DNA of 64,000 bases from positions 1-64,000 of IMG/VR virus record IMGVR_UViG_3300042455_000321, one strand, 5' to 3'. Source of the stretch: a virus. The position numbers and the translations under genes were made by a program. Shown here piece after piece: positions 1 through 64,000 of the stretch. Every line of letters begins with the position of its first letter. The first letter of the stretch is position 1. The notes beneath the pieces were generated by a model that was not told the origin of the DNA, ran no database searches, and was given only the letters and a program-made list of their open reading frames with translations.

Positions 1-158
1 AACATTTAATTGATTATTCTGGATATATACTTGATGATGATGATGATGTATATGTATTCGATTTATATGCTGAATTTGATACTATTGAAGATGCAGAAAG
101 ATTTATTGATGGTCAAGAGGGTACATTCCAAATAGAAGCAATATATATTTCTCATTAA
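1..158 (+). CDS. 5'-truncated copy of the 64-aa acidic protein (see 33347-33541)
   Basis: Reads HLIDYSGYILDDDDDVYVFDLYAEFDTIEDAERFIDGQEGTFQIEAIYISH* from base 3. Confidence 0.85.
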   Translation, partial: HLIDYSGYILDDDDDVYVFDLYAEFDTIEDAERFIDGQEGTFQIEAIYISH

Positions 159-159
159 C
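1..159 (+). repeat. Direct repeat copy 1 (3' part of shared 64-aa gene)
   Basis: Identical to 33384-33542 except C128 vs T33511. Confidence 0.97.
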
Positions 160-181
160 CTTTAAAAACAAATAAACTATG
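157..181 (+). repeat. Intergenic linker repeat AACCTTTAAAAACAAATAAACTATG
   Basis: Exact copy at 33325-33349; bases 161-184 also match 33689-33712. Confidence 0.9.
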
Positions 182-484
182 ACACACTATGAAATCTCCG
201 TAGCTAAAAAAGTAGCTAAATTTATCAAGTCAAATAAAAAGATAACTAACAATGACTTGAGAGCTTTAATGATGCAAGAGCACTCTATTCACTTGAGCCA
301 AATTCAAATGCGTAAAATTATAAACTATCTTCGTACAGAGGGGATAGTTAAAAACTTGGCAGCAGATTGGGAGGGTTATTGGATAGAAAAAGACCAGCTT
401 AAAGTTATGAAGTATATAAAATCTTTAGAATTGAGAGCCAAGTCAATAATGCAAGTAGCAACTAAAATGAGAAAAGCACTGTGA
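179..484 (+). CDS. Winged-helix DNA-binding protein
   Basis: RKIINYLRTEG..LAAD..GYWI helix-turn-helix plus wing pattern. Confidence 0.6.
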   Translation: MTHYEISVAKKVAKFIKSNKKITNNDLRALMMQEHSIHLSQIQMRKIINYLRTEGIVKNLAADWEGYWIEKDQLKVMKYIKSLELRAKSIMQVATKMRKAL

Positions 485-660
485 AATATAAACTCTTAAA
501 GGATATAAAAAGTAATAGAATGGTAGATAAAAAAGTATTTAAGTTATATGGTGCTAAAGATGAGATAGTAGAATTAATAGCTGAGCATGGAGAAGTTTAT
601 ATCGTGCAAGGTAAAAAAGAAAGATTTTCTGTAAAAAAAGAATTTTTAAAGGAAATTTAG
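481..660 (+). CDS. Hypothetical protein, 59 aa (not in ORF track)
   Basis: GTGA overlap with previous stop; open to TAG at 658-660. Confidence 0.7.
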   Translation: MKYKLLKDIKSNRMVDKKVFKLYGAKDEIVELIAEHGEVYIVQGKKERFSVKKEFLKEI

Positions 661-661
661 T

Positions 662-669
662 TATATTTG
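662..669 (+). promoter_or_regulatory. Bacteroidota -7 promoter element TATATTTG
   Basis: Matches TAnnTTTG at start of the non-coding leader; -33 element unclear. Confidence 0.55.
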
Positions 670-685
670 CTTGTTCATAGTTGAT

Positions 686-825
686 TTACCGGTGGTGTAA
701 AAGCTGCCGGTAATTTCTAAAGAACTACTATTTATATAAAAGGGAATATTTAAAAGTAAGGAGTTAAATATTTTCTATTAGGTTTTATAAACCAGCCCTT
801 GTATTCCTTACTACAAGGGTTTTTT
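686..825 (+). ncRNA. Structured leader RNA of replication operon (4 hairpins, loop-loop complementarity)
   Basis: Stems 686-692/707-713, 745-753/764-772, 781-785/789-793, 796-803/812-819; loops 756-763 and 804-811 are complementary. Confidence 0.65.
796..825 (+). terminator. Intrinsic terminator/attenuator just upstream of replication gene
   Basis: CCCTTGTA-8nt-TACAAGGG followed by T6; ATG follows at 831. Confidence 0.75.
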
Positions 826-830
826 ATTTT

Positions 831-1643
831 ATGAAAAAAGATGCATTTTACTTCCCACACTTTGCGAATGCAAGACATGATAGGAAGATCAAACGAGTAA
901 CAAAAGAGCTTGGAATAGAGGGTTATGGTATCTATTTTATGCTTCTTGAGGTATTAAGAGAACAACAAGATTTTAGGTATCCTATTTCGGATATTGACCT
1001 ACTTGCTGATGAATTTGGTACTTCACTTGCTAAAGTTGAGGTAGTACTTAAAAAGTATGATTTATTTCAAATAGATGAGTGCAATAACTTCTTTTCTATT
1101 AAGCAGGTGTATTATTTACAACCTTATTTAGAAAAGTCAAATAACGCACGATTAGCTGCTCAAAAGAGATGGCAAGGAGTTAAAGATGCAAATGCAGATG
1201 CAAATGCATTGCAAGAGCATTGCGTTGGTAATGCAAGTAAAGTAAAGGAAAGTAAACTAAAGGAAACTAAAGAAAAGAAAAGTAAAATAGAATTTGCAGA
1301 TAAATCTGCTAACTATGATTTAATGGTAGAAGTTTATTTTAATTTCTATGAAAGTTTATTTAACTTTAAACCTACATTCCAGGCAATAGATGGCAAGATG
1401 ATAAAAGAGATTGAGGCTAAAATTATAAATATCTGTAATCAAAAATCGCTTGTTATTACTGAAAAATTAGTGGTTGGCAGCTTCACAAAAGTTTTAGATT
1501 ATGCTTCAAAAGACAAATGGTTAAAAGAAAACTTTTTACTTAAAAATATTAATTCACAATTCAATAAAATTATCAACTATGGAACAAAACAAGAGGTACA
1601 AAGAATTGAGCTTGACGAAGAAACTGCAAAGTATTTCGGTTAA
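831..1643 (+). CDS. Replication initiator (Lin1244/DUF4373-like N-terminus)
   Basis: YFPH..NARHDRKI...G.EGYGIYFMLLEVL motif, central low-complexity linker with DNA repeats. Confidence 0.8.
   Translation: MKKDAFYFPHFANARHDRKIKRVTKELGIEGYGIYFMLLEVLREQQDFRYPISDIDLLADEFGTSLAKVEVVLKKYDLFQIDECNNFFSIKQVYYLQPYLEKSNNARLAAQKRWQGVKDANADANALQEHCVGNASKVKESKLKETKEKKSKIEFADKSANYDLMVEVYFNFYESLFNFKPTFQAIDGKMIKEIEAKIINICNQKSLVITEKLVVGSFTKVLDYASKDKWLKENFLLKNINSQFNKIINYGTKQEVQRIELDEETAKYFG
1184..1290 (+). repeat. Iteron-like repeats, candidate replication origin inside initiator gene
   Basis: GATGCAAATGCA x2, GCATTGC x2, then A-rich AAAGGAAA(G/C)TAAA repeats; same layout as the lambda O-internal origin. Confidence 0.5.
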
Positions 1644-2160
1644 TCATGCACCAGCTGATTTTAGCCACACAAAAACTTTAGTCCAATTATCAAAAGAATT
1701 AGGAGTAGAAAAGATTTATTCCGGAGTAGCTGCTCAATTAAGCAACTTTTTAAACTACATAGGTTGCGAATGGAATAATGCTCAAAAACAAGATGTGGTT
1801 GAGCTTATTTGCAATAACTATGCCAATCTAACTGCAGAACAGTGGAAGCTCTTTTATGTAAAGGCTAAAACCGGCACTTTTGGAGATATATACGGAAAGT
1901 TAAGTCCAATTGCTTTTATGAAATGGGTTAATACTTATGCAGCCGATTGCGATTATGCAAACGAGCAGTTTAAGATACAAAAGGATAGACAGATAAATGA
2001 GGTAAGCGAAGAGATACCGGTTATAGATGGTTATTTTGATAAGCTGATAGAATGTATCAACCAGGTTGCAAACAAGCCAGAAACAGACAATAAATCGCAA
2101 AGAATAGCAGAGAAAAGAGCTGAATGGGAAGCTAACTTTAAAAACTACTTTAACAAATGA
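1579..2160 (+). CDS. Putative replication accessory/helicase loader
   Basis: Overlaps initiator; K.G.FG..YGKL motif; function inferred from position. Confidence 0.45.
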   Translation: MEQNKRYKELSLTKKLQSISVNHAPADFSHTKTLVQLSKELGVEKIYSGVAAQLSNFLNYIGCEWNNAQKQDVVELICNNYANLTAEQWKLFYVKAKTGTFGDIYGKLSPIAFMKWVNTYAADCDYANEQFKIQKDRQINEVSEEIPVIDGYFDKLIECINQVANKPETDNKSQRIAEKRAEWEANFKNYFNK

Positions 2161-2501
2161 TAAAAGATGAGCATACACTCCAGGTATATTGTGTAGCTTG
2201 GTTTAGAGTTAATTATCCAAATGAATTAATATATTCTATTCCTAATGGTGGTCATAGAGCATACTCAACTGCTAAAAGATTAAAAGCAGAGGGGACTACA
2301 TCTGGGATACCAGATTTGCATATACCAACTCCAATGGGCGAATATCATGGGCTTTATATTGAAATGAAATACGGATATAATAAACCAAGCGAAGCTCAAA
2401 AAAAAATAATGGCTTATCTAACAAAAAAAGGCTACTTGTGTGCAGTATGCTGGAGTTTAGATGAATTTATGCAAACTATTAACAATTATTATAAATTGTG
2501 A
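2157..2501 (+). CDS. VRR-NUC domain nuclease
   Basis: EH.LQ, IPNGG, GIPDL, LYIEMK, S.AQK motifs. Confidence 0.9.
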   Translation: MIKDEHTLQVYCVAWFRVNYPNELIYSIPNGGHRAYSTAKRLKAEGTTSGIPDLHIPTPMGEYHGLYIEMKYGYNKPSEAQKKIMAYLTKKGYLCAVCWSLDEFMQTINNYYKL

Positions 2502-2554
2502 ATAAAAAATACTATAAAATAATTTAAATTAACAAAAAACCTTAATTTTACACT

Positions 2555-2899
2555 ATGGCAGCGAAAACAACAGATGCTTTTTACTTTGCAAAGGCTTTAC
2601 TTTATGCTAAATTGAGTAGAGATTACTTTGATTTCATAATTACAGAAACCGGAGCAACCTATGGGGCTAAACAAACTTTAAAAGGTTATACCGGTAGATT
2701 GGATTGGATTAATAGAGATTTGCTTATGAAAATAACTCATGAAGATTTTAGAAAAATGTATGAGATTGATTTAGCAAATGCCGGAGCTATTGATAGTATG
2801 GCTAATAACTATGTAATTCTAAACGAAGAAAACAGAGCAAAACTTGAGGAATATTCCGAACAACTAATAAAAGAACAAAAAAATGTCAGCACTAATTAA
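2555..2899 (+). CDS. Hypothetical protein, homolog of 40408-40737
   Basis: AKALLYAKLSRDYFDF aligns with ARALIYTKLASEYFDF. Confidence 0.7.
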   Translation: MAAKTTDAFYFAKALLYAKLSRDYFDFIITETGATYGAKQTLKGYTGRLDWINRDLLMKITHEDFRKMYEIDLANAGAIDSMANNYVILNEENRAKLEEYSEQLIKEQKNVSTN

Positions 2900-3116
2900 T
2901 TTTAGCCTAAAGCAAGAAGATGGTACATACAAGTACTATACTGCATCTATAAACGATGAGCAAGATAAATATGGCAATAATGTTGCTATAAGTTTACAAC
3001 AAACTAAAGAGCAAAGAGAAGCTAAAGAGAAAAGGGTTTATGTGGGCAATGGCAAGGTAGCTTGGACAAATGGGAAAATAGAGGTTGCAACTAAAAAAGA
3101 AGATTTACCTTTCTAA
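2883..3116 (+). CDS. Small ssDNA-binding-like protein
   Basis: DKYGNNV..Q.KEQREAKE..VY.GNGK and acidic DLPF C-terminal tail. Confidence 0.7.
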   Translation: MSALINFSLKQEDGTYKYYTASINDEQDKYGNNVAISLQQTKEQREAKEKRVYVGNGKVAWTNGKIEVATKKEDLPF

Positions 3117-3424
3117 TGAATAAGCAAGAGCAATTACAGTTTGCAAGAGATATATTCAAGGATATATTAGACCTTTTGGAAAGCAAAGGCGATGACTATG
3201 CAAACGAAGATAGATTAAGTAATTTCAAAGAAACTGGAATGTTATGTGGTACTACTGCATTCCAGGTTTGCCTTAATCAAATAGGAATAAAAATATCAAG
3301 AATTGTCAACTTAATTGGCAAAGAGGCAAGAAATGAGAGTATGAAAGATAGCCTACAAGACCTTATAACATATTCTTTAATTTTGTCAATGATACACGAA
3401 GATGAGGCAGCAGATAATAACTGA
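3116..3424 (+). CDS. Nucleotide-modification-associated (Nmad1/DUF1599-like) protein
   Basis: K..DYA..D.LSNFK ... K.SRI ... ES..DSL.DL..Y. Confidence 0.7.
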   Translation: MNKQEQLQFARDIFKDILDLLESKGDDYANEDRLSNFKETGMLCGTTAFQVCLNQIGIKISRIVNLIGKEARNESMKDSLQDLITYSLILSMIHEDEAADNN

Positions 3425-4040
3425 CCTTTATAATTCAAGAGAATTAAAAGATGTAATCTCTAAAATGCAGCCGGAGCATTTACGAGATGAATTGCTATCC
3501 GAAGTAATGTTAGTAGTATGTAATCTTCCAGAAGAGAGATTATTCCAAATGAATAATGATGGGTATCTCAAATTCTATGTTATTCGCACCATTTTAAACA
3601 TGATTAAGTCAAATGACAGTACATTCCACAATAAATTTAGGAGAGTTTATGAGGAAGTACCTAATATAGTAGAAACTCCAAGTGATTTTGAGATAATGGA
3701 GGCAAAGTTTGAAAAGGTGGAGGAATTTCACGATAAACTACCATTCTACGAGAACAACCTACTTAAATACTATTTAAAATATAATTGCAAGGCTAAAAAG
3801 TTAAGCAACGATACTGGCATTCCGGTAAGAAGTATTTATGAAACTATCTCTAAAATCAAAAGAAAAGCTAAAATGAGCGACTTATTTAACGAGAAAATTA
3901 AATTCACTATTGAGTGCGAAATAGACGTTCCTAAAGAATGGGACATTGACCAGATACTTGATGAGCTGGATAAGGTATTCAAAAAAGTACAAGAAAATAA
4001 AGAAAACAAATTTACTCCTATATGCTACAAAATATCATAG
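3402..4040 (+). CDS. ECF sigma-like transcription regulator
   Basis: DELLSEV.L region-2-like helix; C-terminal HTH (KKLSNDTGIPVRSIYETISK). Confidence 0.65.
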   Translation: MRQQIITDLYNSRELKDVISKMQPEHLRDELLSEVMLVVCNLPEERLFQMNNDGYLKFYVIRTILNMIKSNDSTFHNKFRRVYEEVPNIVETPSDFEIMEAKFEKVEEFHDKLPFYENNLLKYYLKYNCKAKKLSNDTGIPVRSIYETISKIKRKAKMSDLFNEKIKFTIECEIDVPKEWDIDQILDELDKVFKKVQENKENKFTPICYKIS

Positions 4041-4255
4041 CAACTTTGATTTTAATGGTAGTATGGTTTGAAATCTACCAAGTTCCAAGCTGGAATAAGT
4101 ATTTAAAAAAGAAGCCATTTGGTTGCGAGTACTGCTTACCAGTATATGCTTATTTAATAATTTCACTTTTGCCTATTTATATTAAAGAGATTATTATAGG
4201 TGCATTCCTTTCAGTAATCTTATTTCAATTAATCATTAAATTTATAAGAAAATGA
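4022..4255 (+). CDS. Small membrane protein with CxxC
   Basis: KPFGCEYCL plus hydrophobic segments. Confidence 0.6.
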   Translation: MLQNIIATLILMVVWFEIYQVPSWNKYLKKKPFGCEYCLPVYAYLIISLLPIYIKEIIIGAFLSVILFQLIIKFIRK

Positions 4256-4563
4256 CACAAGAAGAATTAGATTTTTTATTTGTTACCCAATTAGACAACT
4301 CAATCAGCATTCAATATGAAGTATTGAGAAACCTAACTCAACCAGTATTTGAGCAGTATAAAGCAATCCACAATAAGTATCTATATGAAAGCAATGATAG
4401 AAACAACTGTGGAAGCTGCGTTTTTGAACTTGTAAACCGAGTATATAATTATGCCAATAAATATAAAGAAAGCCTTAAAATCGCTCAACAACCGAGTGAA
4501 GCACCTAATCAAGACAGTACGAATGGTAAGAAATCTAAAAAGAAAGTAGATGCCGGTTTATAA
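4252..4563 (+). CDS. Hypothetical protein with CGSC motif
   Basis: Coupled ORF, CxxC. Confidence 0.6.
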   Translation: MTQEELDFLFVTQLDNSISIQYEVLRNLTQPVFEQYKAIHNKYLYESNDRNNCGSCVFELVNRVYNYANKYKESLKIAQQPSEAPNQDSTNGKKSKKKVDAGL

Positions 4564-4978
4564 ATGTGGAAACGGAAAATATCGCATAGGTAACGGATCT
4601 TGCATTTATGATACTGCCGGGAAAGCCGAAAAGGTATATCGTGCAATATTGGCTCAAGGAGAATTTGCTACTAAAATAGTAAGTTTTGATTTTGATGACA
4701 CTTTAAGCACTTCAAAAGGTCAAGAAAAAGCAAAGCAGTTATTAGCAGAGAATTACCGAGTGCTAATTATTACTGCAAGACAAAGCAAGGATAGCAAAGA
4801 GGTATTTGATGTGGCTGATAAGCTGGGAATAAGAAGAAGTGATATTTACTTCACAAACGGAGCAAATAAGTGGTCTGTGGTAAAAAGGTTGGGAGTTGCT
4901 ATCCATTATGATAACAACCAAGAGCAAGTAGATTTAATAAACAAAATGACTAAAACCGAAGGCAAACTATTCAAATGA
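4550..4978 (+). CDS. HAD-superfamily phosphatase-like protein with small N-terminal Cys domain
   Basis: SFDFDDTL (motif I), ITAR (II), K (III), HYDNN (IV). Confidence 0.75.
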   Translation: MPVYKCGNGKYRIGNGSCIYDTAGKAEKVYRAILAQGEFATKIVSFDFDDTLSTSKGQEKAKQLLAENYRVLIITARQSKDSKEVFDVADKLGIRRSDIYFTNGANKWSVVKRLGVAIHYDNNQEQVDLINKMTKTEGKLFK

Positions 4979-5409
4979 TAAAATTATCAAGTTTAAAGCT
5001 CAATCCAGAAAATCCAAGAGTAGTAAGAAACGAGAATTTTAAGAAATTGGTTGAAAGCATAAGGACATTCCCTAAAATGCTTGAGTTAAGACCTATAATT
5101 GTAGATGAAAATAACATAATTGTAGGTGGTAATCAAAGATATAGAGCTTTACTTGACTTAAATTATAAAGAAATAGAAGATACTTGGGTAAAGAAAGCAA
5201 CTGATTTTAATGCTAAAGAGCTAAAAGAGTTCTTAATTAGAGATAATATCAATGCTGGAGAATGGGATTATGAGCAGTTAGCTAATGAATGGGATGCAAT
5301 AGAACTTCAAAATTGGGGTTTAGATGTGCCTATTTGGAATGAAGATAAGGAAGAAGATAATACAAAAGGAACTGGAACTATCTGCCCATCTTGTGGAGTA
5401 GAATTTTAA
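4975..5409 (+). CDS. ParB/Srx N-terminal domain protein with C-terminal CPSC zinc ribbon half
   Basis: NPENPR, RPIIVDEN.IIVGGNQRYRAL, RDN. Confidence 0.85.
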   Translation: MIKLSSLKLNPENPRVVRNENFKKLVESIRTFPKMLELRPIIVDENNIIVGGNQRYRALLDLNYKEIEDTWVKKATDFNAKELKEFLIRDNINAGEWDYEQLANEWDAIELQNWGLDVPIWNEDKEEDNTKGTGTICPSCGVEF

Positions 5410-5410
5410 T

Positions 5411-5677
5411 ATGCAGAAATACGCAAAGAACTATCTTGAATACTTCGGTTATACAGTAGCTGATTTTATTCCATGTGAATGTTGTGGATCTCAAAGTCAT
5501 GATTTCCACCACATAGTCCCAAGAAGCAAATTCGGTAAAAACAATAAAGAAGAGCAAGATAGAGTTGAGAATGTAATGGCACTTTGTAGATTATGCCATG
5601 TTAGGTACGGACAAAACAAGAGATATAACGATTTCTTACAAGAATTACACAATAAAACAATAGAATATCATAAATAA
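5411..5677 (+). CDS. HNH endonuclease (packaging-associated)
   Basis: CECCG, DFHHI, ENVMALCRLCH. Confidence 0.85.
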   Translation: MQKYAKNYLEYFGYTVADFIPCECCGSQSHDFHHIVPRSKFGKNNKEEQDRVENVMALCRLCHVRYGQNKRYNDFLQELHNKTIEYHK

Positions 5678-5679
5678 CT

Positions 5680-5868
5680 ATGGAACAAACACCAGTCGAA
5701 TTCTTACAATCATTTATGGAGCAAAATAGATACTTCATAGGAAATGATTTACTAATAGCATTCATAAAGGCTCAACAAATACATGAGCACCAAGTTAAAA
5801 CTGCCTACATTGAGAGTAATAGCTACCAATCTGCAGAACAATACTTTAACGAAAAGTTTAATAGATGA
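5680..5868 (+). CDS. Hypothetical protein, homolog of 42686-42913
   Basis: QTPVEFL...A.Q..E..V..AY...EQYFNEKF. Confidence 0.65.
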   Translation: MEQTPVEFLQSFMEQNRYFIGNDLLIAFIKAQQIHEHQVKTAYIESNSYQSAEQYFNEKFNR

Positions 5869-5963
5869 CATATAAAATAATATTCGGTATAGTAGGTTTA
5901 AAAGCCTTAATATTACTTATAATTGTGATGTGTGATAAACTGCAAAAATTAAGAAACAAATAA
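5865..5963 (+). CDS. 32-aa hydrophobic peptide (not in ORF track)
   Basis: ATGA overlap; MTYKIIFGIVGLKALILLIIVMCDKLQKLRNK. Confidence 0.5.
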   Translation: MTYKIIFGIVGLKALILLIIVMCDKLQKLRNK

Positions 5964-5968
5964 GAGAA

Positions 5969-6358
5969 ATGGCTAACGAACAGAATTTAAGACCAGCTAA
6001 AAAAGGAGAGGTAAGAAATCCTAATGGCAGACCGAGAAAGTTTGTATCGGCTTTAAAAGAGCAAGGGTACAAAATGAGCGAGGTAAACGATGCTATTCAA
6101 GTACTTATGTCTATGACTCTTGAAGAGTTGGCAGATACCTTTAAAAATCCAAATGCAACGATATTAGAAAAGACAGTCGCAAATGCTTTAAAGAAATCAC
6201 TTGAGAAAGGTAGCTTATATTCTTTAGATACTTTAATGAGTAGGGTATATGGGAAACCGAAAGAAACTGTAAGCCAAGAGGTAACTATTAATACTGTAAA
6301 TGTTAAGGTTGTAGAAAGTGCAGTACCTTTAGCAAGTAGCGAGAACGAAATTAAATAA
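5969..6358 (+). CDS. terS: Terminase small subunit
   Basis: NEQNL.P.KKGE.RNPNGRP N-terminus, RVYGKP; upstream of terL. Confidence 0.75.
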   Translation: MANEQNLRPAKKGEVRNPNGRPRKFVSALKEQGYKMSEVNDAIQVLMSMTLEELADTFKNPNATILEKTVANALKKSLEKGSLYSLDTLMSRVYGKPKETVSQEVTINTVNVKVVESAVPLASSENEIK

Positions 6359-6359
6359 T

Positions 6360-6500
6360 ATGGACAAGAAACAACGAGTTATTAAAGATGATATAGACAA
6401 AGTTAATACCTATCTAAACGAGGGTTGGTATATTGTCAGCATACATACAACAAATACTACAACCATATTCTTACTTGAAAAGGACTTGACCTTAAAATAA
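6360..6500 (+). CDS. Hypothetical protein, 46 aa (not in ORF track)
   Basis: Fills gap between terS and terL; TAATG overlap. Confidence 0.6.
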   Translation: MDKKQRVIKDDIDKVNTYLNEGWYIVSIHTTNTTTIFLLEKDLTLK

Positions 6501-7645
6501 TGTTCACTACCGGAGTACTTTATAAAGCTAATTTAGATGCTAAAGAGGATATTGTAGTTAATCAAGGGGGTACTTCCTCTGGTAAAACCTACTCTATTCT
6601 CCAGGTACTATTTACTTTTGCAGTAAGTCAGCCTAATTTGGTTATAACTGTAGCTGGTCAAGATATACCTAACTTGAAAGCCGGAGCGTTAAGAGATGCC
6701 ATTACTATTTGGAGCTCAAGTGAGGAATTAAAGCAATTAGTCAAGGAATATAATAAGTCGGATAGGATATTTACCTTTCAATCTGGAAGTATAATAGAGT
6801 TTAAAAGCTATGATGACGCTCAAGATGCCAAGAATGGTAAAAGGGACTACTTATTTATCAATGAGGCAAATGGGGTGCGTTATGATGTATTTAACGAGCT
6901 TTATATGCGTACTAAAGTAAAAACATATATTGACTACAATCCAAATGAGGCTTTCTGGGTGCATGAGAAGTTATTAGGACAACCAAATGTTAAATTAATT
7001 ATATCCGATTATAGACACAATCCATTTATAGACAAGAAGTTAGTAGAGAAAATTGAAAATCTTAAAGAAGTAGACCTTGAGTTATGGAAGGTGTATGCAC
7101 GAGGAATGACCGGTAAGATTGAGGGTTTAGTATTTAGGAATTATACAAGGTGCAGCGAAATACCAATAGATGCAGCTTTAGTCGGTTATGGCTTGGACTT
7201 TGGGTTTACAAACGATCCTTCGGCTTGTGTTGGGGTTTGGAGGTATAATGGGGAGCTTTATATTAAGGAGTTTGTATATGAAAGGCAATTAACTAATCCA
7301 ATGTTAGCAGATAAATTAAAAGAGCAAGGTATTACTTCGGTAATAGCAGATAGCTCCGAGCCTAAATCTATTCAAGAGTTGTTTAATTGTGGCATCAATG
7401 CAAGTGGGGTAAAGAAAGGAGCTGACTCGGTTAGAGCTGGTTTAAACTTACTCAAAGGCTATAAAATGAATATCACAAACGATAGTACTAATTTATTAAG
7501 AGAGTTAGCAAGTTACAAGTGGAAGCAAAAGAATGGCGAAATGCTGAATGAAGTTATAGGAATGAATGATCATGCTATTGATGCTTTAAGATATGTGGCA
7601 CTTACTTACCTACAAGGTGGGTTTGGGCAATACTCCTTTTCGTAA
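6500..7645 (+). CDS. terL: Terminase large subunit (PBSX/XtmB type)
   Basis: QGGTSSGKT Walker A, FINEAN Walker B, DYNP, GLDFGFTNDP, NDHAIDALRY nuclease motifs. Confidence 0.97.
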   Translation: MFTTGVLYKANLDAKEDIVVNQGGTSSGKTYSILQVLFTFAVSQPNLVITVAGQDIPNLKAGALRDAITIWSSSEELKQLVKEYNKSDRIFTFQSGSIIEFKSYDDAQDAKNGKRDYLFINEANGVRYDVFNELYMRTKVKTYIDYNPNEAFWVHEKLLGQPNVKLIISDYRHNPFIDKKLVEKIENLKEVDLELWKVYARGMTGKIEGLVFRNYTRCSEIPIDAALVGYGLDFGFTNDPSACVGVWRYNGELYIKEFVYERQLTNPMLADKLKEQGITSVIADSSEPKSIQELFNCGINASGVKKGADSVRAGLNLLKGYKMNITNDSTNLLRELASYKWKQKNGEMLNEVIGMNDHAIDALRYVALTYLQGGFGQYSFS

Positions 7646-7663
7646 GGTACTTTCTATTTTTTA

Positions 7664-7678
7664 CCTATTTAAAATAAA
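7664..7678 (+). promoter_or_regulatory. Phage A putative late promoter motif CCTATTTAAAATAAA
   Basis: Exact copy at 21588-21602; variants at 14053-14060, 15571-15585, 17784-17794; all just upstream of genes in the structural region. Confidence 0.6.
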
Positions 7679-7694
7679 CTACAACAATTAATTT

Positions 7695-8348
7695 ATGAGC
7701 AAAATGGATTGGAGCTCCGTGTCCGTATATCAGTTTCAACAATTGGAACAACTTAAAACAGATGACAACTTTGAAGCTATCGTTAAGGTAGTGGCAATTC
7801 TATACAACTTGACTGAAAAGCAAGTAGATGCTATGCCTATGAACGAATTTAACAAGAAGTGCAAGGAGATTGAATTTATTTACAAAGAGCAATTACCAAG
7901 CAAAACTTGTAAGTATATCAAAGCAAATGGCAATGTTTATCGTTTTATTCCAGATATAAGAGAAATAAGAGTAGGTGGGACTGGTAGATATATAACAACT
8001 AAATACTTCCAAAGGGATGTAGTCCAGAACTTACATAGGATTGCAGCTTCAATGGTAATGCCACAAAAGAAAAGCTGGTTTGGGTATAGAGATTTAAAAT
8101 ACCAAGACCAAGACCACGATATCTATGCAGAGGATTTGTTGAGTGCATCAATCGTAGAGGTTTACGGAATGGTGGTTTTTTTTTGCAAAGTATATCTAAA
8201 CTGGATGGACAATTCAAAGGATTATTTGGAGAGCCTATTGAAAGCAGCGAAGATGAGCCAATCCGAGTCCGAGAAAGTGGTAAACGATTTATGGACACTT
8301 ATGGCTGGATCTATCAAGCAGCAATTGTTGCCGAACACGAAAGAGTAA
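7695..8348 (+). CDS. Putative tail assembly chaperone (frame 0 product)
   Basis: T9 slippery run at 8176-8184 (..VVFF) with overlapping -1 frame ORF. Confidence 0.6.
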   Translation: MSKMDWSSVSVYQFQQLEQLKTDDNFEAIVKVVAILYNLTEKQVDAMPMNEFNKKCKEIEFIYKEQLPSKTCKYIKANGNVYRFIPDIREIRVGGTGRYITTKYFQRDVVQNLHRIAASMVMPQKKSWFGYRDLKYQDQDHDIYAEDLLSASIVEVYGMVVFFCKVYLNWMDNSKDYLESLLKAAKMSQSESEKVVNDLWTLMAGSIKQQLLPNTKE

Positions 8349-8455
8349 AATTAGATGAGGTATACGATATGCCGGTACTTCAATTCTTAAATGATTTAGC
8401 ATATTTGAAAGCGAAACAAGATTACGAGCAACAACAAATTAAAAACTTGAAATGA
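8176..8455 (+). CDS. -1 frameshift extension of the chaperone
   Basis: -1 frame open from the T9 run to 8455; no good independent start. Confidence 0.6.
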
Positions 8456-9084
8456 TTTATACAATAGGAGAAAGTAAACAAGATTTTACCACAACCGGAA
8501 GAATGGATGTGGTTGAAGATTTGTTAGCTACCTATGCCAAGAAGTTTATTGAAGCAGCACAAAGGAATTTAAGAGCAAAGCAGAAGATTGATACCGGTGC
8601 TTTATTAGATATGACCTTTGATGTAACTTATATGGGTAAAAGCTATATGGTTACAATTGGCTATCCTAAAGACAGTAAAGCTGCAGAGTATTGGGACTTT
8701 GTCAATCAAGGGGTTGCCGGAGTTGGTAAAACTTTAAGTGGAAGTCCTTATAAATTCAAAACTAAAGGTGCATCTAAAAAAATGATAGATGCAATGCAAG
8801 GTTGGATTACAAGGCATAATATAAGACCGAGCGACAAGTACACAATATCCGGCCTGGAAAAGAAAAGAAAATCAATACGAAGTACAGTAAGCCAAACAAC
8901 CAAGTTAAGAAGTTTAGCTACTGCATTTGCAAGAAGTATAAAAAAGAAAGGTATTCAACCTACAAACTATTTTGATAATGCTTTAAAACTATTTAATTCA
9001 GCAGAGTTCCAAAAGGACTTGTCGGAAGCAGTAGGGTTTGAAGTACAAGTAGCAATTAAAAATTCATGGGAAAATAATAAATAA
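8452..9084 (+). CDS. Virion neck/tail completion protein (HK97 gp10-like)
   Basis: DTGAL, EYWDFVNQGV.G, ARSIKKKGI.PT.YF pattern. Confidence 0.55.
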   Translation: MIYTIGESKQDFTTTGRMDVVEDLLATYAKKFIEAAQRNLRAKQKIDTGALLDMTFDVTYMGKSYMVTIGYPKDSKAAEYWDFVNQGVAGVGKTLSGSPYKFKTKGASKKMIDAMQGWITRHNIRPSDKYTISGLEKKRKSIRSTVSQTTKLRSLATAFARSIKKKGIQPTNYFDNALKLFNSAEFQKDLSEAVGFEVQVAIKNSWENNK

Positions 9085-10247
9085 TGGGTTTAGCAGTTTT
9101 ACAAGGCAATTATGCCAGAAATCAAATGAGGTCTTTATGTAGACCAGTCATTCACGCATTCGGAGAAAATCAAGTGGTATCTTTACCTTATGCCTATAAT
9201 CGTTACATATTTGATGTATATATTAACGGAGTAATGGTTTTGAGAGAATACAAAGCCATAACTTTTAGCACAACTGTATTTGCTTATCTTGATGTAGCTC
9301 CTATAATAAAGAACTATATTCAAGCTAATATAAGATCAATGTACTTTCCATATATAGAATACCAGGTTAAATATGGAACAGAAAGTACTTCTGGAGTAAT
9401 TACTACTAATGTGGTTACCGAAACAAGTTTTGCATGGTATGGTTATCCGTCATTCTTAAATGATAATTTGATAGCTGATTTAGGTGGCACTTACTACGAT
9501 GGTATGTATTTTTCTACAAATAGAAGAAGAATATTACAATTATATGGGAATTATAAAACTTACATTCCTATTTTTAAATCTCAATTCTACGCTACAGATA
9601 CAATTGAATGGGTTTATAATGGAACAACTTACCAAAGATTGGACTCAACCGGAGTGGGTGTATATAATACTGCAATAACTGGAGCTGATTTAAACTTGGC
9701 TCAAGATGTGCATTTGTTAGAGCAATTTGTAATAAGTGGAGATCCTATTGTAAATATGCCTAACTCTACTGTTCAAATACAAACTAATTGCACAAAGAAC
9801 AATCCGGTTATGCTTCACTTCTTAAATGCAATGGGTGGTTTTGAGAGCTTCTTATTCTCTGGGGTTAATCGTGTAAATACAAATATAGAAAGACAATCTA
9901 TAAATAAATTAGGTTTAATTACTACACTAACTTCAAGTGGATTAGATAGGGATGTAAGTTTAGATAGAGTAGCAAGTGGGTATTTAGGCGAGGTTAAAAC
10001 TAACTATTCTAATACAATGACTCATAAGATTAAGTTAGTAAGCGACTATGTAAGCGAAACTGATTTCTTATGGTTAAGAGAATTATTAGCTTCTCCACAA
10101 GTATATGCTCAAATAGACAATAATGCTTTGATGATACCGGTAACAATAGAAACGAGCGACTGGGCAGAGAAGAAAAGAGGAGCAGATAAGATATTTAATT
10201 TAGAGATAGACATTCTATTAGGAACACAATCCACACAATTACGATAA
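9084..10247 (+). CDS. Tail structural protein
   Basis: FLNAMGGFESF.F and WLRELLASPQVY motifs seen in Bacteroidota siphovirus tail proteins. Confidence 0.6.
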   Translation: MGLAVLQGNYARNQMRSLCRPVIHAFGENQVVSLPYAYNRYIFDVYINGVMVLREYKAITFSTTVFAYLDVAPIIKNYIQANIRSMYFPYIEYQVKYGTESTSGVITTNVVTETSFAWYGYPSFLNDNLIADLGGTYYDGMYFSTNRRRILQLYGNYKTYIPIFKSQFYATDTIEWVYNGTTYQRLDSTGVGVYNTAITGADLNLAQDVHLLEQFVISGDPIVNMPNSTVQIQTNCTKNNPVMLHFLNAMGGFESFLFSGVNRVNTNIERQSINKLGLITTLTSSGLDRDVSLDRVASGYLGEVKTNYSNTMTHKIKLVSDYVSETDFLWLRELLASPQVYAQIDNNALMIPVTIETSDWAEKKRGADKIFNLEIDILLGTQSTQLR

Positions 10248-12388
10248 TGAGAACACAAATATTTGTAGAGGGTTTTGAATTAGATTTAACAGATGACATA
10301 GCTTGTGAGATTAGCTATGTTATTGATGATGTTAAAGAGTTTGGGAGTAAGAATACCAGCTATTCAAAGACAATAGTAATACAAGGCAGCCAAAAGAATA
10401 ACAAGATATTCAACCATATATCCGAGCTTGGAAGATTTATAGCTATTGAGAATGTAAATCAATTTGCACCTAATGTTAATGAGAATTACATAGCTGCTAA
10501 TGGAAGTAATTGCGTTATATTAGTAGATAATATCCAAATCTTTAAGGGTAAATTAAGGGTTATGGAGGTTGTCAAGTATGCAAACCATGTAGAGTATGAA
10601 TGTGCAGTATTTGGCGAATTAGGTGGGTTTTATTTTGAATTAAGCAAAGGCACAACTGATAGCATTTCAAATATATCAAATGGAGTTAGCTTATTAGAAA
10701 ATATTGACTTTACAGATTTAAATCATACTTATAACTATGCAAATATGGCTGCTTCTTGGGCAAATAGGAATGCAAATCCAGGTGTTGGGTATTTCTATCC
10801 ATTGATTGACTATGGCAAGGTAGCTGAAACTTCTGCAAGAAACCATTTTTACGAACAAGCATTAAGACCAGCAGTTTATGTTAGGGAATATATACAAAGG
10901 ATATTTAATTTAAGTGGATATACTTACGAATGCGATTTTTTTGATACTGCTTTTTTCAAGAGATTAATAGTTCCTAATAACGATGACAGATTAAAAATAC
11001 AAGTTACTAACTTATTAGATTTAGGGAGCAATTACAGTACTACATTTAACGCATCTCCATATACTTTGCTATGGACAAGTGGTAGCTTTAGAGATTTCAA
11101 TTCAATAGGAAGTGGGCAATATCAATATGTTGGTATAAGTGCATTGACTAATATCAATTTTAACTTCGGTTTTGATATGCGTTTTTCTCTTGGACCAGGC
11201 ACTTATTCATTTGAATTATGGAAGAATGGTGCATTTTTTCAAACTTTAGATAGCTTTAATACAAGTGGTTTCCCTACCGGACCAGGTTTTAATTTTAGAT
11301 ACCTTAAAAACATATCTACAACTGCATCAATAGCAGTAAATGATATATTTAAAGTTAATATTTTATATACTCCAGCCGGTGGTGGTACTTTTAGTGTAGG
11401 TTTAGATGTTTATATTAATACATGGACAATTGATGCTCCGGTTAAGGTATTAAGTCCAGCAGTAATTAATGATACTATTCAAATGCGTTATGCAGTACCA
11501 CAAAACATCAAGATAACGGACTTCTTTACTTCAATCCTTAAAATGTTTAATCTTTATGTGGTTGAGGATAAGAATATAGCTAAGAAGCTGATAATCACTC
11601 CTTATATAGATTTTTACTTAAATGAAGATTTAGATTGGAGCGACAAACTTGATAGAAGTCAAGAGATTAGGTTAAAACCTATGGGTGAATTAAATGCTCG
11701 TGTGTTTAACTTCAAATTCAAACAAGATGAAGCCTATTATAATAAAACCTACAAAGAGAAGTTTAATGAAGGCTATATGGACTTCAGTTATGATAGCGAA
11801 TACGAGTATGCTAAAGACAAAGATGATTTAGAGGTTATATTTGCATCTACTGTTAATTATGCTCCAAATGGTCAAGATAAGATAGTTCCAGCTTTATATA
11901 AAGAGGGTAACTTTGCAGATGAGAGTATTACTTCAAGCAATATCCGTATTCTACAAACCAAAATGCTGACTGTATCTCATTGGGATATTAAAAACACTGG
12001 AGGGGGTAATTTACAAACTAATATTCATCAATTTCCTTATGCTGGTATGTGGGAGCATCCTACTGTTCCGGATAATGGCACTTACTTTCAATCTTTAGGT
12101 TGGGCATCTCCAAAAGAGATTTACTACACGATTACCGGCACTACAGTTAATTATGGATTATTCAATTCATTCTGGAGTCAATACTTTGCAGAGATAACAA
12201 ATCCTAATAGCACAATCTTGACTGCTCAATTCCATTTAACGAGCATGGATATAAGAACATTAGATTTTGCAAAAAACATACTTATAGATGGAACGATGTG
12301 GAGAATAAACAAAGTTGAGGGTTATGATCCATTAAGCGAGAAACCTACGAAAGTAGAATTATTAAAAGTAATAGACACAATTTATTAA
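10247..12388 (+). CDS. Tail tip/hub protein
   Basis: LDL..DI, SYSKTI, YPLIDYG, LKMFNL, DWSDKLD, TKVELLK; next to tape measure. Confidence 0.65.
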   Translation: MRTQIFVEGFELDLTDDIACEISYVIDDVKEFGSKNTSYSKTIVIQGSQKNNKIFNHISELGRFIAIENVNQFAPNVNENYIAANGSNCVILVDNIQIFKGKLRVMEVVKYANHVEYECAVFGELGGFYFELSKGTTDSISNISNGVSLLENIDFTDLNHTYNYANMAASWANRNANPGVGYFYPLIDYGKVAETSARNHFYEQALRPAVYVREYIQRIFNLSGYTYECDFFDTAFFKRLIVPNNDDRLKIQVTNLLDLGSNYSTTFNASPYTLLWTSGSFRDFNSIGSGQYQYVGISALTNINFNFGFDMRFSLGPGTYSFELWKNGAFFQTLDSFNTSGFPTGPGFNFRYLKNISTTASIAVNDIFKVNILYTPAGGGTFSVGLDVYINTWTIDAPVKVLSPAVINDTIQMRYAVPQNIKITDFFTSILKMFNLYVVEDKNIAKKLIITPYIDFYLNEDLDWSDKLDRSQEIRLKPMGELNARVFNFKFKQDEAYYNKTYKEKFNEGYMDFSYDSEYEYAKDKDDLEVIFASTVNYAPNGQDKIVPALYKEGNFADESITSSNIRILQTKMLTVSHWDIKNTGGGNLQTNIHQFPYAGMWEHPTVPDNGTYFQSLGWASPKEIYYTITGTTVNYGLFNSFWSQYFAEITNPNSTILTAQFHLTSMDIRTLDFAKNILIDGTMWRINKVEGYDPLSEKPTKVELLKVIDTIY

Positions 12389-12389
12389 A

Positions 12390-14045
12390 ATGGCAGATAA
12401 TATAGTAGGCACAAAGATAGTTATTGACTCTTCACAAGCAGTTGAGTCGGTTGGTAGTATTAAAAAGCAATTAAGAGATGCAACAAATGACTTGGTATCT
12501 TTAGCAGCTAAATTTGGCGAAGGCTCACAAGAAGCAGTTAATGCAGCTAAACGAGTAGCAGAATTAAGAGATAGAATTGGAGATGCTAAAAGTATGGCAG
12601 ATGCTTTCAATCCAGATGCAAAATTCAAGGCATTTAGTCAATCTTTGCAAGGTGTTGCCGGTGGTTTTGCAGCAGTACAAGGAGCAATGGCTACTTTTGG
12701 AATTGAGAGTGAGGATTTGCAACAAACTTTAGTAAAGGTACAAGGTGCTTTAGCTTTAAGTGAAGGGTTAAATACCTTTTTAGATACTGGTATTCAAGGC
12801 TTTAAAAACTTAATATCTGTTATTCAAAATAGCACCATTGTAATAAAGGCAAACGAATTAGCGACAAAGGCTGCAGCAGTTACAATGCGATTATTTGGAA
12901 TTGAGGTAGAAACTACAAGTGTGGCTTTTAATGTTCTTAAAGGAGCTATTGCTGCAACTGGTATAGGTTTACTTGTGGTTGCTTTAGGACAAGCAGTTTC
13001 TTATTTTGATAAACTTTCAAATGCAGCTGAAGAAGCTACTGAAAAACAAAAAGAGTTTAATAGAACAATTAAAGAAGGTAGCAAGTATGAACTTGACCAA
13101 TTAACTCAATCTTTAGATAATCAACAAAAAATTGATTTAGCAAAGGCAAAAGCAAGAGGGGCAAGTGAGAAAGAGATATTTGATATTGAGCAAAGTTATA
13201 GAAGAAGAAGAACGGAAGCTCAAATTAGGCACTATAACGATATTAAGAAAATAGACCAACAAGGTGCAAAAGAGGCTTTAAATACTATAAACAAGTCAAA
13301 TGCTGAGGGCATAGCTGCTAATTACGAATATCAAGCAGCAGAAAAAAAGAGAAGGCAAGAAGCGGCAAAACAAGCTAAAGAAGAAGCAGAAAGAAGAAAA
13401 AAGCAATTTGAAGATAGTAAGATTGAGCTAACTGAAATGAGTTCAATTACTCAAATAGCAACTAAAGAAGAGCAAAATAGTTATAAAGATGTTAGCAAAC
13501 TAAAAAAACAAAACATTGTTTTAAATACTCAAGTTGCAGACTCGGAAAGGTTATTAGCTCGTGCTAAAATGGAGTCAGCTATTATAGCTCTTGATGCTAT
13601 TTCGCAAAGTTTAGCTACTGCAAGTCAATTGGCAGATGAGGGAAGTGATACTCAAAAAGCATTGGCTATTTCAAGTGCAATTATCTCGGCTATTTTATCG
13701 GCTCAAAAGGCTTATGAAAGTACAGTAGGTATTCCAGTTGTCGGACCAGCTTTAGCTCCTATCAATGCCGGTATAGCTTTATATGCTGGTTATAAATCAG
13801 TACAAAAAATTAGAGACGTAAAAACTCCTGGAGCAAGTAGTGGTGGTGGTGTAAATATGCCAACTGGTAGTTTTGGAGCAGCTCCGGTAAGCCCAGCTCC
13901 TATGCAGCAAACTGTAACTCAATTAAATCAAGGAACAATTAATGCACTCGGAAATCAAGCTATAAAAGCATACGTTTTAGAGAGCGATGTAACAAATTCA
14001 CAAAATAGAGTAACAAGAATACTTAATTCAAGTCGCTTTAAATAA
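12390..14045 (+). CDS. Tape measure-like protein
   Basis: Ala-rich helical, two hydrophobic regions, coiled coil, no Cys, KAYVLESDVT C-terminus. Confidence 0.75.
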   Translation: MADNIVGTKIVIDSSQAVESVGSIKKQLRDATNDLVSLAAKFGEGSQEAVNAAKRVAELRDRIGDAKSMADAFNPDAKFKAFSQSLQGVAGGFAAVQGAMATFGIESEDLQQTLVKVQGALALSEGLNTFLDTGIQGFKNLISVIQNSTIVIKANELATKAAAVTMRLFGIEVETTSVAFNVLKGAIAATGIGLLVVALGQAVSYFDKLSNAAEEATEKQKEFNRTIKEGSKYELDQLTQSLDNQQKIDLAKAKARGASEKEIFDIEQSYRRRRTEAQIRHYNDIKKIDQQGAKEALNTINKSNAEGIAANYEYQAAEKKRRQEAAKQAKEEAERRKKQFEDSKIELTEMSSITQIATKEEQNSYKDVSKLKKQNIVLNTQVADSERLLARAKMESAIIALDAISQSLATASQLADEGSDTQKALAISSAIISAILSAQKAYESTVGIPVVGPALAPINAGIALYAGYKSVQKIRDVKTPGASSGGGVNMPTGSFGAAPVSPAPMQQTVTQLNQGTINALGNQAIKAYVLESDVTNSQNRVTRILNSSRFK

Positions 14046-14067
14046 CATTTAAACTATTTATTATTAT

Positions 14068-14667
14068 ATGGCATATGTATACAGACATATAAGAAAGGAT
14101 AAAAATGAGGTATTTTATATAGGAATTGGGTGTAGTCCTAACTATAAAAGAGCATATGAAACTCATAAAAGAAATAGAATTTGGGATAGGACTGTATCAT
14201 TAACAGAATTTGAAGTAGAAATATTATTTGATGAGCTAACATGGGAAGAGGCTTGTGAAAAAGAAAAGGAATTTATAGCGTTATATGGTAGGGTTAATTT
14301 ATGTACTGGCACTTTGGTTAATTTAACAGATGGGGGAGATGGTGGATTTGGAGTTGTTAAAAGTGAAGAAGAGAAAATTAAGAGAAGTGAAAAAATGAAA
14401 AAACAACATAGTTGGGCTAAAAATGATAAAAGAAATAAAATAGTTGAAAATTTAAAGCTAAAACAAACTGGATCTGGCAATAGCTTTTATGGTAAAAAAC
14501 ATACTGCAGAAACTTTAGAAAAAATAGGAGAGGGAAGAAGAAAATATATTTTAGATTTACAAACAGGCATTTATTTAACAGTTAAAGAATATTCAGAATT
14601 AAATAATATAGCAATTAGTACAACAAGGGAAATAATACCAAAAAACAAAAATTATAAATATGAATAA
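14068..14667 (+). CDS. GIY-YIG-like homing endonuclease with NUMOD3
   Basis: YVYRH...FYIGIG...R, NLTDGGDG, NSFYGKKHTAET. Confidence 0.85.
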   Translation: MAYVYRHIRKDKNEVFYIGIGCSPNYKRAYETHKRNRIWDRTVSLTEFEVEILFDELTWEEACEKEKEFIALYGRVNLCTGTLVNLTDGGDGGFGVVKSEEEKIKRSEKMKKQHSWAKNDKRNKIVENLKLKQTGSGNSFYGKKHTAETLEKIGEGRRKYILDLQTGIYLTVKEYSELNNIAISTTREIIPKNKNYKYE

Positions 14668-15559
14668 TATAAATAATATACCATTTTACTATTTAGATAT
14701 CAGCTCCGACTTCAACGATGACAGTGAGGTGGACTTCATCGCACTCGTTGACAAACCTGCAATTCAAAAGAATTTCTTAAAGTTTGCTGACTCATTTAGC
14801 GACTATCCGGAGAGTGTAAAGAATACTGCTCAAAAGGCTTTAGATTGGGCAAATGAAAATGGTTGGGGTACTTGTGGGACTCCCATAGGTAAAACAAGAG
14901 CTAATCAATTAGCAAGTGGAGAGCCAATCAGTTTAGATACTATCCAAAGAATGTACTCTTATTTAAGCAGACACAAAGTAGATTTAGAAAGCTCTAAAAG
15001 CTACGAAGATGGTTGTGGTAAATTAATGTATGATGCTTGGGGTGGCGAAGCTGCTTTAACTTGGGCTGAAAACAAACTAACAAGTGTTCAAAAAATGAAA
15101 TTCTCAATCAATGAGGATGAGCAAATCGTTTCTGGTCCTTTAATGCTTTCGGACACTCCGATTTATCGTTTTGATGCAAACGGAGAGTATTATGTTGTGT
15201 TCAATGCAGCTACTATTCAAAAGATAGTACAAAAGTACTTCCAAAAGGGATATCAAGCAAACGTAAACTTAATGCACAATCCTATGCAAATAGTTGATGG
15301 GGTTACTTTATTTGAGAGCTTTATTACTTCAAAGAAAAGAGGCATACACCCAATGGTTGGTTTTGAAGATGCACCAGAGGGTAGTTGGTTTGGAAGTTTC
15401 AAGGTAGATAATCCAGAAGTATGGGCATCTATTAAGAACGGAGATTTCAAAGGCTTCTCGGTTGAGGGTTTATTTAAGTATAAAAGACCAGAGGAAATGA
15501 AAGCAGAGCAAATAAAATCTCAAATCAAAAACTTACTTGACCAAGTTAAGTTGCACTAA
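14660..15559 (+). CDS. Prohead protease (XkdF-like) with inserted domain
   Basis: IALVDKPAI, VNLMH, PEGSWF, GDFKGFSVEG; precedes scaffold and capsid. Confidence 0.8.
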   Translation: MNNINNIPFYYLDISSDFNDDSEVDFIALVDKPAIQKNFLKFADSFSDYPESVKNTAQKALDWANENGWGTCGTPIGKTRANQLASGEPISLDTIQRMYSYLSRHKVDLESSKSYEDGCGKLMYDAWGGEAALTWAENKLTSVQKMKFSINEDEQIVSGPLMLSDTPIYRFDANGEYYVVFNAATIQKIVQKYFQKGYQANVNLMHNPMQIVDGVTLFESFITSKKRGIHPMVGFEDAPEGSWFGSFKVDNPEVWASIKNGDFKGFSVEGLFKYKRPEEMKAEQIKSQIKNLLDQVKLH

Positions 15560-15592
15560 TATTATTGTTCACTAATTAAAATAAAATAAAAC

Positions 15593-16159
15593 ATGAGTCC
15601 AATTGATTTCGTAAACAAAGTGAAGGAGTTATTTAACGAAGCTCCAGCTGCTGCAGAAAGTCAAGTTGAATTTGTAGAGTACACATTAGAAAATGGTACT
15701 ACAATCAACGTAGATAAATATGAAGTAGGTGGTGTTGTTACTTTAGCTGATGGAACTTTAGCACCAATGGGAGAGCATATTTTAGCAGACAAATCTGTAA
15801 TCGTTGTAGATGAAAACGGAGTGATTGTTGAAATTAAAACTCCAGAGGTGGAAGAAGAAATGCCGGAAGTAGATGCCGAGCAAGAATTAAAAGACAAGAT
15901 TGCTAAACTTGAAGAAGAATTAGCAGCTACTAAAGGTCAATTTGAAGAGCAATCTGCAAAATTGGTAAGCCAAGAGGAAAATGCTTTAGCAATGTACTCT
16001 AAATTTGAAGCAGCTATTAAAGATTTAGCTTCTGCAATTGAGGGTTTAGCTAATACTGCAACTGCTGATCCTATTGATGCTCCAAGTAGCTTTCAAAAAA
16101 TTGAAAAGAAAAACGAAAAAATCAGCCGATTTTTAGAAATGGCTAAAAAAGTAAAATAA
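15593..16159 (+). CDS. Scaffold-like protein
   Basis: Acidic, coiled-coil C-half, between protease and capsid. Confidence 0.65.
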   Translation: MSPIDFVNKVKELFNEAPAAAESQVEFVEYTLENGTTINVDKYEVGGVVTLADGTLAPMGEHILADKSVIVVDENGVIVEIKTPEVEEEMPEVDAEQELKDKIAKLEEELAATKGQFEEQSAKLVSQEENALAMYSKFEAAIKDLASAIEGLANTATADPIDAPSSFQKIEKKNEKISRFLEMAKKVK

Positions 16160-16186
16160 TCAAATAACAATTTAAAATTAAGAAAA

Positions 16187-17149
16187 ATGGCGTTTAACGT
16201 AAGTGCTTTATCAAACTACACTACAGAAAATCAAGATTTGTTAGTGTCTGCTGCCGTATTAGGTGCAAAAACTGCTACTTTGATTAAAAATCAAGGTAAC
16301 GTAATGGTAGGTGTAAAATCTGCTGAAAAAATCAACATCATGGATACTGATGCAGTATTCCAAGCTGGTGGAACTTGTGGCTTCAATGCTTCTGGTACTA
16401 CTACTTTTACTCAAAGAACTGTAACTATTGGTAAAATCAAAGTTAACGAGTCACTTTGTATCAAATCTTTAGAAACTAAATATCTTCAAAAAGCATTACC
16501 GGCTGGATCAATGTATACTGAAATGGTTTATGCTGAAGATTATTCTAACTTAAAAGCTGCTAAAATTGCTGCTCAATTAGAAACTGCTATCTGGCAAGGA
16601 GATACTGCTTCTGGTACTGCTAACTTAAACAAATTTGATGGTATTGCTAAATTAGCTGCTGCTGATGGTACTGTTGTTTTAGCTAACACTACTACTTATT
16701 TACCAGCTGCTATCACTACTGCAGTAGGTATTACTACTTCTAACGTAGTTGCTATTTTTGATGCAGTTTACAGAGCTTTACCGGCTGAAATCGTTGCTAA
16801 AGATAGCACTAAAATCTTCTGTGGTCAAGATGTATTCCGTACTTATACAGTTGCATTGAAAAACGCTAACATGTTTAACTATGCAGTAGATGTAAAAGCT
16901 GATAGCTCATTCTTCTTACCAGGTACTCCGATTGAAGTAATCGCTACTCCAGGTTTAAATGGTACTTCTAAAATCTACTCTACTAATTTAGAGAACTTAT
17001 TTTTAGGTACTGACTTATTGAACGAAGAAGAGAAATTTGAAATCTTCTACGCAAAAGAAGCTGATGAAGTTCGTTTCGTAAGCGAATTCAAAATGGGTGT
17101 GAACTATGCGTTCGGTACTCAAATGGTTGCTTTCGTATTAGTACCATAA
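16187..17149 (+). CDS. Major capsid protein
   Basis: 320 aa, IWQGDT, FDG, NLFLGTDLL; high-expression codon bias; followed by terminator. Confidence 0.85.
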   Translation: MAFNVSALSNYTTENQDLLVSAAVLGAKTATLIKNQGNVMVGVKSAEKINIMDTDAVFQAGGTCGFNASGTTTFTQRTVTIGKIKVNESLCIKSLETKYLQKALPAGSMYTEMVYAEDYSNLKAAKIAAQLETAIWQGDTASGTANLNKFDGIAKLAAADGTVVLANTTTYLPAAITTAVGITTSNVVAIFDAVYRALPAEIVAKDSTKIFCGQDVFRTYTVALKNANMFNYAVDVKADSSFFLPGTPIEVIATPGLNGTSKIYSTNLENLFLGTDLLNEEEKFEIFYAKEADEVRFVSEFKMGVNYAFGTQMVAFVLVP

Positions 17150-17158
17150 TAAAATTAT

Positions 17159-17185
17159 AGTGGGGGTTTAAATACTCCCACTTTT
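17159..17185 (+). terminator. Intrinsic terminator after capsid gene
   Basis: AGTGGGGGT/ACTCCCACT stem plus T run. Confidence 0.75.
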
Positions 17186-17211
17186 CTTCTAAAATCTTAA
17201 ATTAAATAAAC

Positions 17212-17718
17212 ATGGCTTGTCCTTTAACTCAAGGTTTCGTATTAGATTGTAAAGAGTCGTTAGGTGGAGTTAAGTCAGTAAGATTTGTAGAATTTGATAA
17301 TGCTTCAATGACTTATGCTGCTGGTGTTGCTACAATAACAATGGATGCAGGTAAGAAATTTTGGTTGTATTCTCAAGTTCGTGAAACATCTTCACTTACT
17401 GAAACCATTACTGCTAACGTACAAAACGGAACTATATTCTACCAACAAGAAGTTGTAGTAATATTAAATAAATTAGCTGCAGCTACAAGAAATGAAATCT
17501 TGTTACTTGCAAAAAACAGATTATTGGCTATCGTGGAAGATATGAATGGCTCATTCTGGTTATTAGGTGCAAAAAATGGTTTAGATATTACTTCTGGTAA
17601 TTCTGCTACTGGCACTGCATCTGGAGACAGAAATGGCTACTCTTTAACATTCCAAGCAATGGAAGCTGAGCCAATGTGGTCAGTTTTAAAAGCAAATGTA
17701 GATAGCATTACAAACTAA
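17212..17718 (+). CDS. Major tail tube protein
   Basis: MAC.LT.G..LDCK...GGVK, VEDMNG, GD.NGY.LTF...E. Confidence 0.7.
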   Translation: MACPLTQGFVLDCKESLGGVKSVRFVEFDNASMTYAAGVATITMDAGKKFWLYSQVRETSSLTETITANVQNGTIFYQQEVVVILNKLAAATRNEILLLAKNRLLAIVEDMNGSFWLLGAKNGLDITSGNSATGTASGDRNGYSLTFQAMEAEPMWSVLKANVDSITN

Positions 17719-17743
17719 GGTTGTTCGTAGTTGTATATAAAAG

Positions 17744-17769
17744 AGGGGTGGTTTTTACCACTCCTTTTT
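17744..17769 (+). terminator. Intrinsic terminator after tail tube gene
   Basis: GGGGTGGT/ACCACTCC stem plus T5. Confidence 0.8.
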
Positions 17770-17802
17770 GTATTTTTAGAGGTTTACCTATTTACTAATA
17801 GA

Positions 17803-18156
17803 ATGGTACTAAACGTTGACAATCCTACTAATTTTATCTTCACTCTAAATGAAAAAGAAACGAGTGCATGGGCTTATTGGTATTTTAAGTTTACTAATGT
17901 GGTTACGAAGCAAGTAATTACTATTACTAAATTAAGAAGCACCGATTTAAGTCCTTATCCTAATAGATACAATGAATTTCCTTATGCTTTTTTCAATGCT
18001 TTAACAATAGGGCAATGGAATTATTTAGTATTTGGCTCAAATTCAGCAGTAGCTACAACCGGAGAAGAGTTAGAAGTTGGTTTAGTAAGAGTAATTGACA
18101 ATGATACAGTATTTACAACTAACGAAACATTAAATACATACGTAGTTTATGGATAA
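17803..18156 (+). CDS. Virion structural protein (head-tail region); start revised to 17803
   Basis: The track start at 17731 runs through a terminator; ATG 17803 follows the CCTATTTA motif. Confidence 0.6.
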   Translation: MVLNVDNPTNFIFTLNEKETSAWAYWYFKFTNVVTKQVITITKLRSTDLSPYPNRYNEFPYAFFNALTIGQWNYLVFGSNSAVATTGEELEVGLVRVIDNDTVFTTNETLNTYVVYG

Positions 18157-19903
18157 TTTCAGTATATTAACATTTGCAGAGGCAAGACAACCGGATTATA
18201 AAGAGAAAAAAGGAATAGGTTATTATGAGTATGGTCATTTAAATGACTATCCAGAATACTTATTAGAGCTTTATAAAAAATCTGCAAAGCACCAAGCATT
18301 AATAAAAGGTAAGATTAACTATATCTGTGGCAATGGCTGGAAGGCTGGAGATGTCTACGGAGAGCTTTTTATTAGAAATGCAAACCAAGTAGAAACGCTT
18401 GAAGAGGTAACTAAAAAAATAGTAACTGATAACGAGCTTTTCGGTGGTTTTTATCTTCAAGTTATTTGGTCAATGAATGGAATGATCTCGGATATTTACC
18501 ATGTAGATTATTCTAAAGTTAGAACTAACAAAGACAACACAGAATTTTGGATTAAAGAGAATTGGAAAGATAGACACGAAGAGGTTAAAGTATATCCGGC
18601 ATTCAATCCTAACTTCCCTAAAGGAAGCCAAATCTTATTTGTAAAAGAATATAGAGCTGGTATTAGCATTTACCCTTTGCCATCTTATTTCGGTGGTTTG
18701 AATTATATTGAGAGCGATATTGAGGTTAGTAAACACGTTTTAGGCAATGCACAAACTGGCTTCACTCCGAGCAAGTTAATTACTTTACCTAACGGAGAGC
18801 CTAATCCAGAAGAGAAAAGAATTATTGAACGTAAGTTTGAGAATAAGTTTACTGGTAGTGATGGCAAGAAATTCCTTTTGTCATTCGTAAACGATAGTGG
18901 TAGAAAGCCAATCATAGATGACTTGGGTGCAAGTGATTTAACTAAAGAAGATTTTGGTCATGTAGATGAGCTGATTAGAACAAACATTTATGTAGCACAT
19001 CAAATTACTACTCCGGCTTTATTTGGTATTGCCGAGCCTGGTAAATTAGGAAGTAGACAAGAGATGCGTGATGGATATGAGATATTTAAAAATACTTATA
19101 TCAATTACAAGCAAAGACAAATTGAAGCAGTTATTAACATGATAGGCAGTTACAGAGGTGTAAAAGAGCCAATGACTTTAATTTCTGTTGAGCCAATAGG
19201 TATTGAATTTGGAGAGCAAACAATAGCTGCAGTAGCACCTAAAGAGTGGATATTAGAGAAGTTGGGTATTGATATGAGTCAATATCAACCACAACAAATG
19301 AGCGATGATTTTATATTTGAGGAGTTTGGCGAAGCTGCATCTAACTTTCAAGTATTTAAAAAGAAAGCAAGATTTGATGAATATACCGATTACGAATTAT
19401 TTGCAACTATAAACCAAACTAAAGCTGATATACTTGACTTAATAAGCAAGGATAAAAGAATAATTCCGGAAGTAATTGCAGATACTTTGAAAATTGATAT
19501 TGATGTTGTAAATAGAAACATTGAGGACTTAATTAAAAGTGGAAGTTTAGCTCAAGGAACGGAGAATGGAGTTTTAATACATGAATTAACTGCTCCTTTA
19601 AAGGACTTAACTAAAATAGAGCCAGAAACTAAATCTTTTATGATTAGATACTCTTATGAGTGGAAAGATAGTATTCCGGTAGATCAAAGAAATACAAGTG
19701 CTCATCCAAGCCGAGAATTTTGTAAAAGATTAATGGCACTTGATAAGTTTTATTCTCGTTCCGATATAGAACAGATGAGTGCGAGATTAGGTTATTCAGT
19801 CTGGGACAGAAAAGGTGGATGGTATACAATGCCTAACGGAGAGCATTCGCCAAGTTGCAGGCATAATTGGGTGAGCGTGATTGTGATGAGAAAAAACAAA
19901 TAG
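18149..19903 (+). CDS. Portal protein with C-terminal MuF-like extension
   Basis: YG..NDYP..L, YPLPSY.G, AH.IT.PALFGI portal motifs; SREFC...KGG...CRHNW C-terminal domain. Confidence 0.85.
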   Translation: MDNFSILTFAEARQPDYKEKKGIGYYEYGHLNDYPEYLLELYKKSAKHQALIKGKINYICGNGWKAGDVYGELFIRNANQVETLEEVTKKIVTDNELFGGFYLQVIWSMNGMISDIYHVDYSKVRTNKDNTEFWIKENWKDRHEEVKVYPAFNPNFPKGSQILFVKEYRAGISIYPLPSYFGGLNYIESDIEVSKHVLGNAQTGFTPSKLITLPNGEPNPEEKRIIERKFENKFTGSDGKKFLLSFVNDSGRKPIIDDLGASDLTKEDFGHVDELIRTNIYVAHQITTPALFGIAEPGKLGSRQEMRDGYEIFKNTYINYKQRQIEAVINMIGSYRGVKEPMTLISVEPIGIEFGEQTIAAVAPKEWILEKLGIDMSQYQPQQMSDDFIFEEFGEAASNFQVFKKKARFDEYTDYELFATINQTKADILDLISKDKRIIPEVIADTLKIDIDVVNRNIEDLIKSGSLAQGTENGVLIHELTAPLKDLTKIEPETKSFMIRYSYEWKDSIPVDQRNTSAHPSREFCKRLMALDKFYSRSDIEQMSARLGYSVWDRKGGWYTMPNGEHSPSCRHNWVSVIVMRKNK

Positions 19904-19904
19904 A

Positions 19905-20504
19905 ATGACTGAAATATATTTATATAATAGCTTAATTTATGATAAACCGGCAGCTTATGTTGGGAGTACAACAAATTCAAAAGAAAGGCATTATAGATAT
20001 TCTAAAGGTCATTTTACACAACAAAAAAGGTTTTTTCACTGGGCAAATAAATATGGGCTAAATAATATGCTTTTAACTCATATCCCAATGGAAGAAGATA
20101 TAACAAAGCAAGAGCTTTTATTGTGGGAGCAGTTTTATATTAAAATGTTTTGTAGTTATATCGGTGAAAATGAGGAGTTTGGTCTTAATATAATTAAAAA
20201 TCCTAATCTTAATATCTCAAAAGAGGATATAATTAAAAAAGAGAGAAGAAGAAGGTTTTTGGGAGAATTAAATCCAATGTTTGGTAGAAGTATATATCGT
20301 GAAGGAAAGAATATTGAGGTATATGCAATTAAAAATAAAAAAAGAATTGCAACTAAATGGACTTTTGAAATAGGAGAAAAATTAGGAGAATATATATCTA
20401 TAAGAGAGTGCGAGAGACAAACTGGTATAAATAGAAGCTGTATAAGCAAGGTTATAAGAGGAGAAAAAACATTTATAAATAACATTACAATAAAATACAA
20501 GTAA
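19905..20504 (+). CDS. GIY-YIG-like homing endonuclease with NUMOD1-like HTH
   Basis: IYLY...YVGST....R, WEQFYI, NPMFGR, YISIRECERQTGI. Confidence 0.75.
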   Translation: MTEIYLYNSLIYDKPAAYVGSTTNSKERHYRYSKGHFTQQKRFFHWANKYGLNNMLLTHIPMEEDITKQELLLWEQFYIKMFCSYIGENEEFGLNIIKNPNLNISKEDIIKKERRRRFLGELNPMFGRSIYREGKNIEVYAIKNKKRIATKWTFEIGEKLGEYISIRECERQTGINRSCISKVIRGEKTFINNITIKYK

Positions 20505-21100
20505 TGAGTAAAAACATACTAATAATTAGTCCTAATTCAATTAAAGAGCGTAGTGGTTTAGCTGGTAACGTAGATGAGAAACTACTTTATCCAGAAATCA
20601 AAACGAGCCAAGACATGTATATACATCCGGCTCTTGGTACTGCTCTTTATAATCGCATTCTTACTGGTATTCAAGCTAATAACTTAACTGCGGCAGAGGT
20701 TACCTTAATCAATGAATATATTGCAGATACTTTGGTTTATTATGTGTTAAGCGAATTGAGTGTAGAGTTAAATTATCAATTCTATACTAAAGGGGTGGTA
20801 CAAAAAACTGGGGAGAATACAAATCAACCATCAATGCAAGATTTGTTAGATATTTCAGCAAGATACAAAACAAGAGCAGAGTTCTACAAAGAGAGATTAA
20901 TCAATTATTTAAAATACCAGGCTTCAATAGGTAATTTACCTTTGTATATTAATCCAGGAAGTACGATAGAAACGATACTACCGGACAATGATGCTTATAC
21001 AAGCTCTATATTTTTAGATGATTGTTACGATTATAAACATAAAAGAACATTTGAAGAGAAGTATCAAGGAAACATTTATAGAAACTGCAACGATTGCTAA
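20504..21100 (+). CDS. Head-tail adaptor protein
   Basis: GNVDEKL, QDMYI..LGTALY, AEFY.ERL..YL; follows portal. Confidence 0.65.
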   Translation: MSKNILIISPNSIKERSGLAGNVDEKLLYPEIKTSQDMYIHPALGTALYNRILTGIQANNLTAAEVTLINEYIADTLVYYVLSELSVELNYQFYTKGVVQKTGENTNQPSMQDLLDISARYKTRAEFYKERLINYLKYQASIGNLPLYINPGSTIETILPDNDAYTSSIFLDDCYDYKHKRTFEEKYQGNIYRNCNDC

Positions 21101-21219
21101 TGGCAAAAAATTATAACAACAAAAATGTTGAGAAGTTAAAACTCTTCTTGGCTAAAATTGAAAAAAATGACACTAAACCAAGTAATACAAACAATAAGCT
21201 CGTTAGGGGAAAGTCATAA
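21100..21219 (+). CDS. 39-aa basic peptide (not in ORF track)
   Basis: TAATG overlap; MAKNYNNKNVEKLKLFLAKIEK... Confidence 0.45.
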   Translation: MAKNYNNKNVEKLKLFLAKIEKNDTKPSNTNNKLVRGKS

Positions 21220-21586
21220 GCAAGTTAAAACTGTATTCTTTGGGGATACGTTTGACTTTTTAGAGCAAGGGGATAATAACTATCCGGCTATGTTTTTTAA
21301 CATCGCTAATGGCTCTATAAGTGGCAATGTAATGACTTTCAATGTTGAATTATTTACTTTGGACAAAACCTTGCAAGACCAAACCAATGTAGAGGACGTA
21401 AAAAGCGACTGCATTCAAATAGGTGGGGATATTCTTTCAGCTTTAAAATACAATCAAGATATTCGTTTAGGCGATGTTTCTTTTGATGTGGTTGAGGAGC
21501 AAACTCCGGACTATTTAGGTGGAGCAAGATTTAGCTTTACTTTGGGTGTAGATTTTGTATATAACGAGTGTCAAATTCCTAATTAA
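21167..21586 (+). CDS. Tail terminator/head-tail joining-like protein
   Basis: HKQV..V.FGD, YPAMF; ATG start at 21167 preferred. Confidence 0.55.
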   Translation: MTLNQVIQTISSLGESHKQVKTVFFGDTFDFLEQGDNNYPAMFFNIANGSISGNVMTFNVELFTLDKTLQDQTNVEDVKSDCIQIGGDILSALKYNQDIRLGDVSFDVVEEQTPDYLGGARFSFTLGVDFVYNECQIPN

Positions 21587-21607
21587 TCCTATTTAAAATA
21601 AAATACA

Positions 21608-21856
21608 ATGGCAAATTTTAAGAGAGAAACGAATGATCAAGCAGCTGGTGCAATTTCTGTAACGAAATCCGATAGTACTGTTCTTGATTTGACTGGTGGT
21701 CTTTATATTGGAACTGGTGGTGATGTTGCAGTAACTATGGGTAATGGTGGAGTATTCACATTTAAGAATGTGGCTAATGGTACTTTCATGCCTATTCAAG
21801 TTATTAAAGTAATGTCTACTAACACAACTGCTTCCGATATAATCGCTTTATACTAA
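21608..21856 (+). CDS. Head spike base protein (RcGTA Rcc01079-like)
   Basis: VT.SD, LYIGTGGDV.V, PIQV..V..T.TTASDIIALY. Confidence 0.8.
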   Translation: MANFKRETNDQAAGAISVTKSDSTVLDLTGGLYIGTGGDVAVTMGNGGVFTFKNVANGTFMPIQVIKVMSTNTTASDIIALY

Positions 21857-24516
21857 TGCTGAACATAATAAAAAATACAATTAATAGAGTATTTGCATCT
21901 GGGGTGGACTCGGATGCATCTGCTTTTATTACTGCTACTGGATTAAGTGGTACAACACAAAAATCTGCTATTACTACTTTAGTAAAGGACTTAAAGAGTT
22001 CTGGCTTATGGAGTAAGATGAAAGCAGTATATCCAATGGTTACTGATAACTATAATCAATTTTATTATTCCGAAGATTTTAGCAATGCTAACTGGTATCG
22101 TATAAATAATACTATTACAACAAATAGTACAACTGCTCCTAATGGTACTTTGACTGCTGATACATTTGCAGATAATGCTACTAATAATATACATCAAATA
22201 GCAGCTAATTATACTTTAACTGGAATAAATGGTAATAATACTGCTTCTATCTATGCTAAAGCGAATACATTAAATTGGATTTGCGTTACTTATTTTATTA
22301 GTGGTGCATATCAAAAAACATTCTTTGATTTACAAAATGGAGTAGTAGGAACAAATGCTTCTGGCAATACTGCTACAATAGAAAATGTAGGTAATGGGTG
22401 GTATAGATGTTCAATTACAAGAAATTTTAATGCTACTGGCTCTTTTAATGTAGGTTTCCATACTGCAAGTGCAGATAATGTAGATAGTTATGCTGGTAGT
22501 GGTCAATCGTTATATATTTGGGGTGCTCAATTTCAAGCTGGTACTCCTTTGGCATACCAACAAATAGCAACTACTCCATCTGCATTTATGGCTTCTCAAA
22601 TGAAGTACAATCTTAAAGATGCAAGAGATTTAGATGCAGCATTCCGTTTAACTTGGTCTGGTGGTTGGACTTATTCTGCTACTGGTGCTACTCCTAATGG
22701 GACTAATGGGTACGCAAATACTAATTTATTAGGTAATACTAATGTATTAAAAGGAGATTTTGGTTTTGGCATTTATTCAAGAACAAATGTAAATAACAAT
22801 GGAGCATTCGGTATAGACACATCTTTACATATATATCCAAGATTTACAGATACTACTACTTATTATAGATTATTTAATGGTGGAATTGGAGTGAACAATA
22901 ATAGCTCTTTAGGTTTTATACACGGTTATAATAATTCTTCTTTTGTTTCTACATCTTGGTATAATAGTAATAAAGTAAATACATATAACTCATCTACATT
23001 TAATATATCTTCAACAAATTTATTATTAGGTGGTAATGTACCAGGTGCTGGTGGTTTTGATAATAGACAACTTGCTTTTGCATTTGCTTCGCAATCTTTA
23101 AATGATACAGAAGCTCAATTACTTAATCAAATAACTGAAAAATACCAAGTAGCTTTATCTCGTGGTGTTCAAGCAGCTCAATCATTCTATTATAACTCTG
23201 CTTATTCTAACGAAGCTAATACTTATTTATACTCTACTCAAATAACTGGTACTACTCAAGTAAGTGCTATTAATACCTTAATCAATGGGTTAAAAGCTAA
23301 TAACTTGTGGACTAAAATGAAAGCAGTTTATCCTTTTGTTACGGATAAGATTAATTTACTTTCATATACGGAAGATTTTACAAATGCTGCGTGGACACAA
23401 ACAAATGTATCTGTTTCTGCTAATTCCACAACAGCTCCAAATAGTACATTGACTGCTGATACATTAACAGAAGCTGCATCATCAACAACTCATATACTTA
23501 AAACTACTGACATAATATCATTCACAACTGGTATAACATATACATATTCAATATATGCTAAAAATACAGTTGGGGGGAGAGGTTTAGTTCAATTGGCTGC
23601 TTATCAAATAGCTACTGGCAATACTGATGCTTATTGTAATTTTAACTTAGCGAATGGAACAATAGGTGCTAATGCTAATTGTACATATTCTATTCAAGAT
23701 GTTGGAAATGGTTGGTATAGATGTACAATTACTGCTACATCTACAAAAACTTATTTAGATAGATATAATGTTATTTTAATAGATAATATAAATGCTTCTT
23801 CGTTCCCATCTTATTTAGGTGATGTAAGTAAAAGTATTTATATATGGGGTGCTCAATTTGAAATAGGTGCTTTATCTACTTATCAACCAGTATTAGGAGC
23901 TAATAACTACGCAACCAATGTAGCTGCTCAAATGAAATTCAACCTTGTTAATCCACAAGATACTGATGCTGCATTTAGATTAGCTTTCTCTGGAGGTTGG
24001 ACTTATTCTACAAATGGTGCTCAACCGAATGGTACGAATGGGTATGCTGATACGAAGTTAGTGCCGAGTACAAGTTTATCTACAAGTTCTGCTCACTTAT
24101 CATTTTATTCAAGAACAAATAGCCCAAGTAGTGGATATTTTGGTTATGAGGTAGCAATTGGACATTATGCATTAATTACTCAATATCAAGGTAATAAATT
24201 TTATCCTAATTTAGAAGCTGGTGGATCTTATGCAGCAGTATATACTTCTACTAATGGTTTAGGACATTTTATAGCTTCAAGATTAAATAACACAACAGTA
24301 CAAGGTTTTAAAAATGGATTAAAAGTTGTTGACTCTGCATTAGCTTCAACATTAGCTACAAGTGCATTATTAATATCAAGTAGAGGTGGGGGTAATTATT
24401 CCGATAAACAAACTGCATTTGCTTCAATAGGAGATGGATTAACAGATGCAGAGGCTTTAGCACTTTATAACTTAATTCAACAATTCCAAACAGATTTAAA
24501 TAGGAGCGTAGTATAA
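21856..24516 (+). CDS. Head spike/fibre adhesin built from a tandem duplication
   Basis: Two ~440-aa units, each with LW.KMKAVYP, EDF.NA.W, VGNGWYRC, DAAFRL..SGGWTYS..GA.PNGTNGYA. Confidence 0.75.
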   Translation: MLNIIKNTINRVFASGVDSDASAFITATGLSGTTQKSAITTLVKDLKSSGLWSKMKAVYPMVTDNYNQFYYSEDFSNANWYRINNTITTNSTTAPNGTLTADTFADNATNNIHQIAANYTLTGINGNNTASIYAKANTLNWICVTYFISGAYQKTFFDLQNGVVGTNASGNTATIENVGNGWYRCSITRNFNATGSFNVGFHTASADNVDSYAGSGQSLYIWGAQFQAGTPLAYQQIATTPSAFMASQMKYNLKDARDLDAAFRLTWSGGWTYSATGATPNGTNGYANTNLLGNTNVLKGDFGFGIYSRTNVNNNGAFGIDTSLHIYPRFTDTTTYYRLFNGGIGVNNNSSLGFIHGYNNSSFVSTSWYNSNKVNTYNSSTFNISSTNLLLGGNVPGAGGFDNRQLAFAFASQSLNDTEAQLLNQITEKYQVALSRGVQAAQSFYYNSAYSNEANTYLYSTQITGTTQVSAINTLINGLKANNLWTKMKAVYPFVTDKINLLSYTEDFTNAAWTQTNVSVSANSTTAPNSTLTADTLTEAASSTTHILKTTDIISFTTGITYTYSIYAKNTVGGRGLVQLAAYQIATGNTDAYCNFNLANGTIGANANCTYSIQDVGNGWYRCTITATSTKTYLDRYNVILIDNINASSFPSYLGDVSKSIYIWGAQFEIGALSTYQPVLGANNYATNVAAQMKFNLVNPQDTDAAFRLAFSGGWTYSTNGAQPNGTNGYADTKLVPSTSLSTSSAHLSFYSRTNSPSSGYFGYEVAIGHYALITQYQGNKFYPNLEAGGSYAAVYTSTNGLGHFIASRLNNTTVQGFKNGLKVVDSALASTLATSALLISSRGGGNYSDKQTAFASIGDGLTDAEALALYNLIQQFQTDLNRSVV

Positions 24517-24542
24517 TATGAAAAAGTTGTATCTTTGCATAT

Positions 24543-25274
24543 ATGAGAAACTGGTCACATTTAAGTCCTATTAATGCTGAATACATTTTAGGCAAATACG
24601 GTAAAAAAACAATAATACAAATTGCAACAGATTTGAATATGACTGTTGGAAGAGTAACAAGATTTTTGAAAATGAATGGAGTTTATATAATGAGCAAAAG
24701 CGAATTTTATAAACAAATAAATGGAATGAAGTTTGAATATGAGGATGAATTGTGTAATGATTTTAAAAATGGATATACACAAAATCAACTTATGGACAAA
24801 TATAAGATTGGGAATGATAAATTAGTAATGATATTAGATAGGAATAATATTGATAGGTATAAAGGTAAAGGTGCAAGACAAGTGAGAGTTTGGGCAGACG
24901 GTAAAAGAAAAGCAAGGAATTGCAATAAGGGAGGAACTAAAAATATACATAACGCTCTTTATAAAAGATGGATCTCAAATGCTAAATCAAGAAGTTATCC
25001 ATTTGAAGTTTCAATAGATTATTTACAAACTCTATTAGAAAAGCAAAACTTTAAATGTGCATATAGCAATATTGATTTACTTGCTCCAAGCAATTATTTA
25101 GAGAAATTAGAAATGACAAGTAGTCCTTATTTAATATCTCTTGATAGAATAGATAGTAATAAGGGTTATATAGAGGGGAATGTTCAATTTGTTTGTGTGT
25201 GTATTAATAAAGCAAAGGGAAGCTATAATGATGAACAATTTAAAGAAATAATAAGTAAAATAAGACAAGTATAA
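24543..25274 (+). CDS. HNH-like homing endonuclease with N-terminal HTH repeats
   Basis: KQNFKCAYS, SLDRIDSNKGYIEGNVQFVC...N.AK; own TATCTTTG element at 24530-24537. Confidence 0.85.
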   Translation: MRNWSHLSPINAEYILGKYGKKTIIQIATDLNMTVGRVTRFLKMNGVYIMSKSEFYKQINGMKFEYEDELCNDFKNGYTQNQLMDKYKIGNDKLVMILDRNNIDRYKGKGARQVRVWADGKRKARNCNKGGTKNIHNALYKRWISNAKSRSYPFEVSIDYLQTLLEKQNFKCAYSNIDLLAPSNYLEKLEMTSSPYLISLDRIDSNKGYIEGNVQFVCVCINKAKGSYNDEQFKEIISKIRQV

Positions 25275-25276
25275 TT

Positions 25277-25543
25277 ATGATAGTTTACAAAATATCCTTA
25301 ACGGACAAAGAAAAGATACAAGGCAAAGCCTATGCACCAGACATGTATTTTAATTGCATAGAAGATATAAATGGCAACTGGGTTATATCAATAGAGGAGC
25401 TTAACGGAATAGTATATCCAGAGTTTCTTTATCTATCCGAGCAACAATGCGAAGAAGTAGATGGCGAACAAGTATGCCATTATGTTAATGTTGAGCCGAT
25501 TGAGTTTCAACCAGCACCTCCACCTCCATTCCCAACTAAATAA
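25277..25543 (+). CDS. Small fibre-associated protein
   Basis: G..YAPD.YFN...DINGNWVIS.EE, Pro-rich tail; position after adhesin. Confidence 0.5.
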   Translation: MIVYKISLTDKEKIQGKAYAPDMYFNCIEDINGNWVISIEELNGIVYPEFLYLSEQQCEEVDGEQVCHYVNVEPIEFQPAPPPPFPTK

Positions 25544-25812
25544 TGAAGAAGATTTTAAGTTTTATAGCCGGTTTCTTTTTAGACAAAGCAGATGCACCAA
25601 GTATGAAGCGATTAATAGCTTTATTTTTGGGTGTTTTGTTAGGTATTACTTTATACCATAATTCCTTTAGCGAAAGCCATATTGCACCAAGCGAAACTTT
25701 AGTTATTTCGGTAACTATTTTGATAGCTGCATTGTTAGGCTTAAAGGTTGTAGAAAAAGCAATTGATGGATATTTTGGAAAGAAGAATGTAGATGGCAAC
25801 ACCGAGAACTAA
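25543..25812 (+). CDS. Putative holin
   Basis: SMKRL then two TM helices, charged C-tail, in lysis cluster. Confidence 0.55.
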   Translation: MKKILSFIAGFFLDKADAPSMKRLIALFLGVLLGITLYHNSFSESHIAPSETLVISVTILIAALLGLKVVEKAIDGYFGKKNVDGNTEN

Positions 25813-26074
25813 AAAACCAGAGCCGAAGAAGATTGAAGCTGGTATTAAAATGCCAGTAAGTTTTGAACAATTCAAAAAGAGTCCGATTGCTGCGATAGCA
25901 TTTTTGTCGGTTATTGGGATTACCTATTTGTACATTGACCAAAAGAATATGAGCAAAAGTTCAATGGGTAATTGTGAGGAAGAAAAACGAGGGCTGATGA
26001 AAACAATTGAAAAAAAAGATAGTGTAATAATATCCTTAATAACTCAAAATGCTATTATAAATGCAACGAAATAA
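25793..26074 (+). CDS. Single-TM lysis-cluster protein
   Basis: PVSFEQFKKSPIAAIAF TM plus short coiled coil. Confidence 0.55.
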   Translation: MATPRTKKPEPKKIEAGIKMPVSFEQFKKSPIAAIAFLSVIGITYLYIDQKNMSKSSMGNCEEEKRGLMKTIEKKDSVIISLITQNAIINATK

Positions 26075-26378
26075 TATTATCGTTATGGCATTCGTGTTTG
26101 TTATGTTTTTGATCATAACGAGTGCCGGTCAAAAGAAAGTAAGCCAGTACAAAGGTGTAAATATTGATAGCTTGGCTGCAGCTGCAATTCAAAAGAATGC
26201 TCAATTTATAGAAAAGAGAGTAACTGAAATGAAAAAAGCAGAAAAGGCTGCAGATAGTTTGAAATCTGTGGTTGTAGAATTAAAACAAGAAAATCAAGAA
26301 TTACATGAAAAAATGGGCGATGATACTGATGGGGTTGATATTGGCAATGCCAACTTACTCCCAATATCCAAAAACTAA
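26061..26378 (+). CDS. Membrane-anchored coiled-coil protein (spanin-like)
   Basis: N-terminal TM plus heptad-rich C-half. Confidence 0.5.
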   Translation: MQRNNIIVMAFVFVMFLIITSAGQKKVSQYKGVNIDSLAAAAIQKNAQFIEKRVTEMKKAEKAADSLKSVVVELKQENQELHEKMGDDTDGVDIGNANLLPISKN

Positions 26379-26697
26379 ACTAATAGGTCAAGATACTGTT
26401 GTGCTGCTTTTGAAATCTCAAGCAGATGACATAAACTTTAAATTTACTCAATACAATGAAAAAATTGCTATTCAACAAAATCAAATTGATAGTCAAAGAG
26501 CTATTATCTTACATAGGAGTTCAAATTTAGACAGCTTACTTAATTGTCTTGATGTGGCAATTAAAGCTAATGCAACTTTATTCCAATATAACGTAGCTTA
26601 TCGTGAAGCATTTGCAGAAATGTTTAAAAACATAGATACTGCTATTTATAAGAGAGTAAGACACTTAAAAAGACAATATATATTCGGAGATGAATAA
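26305..26697 (+). CDS. Secreted coiled-coil protein of lysis cluster
   Basis: Signal peptide (..YSQ YP), 74-bp overlap with previous gene. Confidence 0.5.
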   Translation: MKKWAMILMGLILAMPTYSQYPKTKLIGQDTVVLLLKSQADDINFKFTQYNEKIAIQQNQIDSQRAIILHRSSNLDSLLNCLDVAIKANATLFQYNVAYREAFAEMFKNIDTAIYKRVRHLKRQYIFGDE

Positions 26698-27148
26698 ACT
26701 ACTACTACTAACAACAATCCTTTTAGCTTCTTGCATGACTGAAAAGCAATCAGTTAAGAAGTTAGCAATCATTCAAAGTAAGTATCCAGAATTAATCGCT
26801 CAAAACTGTGCTGATAAATTTCCAATTAAAGAAAGCATTGAGGTAAGAGAAACTATTACCCATGACACTTTAAGGGCTACAGACACTTTATTTAAAGATA
26901 GCATTATAAATAATGAGCTTATAAGATATGTATATCTTCCAGGTCAAACCATCACTAAAACAATCAAAAAGGATAGTGTTATAAGGCTTGAAAATACTGC
27001 CAAGCTATTTGTGTTAGAAAACAAATTAAAGGCTGCTAATGAGGTTATAATTAAGCAAAAACAACTAATCACAATAGGTAGATGGGTTGGCTTTATGCTA
27101 TTAATCTTTATAGGTGTAATTTTTGTATTTAAAAAACTATTAAAATGA
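26690..27148 (+). CDS. Lipoprotein with C-terminal TM (unimolecular-spanin architecture)
   Basis: LLASC lipobox; C-terminal WVGFMLLIFIGVIFVFKK; directly before lysozyme. Confidence 0.6.
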   Translation: MNKLLLLTTILLASCMTEKQSVKKLAIIQSKYPELIAQNCADKFPIKESIEVRETITHDTLRATDTLFKDSIINNELIRYVYLPGQTITKTIKKDSVIRLENTAKLFVLENKLKAANEVIIKQKQLITIGRWVGFMLLIFIGVIFVFKKLLK

Positions 27149-27588
27149 TAATTTCAAACAAATTAAGAGAATTAGTAAAGCACTTTGAGGGTTGCAAATT
27201 GACTTCGTATGTATGTTCAGCTGGGCATAATACTATTGGGTACGGAAATACTTTTTATGAGAACGGAGTAAAGGTAAAGCCAGGAGATAAGATTACTCAA
27301 CAAAGAGCAGAGGAGTTGTTAGATGTTATCTTGATTAAATTCGTTCAGCAAACTAATGAGCTTATAAAATCAAATGTAAATCAAAATCAAAGAGATGCAC
27401 TTACGGACTTTGCATATAACTGTGGAGTAGGTAATTTAAAAAGCTCAACATTGCTTAAGTTGGTTAATGCTAATCCAAATGATCCAGAAATAAGAGCACA
27501 ATTTATGCGTTGGAATAAAGGTGGAGGAAAGGTTTTAAACGGACTTACACGAAGAAGAGAAGCCGAAGCTAACTTATACTTTTCATAA
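27145..27588 (+). CDS. Endolysin, GH24 phage lysozyme
   Basis: FEGC...Y.CSAG..TIGYG, FAYNCG, GLTRRREAE. Confidence 0.95.
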   Translation: MIISNKLRELVKHFEGCKLTSYVCSAGHNTIGYGNTFYENGVKVKPGDKITQQRAEELLDVILIKFVQQTNELIKSNVNQNQRDALTDFAYNCGVGNLKSSTLLKLVNANPNDPEIRAQFMRWNKGGGKVLNGLTRRREAEANLYFS

Positions 27589-27603
27589 CTAAATACAACT
27601 ACG

Positions 27604-28587
27604 ATGACAAAAAAACAAATCATTATTGAATTAAGACAAGAGTTCCCTAATACACCGGTTAGGCAATTCGCAAGGATAGTTTATAATAAAAATAAGCATC
27701 TATTTAATGATTGGAAAGGGTGCTATACTCAATGCTTAAAAGCTCTTGGTAAGGCTGGAGAAAAATCAAGAACGAACAATAAATCTGCCGAGCCATTAAA
27801 TCCAGAAAATCCATACCAATTCCCTAAAAGCGAAGCAGTAGAGAATATCCCTATTAAACTACCTTTGGCTAATAACAACATTCTTGTTATATCCGATATT
27901 CATGTTCCTTACCACGATATCCAGGCGTTAACTTGTGCTTTTAATTATGGCCGAGATAAGAAAGTAAATACCATTGTAATAAATGGGGACTTAATTGACT
28001 TCTATCAAATTAGTCGCTTCCTTAAAGACCCAAGAAAAAAGAGCTTGGCTTACGAGATAGATGTTTGCAAAAACTTTTTACAAGTATTAAGAGCTACATT
28101 CCCTACTCAAGATATTTACTGGATGCTTGGCAACCACGATGTTCGCTTCAACCATTGGATGATGGCTAAAGCTCCGGAATTATTAGATATAGCTAATGCT
28201 TCATTGGAGTCAATACTTGGCTTAAATGAGCTAAAAATACGTTTAATTGAGGACACTAAATTGGTTAAGGCCGGAAAGTTATTTATTCATCATGGACACT
28301 TATTGATGAGAGGTGCTTTCAGTCCGGTAAATGCTGCTCGTGGAGCTTATGTAAAGGCCAAACAAAGTATCTTAATTGGGCACGTTCACAAAGTAAGTGA
28401 ACATACAGAAACAAATTTAAGTGGAGATATTACTACAACTTGGAGTACCGGTTGCTTATGTGAGTTAAATCCAGATTATGTCCCATTTGCTAATAATTAT
28501 TCGCACGGATTTGCACATATTTTAGTTGATAGCAATGGGAATTTCAAAGTTGAAAATAAAAGGATTTTTAAAGGGGAAATTTTGTAA
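27604..28587 (+). CDS. Calcineurin-like metallophosphoesterase
   Basis: SDIHVP, NGDLID, GNHD, HGH, GHVH. Confidence 0.92.
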   Translation: MTKKQIIIELRQEFPNTPVRQFARIVYNKNKHLFNDWKGCYTQCLKALGKAGEKSRTNNKSAEPLNPENPYQFPKSEAVENIPIKLPLANNNILVISDIHVPYHDIQALTCAFNYGRDKKVNTIVINGDLIDFYQISRFLKDPRKKSLAYEIDVCKNFLQVLRATFPTQDIYWMLGNHDVRFNHWMMAKAPELLDIANASLESILGLNELKIRLIEDTKLVKAGKLFIHHGHLLMRGAFSPVNAARGAYVKAKQSILIGHVHKVSEHTETNLSGDITTTWSTGCLCELNPDYVPFANNYSHGFAHILVDSNGNFKVENKRIFKGEIL

Positions 28588-28595
28588 ATTTATAT

Positions 28596-29204
28596 ATGGC
28601 ATATTTATATAGACATATAAGATTGGACAAAAACGAGCCATTTTATATTGGCATTGGTAGTGATTTGCATTATAAAAGAGCTTATCAAACAAAAAGTAGA
28701 AATAAGCATTGGCATAATATTGTTTCTAAAACTGAATATGATATTGAAATTTTAATAGATAATATAACTTGGGAAGAGGCTTGTAAAAAAGAAGTTGAGT
28801 TTATTAAACTATATGGAAGAAAAGATTTGAATTCTGGTATATTAACTAATTTAACAGATGGTGGAGAGGGTACAATAAATGTTATTGTAAATGAAACTAC
28901 AAGGAATTTAATTGGTATCAAAAGTAGAAATTTAATTAGAACTCAAAATCATTGTAACAATATTAGTAAAGCTAAAAAAGGAAAGCAATTTAGCGAAGAT
29001 CATAAGAAAAAATTATCAATGGCAAGAAAAGGATTAACTGCTGAAAAAGTGCATAATTCAGTACTTGTATTAAATGCAACAACTGGTATATTTTATTATT
29101 CAATAAATGAAGCTGCAAAATCACAAAATGTAAATCCTGCAACATTAAGAGAAAAGTTAAGAGGTATTAGTAAAGTAAATAATAGTAATTTTATAATTGT
29201 TTAG
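28596..29204 (+). CDS. GIY-YIG-like homing endonuclease with NUMOD3, paralog of 14068-14667
   Basis: MAYLYRHIRLDKNEPFYIGIG, NLTDGGEG, SEDHKKKLS. Confidence 0.85.
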   Translation: MAYLYRHIRLDKNEPFYIGIGSDLHYKRAYQTKSRNKHWHNIVSKTEYDIEILIDNITWEEACKKEVEFIKLYGRKDLNSGILTNLTDGGEGTINVIVNETTRNLIGIKSRNLIRTQNHCNNISKAKKGKQFSEDHKKKLSMARKGLTAEKVHNSVLVLNATTGIFYYSINEAAKSQNVNPATLREKLRGISKVNNSNFIIV

Positions 29205-29206
29205 TC

Positions 29207-29440
29207 ATGGCTGAAGAATTAGAGGATCAAATCAACGAGGAAGAGGAAATCCAATGGGTAGTAGATGAAACTACTGCTTCCGAATACATAAACACATTCT
29301 GTTATGCTCTTGCTACAATGGAGCAGCTTAATGTAATGACAAAAGATGATAGAGAAGTTATAGATAATATCAAAGCTAAATCATTACGCATAGTTGAGAA
29401 ATTTGTTAATGAAACTTACTTTGAGCTCTTTGATGATTAA
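29207..29440 (+). CDS. Acidic hypothetical protein
   Basis: Last ORF before non-coding control region. Confidence 0.6.
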   Translation: MAEELEDQINEEEEIQWVVDETTASEYINTFCYALATMEQLNVMTKDDREVIDNIKAKSLRIVEKFVNETYFELFDD

Positions 29441-29507
29441 CAAATAAGAGCAATTGCATATGATAATGCAATTTTAAATATAATTTATATCCAAAAGAAT
29501 ATAGAAT

Positions 29508-29539
29508 TCCTAACTGCACCAGCTTTTAGGACTTTTTTT
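29508..29539 (+). terminator. Possible terminator ending the late operon
   Basis: TCCTAA/TTAGGA stem with long loop, T7. Confidence 0.4.
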
Positions 29540-29644
29540 GTCACTATTCTACAAATAATTGCATGAATTTTCCCAAAAGTTAGTGTTATAAACCATTAAT
29601 TTACAATAAGTTAGAAAATAATTAAAAATAATTCACAAAAAATG

Positions 29645-29675
29645 TTTGTTATTTTGAATAGTTTATTTATCTTTG
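29645..29675 (+). promoter_or_regulatory. Canonical Bacteroidota promoter (early region of phage A)
   Basis: TTTG-19nt-TATCTTTG. Confidence 0.8.
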
Positions 29676-29715
29676 CTATACCAAAGCAATGATGCAGAGG
29701 TTAAAACTTTAAACT

Positions 29716-29928
29716 ATGAACATCAACAAAAAACTTTTTAATGAAATGAAAGAATATTTATTAGATGGTGGCATCATGCAAAATGATGTTGCTGGATATC
29801 AAATATTAATTAGAAAGCAAGATGGAATAAAAATTTTTTACGATAGCATTAAAGACAAGTATAGACAGTTTAAAAATGAAGATGCTTTTTTTAGAGCAGC
29901 ATATAGAACTTATCAAAGAGGTTATTAA
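29716..29928 (+). CDS. Early hypothetical protein
   Basis: AACTATG start. Confidence 0.65.
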   Translation: MNINKKLFNEMKEYLLDGGIMQNDVAGYQILIRKQDGIKIFYDSIKDKYRQFKNEDAFFRAAYRTYQRGY

Positions 29929-29987
29929 TTATAACAACCTCACGATGTATAGGCAAATCGTATATTCTTAACTTTAAAAAAACAACT

Positions 29988-30131
29988 ATGAACAAATTAA
30001 CTATCCTTTCAACATTCCTTTCAGTAGGTTTAATTCAAAACGATTATGTATTGTATGGTTGCACTTTAGTTTGTGTTACTATTTTAGCAGCTTTATTTAT
30101 TAACGCTTATAAAAACGAGAACAATGGATAA
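29988..30131 (+). CDS. 47-aa membrane peptide (not in ORF track)
   Basis: AACTATG start, hydrophobic. Confidence 0.6.
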   Translation: MNKLTILSTFLSVGLIQNDYVLYGCTLVCVTILAALFINAYKNENNG

Positions 30132-30360
30132 TTTAACTAACTGGCTCGTAGAAACTAAACCAACAAACAAATATTTAGCTTGGTTGTTATTAACTCTTTT
30201 AAGAGATACAGACACTATCAATCCGATACATAAAAAGTGGGTTTATAAAACTGCAATAGATTATTTAAGATTGCCTAATAAACCTTACTCGGATAGAAAC
30301 CATGACTGGCATCAAGATTGTATTAAATTAATAAACGCTTATCGCAACTCAATCAAATAA
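30124..30360 (+). CDS. Early hypothetical protein
   Basis: Coupled ORF. Confidence 0.6.
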   Translation: MDNLTNWLVETKPTNKYLAWLLLTLLRDTDTINPIHKKWVYKTAIDYLRLPNKPYSDRNHDWHQDCIKLINAYRNSIK

Positions 30361-30362
30361 CT

Positions 30363-30611
30363 ATGTACACTAAAACACAATTAACACCAAAAGAGCAACA
30401 AGCTGCATTTGACCATGCAAAAACTATAATACACCTTTTAATGCAAAGTGAAAAATTAAGAACTTCATTAACTTTTGAACAAGCTAAAGAATGTGCGAAA
30501 TGGATAACATTAGAAATAATGGAAGAATTAGAGGAAAACTTTGACAATAAAAAAGGGAATAAGAGATATGATTATTTTGCAGAAGTAGATAAATATATTG
30601 ATTGCTTTTAA
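30363..30611 (+). CDS. Early hypothetical protein
   Basis: AACTATG start. Confidence 0.65.
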   Translation: MYTKTQLTPKEQQAAFDHAKTIIHLLMQSEKLRTSLTFEQAKECAKWITLEIMEELEENFDNKKGNKRYDYFAEVDKYIDCF

Positions 30612-30622
30612 ATTAAAAAACT

Positions 30623-30892
30623 ATGTACACTAAAGAACAACTACACAAAGATTTATTAAAAGATTTAAGAGCTCATGACTATTCCTATATGTATAGCGAA
30701 TCGGAAGAGGTATGGTTAAAAGCAAAGCAAACAAGATTTGATATACAATTCCGTATTCTTAACTTGGTTATAATGCATAACTATAACAGAGAGCACTTGC
30801 TTAACGAATGCTTGGGCTTATTTACTCCTCAATATTTAGAGGGGTTAGCACATAGAGAAATCAATAAATTCTTTAACATTTTAAACCAATAA
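30623..30892 (+). CDS. Early hypothetical protein
   Basis: AACTATG start; L..HD..Y.YS motif. Confidence 0.65.
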   Translation: MYTKEQLHKDLLKDLRAHDYSYMYSESEEVWLKAKQTRFDIQFRILNLVIMHNYNREHLLNECLGLFTPQYLEGLAHREINKFFNILNQ

Positions 30893-30894
30893 CT

Positions 30895-31110
30895 ATGCAA
30901 CAAATTACCTACAAAGGCTTTCCAGTAACTTTTAATGCTTACTACCAGCCAGAAGAAAAACAAACACTTGAGCATCCAGGTATTCAAGCTCATTATATTA
31001 TTGAGGAATTAGCTATATTTGGTATTGACCCTTATGAATTATTAGGGGATAGAAGATACAATTTACTTATAGCTGAAATTAATGACCTTTTAATGAATGA
31101 CAATGGATAG
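30895..31110 (+). CDS. Early hypothetical protein
   Basis: AACTATG start; P.E.QT.EHPG motif. Confidence 0.65.
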   Translation: MQQITYKGFPVTFNAYYQPEEKQTLEHPGIQAHYIIEELAIFGIDPYELLGDRRYNLLIAEINDLLMNDNG

Positions 31111-31300
31111 AAGATTATCACGATTAGAGGAAATAGCTACAATATTTGAAGCATCTCTAAAATCCGAAGAAATAGACAATATGCTACACGATTTTTATGT
31201 AGATTTGAAATTAAAATGTAAACAAGAAAATATTAAACTATCCATTTATTATGCAGACAACACCGAAGGAGTTAAAATTGAAGAACCACGAGTTAATTAA
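31097..31300 (+). CDS. Early hypothetical protein
   Basis: Overlapping chain of ORFs. Confidence 0.55.
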   Translation: MTMDRRLSRLEEIATIFEASLKSEEIDNMLHDFYVDLKLKCKQENIKLSIYYADNTEGVKIEEPRVN

Positions 31301-31598
31301 ACTTAAAGCTCAAATTAAAGAATTAAGAAACAATTTAAAGGCTAACAAAGACCAGGTTATTAAAACTGCAATCATGGGAGTTTGTAAGGACTATAAAATA
31401 AGCTACGAAGATATGATGAGTGGAAGCAGAAGAAGAACAGTAGTATTGCCGAGAATGGTTTTAATGTATAAACTATATCAAACCGGCTTCACAATGACCG
31501 AAGTAGGTGCTATATTCAACCGAGATCATACTACTGTTTTAAACGCTATTAGGAAGATTGAAGCACAAAAAGACCTTTATGATGATATTATTTTATAA
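31251..31598 (+). CDS. DnaA C-terminal HTH domain protein
   Basis: SRRR.VV.PR...MY, TEVGAIFNRDHTTVLNAIRKI. Confidence 0.9.
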   Translation: MQTTPKELKLKNHELIKLKAQIKELRNNLKANKDQVIKTAIMGVCKDYKISYEDMMSGSRRRTVVLPRMVLMYKLYQTGFTMTEVGAIFNRDHTTVLNAIRKIEAQKDLYDDIIL

Positions 31599-31604
31599 AC
31601 AAAT

Positions 31605-31635
31605 TTTGTTAATTAAAAAACTTTACTTATTTTTG
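31605..31635 (+). promoter_or_regulatory. Bacteroidota promoter for recombination operon
   Basis: TTTG-19nt-TATTTTTG. Confidence 0.7.
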
Positions 31636-31674
31636 TAAAACTTCTGGCAGGAGTTATAAAAGCCAACTACAACT

Positions 31675-32214
31675 ATGAACAAATTATCAAAAATTCAGTT
31701 TGAACTGAAAGCCCCAAAAAACCAATTTAATAATTTTGGTAATTACAAGTACAGAAACTGCGAGGATATTCTTGAAGCAGTTAAGCCATTATTAGCTAAG
31801 CATGAATGTACTTTAACTTTGTCCGATGAAATAAAAGAAATTGGTGGTATTATTTATGTAGAAGCTGAAGCACTATTAATTGATTTAGAAACTTCATCTT
31901 CATATAAAGTAACTGCATGTGCCGGTATTGATCCTAATAAAAGAGGAATGGATATTGCACAAAGTTTCGGAGCATCATCTTCTTACGCTCGTAAATATGC
32001 CTTAAATGGTTTATTCCTTATTGATGATACTAAAGATGCAGATGCTACTAACACTCATGGCAAAGATGAGCCAGTAGGTATTGATGCTGAATTAGTTAAT
32101 AAACTTGCTAAATGTAAGGATATTACAGAATTGCAAATGCTATACTCTACAAAAGAAGATTGGAGTAATGCAGAGAAAACTTTATTTACTAATCGCAAAA
32201 AATCTTTAAAATAA
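31675..32214 (+). CDS. erf: ERF-family ssDNA annealing protein
   Basis: LKAPKNQ.N.FG.YKYR.CEDIL, Q..GASSSYARKYALNGLF.IDD..DAD. Confidence 0.92.
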   Translation: MNKLSKIQFELKAPKNQFNNFGNYKYRNCEDILEAVKPLLAKHECTLTLSDEIKEIGGIIYVEAEALLIDLETSSSYKVTACAGIDPNKRGMDIAQSFGASSSYARKYALNGLFLIDDTKDADATNTHGKDEPVGIDAELVNKLAKCKDITELQMLYSTKEDWSNAEKTLFTNRKKSLK

Positions 32215-32852
32215 TGTTTGAACAAGACAATTGGATGAGCAGTAGGCTGGGAAAGTTTACTGCTTCCGAAATAGGAAACTTACTTACAGAAAGTAAAAAG
32301 AAAGATGAGGTATTTGGTGCAACTGCTAAAACCTACATTCATAGAAAAATACACGAGATATTAAGTGGCGAAGTTAAGCAGCTTCCTCAAATGAGTTCAC
32401 TTGAATGGGGGAAATCTTTAGAGAACGAAGCTATATTAGTTTACGAAGCTCAAACCGGTTATAAAGTAGAAAACTTGGGTGGGGCTAATCCTAAATTCTT
32501 TGAATTTGGCGAAAGAGCCGGAGGCAGTCCAGACGGATTGATTGAAAGCGACAAAGGTCAAGGGGTGTTAGAAGTTAAATGTCCATATACCGGAGAAACT
32601 ATGATTGATTACTTGTTATTTAATTCTGGTGCTGATTTACTTGCTTATAATAAGAATTACTATGCTCAAGTACAGTTTAACATGGTATGCACAAACACAA
32701 ATTGGGCGAATTGGGTTGCTTATGATCCGAGAATAAATATGCTTAAAATAGTGCATATTGATAGAGATAATGATTTCTGCGAGAAGCTAATTGAAAAGGT
32801 AGAACTTGCTACAATCTATGTAAATAACATTTTAAATATAATCAATGGGTAA
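32214..32852 (+). CDS. YqaJ/lambda-exonuclease family protein
   Basis: RLGKFTASE, WG...E..A, GGSPDGL, LEVKCP, YYAQVQ. Confidence 0.92.
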   Translation: MFEQDNWMSSRLGKFTASEIGNLLTESKKKDEVFGATAKTYIHRKIHEILSGEVKQLPQMSSLEWGKSLENEAILVYEAQTGYKVENLGGANPKFFEFGERAGGSPDGLIESDKGQGVLEVKCPYTGETMIDYLLFNSGADLLAYNKNYYAQVQFNMVCTNTNWANWVAYDPRINMLKIVHIDRDNDFCEKLIEKVELATIYVNNILNIING

Positions 32853-33201
32853 CTATAAAATAACTCCTCCGGTCGGAACTTTGCACGTTTACGTTGATGG
32901 CAGATTGGTCAAAAGCAAAGTACATAATACAAGATACAATCGCGAATGCTATGCAACTGGCATGATTGTTAAATATACAGATAGCATTATAGATTTCGTT
33001 TTTAACGATGGCATAAGAGAAATACACATGTTTACTTATGATCCTAAAGCAGCCATAATAAAACGAGTTCACGAAATACCGAGCTATTTTAAAGATGGCA
33101 TTGAATATTTTGATGACGCTAAATTCTGCCAATGGTATAATCTTGGAGATGCAATACCTAATAAATTAATCTTACAACCAGCTTCACTTTCACTAAAATA
33201 A
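32845..33201 (+). CDS. Hypothetical protein
   Basis: Coupled ORF. Confidence 0.6.
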   Translation: MGNYKITPPVGTLHVYVDGRLVKSKVHNTRYNRECYATGMIVKYTDSIIDFVFNDGIREIHMFTYDPKAAIIKRVHEIPSYFKDGIEYFDDAKFCQWYNLGDAIPNKLILQPASLSLK

Positions 33202-33207
33202 ATAACT

Positions 33208-33333
33208 ATGAAACAAGAAATTAAAAAATGGATTACATCTTTATTATTAAAATGGGCATTTGATATTTGCCCAGAAGGAAAATTTAAAACTAAATTTGCT
33301 TTGTTTATTCAAAGTGATATTATGAACCTTTAA
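33208..33333 (+). CDS. 41-aa hypothetical protein (not in ORF track)
   Basis: AACTATG start; stop lies within linker repeat. Confidence 0.6.
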   Translation: MKQEIKKWITSLLLKWAFDICPEGKFKTKFALFIQSDIMNL

Positions 33334-33349
33334 AAACAAATAAACTATG
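33325..33349 (+). repeat. Intergenic linker repeat
   Basis: Identical to 157-181. Confidence 0.9.
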
Positions 33350-33541
33350 GAAAAAAGATTTATAGTAAGAGATTTTAAAACTAAACATTTAATTGATTAT
33401 TCTGGATATATACTTGATGATGATGATGATGTATATGTATTCGATTTATATGCTGAATTTGATACTATTGAAGATGCAGAAAGATTTATTGATGGTCAAG
33501 AGGGTACATTTCAAATAGAAGCAATATATATTTCTCATTAA
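33347..33541 (+). CDS. 64-aa acidic protein shared by phages A and B
   Basis: Contains the 159-bp repeat; FDTIEDAERFI motif. Confidence 0.8.
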   Translation: MEKRFIVRDFKTKHLIDYSGYILDDDDDVYVFDLYAEFDTIEDAERFIDGQEGTFQIEAIYISH

Positions 33542-33542
33542 C
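33384..33542 (+). repeat. Direct repeat copy 2
   Basis: 158/159 identical to 1-159. Confidence 0.97.
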
Positions 33543-33550
33543 TTTTAACT

Positions 33551-33703
33551 ATGACAGAAATAATAATTTTTGCAGCTGTAATGCTTCTAACTTTACCTTT
33601 GATGTTGTGTATTTTTTGGTGGCTTTATACTGATAAAGAACAAGATGAAATTGACAATGAAATTCTTAACTCATTTATTGATGAATGTTTTAAAAACAAA
33701 TAA
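33551..33703 (+). CDS. 50-aa membrane peptide (not in ORF track)
   Basis: AACTATG start, N-terminal TM, ends FKNK* within linker. Confidence 0.6.
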   Translation: MTEIIIFAAVMLLTLPLMLCIFWWLYTDKEQDEIDNEILNSFIDECFKNK

Positions 33704-33712
33704 ACTATGACA
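33689..33712 (+). repeat. Intergenic linker repeat (phage B side)
   Basis: TTTAAAAACAAATAAACTATGACA identical to 161-184. Confidence 0.88.
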
Positions 33713-33952
33713 GGGATAAATTACTTAAGTCAATTATCAAGCAATATGCAACAACATTGGCTACGAGAGGTAGCTGAATTAGATAACCCTATATCGTATC
33801 TTACTTCTGATTACGATGAATTTGAACACTTCTTAGGCATCTTTGATTGGTCAGATTCTATTATGGGTTACTCATTCTGGTCAGGGTTTTATAATAAGAT
33901 TGTTAACGAGGCTAACTTAGAGATAGCATTAAACAAATATGAAAATGGCTAA
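33707..33952 (+). CDS. Hypothetical protein
   Basis: F.W..S..G..FW motif. Confidence 0.65.
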   Translation: MTGINYLSQLSSNMQQHWLREVAELDNPISYLTSDYDEFEHFLGIFDWSDSIMGYSFWSGFYNKIVNEANLEIALNKYENG

Positions 33953-34262
33953 CCCAATAACTAAAATCAAAGCAGTAAAGGATTTCGTACAAGATATCCT
34001 AAATGATTATCCTCAAGCAAGAGAGAGTGATAACTATCTATCTGCTGTTGTATGGCACAAACAAGTAAGGGCTACAACACAAGGTGATGTAACCTTTGAG
34101 AACTTCTTAACTATGTATAGCAATGGGTTGTTAGCATCGTCTGATAGTATAACAAGGGCTGCTCGTAAGTTAAAAGAAACTAACCCTAAATATAGGGGTA
34201 AGAACTATGACAACAGAAAACAATTAGAAGTAGAAACAAGAATGAATATTAATAAACTTTAA
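33939..34262 (+). CDS. Hypothetical DNA-binding-like protein
   Basis: L..YP.AR.SD..L...VW, SITRA.RKL.E..P.YRG. Confidence 0.6.
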   Translation: MKMANPITKIKAVKDFVQDILNDYPQARESDNYLSAVVWHKQVRATTQGDVTFENFLTMYSNGLLASSDSITRAARKLKETNPKYRGKNYDNRKQLEVETRMNINKL

Positions 34263-34272
34263 AACTAAACAA

Positions 34273-34524
34273 ATGGCAAAGAAAAGAAAAGTATTTGAGA
34301 TTGATGCAGAAAACATTATGCTTCAGAAATTATCTGACTTCAAAGAGGAGCTATATGAGAGAGTACCTACTGATATCTATGAACTTATAAAGCATGATAC
34401 TATAAATAGTCTTATTGAACTATGCTACAAAGCAGGGTTTCAAGATGGGGCTATAGATATAGGAGAGATGATACAAGACATTATTAAAGGAGAGGTTGAA
34501 GGACCTAACGTAAACCCTAATTAA
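34273..34524 (+). CDS. Hypothetical protein
   Basis: ORF in co-directional chain. Confidence 0.6.
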   Translation: MAKKRKVFEIDAENIMLQKLSDFKEELYERVPTDIYELIKHDTINSLIELCYKAGFQDGAIDIGEMIQDIIKGEVEGPNVNPN

Positions 34525-34525
34525 T

Positions 34526-34735
34526 ATGAGACAACTAATATACTGGGAAGTAGAACACCTACTCAAAATGGCTAATATATCTAACCCTGAGGTAACCCAT
34601 AGAATAACAGATAACATCTGTAAGATAGCCAAAGAACACTACGAAGGCAAAGAAGATGAGTCTAATGTAGTAAGAAAGGGTAGATGGTACGATAAGATTG
34701 TACCAAGATGGTTTGATAACGAAAGTAAATTCTAA
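34526..34735 (+). CDS. Hypothetical protein
   Basis: ORF in co-directional chain. Confidence 0.6.
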   Translation: MRQLIYWEVEHLLKMANISNPEVTHRITDNICKIAKEHYEGKEDESNVVRKGRWYDKIVPRWFDNESKF

Positions 34736-34737
34736 TT

Positions 34738-34929
34738 ATGAAAAAAATAACACAAACATTTTTAGTTTTATTATTCTCAATAATAGCATCACTTATTGTA
34801 CCTATATTTGGACATTGGTACTACAAACATACAGGTATCGAACCTATTGGATTTTATTTTATATCAGGATTTGGAGGTTTTGCATTTGCTTTATTTAGAA
34901 TTTTTCAAATATGGGACACTAAATTTTAA
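34738..34929 (+). CDS. Two-TM membrane protein
   Basis: Two hydrophobic segments. Confidence 0.6.
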   Translation: MKKITQTFLVLLFSIIASLIVPIFGHWYYKHTGIEPIGFYFISGFGGFAFALFRIFQIWDTKF

Positions 34930-34931
34930 CT

Positions 34932-35168
34932 ATGGAACTATACGTTAAGATACACGACGCAGAAATAATAGACAACAAGATTGTAATTAACAAGATAGTC
35001 ATTGTTGATGAGTCAGGAAAGATAATAAGAGAAGCACAAATGAATGATAAATTATTAGAATTACTAAAAGATATTCACACAAATACAAGATACCAAGAAA
35101 TTAAAAACTTATGGAAGAAAGAGTTTGGTGATGAGCCAAACCTTTCGTCCCTATTAACTATCAGATAA
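34932..35168 (+). CDS. Hypothetical protein
   Basis: AACTATG start. Confidence 0.6.
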   Translation: MELYVKIHDAEIIDNKIVINKIVIVDESGKIIREAQMNDKLLELLKDIHTNTRYQEIKNLWKKEFGDEPNLSSLLTIR

Positions 35169-35169
35169 T

Positions 35170-35181
35170 TAACGTATTATA
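35170..35181 (+). promoter_or_regulatory. Variant of phage B motif (TAACGTATTATA)
   Basis: Shares AACGTATTATA core with 43771, 54854, 61506. Confidence 0.5.
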
Positions 35182-35312
35182 ATATTGACATGAAAAATAC
35201 AATCATTGTCGAAATCCAAGTAATTAGTGACGTTAAGTTTGAAGAAGGTTGTGGATAAGTATTAACCTAATGGTTAAACAATGTGCATATCTTTGTTATA
35301 AACTTTAAAACT

Positions 35313-35687
35313 ATGGGCAGTAGACCTCAAAGAAAGAAAGAGTACGTACGCTTTAGTATGAACCCTGACAATTATAGAATTGTTTTGGGTGGCATTCTAT
35401 ACTTTGAAGTAGAATGTAATGATGAGTCTACCCCTGACTTAGGGCTAGAAGGTATAGAAGGGTTAGATAGTAAATGCTGGATGGATATGGCAATCAAAAT
35501 GGAATCTATCATAGCTATCAAACCAACTGGCTCATTAGAATCTGAAATCACCCATGGTAAAGCTTCAATAGTATTAGATAGTGGTCCTTGGGAAACTATA
35601 TCTACTAATATACCATACGAATATATGTGTGCTATATGGGAAGATTACCTAGCAGGACCAATTAAAACAATATATCGTGGGCAATAG
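35313..35687 (+). CDS. Hypothetical protein; start revised to 35313
   Basis: TATCTTTG at 35288-35295 then AAAACTATG. Confidence 0.6.
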   Translation: MGSRPQRKKEYVRFSMNPDNYRIVLGGILYFEVECNDESTPDLGLEGIEGLDSKCWMDMAIKMESIIAIKPTGSLESEITHGKASIVLDSGPWETISTNIPYEYMCAIWEDYLAGPIKTIYRGQ

Positions 35688-36531
35688 CTTCAAATCAATA
35701 TCTGTAAACCCTACTAACGTAGACTTTGACAATGATTACTCGTTGTCAATACTACTTAATGACCCTATCTTTAAAAGAAAGGCAGCCCAAATGAAGAATG
35801 AAGAAGCTATGGAGCTATTCAAACTTTATAAGTCAACAGGTGAGTTAAAGTATAGAGATAAGATTGTTGAGGGTTACATGAAGCTAATGCTATATGTTGC
35901 TATTAAGTATTGGCAACCTGGGTTTTTAGTAAGTGACTTATTACAAGAAGCCGTTATGGGTTTCATGTTAGGGATAGACAAGTATAACAATGAGAAGTAT
36001 TCAGAGTTTGGAAAGGCTAAGCTATCATCTTATTGCTTCTTCTATAGCAGGAAATACATAATAGACTTTATAGAAAAGAATAAATGTATAGTAAAGATTA
36101 CCTACTCACCGTTAAGAGCATCACAAAAACTTAAGAAGATGATGGACACAGCAGTAGCTGTAATGGAGTTGGACGAAAGAATGATACCTTTAGATGTTGT
36201 ATTAAAACAAAACGTAACTATGGAAATGGCAGCAGCACTCGGTGCACTATCTGCGACAACTGCAATCGTATCAACAAATAACCACGACGAGATAGACTTT
36301 GTATCCGATGGTGGTATATACTCTTATGAGATGTATAGCGTAACAGAATACGCTATTACATTTGAGCATATCAATACCCTTAATGAAAAGGCAAAAGACT
36401 TATTACTATCTAAGTATAACCTGATAGAACAGACGTTTGATGATATGTGTAGTAAACACAAAGTATCTACGTCAAGTGGCAACAAGTTTGTAAAAGAAAC
36501 TATAGCCCACTTAAAAAAATCTTTAAAATAA
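35677..36531 (+). CDS. Divergent sigma70-family (RpoD/RpoH-like) sigma factor
   Basis: RDKIVEGYMKL..YVA.KY, DLLQEAVMG...GIDKY, KLSSYC region 2; degenerate region 4. Confidence 0.8.
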   Translation: MGNSFKSISVNPTNVDFDNDYSLSILLNDPIFKRKAAQMKNEEAMELFKLYKSTGELKYRDKIVEGYMKLMLYVAIKYWQPGFLVSDLLQEAVMGFMLGIDKYNNEKYSEFGKAKLSSYCFFYSRKYIIDFIEKNKCIVKITYSPLRASQKLKKMMDTAVAVMELDERMIPLDVVLKQNVTMEMAAALGALSATTAIVSTNNHDEIDFVSDGGIYSYEMYSVTEYAITFEHINTLNEKAKDLLLSKYNLIEQTFDDMCSKHKVSTSSGNKFVKETIAHLKKSLK

Positions 36532-36543
36532 TTCACAAATAAA

Positions 36544-36575
36544 TTTGGAAATGTTAATTTAAAATACTACCTTTG
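36544..36575 (+). promoter_or_regulatory. Canonical Bacteroidota promoter (phage B recombination/ncRNA operon)
   Basis: TTTG-20nt-TACCTTTG. Confidence 0.8.
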
Positions 36576-36588
36576 CTTTGGTAAAGGC

Positions 36589-36645
36589 GAGGTAGTCACT
36601 ACGAGTGTGGGCTCACAACCCAATAGAGCGAAGCTATTCTACCTC
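36589..36645 (+). ncRNA. 57-nt mini-cloverleaf (four-way junction) RNA
   Basis: GAGGTAG/CTACCTC closing stem enclosing CACT/AGTG, GGG/CCC and AATAG/CTATT hairpins, all Watson-Crick. Confidence 0.7.
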
Positions 36646-36675
36646 TCAATTTATAACAACTAAAACAACAACACA

Positions 36676-37098
36676 ATGACAAATCTGTACAAGGCCCTTG
36701 CGGCATTCCAACAAGAAGTCCCTGTGATTCACAAGGCGACTCAAGGTTATGGTTACAGCTACGCTGACCTACCTGCAATTTTCTCAATCATCAACCCATT
36801 AATGAAAAAGCATGGGTTAGGGTTTACGCAGATGATGACAGACATCGGATTGCAAACTACTATCTTCCATTGCGAGAGTGGTGAAGCTATTAGTTCAACT
36901 GCAACTATTCCTCAAGGCGTTCAGCTTAAAGGTATGAATGACTTCCAAGTATTAGGCTCTGCTATTACCTACATTCGTAGATATGCATTGTCATCAGCAC
37001 TTGGGTTAGTTACCGATAAAGATACTGACGCATCTGGCGAACAAACATCTGCACCACGTCAAGCAAGTTTTAACCCTAAAAAAGACCTTTCATTCTAA
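36676..37098 (+). CDS. erf: ERF-family ssDNA annealing protein
   Basis: YSYADL, H.ESGE, Q.LGSAITYIRRYALSSALGL..D.D.DA. Confidence 0.92.
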   Translation: MTNLYKALAAFQQEVPVIHKATQGYGYSYADLPAIFSIINPLMKKHGLGFTQMMTDIGLQTTIFHCESGEAISSTATIPQGVQLKGMNDFQVLGSAITYIRRYALSSALGLVTDKDTDASGEQTSAPRQASFNPKKDLSF

Positions 37099-37895
37099 TG
37101 GCAAATCAATTATTTATGGACTGGTTGAACTCACCTGAGTTCCGCCTTTCCTTCTCGACCGCTAAAAACTTATTAGACTCCCCTGCTAAATTCCAATGGG
37201 AGATAACAAACAAACTAATGTACGAACCTGATGAGCCTACCGAGGCTATGAGATTAGGTACTCTTATCCATACATTAGTGTTAGAGCCACATGAGTTCGG
37301 TACTAAGTTTGTTATTCAACCTGACTTTGGTAGAACTAAACCTGAGTTAGAAAAGAAAGAACATTTCTTTCAAGAGAACAAAGGAAAGATTATTGTTAAG
37401 GATAAAGAAGTAGATAAAGCTGAGCGTTGTATTAAGTATATCCCTGACCACGTTATGGATATCATTAACGCTGGCAAGACTGAGTTTGTTATTAATCAAC
37501 CCATAGCTAACGTGCCTTTCAAGGGTATCATAGATTGCTATAACGAAGGTGTTATAGAGGTTAAAACTACAAGCGAGTCATCTGCTGATAAGTTGATTGC
37601 TTCTTTCTTTAACCTTAAGTATCCTATGCAGGCTGCTATCTATAGCGTACTTGCTAAGAAAGAGTTTGGGTTAGATTACTATCCTAATACTACTTACTTG
37701 ATTATCCAAACGGTAGCACCTTATAGAAGCTATTTTATAAAAGCTGATAAGGATTACCACTTGTATGGTCAGAAGTTATTGGATGTTGCATTAACAATTT
37801 ATCACCACGTAAAAAAAGAAGGCTTATGGGATAAAGGTTGGGATATCCAATCAATCGGATTACCTGCATGGGCATCAAAACAAATTGAAGAATAA
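37098..37895 (+). CDS. PD-(D/E)XK exonuclease (RecE/DUF3799-like)
   Basis: LS.S....L..SP, T.AMRLGTLIH..VLEP, KGIID, EVKT, Y.MQAAIY. Confidence 0.88.
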   Translation: MANQLFMDWLNSPEFRLSFSTAKNLLDSPAKFQWEITNKLMYEPDEPTEAMRLGTLIHTLVLEPHEFGTKFVIQPDFGRTKPELEKKEHFFQENKGKIIVKDKEVDKAERCIKYIPDHVMDIINAGKTEFVINQPIANVPFKGIIDCYNEGVIEVKTTSESSADKLIASFFNLKYPMQAAIYSVLAKKEFGLDYYPNTTYLIIQTVAPYRSYFIKADKDYHLYGQKLLDVALTIYHHVKKEGLWDKGWDIQSIGLPAWASKQIEE

Positions 37896-38009
37896 CAGCC
37901 CGAAGTACAAGGGAACTCGAAGCACAGGCGTGGCATACCATAAGAACTGCTCGCTCCTAATCGTTGGTAGGCTTTGTTGGCAACTCAAAGGTGTATAGAT
38001 AAAAGTTGC
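37894..38009 (+). ncRNA. Candidate structured ncRNA upstream of tRNA-like cluster
   Basis: GC-rich non-coding stretch with several short stems (CCC/GGG, AGCA/TGCT, TGG/CCA, CCTA/TAGG, GCAACT/AGTTGC). Confidence 0.45.
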
Positions 38010-38013
38010 AAAT

Positions 38014-38093
38014 AGTCAGGTGGCGGGATTGGTAGCCGCATTAATGGGCAGTAAATCCATTAAAATTTATAGGTTCGAGTCCTGTCCTGACTA
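38014..38093 (+). tRNA. tRNA-like RNA 1 (Leu-type body, elongated aberrant anticodon arm)
   Basis: AGTCAGG/CCTGACT acceptor, GG D-loop, GGTTCGAGTCC T-arm; 7-8 bp anticodon stem, loop CAGTAAA lacks U33. Confidence 0.75.
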
Positions 38094-38107
38094 CTAAAAT
38101 AAAAATT

Positions 38108-38209
38108 ATGAAAAACGAAAAATATTGGAATGGATTTATATTAGGTTTCTTTATTGGTGGAATAATAGGAATATTCACATTAAGTTTAATTATAAAAGGA
38201 ACATTATAA
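38108..38209 (+). CDS. 33-aa single-TM peptide between tRNA-like repeats
   Basis: MKNEKYWNGFILGFFIGGIIGIFTLSLIIKGTL; A-rich upstream region. Confidence 0.65.
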   Translation: MKNEKYWNGFILGFFIGGIIGIFTLSLIIKGTL

Positions 38210-38214
38210 AAAAT

Positions 38215-38326
38215 AGTCAGGTGGCGGAATTGGTAGACGCTACTAGAGCAAATGCCGAAGGTCTCCTTGGTGCACCAAGCAATGTCAACTCTTGAGACCA
38301 TACAGGTTCGAATCCTGTCCTGACTA
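38215..38326 (+). tRNA. tRNA-like RNA 2 (Leu-type body, 61-nt branched insert instead of anticodon/variable arms)
   Basis: Same acceptor as RNA 1; TGGCGGAATTGGTAGACGC D-arm; ACAGGTTCGAATCCTGT T-arm. Confidence 0.75.
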
Positions 38327-38328
38327 CA

Positions 38329-38424
38329 AAGTGGTAATAGACGAAAATGAAATTCCTGCTGTGATGTTAACTTAATCAGCACATTCAGAAGTAGAAATGA
38401 ACAACCGCAAATTGTTCGCCACTT
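38329..38424 (+). ncRNA. Candidate multi-stem ncRNA between tRNA-like RNAs 2 and 3
   Basis: AAGTGG/CCACTT closing stem, TGCTG/CAGCA and GAACAA/TTGTTC hairpins. Confidence 0.55.
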
Positions 38425-38425
38425 C

Positions 38426-38496
38426 AGCCAAGTAGTGTAATGGTAACACTCCACCATTGTAGGTGGGAGACGCAGGTTCGATCCCTGTCTTGGCAC
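38426..38496 (+). tRNA. tRNA-like RNA 3 (6-nt anticodon loop, 1-72 mismatch)
   Basis: GCCAAG/CTTGGC, GTGT/ACAC D-stem, CCACC-ATTGTA-GGTGG, GCAGGTTCGATCCCTGT. Confidence 0.75.
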
Positions 38497-38534
38497 TAAA
38501 ACCTTTCGGAGTATGGGTTAACCGAGTATATAAT

Positions 38535-38777
38535 ATGAGTACAACGTATGAGATGAGAGAAGGACAAGGGTCTTTATTCATCAACGAAAAGAAAACGTCA
38601 GACAAACAACCTGACTACAATGGTAATGTTCTTATCAATGGAAAGAAAATGCAAATGGCAGGTTGGAAAAAACAATCCAAGTCTGGCTCTACATTCTTAT
38701 CAATCCAAATTAGCGAACCAAGAGAAGCATCTACTACATCGGCTAAGCCTGCTGTAAGCGATGACTTACCATTTTAA
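38535..38777 (+). CDS. Small ssDNA-binding-like protein (DUF736-like); start revised to 38535
   Basis: GSLF.N..K..DKQPDY.G, AGWKK, DDLPF tail. Confidence 0.75.
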   Translation: MSTTYEMREGQGSLFINEKKTSDKQPDYNGNVLINGKKMQMAGWKKQSKSGSTFLSIQISEPREASTTSAKPAVSDDLPF

Positions 38778-38836
38778 CTAATCGGTCCACGGCTCTCGCT
38801 TAAGTGTGGGAGCTTGTTGGACCACTAACCCAGACC

Positions 38837-39898
38837 ATGAAAGAACAAGATATAAAATTAGCTATCGAACAAGAGTGTGATGCAGTAGGTATACCTATAA
38901 CATCGGTTAAGCATTATTGGTATAAAGGTGAACACTTTTCTATCAATGCTCTTAACCCATACGATAGGGCTACTTCATTCTTGCAATCCATAGAAAAGAT
39001 TTGTGAGACCTACCTTAAAGGTGGTATACGCAAACCCAAAGTAATCAAACAACTTGACACACCTGTAGCCATTAAGGTAACCCTTAGTGATATGCACGTA
39101 GGTCTTGAACCTAACCCTAAGAATGGTGGTATGTTTGAATACTCTTACAACAGAGATATATTCTACCACAACATTGACTATGTCTATAGTCGAATACTTC
39201 ATCATTACAACAGCAACGGCACTTTTGATTTGTTGATAATTGATGACTTAGGTGATGGGCTAGATGGTTACGAGGGCAAGACAACTCGAGGTGGTCATGA
39301 CTTAGAACAGAACATGAGTTCTACTGAAGCGTTTGAAACCTTCGTGTCTGCTAAGCTTTCTTTAATAGAAAGATGTATAGATGAAGGCGTTGCTAACAAG
39401 TTCCTAATTAGAAACGTATGCAACGATAACCACGCTGGTAGCTTTGCTTCTATATCTAATATGGCTATCAAGATGATACTTGACCGAGTATATGAAGAGT
39501 CGGTAGTTGATTTCTATATCCTTGAGAAGTTCATGAGTCACTTCACCTATGGCGACCATGCATTTATTATTACCCATGGTAAGGACAATAAGTACATGTT
39601 CAAAGGATTGCCATATCAATTGAATGATAAGACCGTAGCGTTCATTAACGAATACATTGACCACTTCGGTATAGATAACAAGTTCATTCATCTTGAGAAA
39701 GGCGACCTACATAGGATAGGATATGATAGAACTAAGAAGTTTGATTATAGAAACTTCATGAGTTTTGCTCCCCCCTCTGCTTGGGTTCAGCATAATTTTG
39801 GAGATGGGTATTGTGGGTTCTCTATCCAGATTATCCCTAAGTATAGTGGGGAGATATCCCATACAGATTACTATTTTGATTTAACTAAAAAGAAATAA
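38837..39898 (+). CDS. Metallophosphoesterase-fold protein; start revised to 38837
   Basis: SDMHVG, LGDGLDG, NDNH, THG, GDLH. Confidence 0.75.
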   Translation: MKEQDIKLAIEQECDAVGIPITSVKHYWYKGEHFSINALNPYDRATSFLQSIEKICETYLKGGIRKPKVIKQLDTPVAIKVTLSDMHVGLEPNPKNGGMFEYSYNRDIFYHNIDYVYSRILHHYNSNGTFDLLIIDDLGDGLDGYEGKTTRGGHDLEQNMSSTEAFETFVSAKLSLIERCIDEGVANKFLIRNVCNDNHAGSFASISNMAIKMILDRVYEESVVDFYILEKFMSHFTYGDHAFIITHGKDNKYMFKGLPYQLNDKTVAFINEYIDHFGIDNKFIHLEKGDLHRIGYDRTKKFDYRNFMSFAPPSAWVQHNFGDGYCGFSIQIIPKYSGEISHTDYYFDLTKKK

Positions 39899-39900
39899 CA

Positions 39901-40290
39901 ATGGAAGAAATATTAGAGTCGTTTAAAGAAGACCCAAAGGTTTATATTTGTACTGAATGTCATAGACCATACTTTACTAAAAGAAAGTCGCTTGATGCAG
40001 AAACAGTAACAAAATCTATCAGTAAGTATTACGGTGGTATTGATTTGAGAGAAAAGACTAGAAGACAAACCCATGTAATAGCTAGACAAATGGCTTTTAA
40101 AATTCTCCATAGTTATACATCGATGTCCCTTAAAGAGTGTGCTGACTATTACAAACCTGCAACCCAAGACCATACTACTGCCCTTCATGGCATAAGAATT
40201 ATAAGTGATAGGATTAAGTACGAAGACAAAATTGCAGATGATTATAACAATATTATAGAACTAATAATTAAAGACCATGACCTCAATTAA
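39901..40290 (+). CDS. DnaA C-terminal HTH protein with CxxC
   Basis: KTRR...VIARQMA, SLKE.A, DHTTALHG. Confidence 0.85.
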   Translation: MEEILESFKEDPKVYICTECHRPYFTKRKSLDAETVTKSISKYYGGIDLREKTRRQTHVIARQMAFKILHSYTSMSLKECADYYKPATQDHTTALHGIRIISDRIKYEDKIADDYNNIIELIIKDHDLN

Positions 40291-40408
40291 TGACACAGCT
40301 AGACGCATAGAAGAAATATGCAAACAGCTAGAACGCCACGCTAAGATAGAGCAAGACCTCAAAAGAGAGATAAGAGAACTAATGTTAAAACTTAAACTTA
40401 AATTATAA
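40277..40408 (+). CDS. 43-aa coiled-coil peptide (not in ORF track)
   Basis: Fills gap; TAATG overlap with next gene. Confidence 0.55.
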   Translation: MTSINDTARRIEEICKQLERHAKIEQDLKREIRELMLKLKLKL

Positions 40409-40737
40409 TGTCTGAAAATAAGTCAGCCGTATCGGCTTTGGCACGCGCTTTGATATATACTAAACTAGCAAGTGAATACTTTGACTTCTTTATTGTAGAA
40501 AGCGGTGTTAAGTTTGATGATAAACACTTCATCAAAACCAATAGCAATAAGTTAAAAGCAGTACTCAGAGACATGGGCATGGTGGTATCACCTAGCGTAA
40601 GAGATGCTTACGTTAAAGATATGGACAACGCACCAGCCGTAGACTCTATAGCTAACATCTATCTTACTTTATCTGAGGCCAACAGAGTAGTATTAGAAGA
40701 TTACGCAGAGGAACTTTTAAAAGGTCAAAAGAAATAG
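40408..40737 (+). CDS. Hypothetical protein, homolog of 2555-2899
   Basis: Full-length similarity incl. D..NA.A.DS.AN.Y..L.E.NR..LE.Y.E.L.K.QK. Confidence 0.75.
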   Translation: MSENKSAVSALARALIYTKLASEYFDFFIVESGVKFDDKHFIKTNSNKLKAVLRDMGMVVSPSVRDAYVKDMDNAPAVDSIANIYLTLSEANRVVLEDYAEELLKGQKK

Positions 40738-40762
40738 GATTTACAACAACACAACTCAAATC

Positions 40763-40785
40763 AAGGGGGACATTCGTCCCCTTTT
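40763..40785 (+). terminator. Terminator-like hairpin upstream of primase-helicase
   Basis: GGGGAC-ATTC-GTCCCC-TTTT. Confidence 0.6.
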
Positions 40786-40796
40786 AAATCTGTACC

Positions 40797-42644
40797 ATGT
40801 ATAAAGAATTAGTATTAAAATCACTTCACAATAGGAACACAATCGTTCCAATAAACGAAATTACCTATGAGCCTAGAGACTACGAAGCCTATCAAAGTCT
40901 TTTTCAATATAGTGCAGATATCCACGAGTACGTTCACCTACAAGGTGGTGTTAGTGGATTCAATGGGAAACTTTACACCAATAGCATATACCTGGACATC
41001 GACAATGCCACTAATGGCGCTGAAGCACGGAATAGCTTAATCAAACTTATCCGTTACCTTAACTCTGAATACAAAATCCACCCTGATGATTTAAAGATAT
41101 ACTTTAGTGGCAACAAGGGTTACCACGTAGAGATACCAGAAATTATGTTAGGGGAGATTAAAGGTTCAGAGGTACTTAACCAATTCGTTAAGGACTTCGT
41201 AATGAAGATTAAAGTAGGTAGCCAAGTAGCTGACATTGATACGGCTATCTATGATGCTACGCGTATCTTCAGATTGGTTAACTCTAAGAACATGAAGTCA
41301 GGGTTATTCAAGATACCAATAGGTTACGATGAGGTTATGGAACTTGGTGATACTGGCGTTAGAGAATTGGCTAAAGTACCACGCACCGATTGGAAACTAT
41401 CTAAGACCTACAACCCTAAGTTCAATCAAAAGTTAGCTGACCTATGGGAGTCAGTTGCTCAACGTGATGCTGTTGTAGATTTAGGCGTAGAGAATATGGA
41501 TAGCTTCTTTGCCCCTGCAACAGAAGGTGGACGTAATACCAAATACTTTGCTCAAGCGACTATGTTGTTGGAGAAAGGTTTATATCCTGATGCTGTGTAC
41601 CAAATCGTACAGAACGCTAATCAATTATCTGGCAACCCTATCCCTGATGCAGAGATGCAGTTGATTATGCGTCATGCCCAAGAGAAGCTAAGACGTAAAG
41701 GCTCAAGCAAGAAGGCTATGTTCAAACCACTTAGTGATTTATTACCTGAATGGGAACAAGAACAACTTGATGAGACCAACCCTATATGGACAGGGTTCAA
41801 GCGTATTGACGAGGATATGAAAGGAAAGCTTCGTGGTAAGCTAATCGTTGTAGCAGGTTACGCAGGTTCTAAGAAGTCTTTATTCTGTCAGCAAGTATTG
41901 TTACAGAACATTAGAGAAGGCAAGCAAGTAGGTCTATATAGTTCTATGGAGATGAGTTCATCTACCGTATTAGACAGAACTATATCCCAATCATTTAATA
42001 ATAAAGATTACCAAGGCTCGGTTAGTGAGGCAGTAAGAAAAGCTTACCAAGCAGAGAAACAAGCAGCACGCGAGTTCATTCAGAAGAACATTGTAGAGAT
42101 GTATGGTAGTCGCCTTATGGTATCTTCCGATGGCTCTATGGATAGTAGCCATTACCGACAAGCATTGATAGATACTCGTGAGCGTTTAGGTCGTGTAGAC
42201 TTATTGGTAGTTGATGGGTTGTCTATGATGAATGGTGGTGAGAGCGAATTAGCAGCAGCAAACAAACATACCAAGGAACTTAAGGAGTTAGCTATTGAGT
42301 TCAACATAGCTGTCTTTCTTATCGTTCATGCGTCAAGAGGTGAGGCGTTAGATGCTCGTGACTTGCGCAATAAGATTAGAGGTAGCGAGAAAGTAATTGA
42401 CAATAGTGATTGTGCTATTTATTTATCCCAAATTGTAGACCAAGAGAAGACATTAGATAACTTGACAGAGTATAGTAAAGACCAAGGTTATATTAGATGC
42501 TACAATAAGCGTGGGTCTGGTAACTATACCAATGTGGTATATGACTTTGACCAAAAGACTTTGCTTATGACAGAGAGCGATACCGACCCAAGGACTGTAG
42601 AGGTTAAGGGAAAGAAAGGTAGTAGTGATGATGGGTGGTTATAG
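40797..42644 (+). CDS. AEP primase fused to DnaB-like (SF4) helicase
   Basis: YLDID and YFSGNKGYHV AEP motifs, EGGRN primase-C, TGF..ID, GYAGSKKS, SMEM, LVVDGL, RGSE. Confidence 0.9.
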   Translation: MYKELVLKSLHNRNTIVPINEITYEPRDYEAYQSLFQYSADIHEYVHLQGGVSGFNGKLYTNSIYLDIDNATNGAEARNSLIKLIRYLNSEYKIHPDDLKIYFSGNKGYHVEIPEIMLGEIKGSEVLNQFVKDFVMKIKVGSQVADIDTAIYDATRIFRLVNSKNMKSGLFKIPIGYDEVMELGDTGVRELAKVPRTDWKLSKTYNPKFNQKLADLWESVAQRDAVVDLGVENMDSFFAPATEGGRNTKYFAQATMLLEKGLYPDAVYQIVQNANQLSGNPIPDAEMQLIMRHAQEKLRRKGSSKKAMFKPLSDLLPEWEQEQLDETNPIWTGFKRIDEDMKGKLRGKLIVVAGYAGSKKSLFCQQVLLQNIREGKQVGLYSSMEMSSSTVLDRTISQSFNNKDYQGSVSEAVRKAYQAEKQAAREFIQKNIVEMYGSRLMVSSDGSMDSSHYRQALIDTRERLGRVDLLVVDGLSMMNGGESELAAANKHTKELKELAIEFNIAVFLIVHASRGEALDARDLRNKIRGSEKVIDNSDCAIYLSQIVDQEKTLDNLTEYSKDQGYIRCYNKRGSGNYTNVVYDFDQKTLLMTESDTDPRTVEVKGKKGSSDDGWL

Positions 42645-42685
42645 TGCATGAAATTTTCCAAAAATAAATCACAAGATATTAACAT

Positions 42686-42913
42686 ATGAAACAACAAACA
42701 GCAGTAGAATACTTATTTGAAAAGCTTTGGGAAGAACCAAAGGATAAGCTAACTTGGCACACTATATTAGAGAAGGCTAAAGAGAAAGAAAAGGAACAGC
42801 ATAATGAGACAGCAGAAGATTGGTGGCATAAAGCAGCAGCTTATATAATTTCAATAAGTGAGCCTAAAAATCAAAGCTTTGATAAATATTATGAAGAAAG
42901 ATTTAATAATTAA
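42686..42913 (+). CDS. Hypothetical protein, homolog of 5680-5868
   Basis: KQQTAVEYL...AKEKEKEQ...YYEERF. Confidence 0.65.
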   Translation: MKQQTAVEYLFEKLWEEPKDKLTWHTILEKAKEKEKEQHNETAEDWWHKAAAYIISISEPKNQSFDKYYEERFNN

Positions 42914-42915
42914 CT

Positions 42916-43164
42916 ATGTGGACACAGACAACAACTAACGACAACCTGGATATACAGGAGGACACTATAGTCCAATCAGTAATTGAGCAATACTTCCAAC
43001 GCTCTCAACTAGGTATTAAAAAATATAATACCACGCTTGATAGAAATGACTTATCTTTGCATGAGTGGTTGGAGCACCTTAAGCAAGAGCTGATGGACGC
43101 AACGCTGTATATACAAAAGCTACAAAAAGAAATTGATGATAGTGGAAAAGAAAAGAATCCATAA
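42916..43164 (+). CDS. Small helical MazG/dUTPase-like protein
   Basis: RS..G.KKY.TTLDR.DL...WL.H...ELMDA.LY. Confidence 0.55.
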   Translation: MWTQTTTNDNLDIQEDTIVQSVIEQYFQRSQLGIKKYNTTLDRNDLSLHEWLEHLKQELMDATLYIQKLQKEIDDSGKEKNP

Positions 43165-43543
43165 AATATTCATTCACGAACTGCCAAACAAAGTTCAACA
43201 GTCTAAACGCAAGGTTGCGTACATTAGTTGGAACACGCTGTTCTCTAGTCCTCACCACACGGTCAGGACTAAACTTGTTAATGAGATGAAAAAGATTATT
43301 GAACCCTATTTGGCTTCACTAGTTTTGCTTAACCCTCCTGTTGCAATCCACTTGAAGTATTACTGTAACAGAACTGCATATGACATTGATAATAAGACCA
43401 TTTGGTTTAAAATTATAATGGACGTATTGAAAGGTTGGAAGCTGGAAGATGACACCGTAAAGTTTGTCAAGTCGGTATCTATTGAAGCTATAGTCCACAA
43501 AAACAAAATTGACTCAATGGAAATAATAATAACTGAACTATAA
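43133..43543 (+). CDS. RusA-like Holliday junction resolvase
   Basis: DIDN...K...D.L....L.DD...V. Confidence 0.7.
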   Translation: MMIVEKKRIHKIFIHELPNKVQQSKRKVAYISWNTLFSSPHHTVRTKLVNEMKKIIEPYLASLVLLNPPVAIHLKYYCNRTAYDIDNKTIWFKIIMDVLKGWKLEDDTVKFVKSVSIEAIVHKNKIDSMEIIITEL

Positions 43544-43773
43544 TGGGAAAAGTATATATGGTAGATGTAGCTTGCGAGCTACCCAACAAGGAGAAAAAGA
43601 CCTTTGAAAAGATGGTTATGGACGAAGAGCTATTAAATAGCGACCATAATAAAGCTAGGATTATAGCCCTAATCTATGAAAGAAAGTCTAAAAAGTACTT
43701 TGATAACTTCCATAAGGTTAAGATGAAAATAACCAAAATCAAGGAAATTAAGGGTATTTTAGAAGACTTTTAA
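43543..43773 (+). CDS. Hypothetical protein
   Basis: TAATG coupled. Confidence 0.6.
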   Translation: MGKVYMVDVACELPNKEKKTFEKMVMDEELLNSDHNKARIIALIYERKSKKYFDNFHKVKMKITKIKEIKGILEDF

Positions 43774-43785
43774 ACGTATTATATA
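43771..43785 (+). promoter_or_regulatory. Phage B putative late promoter TAAACGTATTATATA
   Basis: Exact 15-mer also at 54854-54868 (+) and 61506-61520 (-), each 15-18 nt before an ATG. Confidence 0.75.
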
Positions 43786-43800
43786 ACATAATAACGAATT

Positions 43801-45441
43801 ATGGCATTTACTCCAGAACAAATAGCAAAAGCTTTTGCAGGTGCTCAAGGTGATATATATGAGGTCTTTCAACAAAGAGCTAACCAAGAAGCTAAGCAAA
43901 CTCAATTAGAAAGAGCTTATGCTAAACAACAATTAGACGCTGAAAGAAAGGAAAGAGCTGAAAGAAACGCAGCTTTAAATGATGTATTGACTGCTCAAAG
44001 AAACGCTAATTTAGCTACTGGTACTAAGTTAGATGAGTTGTATAACCAAAAAAGCATGGAGATATACCAAGATGCTTTTAACGCAGAAAATGCTCAATTA
44101 TATAAAGATAACTTACCTCTTTGGAAACAACAAGTTATCCCAAAACTTACAGCTTTAAAAAGCCAAGAAGAAAGTGTTGCATCTGGGTTAAAAAAAGTTG
44201 ACGAGTATATTGCTAAAAAGAACCAAGAATTAGGAGGGGCTTTGAATGTTCCTGCTGTAAGAAATGCAATCATTGACGGGTTGGCATTTGACGCTAACAA
44301 TAAAGTTACAGGTTCTTTAAATGCAGAAGATGCCACGTTAGATGCAATATTATCAGGTCACTATGACTTTAAAAATAAAAAACCAATAGATAGTGGTGCT
44401 GACTCAGCTGAATATGCTGCTGACTTTTACGACCCTACTAGAACTGAAAACCTGGTTATTACTAAGTTTAAGCCAGATATGGTTCAACCTATCCCTGTAA
44501 AGTATAGACAAAATGGTATTCTTATGAATGATATTTATAAGATGCCTTCTTATTATAAAGTAGTTGAGGGACAGAAAGACCCTGTATTAGACGTTGTTTC
44601 TATTAAAGGTAAAGATGGTGGTGAATATACTGTTGCTTCTGAAAATATGAAACAATTACTAACCAAAGAACCTATTTCCAGAATGGCAATTCAACACCAT
44701 GCAAGAATGTTGAAAGACACACCTGAAGGTCAAGAAGCTTTTACAAACTTAGACAAAAATCAATTTAATGATTACGTTATAGCTGACTTTTCTAAAAAGC
44801 TACCTAAACCTTTCAAAGAAGAAACAAGAGTTGACCCTAATGATAAAGAGTTGTTTGATAGAATGACAGCTAGAGCTAGAGGTGATAAAGAAGATAAAAC
44901 AAAAGATAGCTTAGACTATTTGATGTCTTTATATGGTAAATCATACCCGCAAATAGGTAATTACCCTACTCCAAGTAAAGCAAACTACTCAGAACAAAAC
45001 CTACCTTCTGGGGTTGACATGGGTAAACTTCATGATATAACTTCTAAATCTGGTTCAGACTTATTAAAAGACGCAAGTAACATTTCTTTCAAAATATGGA
45101 AAGATGAAACTACTGGCCAAGATTACTTCTCAGTTGAAGAAACTAAAGGTGCTAACTCTGTACAAACAGCATTATCTAAAGAAGCTGATAGAAAGGGTTG
45201 GAAGAAAGGACACTTCTATAAAGTTCCAAGTGTAGATTGGTATTTTAATTTCCCTTCTACAAGTGGCAGAACAGATACTAGAACAATGGAGAAAACAAGT
45301 AGAGATGTTAAAGCTGGTTCTACTGCCCCTGTTACTACAACAGCTGCAAGTGTTACTACTGCTGCACCTTCTGGTGTAAACTGGGCAAAAAAACAAAAAG
45401 ATGCTGAAGAAGCAAAAGCAAAAGCAAAAGTTAAAAAATAA
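43801..45441 (+). CDS. Putative internal virion/ejection protein (546 aa)
   Basis: No Cys, Q/A/K-rich helical N-terminus, first gene of cargo operon. Confidence 0.55.
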   Translation: MAFTPEQIAKAFAGAQGDIYEVFQQRANQEAKQTQLERAYAKQQLDAERKERAERNAALNDVLTAQRNANLATGTKLDELYNQKSMEIYQDAFNAENAQLYKDNLPLWKQQVIPKLTALKSQEESVASGLKKVDEYIAKKNQELGGALNVPAVRNAIIDGLAFDANNKVTGSLNAEDATLDAILSGHYDFKNKKPIDSGADSAEYAADFYDPTRTENLVITKFKPDMVQPIPVKYRQNGILMNDIYKMPSYYKVVEGQKDPVLDVVSIKGKDGGEYTVASENMKQLLTKEPISRMAIQHHARMLKDTPEGQEAFTNLDKNQFNDYVIADFSKKLPKPFKEETRVDPNDKELFDRMTARARGDKEDKTKDSLDYLMSLYGKSYPQIGNYPTPSKANYSEQNLPSGVDMGKLHDITSKSGSDLLKDASNISFKIWKDETTGQDYFSVEETKGANSVQTALSKEADRKGWKKGHFYKVPSVDWYFNFPSTSGRTDTRTMEKTSRDVKAGSTAPVTTTAASVTTAAPSGVNWAKKQKDAEEAKAKAKVKK

Positions 45442-45452
45442 AAATCACTTTA

Positions 45453-48400
45453 ATGCAAGATAAAATAGTTATTAATGGCGTTGTATTAAATGACGATGAC
45501 CAAGATTTAATTAACCAAGCATATATTGACCAATATGGTAAGTTAGATTACGAGAGTCCTGATTTTAACAATAGAATGGACGCTCTTGCAAAAGACTACA
45601 TGGGTTGGAAGAAAGGCGAGTTAGATAAAAGTTCCTCTAAATTAATTAATTCATCTTGGACAGATTTAAAAACCCAAGCAAGCCCACAATACCATAATGC
45701 TTTAATGCATCTTTCTGGTATGCCTATATCTTCATTAAATCAACCTATAGAGTATACAGCACCAGAAGTTAAAGTTACTGCAGAGAAAAAGAAAAGATTT
45801 GTTGGTCCAGTTGAAGAGGTAGATTATAGCCCTCAAAGAGAGTTTAAATTTGAGCCTGAGATTGCAGAAGCCAATAAACAAGAACAATATGACCCATTTA
45901 CCAAATACGCTGGTGATTTCTTAGTTAAAACAGCAGGTAAAGTTTGGCAAGGTATTGGTTCTTTTCTATCTGATGTTGGTAGAGCAAAAGCTGAATTACA
46001 AAAAAATCAAGAGTCATTAGAAGACTACGATGTACAAGAAGCTGTTAGCAAGATAAACAAAGCAGAGAAAGGTATATTTACTAAGCCAGCAGAGAGAGTT
46101 AAGCAAGAGTTTATTAAAGACGTTGAACAAGTACCTATTATTGATGAGAAGACTGGTAGTGTTAGCCCTAAAGGTTTTGCTCAAGGCATAACAGGGATTG
46201 CATCTACTATTGCCCCATACACTATTCCTGTTGAGGGTATCGGTGCTTTAACTGCTGATATAGCTACTAGCAAATTAGGAAGATGGGGTATTAATTTAAC
46301 TAGCAATTTTATGAATCAGTTTCCTAAAGTATTCTACCTAACAAAAGGTGAGTCTTTAGAACAAGCTGATAAGATGGGGCTATCTGAAGAAGATGCTCAT
46401 AAGTTTGCTACAGCTAATGGTTTGGCAACAACATTTGCCTTTTCTCTTCCTGGGTCTTTCCTTAATTTAAACCCATACAAGAATACATTATCTAAGTTTA
46501 TACTTAACCCTAAGAACTTGTCTACAACTAGACAAATGTTAAATTTTGGTACAGGAGCTGCAATGAGTGGTACTTCAGGTGCATTAGCAACCGTAGGGGA
46601 GAAAGTAGCAAAAGACTTGTACGCTGAAAATAGAATACCTATGCAAGGTGATTTAGTAACTGCCAAGTTACCTAATAACCAAGTTGTAAAAGAAAAGATT
46701 ACAGGCGTATTTGAAGATGGTACTTATAAAGTAGGTGATTTGGATATACCTTTTCAAGCTGCTGATATACAATTAGAGCCAGAAGAGTACTTATCAAAAG
46801 AAGCAATGAAAGAGTATGGTAAAAGCTTCTTGTCTATGGCCGCACTCCATGGGTTAATGGATTATAAAGGTGCTGGTAGAATGTTCAAAAACAACAACAG
46901 TTACTATACAAATACTGTTGCTGATATGGCTTCTCCTAAGAACTTTGCCAATAGTGTAACGCAAATATCAAGAGAGATAAATAGTGGAGTTGTATCGCCA
47001 GAACAAGGAAGAAAAGCAATTTCATTATTAAACAAAATACAACCATATGTTACAGATGCTATGGTATCTATGGAAAACAACCCTAGATTTAATAAAAAGT
47101 ATTTTGGTAACTATGTGTTTGCTTCAGCAGAAAGAGAAGACTTAATCAACAAAAGAAACCAAGCTGCTAAGCAAATGTCTACAAGCTTATCAGAAGGAGA
47201 AGAAGTTCAAGTAAGAGACAACAACGGAAAAGTTATTACAAGCAATGCTACTGTTGAGTCTATTAATGAAGGACCTGATGGTAATATCCAATTTAAAGTA
47301 TCTGGTATTGATGCACCTGTAAGTGCAGAGAACATTATACCTGTAAGAAATACAGAAGCTGCCGATAAGATGGAGGCAATTTCTAATCAAATAAATACTG
47401 TATCTCGAGATATTAAAAAGATACAAGATGGCAATGCATTTAGAGGTAGATTAGTTACTTCTAATGAAGTTGTACAAAAGGCTTCTGATGCTTCACCTGA
47501 CGGAAGATTAAAACCTTTCCAAGTTAGGTCTATGGCTGAAATTCCATTAGGGTTTTTCTCCGAAGTTGCTAACCCATTAAGATTTGAAAACGACCCTATT
47601 GTTAAGAAACATATCAAAGATATAGAGTCTGGAAGTTTAAAGGTTACTGGAGAAGAAACAACAATGCCAATTGTTTTAGATGAGAATGGCAATATAATTG
47701 ATGGCCGTAAGAGAGTTGCTCAAGCTATCGTTGAAGCAAGAAGAGGTAGATTAGGTAACGTAGATAATTCTTTTGAAGTATTAAGACCTATTACATTTGC
47801 TGAAGCAGCTAAGAATGTATCGGATATGCATGACTCAGACCCTGAAGTGCAAAGACAATACTGGGATAACATAAAAGTTCCTGGTACTCCTGAAGCTGCT
47901 ACTCAATTAGGCGTAGAGGAAATACCTGTTGACATGAACATTAAACAGGCTACAAGTAAAGTATTCCAAGATACTAAAACAAAGATTGCTGATAACGATG
48001 AAGACGTTGATGCTACTGACGTATTAGATGGCAATGTAGAAGGTGCTTTTATTGATGAGGCTACTAATACTACAGTAACAGCTGCTGAAAAGATTAAGAC
48101 GTTTTTAGAATATTATAATACACTACCAGAGTCAGAGAAAGTAAAAGCTTTAAATGATTTTGTTAAAACCCTAAACTCTACTGTAGATGCTAATGGCAGA
48201 AAGGTATATGGGAAGAACCCAGAGTTTGAAGCTTTTAAAGCTGCTGTAGACTTCTTGAGAAAAATGGGCGTACCTAAAGAAGATTTAGCTAGCGCACTTC
48301 ATAATGGGTTATTACCTAGTTATAATGACCAAGGAAGAGTTGAAGGATACATTAATGGTGCATTAAAGATAATGGAAAGAAAAGGTATGTTAAAAGATGA

Positions 48401-49151
48401 CGTTATTACCTTTGCTGACATTGAAACAAAAAGACAAGCTGAGGCAAAAGCAGCTGAAGAAAAAAAGTTAAGAGAAGAAAAAAGAAATAGCAATAAAGAA
48501 ATGAAGCTTAACCAATTTGCTGAAAGAGTAGCAAGTAAAGGTAAGTTAGCATTTGCTAAAAATAAAGCTGAACAAGATTACTATAATAGAAACAAAGCAG
48601 AGATAGATAGAAGAGCAGAGATAGTAAAAGAAGCTAAGAAACAACAAGCAGAGAAAGAAGCTAGAACTGAAGAAGGATTTGAAGTTGTAGGTCAAGTAGA
48701 AGGTAAACCTGTTGCTGCGGTAGAAGTTGTAGAAGAAGTTAAAACTGAAGAGCCACAAAAAGAAACTATAGTTGGGGCTAACGTATTAGGTAAGGACGCT
48801 ACAGGTGCAGAAGTAAAAGGCCAAGTAATAAATGAAATGGCTAATGGTGACTTGATAGTTAAGACTGACTCAGGTAATGTAATTATTAAGAGTGGGGACA
48901 TTTTAGAGATAGGTGGTAAAACAGCTATTATCCCTGATGAGATTACTGTTGCTACAGAAGAACAGCCATTTGAATTTGAAAGTGATATGGAAGAGCAAAC
49001 TACAGAAACTGAAGCAGCTAAACCAGAGTACACCCAGAAAGCTAAAGAAGCTGAGTTTACAAGACCAGAGAATATGAAAGACGTTAAAGACTTATTTGAC
49101 CAACTACGTAGACTTAAGTTGCTTGAATCTAAAGGAAAAGATTGTTTATAA
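45453..49151 (+). CDS. Large putative ejection protein (1232 aa) with ParB-like domain
   Basis: G/A-rich amphipathic segments, PIVLDENGNIIDGRKR, sole Cys is penultimate. Confidence 0.6.
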   Translation: MQDKIVINGVVLNDDDQDLINQAYIDQYGKLDYESPDFNNRMDALAKDYMGWKKGELDKSSSKLINSSWTDLKTQASPQYHNALMHLSGMPISSLNQPIEYTAPEVKVTAEKKKRFVGPVEEVDYSPQREFKFEPEIAEANKQEQYDPFTKYAGDFLVKTAGKVWQGIGSFLSDVGRAKAELQKNQESLEDYDVQEAVSKINKAEKGIFTKPAERVKQEFIKDVEQVPIIDEKTGSVSPKGFAQGITGIASTIAPYTIPVEGIGALTADIATSKLGRWGINLTSNFMNQFPKVFYLTKGESLEQADKMGLSEEDAHKFATANGLATTFAFSLPGSFLNLNPYKNTLSKFILNPKNLSTTRQMLNFGTGAAMSGTSGALATVGEKVAKDLYAENRIPMQGDLVTAKLPNNQVVKEKITGVFEDGTYKVGDLDIPFQAADIQLEPEEYLSKEAMKEYGKSFLSMAALHGLMDYKGAGRMFKNNNSYYTNTVADMASPKNFANSVTQISREINSGVVSPEQGRKAISLLNKIQPYVTDAMVSMENNPRFNKKYFGNYVFASAEREDLINKRNQAAKQMSTSLSEGEEVQVRDNNGKVITSNATVESINEGPDGNIQFKVSGIDAPVSAENIIPVRNTEAADKMEAISNQINTVSRDIKKIQDGNAFRGRLVTSNEVVQKASDASPDGRLKPFQVRSMAEIPLGFFSEVANPLRFENDPIVKKHIKDIESGSLKVTGEETTMPIVLDENGNIIDGRKRVAQAIVEARRGRLGNVDNSFEVLRPITFAEAAKNVSDMHDSDPEVQRQYWDNIKVPGTPEAATQLGVEEIPVDMNIKQATSKVFQDTKTKIADNDEDVDATDVLDGNVEGAFIDEATNTTVTAAEKIKTFLEYYNTLPESEKVKALNDFVKTLNSTVDANGRKVYGKNPEFEAFKAAVDFLRKMGVPKEDLASALHNGLLPSYNDQGRVEGYINGALKIMERKGMLKDDVITFADIETKRQAEAKAAEEKKLREEKRNSNKEMKLNQFAERVASKGKLAFAKNKAEQDYYNRNKAEIDRRAEIVKEAKKQQAEKEARTEEGFEVVGQVEGKPVAAVEVVEEVKTEEPQKETIVGANVLGKDATGAEVKGQVINEMANGDLIVKTDSGNVIIKSGDILEIGGKTAIIPDEITVATEEQPFEFESDMEEQTTETEAAKPEYTQKAKEAEFTRPENMKDVKDLFDQLRRLKLLESKGKDCL

Positions 49152-49166
49152 TAAAAACTATATAAA

Positions 49167-49667
49167 ATGATAAAACCAGTACAACTACCTAAAGAAGTAG
49201 TAGCAGAATTAACCCCAAGAATATGTGATGAACATAAAGCTTTTTATTTCTATAAAGCAGCAGCTAACTGGTGTTTTGAGAAAGGATATATGAAAGCAGG
49301 AGCGTTCTTCCAACACGAGTCTAAAGAAGAATTAGAACACTCTGAGATACTTGAAAAGTTTATCCGTGATTGGAATGTTATCCCTGAATTAGATGCTATT
49401 GAGCAGCCTCCTTTGGAGTTTGATGGCTTAGTAGATATTCTTGAGCAAGCATACGAAATGGAGTATAAACTTTATGAAGATTACGAAGACTCTAGCAAAG
49501 CAGTCTTTAAAATTGGAGACCTATGCGCTTTTGATTTGTTACAACAGTTTAGGACAATTCAAAAAGATAGCGTAGCTTTGTATAGCGATTTCTTAAATAA
49601 ATTAGAATTGATAGACGCTACTGACAAATTCCAATTATTCTACTTCGAAAACAAACACTTTAAGTAA
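49167..49667 (+). CDS. Ferritin-like protein
   Basis: E..A...Y...A.W....G..GA.FF..ES.EELEH, AYEME, D...FD.LQ.F..IQ. Confidence 0.9.
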   Translation: MIKPVQLPKEVVAELTPRICDEHKAFYFYKAAANWCFEKGYMKAGAFFQHESKEELEHSEILEKFIRDWNVIPELDAIEQPPLEFDGLVDILEQAYEMEYKLYEDYEDSSKAVFKIGDLCAFDLLQQFRTIQKDSVALYSDFLNKLELIDATDKFQLFYFENKHFK

Positions 49668-52600
49668 TGGATTGTATCTATACATACAAAGGGCAAACGT
49701 ATTCTTATGCCGACCTAATTAAAAAATTATCAGAAAAAGACCTTGCTTCTTTAAAGGAAAGAGGTCTTATTTCTGTTGATAGCAAAACATTTGAAGGTTC
49801 TTTATCTTCACCTACTATATTTAAAGACATTGACAATGCTATAGCTGGAGAAAACTATGGCGTTGTTACTACTGATAAAGATGGTAATGTAGTTACTACT
49901 GAGTCTATCAAGGGTTCTAAAGGAAGCTTTGACGAAACAGGGGTTAAGAAATTTGCTAATGACGTCAATGACATCTACAGAGAAAACAATAAGACTGCAC
50001 CAGGTGTTAAGGTAGTTGTTGCTGACGCTAAGACATTTAATGAAGTCCATAAAGAATACTATGATGGGGTTGAAGCTTCTGAATATGATGAGGCTTTCTA
50101 CGACCCTAATACCAAAACTATGTATATCAATGCGTCTCAAGCATCATTAGACGCACCTCTCCATGAGTCAACCCATATATGGTTTAAGTTCATAGAGAAA
50201 AGAAGCCCAAGAATATTTCAGGCTGGTATTAATATTGCAAAAGCATCATCTCAATATAACAAGTATATCAAGTATAAACAAGCTTATGATATGCTTAGGG
50301 CTAAATATCAATTTGAGAAAAAATCAGATGCTGAAGCTAAGACTCTTGCAATGGAGCAAGCAAAAAATCAAGTTGTATTAAGCAAAGCTGATAACTATCT
50401 TTATGAGTATTTTGATATTACATTAGGTAGTGGTATAGAAGGAGAAAACAATTTAGCAAGCGAAATACTTTCAAGAGAGACAGAAAAGGCGTTTAAAACA
50501 AAATCAAATAATGAGTTTTCAAAATGGTATACTACTATGATTGAAAGCTTTGTTGATAAGAAAGGATTTAAAGGATTAACATACAATCAAGTAAGTAATT
50601 TATCTTTAAAAGATTTTACTTCTAAATTGGCTGATGAAGTATCTGGAGGTATTAGAACTAAGAGTGGTAAAGCTAGAATGGCGACTACTAAACTTATTGA
50701 AGATAAAACACCTGCACAAATAGCTGCAGAACAACAACGAAACCAAAACAAGTCACCACAACAAGGTAGAGGTGCAGCTAAAAAAGAAACTAAACCTGAA
50801 CCTATATATTCTACTGATGTAATTGATATATTAAATCAATCAAATAAAGGTAAGGCTATATTAAAGAAAGCTGAAGATTTGTTTGAACAATCAGGGTTAC
50901 TACAAGAATATGCAGAGAACGAAGGGTTAAGCATGAACAACTTAACACCTCAAGATGTTAGTTCATTAACTGAACAAATATTAGGTGATATAATGGTAGG
51001 TAACCTTAGAGTACCAGCTGAATTTGCTGGTTCTAATTCTATTGGTACATTAAGCACAAGAAGAGGTAGTATGCCTTCTGGTTTAGTTGGAGACGCATTT
51101 AAAGAGTTAGGTGATGGCTTGTCTAAATCAAGCGGTAAAGACGTTTCAGGCAAACAAATCAAATCAAGATTAACAAACGAGGTTAAGCCTACTACCGCTG
51201 AAAAAATTCCGTTTGCAAAAGCTAAAGCAGCATATGAAACAGAAAATATTGATAGTGGAATAAAGAGTGAAGAGGAACAAATTATTGATAAAATTGTTGA
51301 GCTTCAAGATTTATTAAACGTAGAGGACCTTTCCCCTGAAAATAAAAAAGCCATCAGAAATGAAATTAATGAGCTTGTTAAAAAACAGCAAGCAATTTCT
51401 GAAAATCAAGGTAAAGTTTATAAAGGTTCTGGTGACATTGAAGCATTGCCTTCTTCTGAGAAACCTTTAAAGAAGATATCTGATAGAGAAGAAGATGTTG
51501 TTGGAGATGTTGTTAATATTAGAACTGACGAAAAGAAATTAGCTAAGAGACAAATCAATTTAAAAAATTGGTTATTACCTGCTGATAGAAAATTACCAAT
51601 GTCAGCATTGTCTGAGTTGGAAAAGGCTCAAGGTATGAAAGCATACTATGAGAGAACCGATATTGAATTATTGAATACTTTAAAGAATGAAATGTCAGAA
51701 TACATTGGTGAATTAAACCAAGGTAAAACTGAACCAGACCCTATGGGTACAGCTGAAGGTTTATCTAAAGTTATTGATAATGCATTGAAAGGTGATAGAG
51801 CTGCATTTGATTTACTTAGCCCTAAATTAAAAACTACTGTAGATTTAATGAGGTCTAATATAGATAACGCATCTGAGTTCATTATGGGCACAGGTTGGTT
51901 AAGTGCTGCTGAGTTATCTGAGTATCAAAAAAACCTAGGTACTTATGTAGCTAGATTATATGATAAATATACAACCCCTAATGTACCTGTATCTAAGAAA
52001 GTTAAAGATAGAATAATATCTAAAATACCTGGACTAAGAGTATTAGTTAAAGAAGATAAGCCAATAGCAAATGCACAATGGGTTAAAGACTTATCTCCAG
52101 AGCAAATAAAAAATGCTATTGATGGGTTCCAAACATGGGTTAAGAATGGTTATTCTGATACAGCTGCTGATATCAATGCTGGAACAGGTTTTAGACAAAG
52201 AGCAATAGATTTGCAAGGTTTAAAAGATAAATTAACTGCTGAAACCCAAAAGAAAATAGATGCAGAGACTGCTATGAATAGTGGGGAGGTTAAGAATAAA
52301 AATAAATGGCAAACTGAATACAATGAAATTATCAACAATATTGATAAATTAACTAAAGAGTATGAGGCTGAAGAAAATCAGTACAATAAAGACGTAATTG
52401 ATGAAGCTAAAAGATTATATGAAGATGCTATCCAACATGTAGAGAAAGGTCAGTATATGGAGTCAGCTAATGGTTCTATAAACACTAAGCAATTCATGAA
52501 GAGAAAGGACTTGCCACAATGGTACAGAGAAGTTATTGGAGAAAGCAATAATGTATTTAAAAATTACTTCTATACTATTGGTAGATTGCAAAACCTTGGT

Positions 52601-54856
52601 AACAAATTACAACTCCATAATAACATATTGGAGATGGGATTAGAAGCTGGATATATTGTAAAGGGTAATGTAAGAGATAATAAATACAAGAACTATGTAT
52701 TAGTAGGTGGAGAAAGTGCTTACCCTGGTGCTACAAAAAAAATGCAAGGACCTTTGTATGGGTATAAAATGGACCCATTGTTATACAAAGCTATGTTTGA
52801 AATGCCTTCGTTTACTATTGGTGATGAAACACTTCAATCTACATTAGCCCAAAAGATAGGTAATGTATATATGGGTCAAGTAGACCTTGTTAATATGATG
52901 AAAGTAAGTTTAAACTTATCTTCTATTATTAGAAACTTTGAGTCATATTTTAAAGGTGCATTTATGTTGTCTGGTACTTATCCTGATTTAATCAGAATGA
53001 CTACTTCAATGGCAAAAAAAGGAAGCAACTTTTTAGTTGATGGTACATTGTATTATGAGAACAGAAGCGCTGAACAAAAAGGGAAAACAGAGGGCTATAT
53101 TAAAGGATTAGCCCAAGATGCTTTACAAGATGGTGCTATTACTTCTATTAGTGAAGATGCAATAAACCAATGGGTTAAAGTATTAAACTCAGATAACAAG
53201 TTTGATGATGCTCTTAAAATAGGCAACACAGATGCTTTATATAAACAATTCTATAACTCTATGGGTTATATGGCTAAAGCTGCTGTTAAAGGTATGCAGA
53301 AGCTGTTTATATTAGGGGACGTTGCACCTAAGATGGTACAATATGAGATAAGAAGAAACACTATATCTTTGGATATATATGGTAAGAACTTCTATGAGTT
53401 GAACGAGAAACAAATGAAAGCCGTTAGAGAAGCTGCTTCATTAGATGTTAAAGAAGACTTTGCAACCCCTTCAAGAGCAGCTGAATTTGGTAAGTTTAGA
53501 GGTGTCGGTACGTTTGCTAGATACCGATATGAAATGTATCGTACAATGTATAATACTGCACGTCAAGTAGCAGGATATGATTTAGATAAAAGCTACAAGC
53601 ATATTAAGTTTTCTGATGATAAATTAGAAAATCAAGATATGATTAACAAGTTAGCTAGAAACAAAAGAAGAACTAAGATGATTGGTGCTGCTACATTTAG
53701 TGGTGCATTACAAGGTACTTATGCTTTAATGAGTGGTATATTCAACTCTAGCAAAGAAGAGGACCAAATGAAACAGAATGGTGTAATTACTAACTCTGGC
53801 CTTGGTGAAACTAATCTTATGTATGAGATGTATGCTAATGCTAAAGCTGTTTTAAATGGTGATGCGTCAATGAGACAAACCGTTCAATTAGTTTTACCTG
53901 ATTACCTATACGATAAAAGTATTGAGTATACATATGACCCTAAGACCAAGAAGATGACAGTATTAAACCTTAGCCAAAACGACCAGTTTGCTGTTGTTAC
54001 CGATTGGTTGAGAGGTTTAATGTATGATAAGTCTCCTTCCGATAGACCATATGCTGACTATAAAGGGGTAGGTAACAGGTCTATTGATGTAGTATCTGAC
54101 CAATTATTAACATTTGGTGGTGCTCCTGTATTGTTACTTACTGCTTTTAAAGCTGCTAACGATAAAAAGACAGCTAATGAATCTCAATCAGAAGGTTTAA
54201 TTAATAAAACCTATGTGAATGGTAAAAACTTTGTTCAAGGTGTATTACCAGGTGACATGAGTACTTATACTAAAAATGCTGAAATGGCTAAGTATGCTAA
54301 TGAAGAGTGGGTTGATGCTGCTGGTAATACAATTAATGATATGATTGTTAGCGGGTTCAGAGGTAAAAAGATGGAGATTAATGTATATGGTTCATTGTCT
54401 GGTAGAATTAGAAAAGAACATAAAAGAGCAAGTGATGCTATTATAATGGCTAATGAAGAAGTAGATAAGATTTTAAATTTAGCTGCAACTAGATATAAGA
54501 AAGAAGACGGTAGCCGTGTTAATAGTTTCTATGAAATACCAAGCTTTGACCAAAAGCAAGCTATATTAGAAGACAAGGATATAAAAGAACAATTAGATAA
54601 GCAAAAAGAAATTCTTAACAAACTATTGAGAGCAACTGTAAAAGCTAATAAAATGTATTACAATGCTGCTAAGAAGTTCTCATTTAGCAAAGAAGAATTA
54701 GATACATTGTTTAAAGATGCTAATAGTAATAGGGTTGATGTAGGTAAAATCAAAGGTGATATATTGTTTGATGAAGACTACATGAACATATTGCAACGCT
54801 CTGAAAAAGAGATAGATACATTAGATTTTGGTTCAATGCTTTATAGCTTAGATTAA
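49667..54856 (+). CDS. Giant polyvalent cargo protein (1729 aa) with zincin-like metallopeptidase motif
   Basis: AFYDP...MYIN...PLHESTHIW ... SEILS; sole Cys at residue 3. Confidence 0.6.
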   Translation: MDCIYTYKGQTYSYADLIKKLSEKDLASLKERGLISVDSKTFEGSLSSPTIFKDIDNAIAGENYGVVTTDKDGNVVTTESIKGSKGSFDETGVKKFANDVNDIYRENNKTAPGVKVVVADAKTFNEVHKEYYDGVEASEYDEAFYDPNTKTMYINASQASLDAPLHESTHIWFKFIEKRSPRIFQAGINIAKASSQYNKYIKYKQAYDMLRAKYQFEKKSDAEAKTLAMEQAKNQVVLSKADNYLYEYFDITLGSGIEGENNLASEILSRETEKAFKTKSNNEFSKWYTTMIESFVDKKGFKGLTYNQVSNLSLKDFTSKLADEVSGGIRTKSGKARMATTKLIEDKTPAQIAAEQQRNQNKSPQQGRGAAKKETKPEPIYSTDVIDILNQSNKGKAILKKAEDLFEQSGLLQEYAENEGLSMNNLTPQDVSSLTEQILGDIMVGNLRVPAEFAGSNSIGTLSTRRGSMPSGLVGDAFKELGDGLSKSSGKDVSGKQIKSRLTNEVKPTTAEKIPFAKAKAAYETENIDSGIKSEEEQIIDKIVELQDLLNVEDLSPENKKAIRNEINELVKKQQAISENQGKVYKGSGDIEALPSSEKPLKKISDREEDVVGDVVNIRTDEKKLAKRQINLKNWLLPADRKLPMSALSELEKAQGMKAYYERTDIELLNTLKNEMSEYIGELNQGKTEPDPMGTAEGLSKVIDNALKGDRAAFDLLSPKLKTTVDLMRSNIDNASEFIMGTGWLSAAELSEYQKNLGTYVARLYDKYTTPNVPVSKKVKDRIISKIPGLRVLVKEDKPIANAQWVKDLSPEQIKNAIDGFQTWVKNGYSDTAADINAGTGFRQRAIDLQGLKDKLTAETQKKIDAETAMNSGEVKNKNKWQTEYNEIINNIDKLTKEYEAEENQYNKDVIDEAKRLYEDAIQHVEKGQYMESANGSINTKQFMKRKDLPQWYREVIGESNNVFKNYFYTIGRLQNLGNKLQLHNNILEMGLEAGYIVKGNVRDNKYKNYVLVGGESAYPGATKKMQGPLYGYKMDPLLYKAMFEMPSFTIGDETLQSTLAQKIGNVYMGQVDLVNMMKVSLNLSSIIRNFESYFKGAFMLSGTYPDLIRMTTSMAKKGSNFLVDGTLYYENRSAEQKGKTEGYIKGLAQDALQDGAITSISEDAINQWVKVLNSDNKFDDALKIGNTDALYKQFYNSMGYMAKAAVKGMQKLFILGDVAPKMVQYEIRRNTISLDIYGKNFYELNEKQMKAVREAASLDVKEDFATPSRAAEFGKFRGVGTFARYRYEMYRTMYNTARQVAGYDLDKSYKHIKFSDDKLENQDMINKLARNKRRTKMIGAATFSGALQGTYALMSGIFNSSKEEDQMKQNGVITNSGLGETNLMYEMYANAKAVLNGDASMRQTVQLVLPDYLYDKSIEYTYDPKTKKMTVLNLSQNDQFAVVTDWLRGLMYDKSPSDRPYADYKGVGNRSIDVVSDQLLTFGGAPVLLLTAFKAANDKKTANESQSEGLINKTYVNGKNFVQGVLPGDMSTYTKNAEMAKYANEEWVDAAGNTINDMIVSGFRGKKMEINVYGSLSGRIRKEHKRASDAIIMANEEVDKILNLAATRYKKEDGSRVNSFYEIPSFDQKQAILEDKDIKEQLDKQKEILNKLLRATVKANKMYYNAAKKFSFSKEELDTLFKDANSNRVDVGKIKGDILFDEDYMNILQRSEKEIDTLDFGSMLYSLD

Positions 54857-54868
54857 ACGTATTATATA
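54854..54868 (+). promoter_or_regulatory. Phage B putative late promoter
   Basis: Exact TAAACGTATTATATA. Confidence 0.75.
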
Positions 54869-54886
54869 GACAAATAAACACATAAT

Positions 54887-55636
54887 ATGAGTTTTTTAGA
54901 TAAATTAATTGACAAAGGTATAGACCCAGTAAGTTTAGGGACAGGTTTGTTCCAGGGCATTGCTGGTGTGGTTGGTAATATAAAAGCAAAAAAGCAATAT
55001 AACCAAGCTGAAGAAGCCCATAAACTCGCTATGGGTGGAAGACCAAGTTTCCAAATATCTCCTGAAATCAAACAAAGATTAGCTATGGAGCAGGCTCAGT
55101 ATAATGCTGAAGACCAATCTGTAAAACAAGCTAGAGCAGCACAAGAACAAGCATTAGCTAACTATATGGGAACTGCTCAAAGAAATGCTTCTAGCGGTAG
55201 TCAAGCTTTAGCTACAGCTGGTGAAGTTGCAGGTAATACAATGCAAGGTGCGGCTAGATTAGGTGCTCAACAGTTTCAAAACCAATTACAAAAAGGTCAA
55301 ACTTTAGGCCAAGCTCAAAACGCTATGGCACAACAAAGAATGTTGAAATATGAAGATGCTTTAGCTGCTAATCAAGAAAAGCAAGCTTTTGAACTTGGTA
55401 AAATGCAAGCGTATAGACAAGATATTAATGACTCTAATAAAAATATTTTTGGTGCTTTACCTGGCGTTTTAGGTGGATTAAGTGGATTGTTTAGTAGAAA
55501 CATGAAACAAGTTGACATTCCAGGAATAAGTTCAATTTCAAAACCTAGACCATTTGATGTAAGTTACCAAGGACCTCAGCGTTCTTACCCAGGATTTGGG
55601 AATCAGAAAGTAAATTTTTCTGGATTTGGTGATTAA
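54887..55636 (+). CDS. Small ejection protein (Gly/Ala/Gln-rich)
   Basis: Hydrophobic Gly-rich ends around a Q/A coiled coil, no Cys; P22 gp7/T7 gp14-like architecture. Confidence 0.6.
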   Translation: MSFLDKLIDKGIDPVSLGTGLFQGIAGVVGNIKAKKQYNQAEEAHKLAMGGRPSFQISPEIKQRLAMEQAQYNAEDQSVKQARAAQEQALANYMGTAQRNASSGSQALATAGEVAGNTMQGAARLGAQQFQNQLQKGQTLGQAQNAMAQQRMLKYEDALAANQEKQAFELGKMQAYRQDINDSNKNIFGALPGVLGGLSGLFSRNMKQVDIPGISSISKPRPFDVSYQGPQRSYPGFGNQKVNFSGFGD

Positions 55637-55642
55637 ATAATT

Positions 55643-55666
55643 AACCCCTCTTTATGAGGGGTTTTT
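55643..55666. terminator. Terminator between convergent operons
   Basis: AACCCCTC-TTTAT-GAGGGGTT plus T run. Confidence 0.8.
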
Positions 55667-55669
55667 CTT

Positions 55670-58600
55670 TTAGTGTCCAGAGCTCTGCTTAACTTCTAAT
55701 CTTATACCTTGTAGGTTAATTTGCTGATTTGTAGGGAAGTTTAATTGTACCCAAGGAGTTTTAGTTCTTATTCTATCTCCTACTATGTTTTGAGTATCAT
55801 ACTCTGTATTGGTAGTAGCGTTATTGCTCAATCTATTTCTATACACAGAGCTAAACATTTCTCCTTCTCTCATAGCGTAGTTGCCATCGCTAATCAAACT
55901 AATCTGGGTTAAGTTATTATTTACATTGGTAGAGTTGTCTCTAGCATATATAACTGTACTTGTAGTTGTTAATTGACCCATTAAGATTACTGATAATGGT
56001 TCTATTGTAGCAGGGTATGTACCTATGCTATATGGAGCAGCTATCCAAGCGCCTGTTGTAGCTTGATTAAACACACCAGTAGTATTGTCAAATTCTTTAT
56101 ATAGTTTCAACCCAGTTGTACCGTATTGAGAACCAATAGAGAATACATCATCACCTACTCTTATCCATTGGTCAGGATTATCTTCATATCCACCTATCCA
56201 AGTATTAGCTTGCCAGTTATATACATAAGATACATTCTTGTTTCCTATGTATTGATTAATATGATTATCTCCACAGTTACCAGGATATTGTTTACCTGTT
56301 ATACTTGGGTTAGGGCAAGTAACAAACAACTCATATGTGTATGGGTTAATACCACATTTAATATTAGCTGCACTATTAGCGCTATCATCAAATGGTAAGT
56401 TTCTAAATACTTGATTCCAAAGGAAGCCTGCTTTTTGTTGGCTAATAGGAGAAGCCCCATCTCCAGCAAACTGTATTATTTCCCTATTAAGGGCGTCTGC
56501 CCAGAAAACAATACCTTTGTACCCTACAACGCTTTGAGGGCTAATGCAACCCCAAAGATTAGTAAGTGGGAGTATTGTACCAAGTACACCTGCAGATGAT
56601 GTTAACGCAGGGGTTTGGTCAGCAGAATATATTTGTTGTTGTCCTATTAATGCTATATAACTACCAGAGTTACATAACACCAACATACGTCCACCTTGGT
56701 TAGCTTCTTTGCTAGACAAGAATATAGTAGTAATTGGACCTGATGATTGGTCTACAGATGTTTCATCTAATGCGTCAAATGTAGATAACCCATTTACATT
56801 AGAGTTAGGTAATTTAACATTAGACCATCTAATAGAATTGGTTAATTGTTTTTGACCTATATTATCTATAGGTGCAATTCTGCCAAAGTCATGTATCCAA
56901 TTGATTTGATTTATTTCATAACGTGCTTTACTCAACATCATTTGAGAACCACCTTGCGCATCTCTTGATTGAGTATATGTGTCTCCAAATAATTGACTTC
57001 CGCTTATATTAAATGGAGTTCCAAAAGTAGTAGAACTTGTTATTTCTCCAAACATTGCTACTTCATATTCTGAAGGAGTTGTTAATACAGGGGTATAAAT
57101 ACTTACAAATATTTCTTCTTGAAATCTTCTGACTGGGTAGCTAAAGCTAGCACCTGTCCATGGAGATGGAGCTGAAGAGTCTAAAAATATTTGATTTATT
57201 TGTGCAGATATATAATTCAACATTGTTGCTCTATCTGCCCCTAATATAACGTATCCATCTATTGCATTTATAACTGGATAAGTTAATGTTACAGGAGTTA
57301 AAGAACCAGTTGGTTTTATATTTAATTCACATAAATCACCAGCCGTATAGCTATATCCTAATCCATCTTTATAAAGTGATGACAAAGGAATTGCTAACCC
57401 ATAATATTCTAATTTTGTTGAAGTTTCATTTTGGTCATAAACCAATACACCATCAGCATTTTTATAAGCAAAACGCATCATGTCTGGCATGAAAGAAATA
57501 AAATTAGATGCCTTAGTATTTTTTGCAACACATATAGAATAATAGTTAGCCCAACTAGGTATTACTCCACCAGCTTGCGTTATAGTAGTATCAAAATCTA
57601 CATACTCTAAAAGTTGTTTATTTACTGGTTCATATGTAGGTACATTAATAGAGTTAATTTTTTTAACTCCAGATTTTCTTAAAGCACTATCGTAATACTG
57701 AATACCATACTCATATGAAGAGTTAGGATAAAATGCTCTTTGTTTTAAACCTGATGCATAAGCAGCTGCATTTAAAACAATACAGTTTTGACCTACACTA
57801 TTACTTAATGGGTATATAAATTCATCTCCAGTTGTGCCTAATACTACATTAGCTGCAAACTCATTTAATTCTTTTAATATATTTAATCGGATTCCTCTAG
57901 CAGGAGTATTATAAACATCTTCTAGTTTAGGGTCTCCAGTTTCATTTAATTTAATTAATGACTTCTCAGATATGTAATGGGGCAATTCAATTAAATTACC
58001 ACTATACCCATCAATAGACTTACTTAAAGTCAATGTTCCATCAGGAGCAACAGTTGCAGGATTTGATTGCTCAAATATTATAGTACCACAATCTACAGGA
58101 AACCCATAGTTTACGCCATTAACATAATCTCTTGTTATAATACAACAATAATAAAATCCTGTAGAAGCTCCTTGGTTTCTTACCATTAATAAAGTTGGAG
58201 TACCCCCAAGTATTGGTCCGTTATTTCCTGCTGGTGAACTACCCCAAGATACTTGTGCACTTGTAGGTGCTGTATATAGTCCTGTAGTTACATCTGCAGG
58301 GATATCTGGAGGTGTTGCTGGTGTATTATAACCTTCAAGATTATTTGCCAAGAATAGTCTATTAGAGGCTAATTCTAAAGCTTTAGAAGTTATAGGTAAA
58401 CTATCAAATTGTTTAAAAGCTTCTGTAGATGATAAGGTATATTGTATATTTGTACCATTCCAATTTTGATAGGTAATAAATATAAATGGAGCACCTGGGT
58501 CATTATGGTCTGCTACTAACTGAGCATCAGTATAACTAACTGGACCAAATCCAAAGTTATAAGTTCTTGAAGTTTGGTCATATTTATCAAACACCCTAAT

Positions 58601-59575
58601 TACTTGATATGATGCAGTCTCTAAATTAATAGCAACAAATTCTATTTTCTTCCAATTATCAGGAATAACCTGTGCTTTATCTAAATCTATTGTAACTATA
58701 TTAGAGCTATAAGATAGTGCAGTTATTTCTTCTTGTCTAGCTGACAAAGAAGTTACACTATAAGGAGCTAATACAGATATAAAGTTGTCCTCATTGGTTA
58801 TTCTATAAGTAAACTGATAGTTATTCTTTTGTATAATAATAGGGTCAGTTGCACTACTTCCTCTAACACTTGTTAAAGGTACGTGACCTGGCTCTGTAAT
58901 TAAAGATAACTCTTCAAAAGAAGGTTTATTAGTATAGTAATCTTTATTTACATCAACATATCTAATGTTGTTTCTATTATCAGTAAATATCAATTGATTG
59001 CCACTAACCCTAGCAGATATAAAGTCAGTAGGTAAAAACCCTAAATCATCTATCCCTGAATTATTAACCCATTCTCCATTTAATAATACAGATGATTGGC
59101 TTGGCTTGATTGTAGTTATTTTAGAACCTGAAGCATCATATTGTAAAGCCACTTTTACTATATAAGAGTTAGCAGTTTCAATAGGATTGCCATATTGAGG
59201 TGTATAAATAAATAAGTAAATGTATCTTGTATTGCTACTTAACGACTCTGTGTCATCAGTTGCATACCCAATACATTTAGCACCATCTTTGTCATAACCC
59301 CTAACGTAGTTTCTATTACTAACAAATGGGTTTAACCCAGGCATCGAAGTAAATAAACTTGTCCAATCTGTATTACCTGCAAATGGTTCTATAACACCTG
59401 CATCTCCACCTGTATTATAACTTTCCATACCACCACCTTGTCCATCACTAGGGCCTAATAAAGAACCCAAAGAAAAATGGACATTCATAGCAGAAGAATA
59501 CGACTCCTTGTCTTGAAGATGGGGAGCCGTATCAGTATCTAAACCTTTCGTAAAAAGTTTTGTAATTTGAGCCAT
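55670..59575 (-). CDS. Tail nozzle/stabilisation protein (tubular protein B-like)
   Basis: F.KGLDTD......SY..AMNV N-terminus, LIFTDN, A.ALE...NRLFLAN, YGIQYYD, beta-propeller-like C-half. Confidence 0.7.
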   Translation of the reverse strand: MAQITKLFTKGLDTDTAPHLQDKESYSSAMNVHFSLGSLLGPSDGQGGGMESYNTGGDAGVIEPFAGNTDWTSLFTSMPGLNPFVSNRNYVRGYDKDGAKCIGYATDDTESLSSNTRYIYLFIYTPQYGNPIETANSYIVKVALQYDASGSKITTIKPSQSSVLLNGEWVNNSGIDDLGFLPTDFISARVSGNQLIFTDNRNNIRYVDVNKDYYTNKPSFEELSLITEPGHVPLTSVRGSSATDPIIIQKNNYQFTYRITNEDNFISVLAPYSVTSLSARQEEITALSYSSNIVTIDLDKAQVIPDNWKKIEFVAINLETASYQVIRVFDKYDQTSRTYNFGFGPVSYTDAQLVADHNDPGAPFIFITYQNWNGTNIQYTLSSTEAFKQFDSLPITSKALELASNRLFLANNLEGYNTPATPPDIPADVTTGLYTAPTSAQVSWGSSPAGNNGPILGGTPTLLMVRNQGASTGFYYCCIITRDYVNGVNYGFPVDCGTIIFEQSNPATVAPDGTLTLSKSIDGYSGNLIELPHYISEKSLIKLNETGDPKLEDVYNTPARGIRLNILKELNEFAANVVLGTTGDEFIYPLSNSVGQNCIVLNAAAYASGLKQRAFYPNSSYEYGIQYYDSALRKSGVKKINSINVPTYEPVNKQLLEYVDFDTTITQAGGVIPSWANYYSICVAKNTKASNFISFMPDMMRFAYKNADGVLVYDQNETSTKLEYYGLAIPLSSLYKDGLGYSYTAGDLCELNIKPTGSLTPVTLTYPVINAIDGYVILGADRATMLNYISAQINQIFLDSSAPSPWTGASFSYPVRRFQEEIFVSIYTPVLTTPSEYEVAMFGEITSSTTFGTPFNISGSQLFGDTYTQSRDAQGGSQMMLSKARYEINQINWIHDFGRIAPIDNIGQKQLTNSIRWSNVKLPNSNVNGLSTFDALDETSVDQSSGPITTIFLSSKEANQGGRMLVLCNSGSYIALIGQQQIYSADQTPALTSSAGVLGTILPLTNLWGCISPQSVVGYKGIVFWADALNREIIQFAGDGASPISQQKAGFLWNQVFRNLPFDDSANSAANIKCGINPYTYELFVTCPNPSITGKQYPGNCGDNHINQYIGNKNVSYVYNWQANTWIGGYEDNPDQWIRVGDDVFSIGSQYGTTGLKLYKEFDNTTGVFNQATTGAWIAAPYSIGTYPATIEPLSVILMGQLTTTSTVIYARDNSTNVNNNLTQISLISDGNYAMREGEMFSSVYRNRLSNNATTNTEYDTQNIVGDRIRTKTPWVQLNFPTNQQINLQGIRLEVKQSSGH

Positions 59576-59587
59576 TAAAAAGCTTTA

Positions 59588-61051
59588 TTAGTTGTCAAAT
59601 AATTGCAAGTATTTAATACCTAAACCTGGTATATAAACTCTTATTTTTTGATTAGATGGAGTATTTGCTGGCGTACCATCAATTAATGCATCGTCAACAT
59701 AAAATTCAGGGTCAGGATTATTTGCATTATGAACACCAATTGCCTTAGCTACACCTGGGTTATAACCACCTAGTTTATATGTTCCATTAGTTTCATTAAT
59801 ATCAACACCATAGTTTGTACTACCTAATCTGTAAGCGTCATTAGATGTATTCATAATTAAACCAGCACCTGCACTTTCGCTTAAAGTATAAACTTGATTT
59901 AATAAATCTATTTTTAAACCAAAATTATTTGTGTCATTGCCCATAAAGAAAGTCTCGTTTATGATGTCAATTTTTAATAATCTATGGTTAGTAGCACCAC
60001 CTAATATACTAATACCAGTTGATGGAAATAAAGTTAATCCTCTATCGTATGTTGCATCTCCTAAGAAAATACCATTTGACGCAGAGTTAATACTTAAACC
60101 TCTTGGGAAAGAAGCATCACCTAAAAATATAATTTTAGTAGTATTGTTGTAACTCAATTGCATTTCATTAGTACCAAATCTACCAATTGCAGATGAAGTT
60201 AATGTCATACCTGAAGAGTTAGACGTAAACCCTGCAAATAAAGAAGTTGCTGTATAGTCAAACTTAACTGTTGAGCTTCCTAAATAACCAGTTGTATCTG
60301 CTAATATAAGACCTACATTTGTACTGTAATTACCTAATTTGTAAGTTGGCGCTACCGTATCAATACGAAGACCTTTAGTTGCAATTGCATCACCTAATGC
60401 ATATACTGAGTTATTACCATCAATAGAAAGTTGTTTTCTTGTATCTAAATCTCCAACAAGATGAATGTTCCCATTAAGGTCTAATCTAATACCTTTGTTA
60501 GCTGCTCCTTTCTTAGTAGAAACCGTTTGAACTTTATCATCTACAGTAAATATAACATCGTTACCTACAGAGTCAGTATCACCACATTGGAAATATGGAC
60601 CAGAAGAAGTAGAGTTGTTTGCAACAAAGCTACCACCTACCATTTTAATTTCATTAGTAGTTTGTTGTAATAAACTTTGAATAAAGTTAGAACCATCACT
60701 ATATGGAAAATATCCTGCAGCAATTGCAGTTAATACACCAAACTCTAATATGTTCCAATATCCATTGCTACCTGCTGGAAAGAAAATAGCTGATACTGGA
60801 GTTAAGTTCCAAAAGTAAAGACCATTATTAGCAACTGTAGCATCTTCTGTTACAATAGCTAATTGAGAGCTTTCATTGTTTAGAACACTTAATGTTCCTG
60901 TATTTTCAGTTACTTGTGCTCCATTTTGAGAGAACAAAAGTTTAACTTCATCTTGAATACCTTTCAATGAGGTATCAGTCCATTCTACTTTACCAGAAGG
61001 AGTTTGTTTTGCGTTAGTAATTAAATTACTTAAAGTATCTAAAGTTGCCAT
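59588..61051 (-). CDS. Tail fibre/spike-like beta-repeat protein
   Basis: Repeated LGD...GL.I units; N-terminus shared with 61058-61489. Confidence 0.55.
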   Translation of the reverse strand: MATLDTLSNLITNAKQTPSGKVEWTDTSLKGIQDEVKLLFSQNGAQVTENTGTLSVLNNESSQLAIVTEDATVANNGLYFWNLTPVSAIFFPAGSNGYWNILEFGVLTAIAAGYFPYSDGSNFIQSLLQQTTNEIKMVGGSFVANNSTSSGPYFQCGDTDSVGNDVIFTVDDKVQTVSTKKGAANKGIRLDLNGNIHLVGDLDTRKQLSIDGNNSVYALGDAIATKGLRIDTVAPTYKLGNYSTNVGLILADTTGYLGSSTVKFDYTATSLFAGFTSNSSGMTLTSSAIGRFGTNEMQLSYNNTTKIIFLGDASFPRGLSINSASNGIFLGDATYDRGLTLFPSTGISILGGATNHRLLKIDIINETFFMGNDTNNFGLKIDLLNQVYTLSESAGAGLIMNTSNDAYRLGSTNYGVDINETNGTYKLGGYNPGVAKAIGVHNANNPDPEFYVDDALIDGTPANTPSNQKIRVYIPGLGIKYLQLFDN

Positions 61052-61057
61052 ATTTTA

Positions 61058-61489
61058 TTAAGGTGTTACAGTTATAGTTTTTACAGAAGCATCTGGCTTT
61101 ACATATTTCAATGAGCCACCTTGGTAAAACAAGACAACCCCATTTGATTTTGCAGCAGGAGTAGTTGTTACAGTTGGGATATAACCATTTGTAGCTTGTA
61201 GATACCAAAACCCACCATCGTTAGCAGCTACAATTAAATCGCCATTAGCTGGCCCTGTAGCTTGCCAAGTGTAAAGTCCAACACCCAAAACTAATGCGCT
61301 TTGAGAGTTGTTCTTGCCTTGTGCACTTAAAGCTATAGTAGTAGGTACTACAACCATACCACGAGCACGAAGTTCTTCAGCAATGTCGTCTTGTATGTCT
61401 TTCAACCCATTAGTACCAGACCAAGACACCGTATTGCTAGGTGTCTGGTCGGCATTAAAGATTTTATTAAGTAAAGTTAGAATTGTCAT
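61058..61489 (-). CDS. Short structural protein, paralogous N-terminal domain
   Basis: TL.N.I.NA.QTPS..V.W....LK.IQD. Confidence 0.55.
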   Translation of the reverse strand: MTILTLLNKIFNADQTPSNTVSWSGTNGLKDIQDDIAEELRARGMVVVPTTIALSAQGKNNSQSALVLGVGLYTWQATGPANGDLIVAANDGGFWYLQATNGYIPTVTTTPAAKSNGVVLFYQGGSLKYVKPDASVKTITVTP

Positions 61490-61505
61490 TATTCCTATTA
61501 TTTAG

Positions 61506-61543
61506 TATATAATACGTTTATATTACCTATATAATACGCTTTA
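61506..61543 (-). promoter_or_regulatory. Tandem phage B putative late promoters
   Basis: Minus strand TAAAGCGTATTATATA (61528-61543) and TAAACGTATTATATA (61506-61520). Confidence 0.7.
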
Positions 61544-61544
61544 C

Positions 61545-61874
61545 TTAGATAACTTCAGCTCCTGGAACAAAGGTTAAATTTAATTGAACAGCAGCCCAAT
61601 CAAGAATCCAAGCGTTGCTTCCGTCCCATTCTGGGTATTGGTCAGGACCTAAAGTTAAGTTACCTTGGGTTAAAGTTGCACCACCCATTGCAGGAGTTGG
61701 AGTAGGGTCAGTAGCTCCTTCAACTGGAGTGGTTACTGGTGCTGCTCCTAACAAGCTGTAATAGAATGTTGCAGAGTTTTCTAAGTTGTCATTTACAGAG
61801 ATTAAGTTTAATACTACTGCTTCGTCTGTTTGTCCGTTTGTCCAGATTGCTACTGGCTCGATTGCTTTTTGCAT
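61545..61874 (-). CDS. Small fibre-associated protein
   Basis: IEPV.IW.NGQ, DNL..SATFYY.L, GNLT, W.A.QLNLT; follows fibre gene. Confidence 0.55.
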   Translation of the reverse strand: MQKAIEPVAIWTNGQTDEAVVLNLISVNDNLENSATFYYSLLGAAPVTTPVEGATDPTPTPAMGGATLTQGNLTLGPDQYPEWDGSNAWILDWAAVQLNLTFVPGAEVI

Positions 61875-61897
61875 TTTTATTTGATTTTAAGGGTTTA

Positions 61898-64000
61898 TTA
61901 ATCTACTTGATTTACTGTTAATATAGCTGATGCTGCACTTGGTGGTGGAGAACCTGCTGGATAGTATTCTATTGATACTCTTGTGTGGTCTGAAGTTGAC
62001 CATACCAATTGATAAAAATCTCCTGGTGCTGCTTCTACAAAGTAATTCCAAGCTGCTATGATTGTACCTGGTGTACCTCCGTGAGAGTTAGGTACTGATA
62101 CAAAACCAGCTGTTGCAGGAATGTCATCAGAAGTAGTATTACCATTCTTTCTTAACCAAATTGTAACATCTTTTATTTGTCCGTCTGTATTTTGCAATTG
62201 TAAGCTGAATTGGATATTATAGAAACCACCATTGCTCATTAAGATATAAGTACGGTCTCCAAATGGGTCAGCTACTACACTTATTCCGTGACCACTAATA
62301 TCTGGTGTCGTAAACTTAACCCCATAGCCTGTATTGCTAGAAGCAGCTGTTTGAGTTGTATCTTCTTGGAAAGCACCAAATGATTTAGTTGTAGGTGATG
62401 GTATTGCTTGGGTTGATAAAGTACCTGCGCTATCTGCTACCACCATTCTAGTTCCAGAACCAGCTAATGTATTAGCTTGAACATTACCTGAAGCATATAC
62501 CTTTAATAGATTATCATTACCATAGAAACCTAAACCTAAATAATTGCTAGAACTAAAATCAGATGAATGATTGTATATAATTGTTGCACTATTGTTATTG
62601 GAATTAGCTTTTCCTAGTAAGTAAGCTAATGATGTACCAGAAGATAAATCGCTTTTTAATGCATTTATAGCCCAAGAATAATAGTCAAAAAATGCAACAC
62701 TATTAGCACCACTTGTAAATCTAACTGTTCCATTAACATCTAATTTGTACCCAGCGTCTGTTGATGTACCTATTAGTACATTACCAGTTCCTGCTATTCT
62801 AACTTTTTCTACATCATAAGGAGCAAAAGTAAATGCACTTCCTCTAAATTGAAATATTTTATAAGCACTTGTATCTCTATTAAATGCTAACTGATAAACA
62901 TAATCTGCATCTGTATTTAATTCCCAAGAAGTAGATACTTCTTTAACTGTTAATCTACCTACAGCGCTTGCTGTTCCTATGCCTACATTGCCATTAGAGT
63001 TGATACGCATACGCTCAACTCCACCACCTGCATTAAATGTTATTTTACCTCCCCCATAATTTTGTGTTATAGAAAGGATTTCATTACCAGCATCTTGTTG
63101 AATTGACGCTTGACCACCAATGCCTAAATTAGTTACATATGTAGAAGGATAACTTACAGAAAATCTTTGATAATTAGAGGTAAATACTTCTAATTGTCCA
63201 TTAGGACTTGTTGTACCAATTCCTACACCCCAAGATGAACCTTGAGTTATACTTAATTTATTAATACCATAATTAGAATCATAAATGTGATAATTATAAC
63301 TACCACCAAGCATACCAGAATACCAATATGTGTTAAAACCTTCTCTATAGTTAATAGCAGTCGCATAACCACTTCCCCCTCTTTCTATAGTGTATACCGC
63401 TTGACCTGCACTATATAATCTAGCATCAGCACCATTAACATCTAATTTGTAACCAGCGTCTGTAGTGGTATTTATAAGTACATTTCCAGAATTTGCTACA
63501 GCAAATGGATACGTTCCTTGTGTTATATTATTAATTTGTAAAGTACCACCAGCTGAACTATATATTGCATATTTGTTTCCTGTAGATGTAGAATTTAAAT
63601 ATATAGAAGCTATATTACTATTTGCAATACTCAAAGTAGTTTCTGTTCCTGATACTGCATTAAATCCGCCTGAAGCACCTATACCTACATTACCACTCGT
63701 AGTTATACGCATTCTTTCTGTAGGAATAAAATTTGTATTTGGCGTTAAACCGCTGTCGGTATAAAATCTCATTACACCTCCATCTAAATTAATATTAGTA
63801 GCAGTAGTTTTATCACTATACCAATATCCAGAATTATTGTAATAAGATTCACCAGCAATATACTTAGAACCACCTGCTTGGATAGAACCTATATATATAC
63901 CACTTCCATCTGCATAATCTTTAAATTTAGCATTCCAAAAAGGAGAAGGAGTCATACCTATAGTTAAAGAACCACTAATTGTACCTTGACCATTTACTTG
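61898..64000 (-). CDS. Tail fibre protein, 5'-truncated by window end
   Basis: ERMRI...GNVGIG repeats; frame stays open from 63955 to 64000. Confidence 0.8.
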   Translation of the reverse strand, partial: QVNGQGTISGSLTIGMTPSPFWNAKFKDYADGSGIYIGSIQAGGSKYIAGESYYNNSGYWYSDKTTATNINLDGGVMRFYTDSGLTPNTNFIPTERMRITTSGNVGIGASGGFNAVSGTETTLSIANSNIASIYLNSTSTGNKYAIYSSAGGTLQINNITQGTYPFAVANSGNVLINTTTDAGYKLDVNGADARLYSAGQAVYTIERGGSGYATAINYREGFNTYWYSGMLGGSYNYHIYDSNYGINKLSITQGSSWGVGIGTTSPNGQLEVFTSNYQRFSVSYPSTYVTNLGIGGQASIQQDAGNEILSITQNYGGGKITFNAGGGVERMRINSNGNVGIGTASAVGRLTVKEVSTSWELNTDADYVYQLAFNRDTSAYKIFQFRGSAFTFAPYDVEKVRIAGTGNVLIGTSTDAGYKLDVNGTVRFTSGANSVAFFDYYSWAINALKSDLSSGTSLAYLLGKANSNNNSATIIYNHSSDFSSSNYLGLGFYGNDNLLKVYASGNVQANTLAGSGTRMVVADSAGTLSTQAIPSPTTKSFGAFQEDTTQTAASSNTGYGVKFTTPDISGHGISVVADPFGDRTYILMSNGGFYNIQFSLQLQNTDGQIKDVTIWLRKNGNTTSDDIPATAGFVSVPNSHGGTPGTIIAAWNYFVEAAPGDFYQLVWSTSDHTRVSIEYYPAGSPPPSAASAILTVNQVD

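Follow-up and report, generated by a model that had tools for sequence, protein, structure and literature searches.

The closest described counterpart of the locus analyzed here is found in cyanopodophage A4, where cryo-EM has revealed that gp27, by its Cys1715, is disulfide-bonded to Cys5 of gp26 within the pre-ejectosome (PNAS 2025, PMC12002296; the structures are named there as PDB 9K2V and 9K3A), a metallopeptidase domain being located on gp28. The gp27 (1717 aa) and gp26 (1114 aa) proteins are consecutive in the record KF356198 (Anabaena phage A-4L), and Cys1715 and Cys5 are their only cysteines. Facing residues are found also in two relatives of A4: Cys1494 of 1495 residues (..NCL*) faces Cys5 in Pf-WMP3, and Cys1505 of 1506 (..PCL*) faces Cys5 in TR020. 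In AB-type toxins, an interchain disulfide joins two chains outside the cell, and is reduced in the cytosol of the target cell. The likeness between these toxins and the system described below is one of logic alone, without homology, and the partners here are separate gene products, not a nicked single chain.

A further term of comparison is given by polyvalent proteins, very large mosaic proteins of phages, presumed to be delivered along with the DNA, in which the HExxH peptidase is a hub domain (Iyer et al. 2017, PMC5512222). That paper makes no mention of cysteines, and a 2022 review of ejection proteins makes no mention of terminal cysteines as a joining principle.

Gene block and phage context

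The window, i.e. the whole stretch of 64,000 nt analyzed (positions 1 to 64,000 of the IMG/VR record IMGVR_UViG_3300042455_000321), includes a block of genes encoding two very large proteins, hereafter giant 1 and giant 2 (Table 1). The block shares the strand with replication genes, is convergent with the virion module and lies outside of it. The phage is most likely a podophage of roughly 58 kb infecting Flavobacteriia. Its portal is P22-like, its podophage relatives measure ~60 kb, and no virion RNA polymerase was detected in it. Relatives are found in Elemovirus, Pachyviridae and Pervagoviridae, and the evidence gathered here does not place the phage among crAss-like phages.

Table 1. Coordinates of the genes and motifs discussed in the text
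Feature	Position in the window	Strand	Remarks
546-aa protein	43801..45441	+	Opens the block; no Cys; no Pfam or PHROG match
Giant 1, 1232 aa	45453..49151	+	Sole Cys is the penultimate residue
Cys1231 codon (TGT), giant 1	49143..49145	+	Column invariant in the giant 1 alignment, including the 32%-identical L006 fragment
Ferritin-like gene, 166 aa	49167..49667	+	3 Cys; sits between the two giant genes
Giant 2, 1729 aa	49667..54856	+	Sole Cys is residue 3; predicted zincin-like metallopeptidase domain at the N-terminus
Cys3 codon (TGT), giant 2	49673..49675	+	Read from the sequence and the giant 2 alignment
HExxH (HESTH, residues 166-170), giant 2	50162..50176	+	H166, E167 and H170 invariant; best fold matches are zinc metallopeptidases
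249-aa protein	54887..55636	+	Closes the block; no Cys; convergent with the minus-strand virion module

Cysteine content and placement

The 546-, 1232-, 1729- and 249-aa proteins together span 3,756 aa and contain two cysteines, against ~29 expected from the 0.78% Cys content of the remaining proteome of the record (Poisson P about 8e-11). Counts in the single ORFs are 0, 1, 1 and 0, and the two residues are set tail-to-head on consecutive giants, as the initial annotation had reported, one at the C-terminus of giant 1 (..ESKGKDCL*), the other at the N-terminus of giant 2 (MDCIYTY..). Were each single cysteine placed at random, the last two residues of one giant and the first three of the other would both be hit with a chance of about 3e-6. 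Seven other virion-module proteins of the record carry 1-3 cysteines (six of them a single one), all at internal positions. Low Cys content in itself is nothing special, being shared by the virion proteins nearby and by giants in related phages, which are likewise Cys-poor or Cys-free; the real signal lies in the terminal, facing placement of the two residues.

Conservation of the terminal cysteines

All the 10 database relatives of giant 1 (52-99% identity) end with ..KDCL, and have no cysteine other than this one. A fragment of giant 1 in locus L006 (32% identity) ends with ..KECP, and a cysteine followed by one residue makes up the C-terminus in 11/11 relatives. In the AF2 model of giant 1 (pLDDT 51.7), helices are predicted at residues 1195-1220, followed by a low-confidence tail holding Cys1231, and Foldseek matches are confined to small Sm/Tudor-like barrels. 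A ParB-like domain, hinted at by an ESM-atlas lead (0.87, under the trust level), found no support in Pfam.

The alignment of giant 2 has 15 invariant columns only. These include D2 and C3 as well as H166/E167/H170, the Asp-Cys pair being invariant over nine sequences, down to 18% identity, to the same degree as the HExxH zinc-protease motif. Relatives with 58-67% identity start with MDCIYTY, those with 28-35% identity with MADCL, while P0020 and P0022, remote collinear homologs (18-19%), start with MSKL[KR]DC[LI], a motif containing their only cysteine. Conservation of the two residues had been chosen beforehand as a test of their pairing, and both are kept in all the homologs found.

Neither giant 1, nor giant 2, nor their terminal pieces matched curated families in Pfam or PHROGs. 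In the model of giant 2 (pLDDT 75.5) the HExxH motif falls in helix 162-179, and Foldseek gave its best matches (probability 0.98, E = 9e-3) to M4 peptidases and to anthrax lethal factor; VIA Z was 5-6 for YbeY, for lugdulysin (an M30 peptidase), for the Pro-Pro endopeptidase PPEP and again for lethal factor. Because of its size and its HExxH domain, giant 2 resembles polyvalent proteins with a zincin-like metallopeptidase. Unlike in the latter, no Pfam LPD or peptidase model reached the threshold on the proteins of the window; ESM-atlas neighbours carry LPD38 or LPD39, and LPD23 matches of P0020 and P0022 are below threshold. The HExxH domain is shared with gp74 of Gundel_1 (2482 aa, annotated as 'structural protein'), a phage of podoviral morphology.

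Cys3 lies 163 residues ahead of the zinc-protease motif in the same chain, an arrangement that would allow it another role. Cys3 and Asp2 might bind the catalytic zinc of their own HExxH domain and keep the peptidase latent, in the manner of the pro-domains of matrix metalloproteinases, the C-terminal cysteine of giant 1 acting in trans or separately. Such a cysteine switch is consistent with the predicted zincin-like fold, with the perfect co-variation of D2 and C3 with H166/E167/H170 over the nine sequences, and with the presence of HExxH within about 270 residues in P0020, P0022 and the 1632-aa protein of locus L012, all of which have an N-terminal cysteine. It is nevertheless unlikely, as it leaves unexplained the equally conserved penultimate cysteine of the upstream protein. 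Moreover, N-terminal cysteines are found in A4 gp26, Pf-WMP3 gp25 and the TR020 homolog, A4 gp26 lacking HExxH altogether, and the HExxH of P0023 is 770 residues away from its Cys5.

Recurrence in other loci

Loci L002 and L006 repeat the succession of a giant, ferritin, a second giant and a small Cys-free protein, the last of which measures 255 and 312 aa, respectively, and takes the place of the 249-aa protein. In both, as in the window, the partners are encoded by one strand, the protein with the C-terminal cysteine is upstream, a 501-bp ferritin gene is interposed, and the two terminal cysteines occur together. In L012, an unrelated viral contig with no ferritin gene, the only cysteine of a 599-aa protein is at position 596 (..KDCLIK*); 3 nt downstream starts the gene for a 1632-aa HExxH protein, the only cysteine of which is residue 3. 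Outside the A4 group, facing cysteines thus co-occur in four loci (the window, L002, L006 and L012). Protein P0023 features both Cys5 and a C-terminal Cys1499. The codons of the conserved Asp/Glu-Cys vary among loci (TGT or TGC, GAT or GAG), which argues for selection on the protein. Related phages manage without such a pair, their giants each being one chain devoid of cysteines (Gundel_1 gp74; L007, 3882 aa; L010, 3570 aa; L011, 4815 aa).

Of these loci, L002 was the only one retrieved by the metagenome scan. Viral contigs were scanned with P0020, with the giant of L012, with giant 1 as a single sequence and as an alignment, and with the alignment of ferritin; only the L006 contig or the contig of the query itself was retrieved, and giant 1 and ferritin had no tblastn match in 50,697 phage records.

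The comparison with A4 reveals several common traits. Both phages are podophages, and the ejection proteins surrounding the A4 pair are Cys-poor. The only cysteine of the upstream A4 giant is three residues from the C-terminus, behind a C-terminal helix, and that of the next protein is at residue 5; the upstream proteins of Pf-WMP3 and TR020 end with ..CL*, as giant 1 does. The parallel is one of pattern, without detectable sequence similarity: phmmer and profile searches of PDB, local blastp and hmmsearch of the giants against A4 gp26/gp27 and PDB chains yielded nothing below E = 0.1. The partner genes are adjacent in A4, but separated by the ferritin gene in the window; the predicted zinc peptidase is on the downstream partner here, while the A4 metallopeptidase domain is on gp28; the hosts are cyanobacteria in one case, Flavobacteriia in the other; the bond is seen in A4, whereas here we infer it.

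The lack of homology between the giants and the A4 pair could also fit a situation in which each cysteine has its own partner or modification (e.g. portal, capsid interior or DNA), the termini being merely co-located in the core. We hold this to be improbable, since the two cysteines are found together wherever both genes are visible (the window, L002, L006, L012, A4, Pf-WMP3 and TR020), and the single cysteines of other virion proteins in the record are internal.

The ferritin gene between the partners

The ferritin ORF matches Pfam PF00210 with 71.8 bits (gathering threshold 24.5, E = 7e-20). In L002 and L006 it has the same position and length, and 76-86% amino acid identity, whereas the giants have diverged to 27-58%. 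The gene sits between the partner genes, and is translationally coupled to giant 2, its stop overlapping the giant 2 start (TAATG). We read ferritin as a conserved operon passenger, and as a putative intracellular protein rather than cargo, because it is not depleted in cysteines.

The fixed location of ferritin between the partners in the three loci, and its conservation relative to the giants, would suit a metal-bridged clasp, in which a single Zn or Fe ion is shared by the [DE]-C and D-C termini in the manner of a zinc hook, ferritin possibly supplying or buffering the metal. Both cysteines follow an acidic residue in L002, L006 and the window, and so does the upstream cysteine in L012. This assumption has a low probability: the A4 group has H, N or P ahead of the cysteine instead of an acidic residue, the downstream protein of L012 (MAC) has no acidic residue there either, two cysteines plus two carboxylates would be an unusual site, and the A4 link has been modelled as a disulfide (PMC12002296). 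It is still more doubtful that ferritin belongs to the clasp machinery, either as the source of an oxidant, a by-product of ferroxidase activity, or by providing a metal to link the two [DE]-Cys termini within an otherwise reducing cytoplasm, with Cys3 gating in addition the adjacent zinc peptidase, which would result in a redox-switched release of the injected proteins.

The initial annotation had also considered that a single ancestral gene of ~2,960 codons had been cut by a ferritin cassette with a 6-bp target duplication; the cysteines would then be leftovers of the event. GATTGT is indeed found at 49140 and 49670, both junctions in L002 carry it as well, and other phages do possess giants, 2,500-4,800 aa long, in which HExxH is internal. 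However, Asp and Cys are preferentially encoded here by GAT and TGT (546 vs. 245, and 40 vs. 18, respectively), and the + strand of the window contains GATTGT 18 times. The corresponding hexamers in L006 are GAGTGC and GATTGC, their register (KECP* and MADC) differing from that in the window, and the pair exists without any inserted gene in L012 and in the A4 group. A neutral scar, moreover, would not remain invariant at 18-32% identity. A search for fused relatives, covering proteins of 2,157-5,000 aa, yielded none, which is weak evidence. Giant 1 has no similarity to the upstream halves of known fused giants (Gundel_1 gp74, L007, L010, L011 and a 3859-aa protein from MW202828), and these proteins cannot therefore be called fused equivalents of the pair. 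On these sequence comparisons, the split-gene origin is very unlikely and may be regarded as largely refuted.

The matching GAT TGT codons at the two junctions could in principle act as take-off and landing sites, an intron or a translational bypass skipping the ferritin stretch to yield one chain, and the frame would be preserved on joining 49145 to 49676. We give this hardly any credit. The 524-nt gap is occupied by a conserved ORF with a significant Pfam match to ferritin, and the hexamers are not kept in L006. A search of the 48900-49900 interval against Rfam found no intron or RNA family, the one sRNA match being at chance level. The gap is ten times as long as any known bypass (compare T4 gene 60).

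Proposed joining of the two giants

The placement and conservation of the two cysteines, the return of the pattern in proteins that are unrelated and the bond resolved in A4 lead us to favour the view that giants 1 and 2 are packaged ejection proteins joined end to end by a terminal disulfide clasp, with a probability of about 0.6. Against this view speak the location of the block outside the virion module, the lack of such a pair in related phages, the parallel with A4 in pattern alone, and the possible other role of Cys3 ahead of the HExxH motif. The terminal disulfide or docking coupler suggested in the initial annotation has gained ground from the conservation of the residues, the unrelated L012 pair and the A4 cryo-EM data. 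The bond itself, the threading of the chain through the tail in order and its release by reduction in the cytoplasm, which the suggestion also included, are putative.

According to the disulfide model, giants 1 and 2 would be internal (ejection) proteins, purged of cysteines as other proteins of extracellular particles. Packaging in the capsid core is hinted at, indirectly, by the Cys depletion, the giant size, the podophage context and the HExxH domain in common with the annotated structural protein of Gundel_1. One thiol would have been kept in the flexible C-terminal tail of giant 1 (K-D/E-C-x-COOH), another at the N-terminus of giant 2 (M-(A)-D-C). Inside the particle the two would form an intermolecular disulfide, by which giant 1 would be stapled, with its C-terminal helix and tail, to the N-terminal domain of its partner, much as gp27 is stapled to gp26 in A4, and the reducing cytoplasm would later open the bond.

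A clasp of this kind is already known from A4, and what is new here is its likely presence in proteins without detectable homology to those of A4. The occurrence of the same pattern in cyanopodophages and in a flavobacterial podophage clade, in the absence of detectable protein similarity, suggests that the published case may exemplify a general principle. Should the two giants indeed be paired, the physically joined internal proteins of uncultured podophages could be predicted by a simple rule, i.e. by looking for giants that lack cysteines except for a single one at each of two termini facing one another. Phages that resist cultivation would thereby obtain a first wiring diagram of their ejection complexes. 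In the phage analyzed here, the chain of giants would have two links only.

Cysteine content of the giant-protein block

Five closely spaced ORFs on the + strand form the giant-protein block (see the table). The 546-, 1232-, 1729- and 249-aa proteins total 3,756 residues and contain two cysteines, vs. ~29 expected (P ~8e-11) from the 0.78% Cys of the proteins encoded by the rest of the record. One residue is found in the 1232-aa protein (giant 1), the other in the 1729-aa protein (giant 2), at the facing ends of the two chains, a placement with a ~3e-6 probability if single cysteines were distributed at random. In seven other proteins of the virion module, carrying 1–3 cysteines each (six have a single Cys), every Cys is internal. 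ORF counts and positions bear out the initial annotation, which had noted two cysteines placed tail-to-head on consecutive giants, and the arrangement is both real and conserved.

Features of the giant-protein block and of comparable loci
Feature	Position	Strand	Length (aa)	Cys	Remarks
546-aa ORF	window 43801-45441	+	546	0	
Giant 1	window 45453-49151	+	1232	1 (residue 1231/1232)	ends ..ESKGKDCL*
ParB/sulfiredoxin-like motif, giant 1 residues 737-759	window 47661-47729				
Ferritin ORF	window 49167-49667	+	166	3	PF00210, 71.8 bits
Giant 2	window 49667-54856	+	1729	1 (residue 3)	starts MDCIYTY..
249-aa ORF	window 54887-55636	+	249	0	
Fibre-like protein	window 61898-64000, on to G000 (whole record):67468	-	1856	1 (residue 827)	
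Ferritin, metagenome contig L002	L002:4461-4961		166		
Ferritin, IMG/VR contig L006	L006:523-1023		166		
Facing pair, viral contig L012	63-6764		599 and 1632	1 and 1	IMGVR_UViG_3300035162_003201
Gundel_1 gp74	L003:8035-15483		2482	0	HExxH mid-chain
Single giant	L007:3212-14860		3882	0	HExxH mid-chain
Single giant	L010:3755-14467		3570	0	HExxH mid-chain
Single giant	L011:179-14626		4815	0	HExxH mid-chain
Giant of closest-portal phage	L015:741-12320 (MW202828.1)	-	3859	1 (residue 1638)	HExxH at 1615

Conservation of the terminal cysteines

All 10 relatives of giant 1 retrieved from a large protein collection (52–99% identity) end with ..LESKGKDCL and have no other Cys. Relatives of giant 2 sharing 58–67% identity start with MDCIYTY. 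Exhaustive HMMER searches added three proteins 30–35% identical to giant 2 (P0016, P0017, P0019), which start with MADCL.., and two remote collinear homologs at 18–19% identity (P0020, 2172 aa; P0022, 2356 aa), which start with MSKL[KR]DC[LI], the Cys in this stretch being their sole one. The terminal cysteines are conserved in the homologs found, on the giant 2 side down to this last level of identity. D2, C3 and the H166, E167 and H170 residues of a HExxH motif are among the 15 invariant columns of an alignment of nine giant 2 sequences.

The gene order is maintained as well. In L002, where the giants are 52–58% identical to those of the window, a 1418-aa protein ending with KDCL is followed by a 166-aa ferritin, a 1881-aa protein starting with MDCIYTY and a Cys-free 255-aa protein. 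L006, the giant 2 of which is 27% identical to that of the window, features in the same order an upstream protein ending with ..NNPKECP*, a 166-aa ferritin, a 1810-aa protein starting with MADCLQSKY and a Cys-free 312-aa protein. The Asp/Glu-Cys codons vary by locus (GAT TGT vs. GAG TGC and GAT TGC), so that it is the residues, rather than the DNA word, that are under selection.

Ferritin separates the partner genes in all three loci, and is more conserved (76–86% identity) than the flanking giants (27–58%). No match to it was found by tblastn in 50,697 phage records. Because its own cysteines are kept (Cys36 and Cys120 are conserved), ferritin is read as a probably intracellular protein. An intron or a ribosomal bypass across this stretch is for practical purposes excluded, the gap being a well-conserved ferritin ORF.

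Facing cysteines in other phages

The arrangement has a precedent in the cyanopodophage A4 (KF356198), the structure of which has been solved by cryo-EM (PMC12002296). The only Cys of A4 gp27 (1717 aa) is residue 1715 (..DNPCQF*), and that of gp26 (1114 aa), encoded by the following gene, is residue 5; the bond between them is seen in the structure. The facing pattern is kept in Pf-WMP3 (Cys1494 of 1495 residues, ..TNCL*, and Cys5, MPLNC..) and TR020 (Cys1505 of 1506, ..NPCL*, and Cys5, MTLNC..), two relatives at 23–27% identity. The pair in the window has the same anatomy, but the A4 bond has been seen, whereas the window pair is known from sequence. The C-terminus of gp27 is a helix followed by the Cys; the AF2 model of giant 1 has a matching layout, with helices at residues 1195–1220 and then a low-confidence tail holding the Cys. 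No sequence similarity was detected between the giants of the window and the A4 proteins, and the two pairs would represent the same device in proteins lacking detectable homology, not one protein family.

A remote hit, P0023 (1499 aa), led to the viral contig L012. Here a 599-aa protein with its sole Cys at residue 596 (..KDCLIK*) is followed, three bases on, by a 1632-aa protein with its sole Cys at residue 3 (MACPN..) and HExxH at 267. No ferritin is found between the partners, and similarity to the giants of the window is detectable in the peptidase region only; L012 thus carries a second facing Cys pair, unrelated to the first. P0023 itself has Cys5 and Cys1499, the latter being its last residue, and may be a link from the middle of a chain. 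It starts with MTLNC, similar to the MPLNC/MTLNC of the cyanophage gp26 family, with no wider similarity found.

The best explanation of these data is that two packaged giants would be joined end to end by a disulfide clasp (probability about 0.6), as solved in A4, the window pair then being an instance of this arrangement in proteins lacking detectable homology to those of A4, with ferritin between the partner genes. The initial annotation had offered as an alternative that one gene was split by the insertion of ferritin, with duplication of GATTGT. On the + strand of the window, GATTGT occurs 18 times and is composed of preferred codons; L006 does not conserve the hexamer. Cys pairs without an insert are found in L012 and the A4 group, no fused form turned up in a search restricted to 2,157–5,000-aa proteins, and a neutral scar is not expected to be invariant at 18–32% identity. 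On these grounds the gene split is rejected.

Four single giants of 2,482–4,815 aa with HExxH mid-chain are Cys-free, and could correspond to the split pair in one-chain form; no homology is detectable between their upstream halves and giant 1. The giant of the closest-portal phage has a single Cys, 23 residues past its HExxH.

Nature of the giants

Neither giant matches Pfam or PHROG families. In the model of giant 2 residues 1–360 (mean pLDDT 75.5) a small N-terminal element (residues 1–35) precedes a domain whose best structural matches are zinc metallopeptidases: M4 peptidases and anthrax lethal factor by Foldseek (probability 0.98, E = 9e-3), YbeY, the M30 peptidase lugdulysin, the Pro-Pro endopeptidase PPEP and lethal factor by VIA (Z 5–6). 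Cys3 and a predicted zinc peptidase reside on one chain, and Cys3 could, though with low probability, act as a cysteine switch of the enzyme.

Giant 2 shares the HExxH domain with gp74 of Gundel_1, a phage with podoviral morphology in which this protein is annotated as 'structural protein'; P0023 matches the domain at 58% identity. LPD38 and LPD39 polyvalent-protein domains are found on ESM-atlas neighbours of giant 2. These features agree with the 'polyvalent' proteins of PMC5512222, giant mosaic chains that are injected and carry a zincin as hub domain; that paper makes no mention of cysteines. We infer that the two giants are packaged in the virion. The giant 1 motif TMPIVLDENGNIIDGAKRVARAI has a ParB/sulfiredoxin-like look; ddrB-ParB on ESM-atlas neighbours of giant 1 (score 0.87) is a lead only, and Pfam gives no support to the motif. 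Three small Sm/Tudor-like beta-barrels are seen in the giant 1 model.

Genome setting

The window spans the first 64 kb of an IMG/VR virus record of 91,067 bp. This record is composite, made up of two joined genomes or chimeric through assembly. Bases 1 to ~33,000 contain 25 GATC and 59 CCGG sites, and encode a siphovirus-type head module with a portal resembling its counterpart in Nonlabens phage P12024 (35.7 kb). CCGG is last seen at 32869 and GATC at 33040, save one at 38480; bases 35,001–91,067 hold one GATC and no CCGG, vs. ~179 and ~49 expected. This second part encodes on the minus strand another head module, of podovirus type (large terminase, P22-like portal, major head protein, fibres), related to those of 60-kb Flavobacterium, Cellulophaga and Tenacibaculum podophages. 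Here too lies the giant-protein block, the genes of which are convergent with the virion module of this part. The single Cys of a fibre-like protein extending beyond the window is internal.
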